Shown: in pieces, positions 1-5,310 of the stretch
Position numbering within the stretch: the stretch's first letter is position 1
How the letters are laid out: each line of letters opens with the position of its first letter
Source of the DNA: Promethearchaeota archaeon
GTDB taxonomy: Archaea > Asgardarchaeota > Odinarchaeia > Odinarchaeales > JBHLKK01
DNA: 5,310 bases
Reading direction: 5' to 3'
Assembly (NCBI GenBank): GCA_048939465.1
Contig: JBHLPL010000121.1
Location: 1 to 5,310, forward strand
Position numbers and translations under genes: made by a program
The notes under the pieces: model-generated
What the model was told of the DNA's origin: nothing
What the model saw: the letters and a program-made list of their open reading frames with translations, nothing else
The model's database searches: none

Positions 1-20
1 GGCTTCTTGAGAAGGATAGA

Positions 21-35
21 TAAAGGATTATATAA
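21..35 (+). promoter_or_regulatory. Distal archaeal promoter (BRE + TATA box) upstream of tbp
   Basis: TTATATAA at 28-35 is preceded by purine-rich TAAAGGA (21-27), matching BRE-TATA architecture. This predicts a start site near 58-60 and a leader of about 78 nt. The TATA is palindromic, but the purine-rich flank is on the + side. Confidence 0.55.
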
Positions 36-100
36 TATGAGAGTCAATTAGAATCTGTTCGATCATGGTTTCTGCATTATAGAATCCATAGATTTATGGC

Positions 101-113
101 AAATCTCTTTAAA
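101..113 (+). promoter_or_regulatory. Proximal TATA-like box of tbp
   Basis: TTTAAA at 108-113 ends 23 nt before ATG 137, the spacing expected for a leaderless transcript. The BRE (AAATCTC) is weak. Confidence 0.35.
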
Positions 114-120
114 CTAGTTA

Positions 121-125
121 GAGGT
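121..125 (+). promoter_or_regulatory. Shine-Dalgarno-like site for tbp
   Basis: GAGGT at 121-125 lies 11 nt before ATG 137 and overlaps the track's TTG at 125, so it favours ATG 137 as the start. Confidence 0.45.
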
Positions 126-136
126 TGAGTTTGATT

Positions 137-697
137 ATGGAAAGTAACAAACGGGATATAAATTATAAGGTAGAAAATGTCGTGGCGTCTGTTACTCTTG
201 AAGATCGCATCGATCTAAACAAACTGGCAGAGAACTGCAGTGAAGCAGAGTATGACCCATCACAATTCCCGGGACTTGTACTGCGATTAAAGGAACCCAA
301 AGCTGCAATCCTTGTTTTTAATACAGGAAAGATGGTCGTAACTGGACTGAGAAGTGAGGAAGATGCCCCTACTGTTGTAGAAAAAATAATTGAGAGAATC
401 AGAGAGGCAGGAATTTCGGTCAAAAGCCAAGCCAAGATTAAGGTTCAGAATATTGTTGCATCAGGAAGCCTTGGAGCTGCACTGGATTTGGAAATCGCTT
501 CAATAACCTTGGAGGATTCCTTATACGAACCAGAGCAGTTTCCGGGATTGATCTACAGAGCAAAGAATCCTAAGGTAGTGTTCCTGCTTTTCAGCTCTGG
601 CAGGATAGTGTGCACCGGAGCAAAGAAGGAAACGGATGTCAAGGAAGCAGTCATGCGGTTAGATCGTAGATTAGAAGAACTGGGAATCTATGCTTGA
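137..697 (+). CDS. tbp: TATA-box-binding protein (archaeal TBP), about 186 aa
   Basis: Two TBP half-repeats: ENVVAS...EYDPSQFPGLVLRLKEPKAAILVFNTGKMVVTG and QNIVAS...YEPEQFPGLIYRAKNPKVVFLLFSSGRIVCTG. All four DNA-intercalating Phe and both core Asn are present. The track starts at TTG 125; the in-frame ATG 137 is preferred from SD position and protein length. Confidence 0.97.
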   Translation: MESNKRDINYKVENVVASVTLEDRIDLNKLAENCSEAEYDPSQFPGLVLRLKEPKAAILVFNTGKMVVTGLRSEEDAPTVVEKIIERIREAGISVKSQAKIKVQNIVASGSLGAALDLEIASITLEDSLYEPEQFPGLIYRAKNPKVVFLLFSSGRIVCTGAKKETDVKEAVMRLDRRLEELGIYA

Positions 698-722
698 CTA
701 CTATGGCTAACTACTATGCTTG
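684..722. repeat. 13-bp imperfect tandem repeat, about 3 copies, at the convergent gene junction
   Basis: 684-696 GAATCTATGCTTG, 697-709 ACTACTATGGCTA, 710-722 ACTACTATGCTTG. The 9-mer CTATGCTTG is exact at 688-696 and 714-722. Confidence 0.85.
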
Positions 723-1256
723 TATTAGTGTTCGTAGCAATCTAAGACGAAAGTAACCTTTTTTCCTAAGCTCGCTCAGATCATCCATTAACTTTATTCT
801 TACATACTCTTGGGGGCTGGGATTTGATACCAACCTGTGATAGCTGGCTTCAAAATCTTCGAAGTCAGAGACCTTCAGAAGCTTCTTCTCCGCAAGATCG
901 GAGATTGTGATCACTACGTCATTCTTCACCTGTCTTCCTTTTGTTAGTTCAAGACTTCTGACTCCATGTTTAGATACAAAGAAAGGAACTCCGGCAGAGT
1001 AGAATTGCATTGATATATTCCCCAGAGCTTTGCTCTTCTCCGCAATATCTGGAGTTTGTAGTGTCTGATCGAGCCATTCAGCAAATGTCTTTTTGGAGGT
1101 TGTAAATTTATGAGATGCAGAACCAGAGACATGAATCTCGGAATCGATCTCTGGCCTAGGTACTTCTCTTAATTCATAAGCAAGTTTGCCGACTTGCTGC
1201 TCAACTTTCTCGTCAGGTTCGTTCTCTTTCTTCCTTCTAAACCAACCTAAAGGCAT
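714..1256 (-). CDS. Hypothetical protein, about 180 aa, with a putative SCP2-like (sterol carrier protein 2 fold) lipid-binding domain and a basic/aromatic N-terminus
   Basis: The ORF is well supported: SD AGGTGAT (1267-1261) lies 4 nt before ATG 1256, the track's GTG 1265 is part of that SD, and the stop is TAG TAG. Segment FAEWLDQTLQ...ISMQFY...PFFVSK...LELTKGRQVKNDVVITISDLAEKKLL follows the SCP2 helix-strand-strand-strand-G-x-D-x-x-I-T/S-helix pattern. The fold call is by eye only (about 0.55). Confidence 0.8.
   Translation of the reverse strand: MPLGWFRRKKENEPDEKVEQQVGKLAYELREVPRPEIDSEIHVSGSASHKFTTSKKTFAEWLDQTLQTPDIAEKSKALGNISMQFYSAGVPFFVSKHGVRSLELTKGRQVKNDVVITISDLAEKKLLKVSDFEDFEASYHRLVSNPSPQEYVRIKLMDDLSELRKKGYFRLRLLRTLIQA
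757..767 (+). terminator. Candidate oligo(dT) terminator for tbp
   Basis: CCTTTTTTCCT (T6 at 759-764) is the first long T-run after the tbp stop, about 60 nt downstream. It may simply be the antisense of the RKKG codons of the convergent gene. Confidence 0.3.
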
Positions 1257-1260
1257 TAAA

Positions 1261-1267
1261 ATCACCT
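1261..1267 (-). promoter_or_regulatory. Shine-Dalgarno site
   Basis: AGGTGAT on the minus strand is a strong match to the archaeal anti-SD complement, 4 nt before ATG 1256. Confidence 0.75.
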
Positions 1268-1348
1268 TAATTTAATATGAACCCTTTTATTCCTATTAAT
1301 CCTATCGGAAATGATTGAATTTGGGAGGGGGTTAAAAGCAGTCTGCAG

Positions 1349-2968
1349 CTACTGTCTCTTTCCATATGTTTTTTCCAGCACTTCCTCTTCCGAAGTAGGC
1401 ATGCTGCTAAAGCGTTCATAGAAAATCCGTGAAAGAGCTGTAAGAAATGAGCTCTTGCCGCTTATCTCCCTTTCCTTTAGGCTGAGGAAAAGTTTCAGGA
1501 GTCTGGTAAGAAGTAGAATTCCAAGCCTTGAACCGAGCGAGTGTTGCTCGGTAGTTAAGCTGTACAGCGGGTCTATGTGGAGCACGTTGTGCTTCCAACA
1601 GGCTAGAAGAAGCTCCCATTGTTTCTTGCTCATGTAGTTTGCGATAAAAGCTTTTGCACGCTTTAATGTACATTGTTCCATGGGAACGAAGAATAAGGGC
1701 ACAAATAAGGAGGGATAGGGTCGCAAATCCCTTATCAGATCGATTGTTTCTTCCACGTCTTCCTCTTCTTCCCCAGGAAGACCCAGCATTAGAGTACTTA
1801 CGGTAACCCACCGATTTTCAGTCATTATACGCATGGCAGTCTTCACTATCTCAGGCCATTCATCGGCACTATAGGGCTTCGGCTTTCCGACCATGAGCTT
1901 TCCAATAAGCCTAGAACTTCCGGTTTCGATACCGGGCTGACAGCCGTAATATCGGTGTCCATGTTTTCTTAGGAGCTTCGTTAGCTTCTCGATGATCTCT
2001 GGTTGATAAGCAATAGGGGCCAGTGTCGAATGAGTTATGTAGACCTCTTTTGCTCCTGCCTCAAAAGCTGATTTGTATAGGTTGATTAAGGCATCCTCAT
2101 CTATCAAAAAACCATTGGACCCATATCTGAGCGCATCATCCGACTGGAGCGTTATGGCCTTAATTCCTGATTCCACGTGGACCTTAATATCCGGAATTAT
2201 CTTCTCCTCCAGAGGCAACATTCTCATTTTTCCGCTGGTTGCTGGAACGCAGAATCTGCACCCTCTTCCACACCCACGTGATATCTCAACAAGGCCAAAA
2301 ATAGAGGGGCCAAGTATCGGAGGTATCTCCTCAGGCCGAGCATTGGGACCATCAATCACCCTTTCCGAAGGAGTTTTGCCTTTCAGGAGGTCGCCAAAGA
2401 GGGTTGGTATTGTTCGTTCTCCCTCACCCCTTACTATATGGTCTATCCCCAGCTTATCGATAAGACCGGCGAGGCTAACCTGCCAAGACCCAGAACCTCC
2501 AAGAACCACTTTGAATCCGTATTTTTCTTTGAGTTGTTTTACACGTCTGAGCATTAGTCGTAGAAACTCTGCACGAGTATGAGGTATTCCTGAGAAAATA
2601 GTGCTCCAAGTAGTCGTGGATGGACCCAAACCTAGAGGATCCATTGCGGAAACTCCTACGATTTTAGTATTCCTCCCCACATGTTCTTCCAGATAATCCG
2701 GATGCACCACCTTTAGGCTTTTTCTTGGCACCACACCGCTGCTTACAAGAATTGCCTCAACAGTCCTTAGAGAAGGCGTGGCCAAAGCTACGCTCCCGTC
2801 AAGAGAAACATCCACAGGAGGACATAGAAGACTGAAATACAGGATGTCAGGACATACATTCGTAGGAAGGGAAGCTGCTAATCCCATATATAGGTTATTT
2901 CCATAAGTCGTAAGAAGCGTTTTGTCTGAAGTTAATACCACCTCAGTTCCATCGCGATTATTTCCCAT
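1349..2968 (-). CDS. Radical SAM enzyme with B12-binding-like N-terminal domain (COG1032-type; Grs/Gms-like archaeal group), about 539 aa
   Basis: CX3CX2C motif EISRGCGRGCRFC (Cys codons 2272-2249), VVLGGSGSWQ Rossmann strand, GIETGS and LMLGLPGE barrel motifs. N-terminal motifs VVLTSDKTLLTTY, SLRTVEAIL, HPDYL and DPLGLGP resemble those I recall from the GDGT ring synthase / GMGT synthase family. The track starts at GTG 2974; ATG 2968 is preferred because SD GAGGGAG (2980-2974) sits 5 nt upstream. The radical SAM call is high confidence; the lipid substrate is inference. Confidence 0.92.
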   Translation of the reverse strand: MGNNRDGTEVVLTSDKTLLTTYGNNLYMGLAASLPTNVCPDILYFSLLCPPVDVSLDGSVALATPSLRTVEAILVSSGVVPRKSLKVVHPDYLEEHVGRNTKIVGVSAMDPLGLGPSTTTWSTIFSGIPHTRAEFLRLMLRRVKQLKEKYGFKVVLGGSGSWQVSLAGLIDKLGIDHIVRGEGERTIPTLFGDLLKGKTPSERVIDGPNARPEEIPPILGPSIFGLVEISRGCGRGCRFCVPATSGKMRMLPLEEKIIPDIKVHVESGIKAITLQSDDALRYGSNGFLIDEDALINLYKSAFEAGAKEVYITHSTLAPIAYQPEIIEKLTKLLRKHGHRYYGCQPGIETGSSRLIGKLMVGKPKPYSADEWPEIVKTAMRIMTENRWVTVSTLMLGLPGEEEEDVEETIDLIRDLRPYPSLFVPLFFVPMEQCTLKRAKAFIANYMSKKQWELLLACWKHNVLHIDPLYSLTTEQHSLGSRLGILLLTRLLKLFLSLKEREISGKSSFLTALSRIFYERFSSMPTSEEEVLEKTYGKRQ

Positions 2969-2973
2969 AAACA

Positions 2974-2980
2974 CTCCCTC
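2974..2980 (-). promoter_or_regulatory. Shine-Dalgarno-like site
   Basis: GAGGGAG on the minus strand, 5 nt before ATG 2968. Confidence 0.55.
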
Positions 2981-3006
2981 TCAATTCTTAACCTTTAGGC
3001 AACCAC

Positions 3007-3020
3007 ATTTAAAGCTTTTT
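3007..3020 (-). promoter_or_regulatory. Archaeal promoter (BRE + TATA) of the radical SAM gene
   Basis: The minus strand reads AAAAAGC-TTTAAAT, a typical BRE/TATA pair. It predicts a start site near 2984 and a short SD-containing leader. Confidence 0.65.
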
Positions 3021-3040
3021 AACATTTTCTAGAAATCCAG

Positions 3041-3060
3041 AATATAAAAGAATAGAGGAA
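3041..3060 (-). terminator. Candidate pyrimidine-rich terminator of the membrane-protein gene
   Basis: Minus strand TTCCTCTATTCTTTTATATT begins about 20 nt after the TGA at 3084-3082. The longest T-run is only four. Confidence 0.3.
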
Positions 3061-3081
3061 GCCAAGGCTGGAAGTATATTC

Positions 3082-3837
3082 TCAGCATGTAGATTCTTTA
3101 GAGCCCACAGAAGCAGGGAAGGAGAGAATTTTAGTCTGCGGAACTTCCTCCCATTCGCCTTCCTCTGAAGAAGATTCATCGGCAGCAGTCTCGCCTGTCT
3201 CCTGTGTACCCTTGATCTTTCCAGCTCTCTTATCGATTACTTTCCTGCTTATGTAGCCGCCTAGCCCTCCAAGTACGATGGCAATCACCAGGTTGATTAT
3301 CATTCTTACAGCGACGACCTCAATTATAAGATTGATCAGCATCGAAAAGTAAAAGGAACCTCCGCCCATCATCATGTTTATTATGAAATCCATCAAGTCT
3401 CCGATTACCGGAATGCTAAATATTGCGAAGATGTCGATACCTGGTGGGGGGCTCATAGCCAAACTCTGCAATTGACTCATTACGGCGGGATCAATTTCCC
3501 AGGTAGAAAAATTAAGAAACGTTGATAGCATAACTAGTCCAAACGCGATCAATAAGAGAAACATTGTGGAGAAGATCGAAAATCCCACAACTATCCCACC
3601 CTTTCCTCTTGCTGCAATCAAACCACCAAAAAAACAAGAACTTGCCCAAATTGCGATATGGATAATATCCGAGTAGTCCCCTAATAGGTTGTAGAAAGCG
3701 GCTATAATGGGCCTCAGGGGATAGCCCAGTACTGGACCAAACCATGCGATTATCATTTCATATCCCAGTGGGAGAATGGTATATGCTATGCCGAAGGCGA
3801 TCAAGCTTCCTCCCAGCCAACCCAAGAACTTACTCAT
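3082..3837 (-). CDS. Hypothetical polytopic membrane protein (about 4-6 hydrophobic segments) with basic then acidic C-terminal tail, 251 aa
   Basis: ATG start with SD AGGAGAG (3851-3845) 7 nt upstream. Hydrophobic segments: FLGWLGGSLIAFGIAYTILPL, IIHIAIWASSCFFGGLIAA, IVVGFSIFSTMFLLLIAFGLVMLSTFL, IDIFAIFSIPVIG and MIINLVIAIVLGGLGGYIS. These are followed by RKVIDKRAGKIK and ETGETAADESSSEEGEWEE. Confidence 0.9.
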   Translation of the reverse strand: MSKFLGWLGGSLIAFGIAYTILPLGYEMIIAWFGPVLGYPLRPIIAAFYNLLGDYSDIIHIAIWASSCFFGGLIAARGKGGIVVGFSIFSTMFLLLIAFGLVMLSTFLNFSTWEIDPAVMSQLQSLAMSPPPGIDIFAIFSIPVIGDLMDFIINMMMGGGSFYFSMLINLIIEVVAVRMIINLVIAIVLGGLGGYISRKVIDKRAGKIKGTQETGETAADESSSEEGEWEEVPQTKILSFPASVGSKESTC

Positions 3838-3844
3838 GTTCTGT

Positions 3845-3851
3845 CTCTCCT
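3845..3851 (-). promoter_or_regulatory. Shine-Dalgarno-like site
   Basis: AGGAGAG on the minus strand, 7 nt before ATG 3837. Confidence 0.6.
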
Positions 3852-3934
3852 GCGAATGGATAAAGTCTTTATTTGTTATTACGCGAAGTCACTAATAATT
3901 TTATTGTACAAACTACAACAATCAGTCAATTCTA

Positions 3935-3950
3935 CGCAAAGATATTAATA
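3935..3950 (+). promoter_or_regulatory. Candidate promoter (BRE + TATA) of the surface protein gene
   Basis: CGCAAAGA followed by TATTAATA (3943-3950), about 50 nt before the start codon, within an AT-rich divergent intergenic region. Confidence 0.45.
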
Positions 3951-3987
3951 ACATAGTTGCATAAAATATGTTGATCATTGAATTCTT

Positions 3988-3995
3988 GTGAGGGG
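3988..3995 (+). promoter_or_regulatory. Shine-Dalgarno-like site
   Basis: GTGAGGGG lies 3 nt before GTG 3999 and 6 nt before TTG 4002. Confidence 0.55.
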
Positions 3996-3998
3996 AAT

Positions 3999-5310
3999 GT
4001 GTTGGTTAAGCCGAAACCCAAGACTCTTACAATTGGCTTTATTCTGATACTGGGTCTGCTGGGCTTGCTTACAGCTCAAACTGGAGTATCGCAGACGAAT
4101 GGATCTTCTCCTCATTCTGAAATGGCGTATTTTGCAGTAAGCGGTGACGGAACAGTAACTGGCGGAGTGATAGTCAATGGTACAGATCTCATTCCTGGAA
4201 TTACTTCGAGCTCTCTGGAGGTTCAAAATCTTGTGGCTGCAGCTCTCATTTACTGGGACGGAGATACACCGCCAATACCCGCTGAGCTGTTGAATGAACT
4301 TACGGGAGGGGGAAATGGGAACGGAAGCGACGCAGATGGATTTGGCTCTTTTGGGGACATCGAAGAGCTTCTGAATCTAATTCCCAATCGGATGTTCGTC
4401 ACAGCTTATCCTTCAGATCTTAGCTTACCATCAATTCAATCATATTCTCAGAATCTGGCTGATGACTTTGGCTCAGCTTTTGGGCTGACGTTGACAAAAG
4501 CAAGCGAAATCAACCTGACAATCCCTGAGATGTTCGGAATATACATAACAGAGTATACCTATGTATCCTCGAGTGTTCCGTCTGGCATTCTGACAACGCT
4601 GAGTGGTCTAGGTGGCCTTGCTGAAGTATTTTCATCAGTAACTGATGCCCACTCCACAGCGTATGGAGCTGGCATTATTGGACAAGCACTTGAACCGTTT
4701 TTGAACATAAGTGGGAGCGGTTTTGAGGAGATTTTTGGGCAATCATTTGTCGTGGCCGCGGGAAGATGGGACTTTTATCTGGCCAGCGCAGGGAGTCACA
4801 ATCTCTCAATCAGTGAGCTCGCAGGGCATGTGGGGACTGTTTCATGGGGAACAGACGTAGACACAGCAATGCTCAATGTGATTTTTCCAACTGGAACTAG
4901 CATAACCGATTACTATCCATCAAATATGTCCATGGGTTACGATCCGCCCAACGTCGGCGGAGGGTTCTCAGCAGGCGAGTCATATTCAGATATCTGGATT
5001 CAATTCAACTACACTTTTCCACTGAATCTGTCTGTAACTCGAACCCTAACCATTAATGGGACGCCAGTGACCGATGATTCAATACCTTTAGGAACGCCGA
5101 TAGGAGTAACCATAGAAGTACGGAATCTGGAAGCCAATGAAACCGCCTCCAATGTTGCTCTTGACGACTTTGCTTTCTTTGACAAGTATCCTATGGTTGA
5201 TTATCTGGGTGGGGACCTTGATCCCGGCTACACACTTAGCATAGGCACACTTACCCCTGGACAGAGTGTTACCGTTGATTATGCAATTCGATTCAATGAG
5301 GAAGGAATTT
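3999..5310 (+). CDS. Secreted cell-surface / S-layer-like glycoprotein with DUF11/CARDB-like Ig domain (3' partial, at least 437 codons; absent from the ORF track)
   Basis: I translated every codon from GTG 3999 to 5309 and found no stop; the nearest in-frame upstream stop is TGA 3972. The start is GTG 3999 or TTG 4002. Sec-type signal peptide (M)LVKPKPKT-LTIGFILILGLLGLL-TAQTGVS. There are 11 N-x-S/T sequons, only 2 Lys and 5 Arg after the signal peptide, and no Cys. The end region LSVTRT...LGTPIGVTIEVRN...ETASNVALDD...GTLTPGQSVTVDYAIRFNEEGI follows the DUF11/CARDB-like pattern. Confidence 0.9.
   Translation, partial: MLVKPKPKTLTIGFILILGLLGLLTAQTGVSQTNGSSPHSEMAYFAVSGDGTVTGGVIVNGTDLIPGITSSSLEVQNLVAAALIYWDGDTPPIPAELLNELTGGGNGNGSDADGFGSFGDIEELLNLIPNRMFVTAYPSDLSLPSIQSYSQNLADDFGSAFGLTLTKASEINLTIPEMFGIYITEYTYVSSSVPSGILTTLSGLGGLAEVFSSVTDAHSTAYGAGIIGQALEPFLNISGSGFEEIFGQSFVVAAGRWDFYLASAGSHNLSISELAGHVGTVSWGTDVDTAMLNVIFPTGTSITDYYPSNMSMGYDPPNVGGGFSAGESYSDIWIQFNYTFPLNLSVTRTLTINGTPVTDDSIPLGTPIGVTIEVRNLEANETASNVALDDFAFFDKYPMVDYLGGDLDPGYTLSIGTLTPGQSVTVDYAIRFNEEGI

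Follow-up and report, generated by a model that had tools for sequence, protein, structure and literature searches.

GrsA (Saci_1585) and GrsB (Saci_0240) of Sulfolobus acidocaldarius are the GDGT ring synthases reportedly described by Zeng et al. in 2019. GrsA and GrsB are reviewed as such (PMC13459092), and all characterised members of the Grs family act on tetraether chains (PMC13459092; bioRxiv 10.1101/2025.10.20.683597). Cgm, Gmm and Ted (B12 radical SAM GDGT methylases and a desaturase) and Tes are also radical SAM enzymes that work on archaeal tetraether lipids. Gms is another radical SAM enzyme, which is not described as B12-binding and has three [4Fe-4S] clusters and a COG4001 domain (PMC11214058, PMC13459092). 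Among small lipid-binding proteins, UbiJ and UbiT of bacterial ubiquinone biosynthesis (PDB 6H6N/6H6O/6H6P) have an SCP2 fold and are encoded beside enzymes for isoprenoid substrates. As for Asgard archaea, the lipid-transfer candidates include the START-domain protein StarAsg1 and "one SCP-2 homolog" in P. syntrophicum MK-D1 (PMC12139934); this preprint characterises the START proteins only and mentions the SCP-2 homologue without studying it.

Here, I describe a 5,310-nucleotide stretch of DNA (the window; contig JBHLPL010000121.1, positions 1 to 5,310) from a Promethearchaeota archaeon of the Odinarchaeia, in which a Grs-family radical SAM gene is followed by the gene for an SCP2-fold protein.

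Organisation of the locus

The gene for the Grs-family B12-type radical SAM enzyme lies on the minus strand at 1349-2974 when it is read from a GTG codon, or at 1349-2968 when it is read from an ATG codon (ORF list and PF04055). The gene for the 180-aa SCP2-fold protein occupies 714-1256, as recognised from its ORF, the family alignment and the AF2 fold. As the initial annotation had described, it follows the radical SAM gene on the same strand, and the ORFs agree with a spacer of 92 nt (1257-1348, minus strand) between the two genes. Both reading frames are intact, and their homologues align over the full length. The TATA-binding protein (TBP) gene (125-697, plus strand; PF00352, E 1e-58) is convergent with the SCP2-like gene, and there are 16 nt between the two stop codons. 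This TBP gene is a conserved neighbour of the radical SAM gene, since the same order is found in the L002, L004, L005 and L006 loci. On the other side, the radical SAM gene is preceded at a distance of 107 nt by a same-strand gene for a multi-pass membrane protein of 251 aa and of no known family (3082-3837, minus strand; ORF and profile search). This upstream gene is conserved solely within the genus (cluster 27; the window and L002) and is absent at the orthologous enzyme gene in L004, L006, L007 and L008.

The spacer contains a T4 run at 1337-1334, a C-rich tract at 1331-1323 and a TATA-like ATTAATA/TTAATAG element at 1300-1294, all of which had been pointed out before and are present at these positions. 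In addition, an SD-like GGTGAT lies at 1266-1261, 4 nt ahead of the ATG codon of the SCP2-like gene. Among five close relatives, conservation of the spacer is 87%, and the TTAATAG and GGTGAT regions are invariant. Since the two genes share a strand and a short, highly conserved spacer with an SD-like motif, as is typical of genes inside operons, they may be co-transcribed. The invariant TATA-like element suggests that the small gene may be transcribed from a separate promoter. A scan for sigma-70 promoters and intrinsic terminators, whose models do not apply to archaea, gave nothing above the shuffled expectation.

Distribution and linkage of the two genes

Is this arrangement common in Asgard archaea? 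It was found that the enzyme and SCP2-like genes are adjacent only in G000, G298 (the L002 locus), G299 and L003, all of which belong to one genus, that of the window. In the sister family (f2), the orthologous enzymes are 62-63% identical, and the SCP2-like gene was found in none of four genomes at 93-98% completeness. Similarly, a family designated f28 has enzyme orthologues and lacks the SCP2-like gene in all five genomes, and the G128 genome has an enzyme orthologue and no SCP2-like gene. Genomes of two further families (f14 and f31) that have both genes carry them on different contigs, and the two genes are 0.5-2 Mb apart in the complete genomes with enzyme paralogues. In summary, where other Asgard families have the orthologous enzyme, the SCP2-like gene is absent, hundreds of kb distant or on a separate contig. 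Members of the SCP2-like family were found in 132 of 400 Asgard genomes, and about 110 of these 132 lack a close enzyme orthologue.

The slot between the enzyme and TBP genes is variable. The sister family retains the enzyme-TBP order, with either a flavodoxin gene or no gene in between. L004 and L005 have an empty slot, while a flavodoxin gene (PF12682, E 1.2e-10) occupies it in L006 and G303. In G000, the flavodoxin homologue is encoded on another contig. The SCP2-like family has a neighbourhood of its own. Among 20 diverse SCP2-like loci from three families, 15 have the triosephosphate isomerase (TPI) gene immediately downstream in the same orientation, 18 have it within 1.4 kb, and 16 have an FBPase gene upstream. 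The cluster around the SCP2-like gene in other families is composed of FBPase, TPI and DUF89 (ARMT1-like phosphatase) genes. In none of the 20 loci was a Grs-like gene found within 7 kb.

The initial annotation had proposed a dedicated enzyme-carrier system, to be abandoned if the two genes were not linked in other genomes. The neighbourhood and co-occurrence analysis finds the linkage in one genus only. Since the adjacency is limited to a single Asgard genus, the two proteins are probably not a dedicated enzyme-carrier pair. A complex prediction with the enzyme and the small protein both given as alignments (score 0.00, mark 0.32) counts neither way.

I consider it fairly likely that these are two independent genes which are neighbours in one genus and do not form a dedicated system, and that a local rearrangement is the most likely cause. 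In the lineage of the window, the SCP2-like gene, embedded in other families in a gluconeogenic cluster (FBP aldolase/phosphatase, TPI and ARMT1/DUF89 phosphatase), would have been inserted into the variable slot that separates the enzyme gene from the convergent TBP gene.

The small protein has a predicted SCP2 fold

The small protein starts with MPLGWFRRKK, as do all of its close homologues. It consists of a basic-aromatic N-terminal motif (WFRRKK), an acidic disordered linker (residues 12-50 or so) and an SCP2-like domain (residues 55-180), for which the AF2 model has a pLDDT above 90. In a Foldseek search with this model, the best 15 matches were all SCP2 domains. With VIA, the first 20 rows were also all SCP2, the best being AF1534 (Z 9.6, rmsd 2.9 Å over 99 of 110 residues). 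The structure matches of an independent model in the Atlas were PF02036/SCP2 family clusters. On the other hand, the PF02036/SCP2 profile had no match at E 0.1 in any of 25 family members, NCBIfam gave no SCP2 match for the small protein, and no PDB sequence match was found with the single protein or with a profile. Thus, the SCP2-like assignment of the initial annotation is borne out by predicted structure and by no sequence profile. Judging from the models, the small protein is a member of the SCP2 fold superfamily, the alpha/beta fold of which has N-terminal helices, a five-stranded sheet and C-terminal helices around a tunnel.

Weak matches to Rsa3 and eS8 were rejected because they come from low-complexity K/E-rich or C-terminal basic stretches. 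A diverged flavodoxin, whose gene uses the same slot in relatives, was also rejected because it has no sequence similarity to the small protein and its fold differs. At the level of sequence similarity, the SCP2-like family is confined to Asgard archaea. The domain is also found fused to HdrD/GlpC-like iron-sulfur proteins.

AF1534, a putative SCP2 protein of A. fulgidus (PDB 3BN8, 3CNU), is likewise a stand-alone archaeal SCP2-fold protein, and it superposes with Z of 9.3-9.6 and an rmsd of 2.9-3.2 Å over 99-101 of 110 residues. However, the identity is 12-13%, and AF1534 has neither the basic-aromatic N-terminus nor the acidic linker. UbiJ and UbiT share the fold (Foldseek E 1e-3, VIA Z 5.2-6.4) and, in concept, the position of a small lipid-binding protein encoded beside an isoprenoid-substrate enzyme. 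They differ in having no sequence similarity to the small protein, and AF1534 and the C-terminal domains of alkylsulfatases are structurally closer. Moreover, UbiJ and UbiT are linked to, and co-occur with, ubi genes across many taxa, whereas the linkage of the pair in the window is that of one genus. Like the StarAsg1-type candidates, the small protein has a small eukaryote-type lipid-transfer fold in Asgard archaea, with a polybasic surface or motif of the kind proposed to dock on anionic membranes.

The small protein presumably binds a hydrophobic ligand. A rather unlikely alternative is that the two genes are independent and that the SCP2-fold domain is no lipid carrier but a ligand-sensing or protein-interaction module of triose-phosphate/gluconeogenic metabolism, working for example with the RHH protein or TPI. 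The placement of the gene between an FBPase or RHH gene and the TPI gene is tight (gaps of 6-130 nt) and conserved in three families, and a small RHH protein is encoded just upstream in many genomes. SCP2 folds are also fused to HxlR-type regulators, and Eis and the methyltransferases MycE and SpnK have them as non-lipid auxiliary domains. The invariant residues of the family (K96, D113 and G167) are polar or small and do not form a purely hydrophobic lining. However, the strongest structural matches (AF1534, the alkylsulfatase C-terminal domain, SCP2 and UbiJ) bind lipid or alkyl chains, no DNA-binding or catalytic motif is found in the small protein, and only two families have the RHH neighbour.

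The radical SAM enzyme belongs to the Grs family

The enzyme is 541 aa in length from the GTG codon at 2974, or 539 aa from the ATG codon at 2968, the latter form being the database entry P0007. A radical SAM domain (PF04055, E 1e-12) and a CX3CX2C cluster motif (C235, C239 and C242), which is invariant, confirm that it is a radical SAM enzyme, as had been annotated. In the AF2 model (pLDDT 89), a Rossmann-like N-domain, a radical SAM barrel and four C-terminal helices (450-537) are all visible. A structure search with this model gave class-B radical SAM enzymes (QCMT, TsrM, TokK and OxsB) and MiaB among the top matches.

For comparison, I used the genome G439, which I take to be that of S. 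acidocaldarius DSM 639 from its set of 18 radical SAM genes, its Tes protein (described below) and gene positions that scale with Saci_0240, Saci_0703, Saci_1585 and Saci_1785. This identification is tentative, and the labels GrsA, GrsB and Cgm for its proteins are putative accordingly. The enzyme is 34% identical to the putative GrsA over 462 aa (E 2e-76, colinear over residues 11-464). It is colinear over the full length with both Grs-family proteins of this genome (E 1.3e-72 for the putative GrsB and 4.8e-69 for the other). One to three Grs-like homologues each were found in 46 of the 47 Sulfolobaceae genomes (E 1e-62 to 1e-79). As a whole, the enzyme resembles GrsA and GrsB in length (about 500-540 aa), in the order of a Rossmann-like N-domain, a CX3CX2C barrel and C-terminal helices, in identity (31-36% over about 450 residues, E about 1e-70) and in a common weak pattern of NCBIfam profiles. 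Binding of cobalamin is putative in the window enzyme. Its N-domain matches the Pfam B12-binding model at E 0.024, and this weak score is uninformative because the model misses Grs-type N-domains even in Sulfolobaceae.

In a maximum-likelihood tree of 75 proteins, the window enzyme falls in a clade of 21 rows (SH-aLRT 95) that is separate from those of GrsA and GrsB, the order of the clades being unsure since the root lies on a long outgroup branch. The GrsA clade includes an Odinarchaeial paralogue different from the window enzyme. Orthology to GrsA or GrsB was rejected because of this separate, Asgard-dominated subclade. The enzyme is a B12-type radical SAM enzyme of the GrsA/GrsB family and a paralogue of both proteins.

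The enzyme was placed relative to the Gms, Gmm and Ted clades solely by the comparison with Cgm and by published identities. Among the 18 radical SAM genes of G439, one encodes a 584-aa protein at 0.56 Mb, which served as a positive control for Tes and matches the Tes structure 7TOL at E 1.2e-135. The window enzyme gave no 7TOL match at E 0.01 or better. The putative S. acidocaldarius Cgm aligns in the radical SAM core only (25% identity over 198 aa, E 3e-7). A Tes-type or Cgm-type enzyme was rejected on these grounds. The initial annotation had called the enzyme Grs/Gms type; the Grs half of this claim agrees with the full-length homology to the putative GrsA and GrsB, while the class-B architecture differs from what has been published for Gms. 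With residues 11-464 colinear with GrsA and the C-terminal helices behind them, little room is left for an extra domain.

The substrate of the enzyme would be the isoprenoid chains of tetraether lipids in the membrane. A 5'-deoxyadenosyl radical, formed at the [4Fe-4S]/SAM site, would abstract a hydrogen atom from an unactivated carbon of the chain, and ring closure or a related modification of the chain would follow. Contact with the membrane or the lipid may be made through the C-terminal helices. Reducing equivalents are probably supplied by a flavodoxin, whose gene immediately follows that of the orthologous enzyme in the sister family. It is quite doubtful that the enzyme is instead a Grs-family paralogue working on another substrate such as a cofactor, a protein or RNA. 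In favour of such a role, the enzyme branches in an Asgard subclade of its own, outside the two characterised Grs clades, no lipid-biosynthesis gene adjoins it in any locus examined, and the nearest solved structures are those of a protein methylase and tRNA methylthiotransferases. The tetraether activity common to the characterised Grs-family members (PMC13459092; bioRxiv 10.1101/2025.10.20.683597) speaks against it, and the similarity to GrsA and GrsB spans the N-domain and the core, reaching far beyond the radical SAM core common to MiaB or QCMT.

A partnership limited to one genus?

It might be speculated that, in this genus only, the SCP2-fold protein was recruited as a dedicated partner that extracts lipid for the Grs-like enzyme or presents lipid to it, and that its gene is co-transcribed with the enzyme gene in place of the flavodoxin gene. 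The common strand and the 92-nt spacer with its GGTGAT motif fit this idea, as do the maintenance of the arrangement and the spacer across the genus, the true SCP2 fold with UbiJ-SCP2 among its matches, and the fact that the enzyme really belongs to the Grs family. However, I regard it as very doubtful. The linkage is confined to closely related genomes and is explicable by descent alone, the orthologous enzymes of f2, f28 and G128 do without the small protein, the conserved context of the SCP2-like family is TPI and FBPase, and the invariant TATA-like element may be a separate promoter of the small gene. Least probable of all is that, in this Odinarchaeia-related genus, an Asgard-only SCP2-fold protein was captured into the Grs-family transcription unit, displaced the flavodoxin gene and presents or extracts tetraether lipid.

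Some observations serve as counterpoints to the independence of the two genes, which is the reading favoured here. The SCP2 fold is of a kind known to present isoprenoid substrates, and UbiJ is among the structural matches. The gene replaced in the slot by the SCP2-like gene encodes flavodoxin, a plausible partner of the enzyme, and this could reflect recruitment, not chance. The missing linkage elsewhere is compatible with a lineage-specific partnership, and the gluconeogenic neighbourhood offers no obvious role for a lipid binder.

Implications

A dedicated Grs carrier, if true, would help to explain the access of radical SAM enzymes, soluble or peripheral, to C-H bonds buried in a monolayer membrane. 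A capture into the Grs-family unit, if true, would represent the first description of an accessory carrier in the tailoring of archaeal membrane lipids. The comparative evidence argues against a general carrier system for Grs-type enzymes. Apart from the pairing, the Asgard-dominated Grs subclade is relevant to the reading of GDGT biomarkers and to Asgard membrane biology. The SCP2-fold family is widespread, limited to Asgard archaea in sequence and missed by profiles, and it has an N-terminus resembling a membrane-docking motif and a puzzling place beside TPI. The Asgard Grs subclade, the SCP2-fold family and the HdrD/GlpC-like fusions provide candidates for work on proteins of the lipid-transfer type in archaea related to eukaryotes.

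Gene content of the window and the spacer

The 5310-base window is the entire contig C72 of an Asgard genome (1.96 Mb, 91% complete), whose close database relatives are labelled Odinarchaeia or Hodarchaeota. The plus strand encodes a TATA-binding protein (TBP; 125-697) and the N-terminal part of a secreted or surface protein (3978-5309), which is cut by the contig end. The latter has a signal-anchor-like N-terminus, a Gly/Asn-rich region, and a weak DUF11 match (E 0.011). On the minus strand, the gene of an SCP2-like small protein of 180 aa (714-1256) is convergent with the TBP gene, and the gene of a radical SAM protein of 539/541 aa (1349-2968/2974) lies 92 nt upstream of the small gene. Further upstream, a gene on the same strand encodes a membrane protein of 251 aa (3082-3837). 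The membrane protein (counterpart, L002:5417-6166) is multi-pass and rich in glycine and hydrophobic residues with an acidic C-terminal tail; a search for a family match found none, and its gene occupies this position in the window's genus only.

As the initial annotation had read along with the gene layout, the spacer (1257-1348) has a T4 tract, a C-rich tract, and ATTAATA at 1300-1294. It also has a Shine-Dalgarno-like GGTGAT motif, 4 nt ahead of the ATG of the small gene. Across five relatives within the genus, the spacer shows 87% identity, and the coding sequence flanking it on the small-gene side is conserved to a similar or lower degree. The invariant blocks are TTCCGATAG, TTAATAG and TTCATATTAA..TTAAGGTGATTTT. 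The block ending in the Shine-Dalgarno-like motif and the ATG lies about 25 nt past the TATA-like TTAATAG, both being invariant within the genus. Judging from the sequence, this arrangement would fit an internal promoter of the small gene, while the Shine-Dalgarno-like motif would also fit an internal gene of an operon.

The enzyme is a Grs-family paralogue

The radical SAM protein has a PF04055 domain with the CX3CX2C motif at C235, C239, and C242 and a weak B12-binding match, while the TIGR04013 and MiaB-like models matched below threshold. Its top PDB sequence match was 9CCB, an MCR glutamine methylase (PMC12931638). Tes (7TOL) was not matched among the PDB sequences. When the enzyme was used as a query in Sulfolobaceae, one to three matches were found in 46 of 47 genomes (E 1e-62 to 1e-79). 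One of these genomes, G439, which I take to be that of S. acidocaldarius DSM 639, carries 18 genes for radical SAM proteins, including four large ones at 0.1995, 0.5616, 1.354, and 1.5517 Mb. These positions scale with those of Saci_0240 (GrsB), Saci_0703 (Tes), Saci_1585 (GrsA), and Saci_1785 (Cgm), to which they presumably correspond. The gene at 0.5616 Mb encodes a 584-aa protein similar to Tes 7TOL (E 1.2e-135). The window enzyme aligns with the presumed GrsA over 462 colinear residues (34% identity, E 2e-76) and with the presumed GrsB at 31% identity (E 1.3e-72), and with the presumed Cgm in the radical SAM core alone (25% over 198 aa, E 3e-7).

The AlphaFold2 model of the enzyme (pLDDT 89, pTM 0.89) consists of a Rossmann-like N-domain, a radical SAM barrel, and a C-terminal part of four helices; the structures most similar to it are those of class-B radical SAM enzymes and MiaB/RimO. 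Grs proteins have been described with the same architecture (PMC13459092). A maximum-likelihood tree built from 75 family members places the enzyme in a 21-row clade dominated by Asgard sequences (SH-aLRT 95), apart from both the GrsB clade and the one that contains GrsA. The latter clade includes a different paralogue from f2, the sister family with Odinarchaeia-labelled relatives. Thus, by homology, architecture, and position in the tree, the enzyme is a Grs-family paralogue outside the GrsA and GrsB clades. The GrsA/GrsB-type assignment of the initial annotation stands at the family level. A Gms-type assignment, compared by published description, does not seem to fit the class-B architecture.

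The window's genome has one further Grs-family member (G000:C23:21515-22897; L095:1013-2584), which is 40% identical to the enzyme. It has a B12-binding match (E 5.5e-4) and groups with Bathyarchaeia sequences. Among this genome's matches of E 1e-60 or better, none belongs to the GrsA clade. An f2 genome, G303, has three Grs-family paralogues.

The small protein has an SCP2-like fold

The small protein was not recognized by sequence in Pfam, NCBIfam, or PDB. An exhaustive HMMER search yielded 20 cluster representatives, whose alignment shows a conserved N-terminal basic-aromatic motif, an acidic low-complexity linker of about 20 to more than 150 residues, and a conserved domain that spans about 125 residues. 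The motif is M..WFRRKK, also LFGRKK, and corresponds to residues 1-12 in the window (1220-1256, minus strand). The motif may serve in docking to membranes or in binding a partner.

AlphaFold2 with this alignment gave a pLDDT above 90 at residues 55-180, with the element order alpha-alpha-beta4-alpha-alpha-beta-alpha-alpha. The best 15 Foldseek matches are SCP2 domains throughout (AF1534, alkylsulfatase C-terminal domains, UbiJ, and the Thermus TT1886 protein), followed by eukaryotic SCP2 proteins, among which SCP2-like auxiliary domains from the methyltransferases MycE and SpnK are interspersed. Re-alignment with VIA gave, for AF1534, a Z of 9.6 and an rmsd of 2.9 A over 99 of its 110 residues, with SCP2 domains in all of the top 20 rows, and the ESM Atlas's own model of the small protein matched SCP2 clusters independently. 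The family profile found no SCP2 protein by sequence. These predicted-structure matches indicate that the SCP2-like call was correct at the fold level.

An SCP2-like domain also occurs on redox proteins. Many Asgard genomes encode HdrD/GlpC-like iron-sulfur proteins of about 541 aa (L039:1728-3353, minus; L040:1772-3397, minus; L041:600-2231, plus) in which two CCG domains and a 4Fe-4S dicluster domain are joined to a C-terminal homologue of the SCP2-like domain, found with the family profile at E 1e-8 to 1e-11. In the Atlas structure search, too, a CCG-protein cluster was among the matches of the small protein. The C-terminal domain might be a module with which a redox enzyme carries lipophilic molecules or binds to membranes.

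The two genes are paired in one genus

Is the pair a dedicated enzyme-carrier system, as the initial annotation had proposed? It was also found in the genomes G298 (same record as L002) and G299 and in a short contig (L003), all of the same genus as the window, with small proteins that share 67-82% identity with the window's. At the loci of the nearest orthologous enzyme (L004 and L005, 69% identity), the convergent TBP gene comes directly after the enzyme gene and the slot between them is empty. In L006 and the complete genome G303 (60-63% identity), the slot holds a gene for a 159-aa flavodoxin (PF12682, E 1.2e-10; L006:6637-7116, plus; L119:2380-2859, minus), a plausible electron donor of the enzyme. 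The window's genome has a flavodoxin homologue of 45% identity on another contig (G000:C3:4287-4739). More distant enzyme orthologues (L007 and L008) have unrelated neighbours.

A profile search found the SCP2-like family in 132 of 400 Asgard genomes, nearly always as one full-length copy. The gene was found in none of the four f2 genomes (93-98% complete) and none of the five genomes of family f28, all with the enzyme orthologue. In families f31-f33, 84 of 89 genomes encode the small protein, but only 5 of 89 have a Grs-family match. Outside the genus, genomes with both genes have them on separate contigs or at a distance of 0.5-2 Mb.

To examine the surroundings of the small gene itself, the ORFs in 14.5 kb around it were clustered in 20 genomes of seven families. 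A triosephosphate isomerase gene (TPI; PF00121, E 9e-45) lies directly downstream on the same strand in 15 of 20 loci from three families, with gaps of about 6-130 nt and one of 263 nt, and is followed by an ARMT1/DUF89 damage-control phosphatase gene. Upstream, an FBP aldolase/phosphatase gene (PF01950, E 8e-172) is present in 16 of 20 loci, often with a small RHH protein gene in between. ABCE1, DeoC-type aldolase, NIF3, and purine-nucleoside-phosphorylase-family genes are also nearby. The conserved Asgard cluster order (L042:5049-10207 and the 19 loci L043-L061) is FBP aldolase/phosphatase, (RHH protein), SCP2-like, TPI, ARMT1/DUF89 phosphatase, and NIF3. The sole TPI gene detected in the window's genome (G000:C138:1-405) is cut by the contig end on its preceding side, and is followed not by an ARMT1-like gene but by an unrelated, oppositely oriented ORF of 380 aa. 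No Grs-like gene was found within 7 kb of the small gene in any of the 20 loci. Since no such pair was found outside the genus and none of these loci has a Grs-like gene nearby, the linkage expected in other genomes fails and the dedicated system is unsupported.

Discussion

The enzyme would cleave SAM reductively at its [4Fe-4S] cluster and, like Grs proteins, take hydrogen from a carbon in the isoprenoid chain of a tetraether lipid, with electrons probably from the flavodoxin whose gene adjoins that of the enzyme in the sister family. In the small protein, the SCP2 domain would be the binding site of a hydrophobic ligand, and the polybasic-aromatic N-terminus may attach the protein to anionic membranes. 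Speculatively, the conserved place of its gene beside TPI might have to do with DHAP supply for making the glycerol-1-phosphate backbone, or with sensing in concert with the RHH protein.

A lineage-specific recruitment of the SCP2-fold protein to the Grs-like enzyme would agree with the spacer conservation within the genus and with a Shine-Dalgarno-like motif suited to an internal operon gene; I consider it improbable. The pattern is most simply explained if the slot between the enzyme and TBP genes is variable in the window's taxonomic order, being empty or occupied by a flavodoxin or SCP2-like gene, and if the SCP2-like gene moved into it in one lineage. The predicted folds, family membership, and phyletic and synteny patterns are what the analysis shows, and each gene is a further member of an already known kind.
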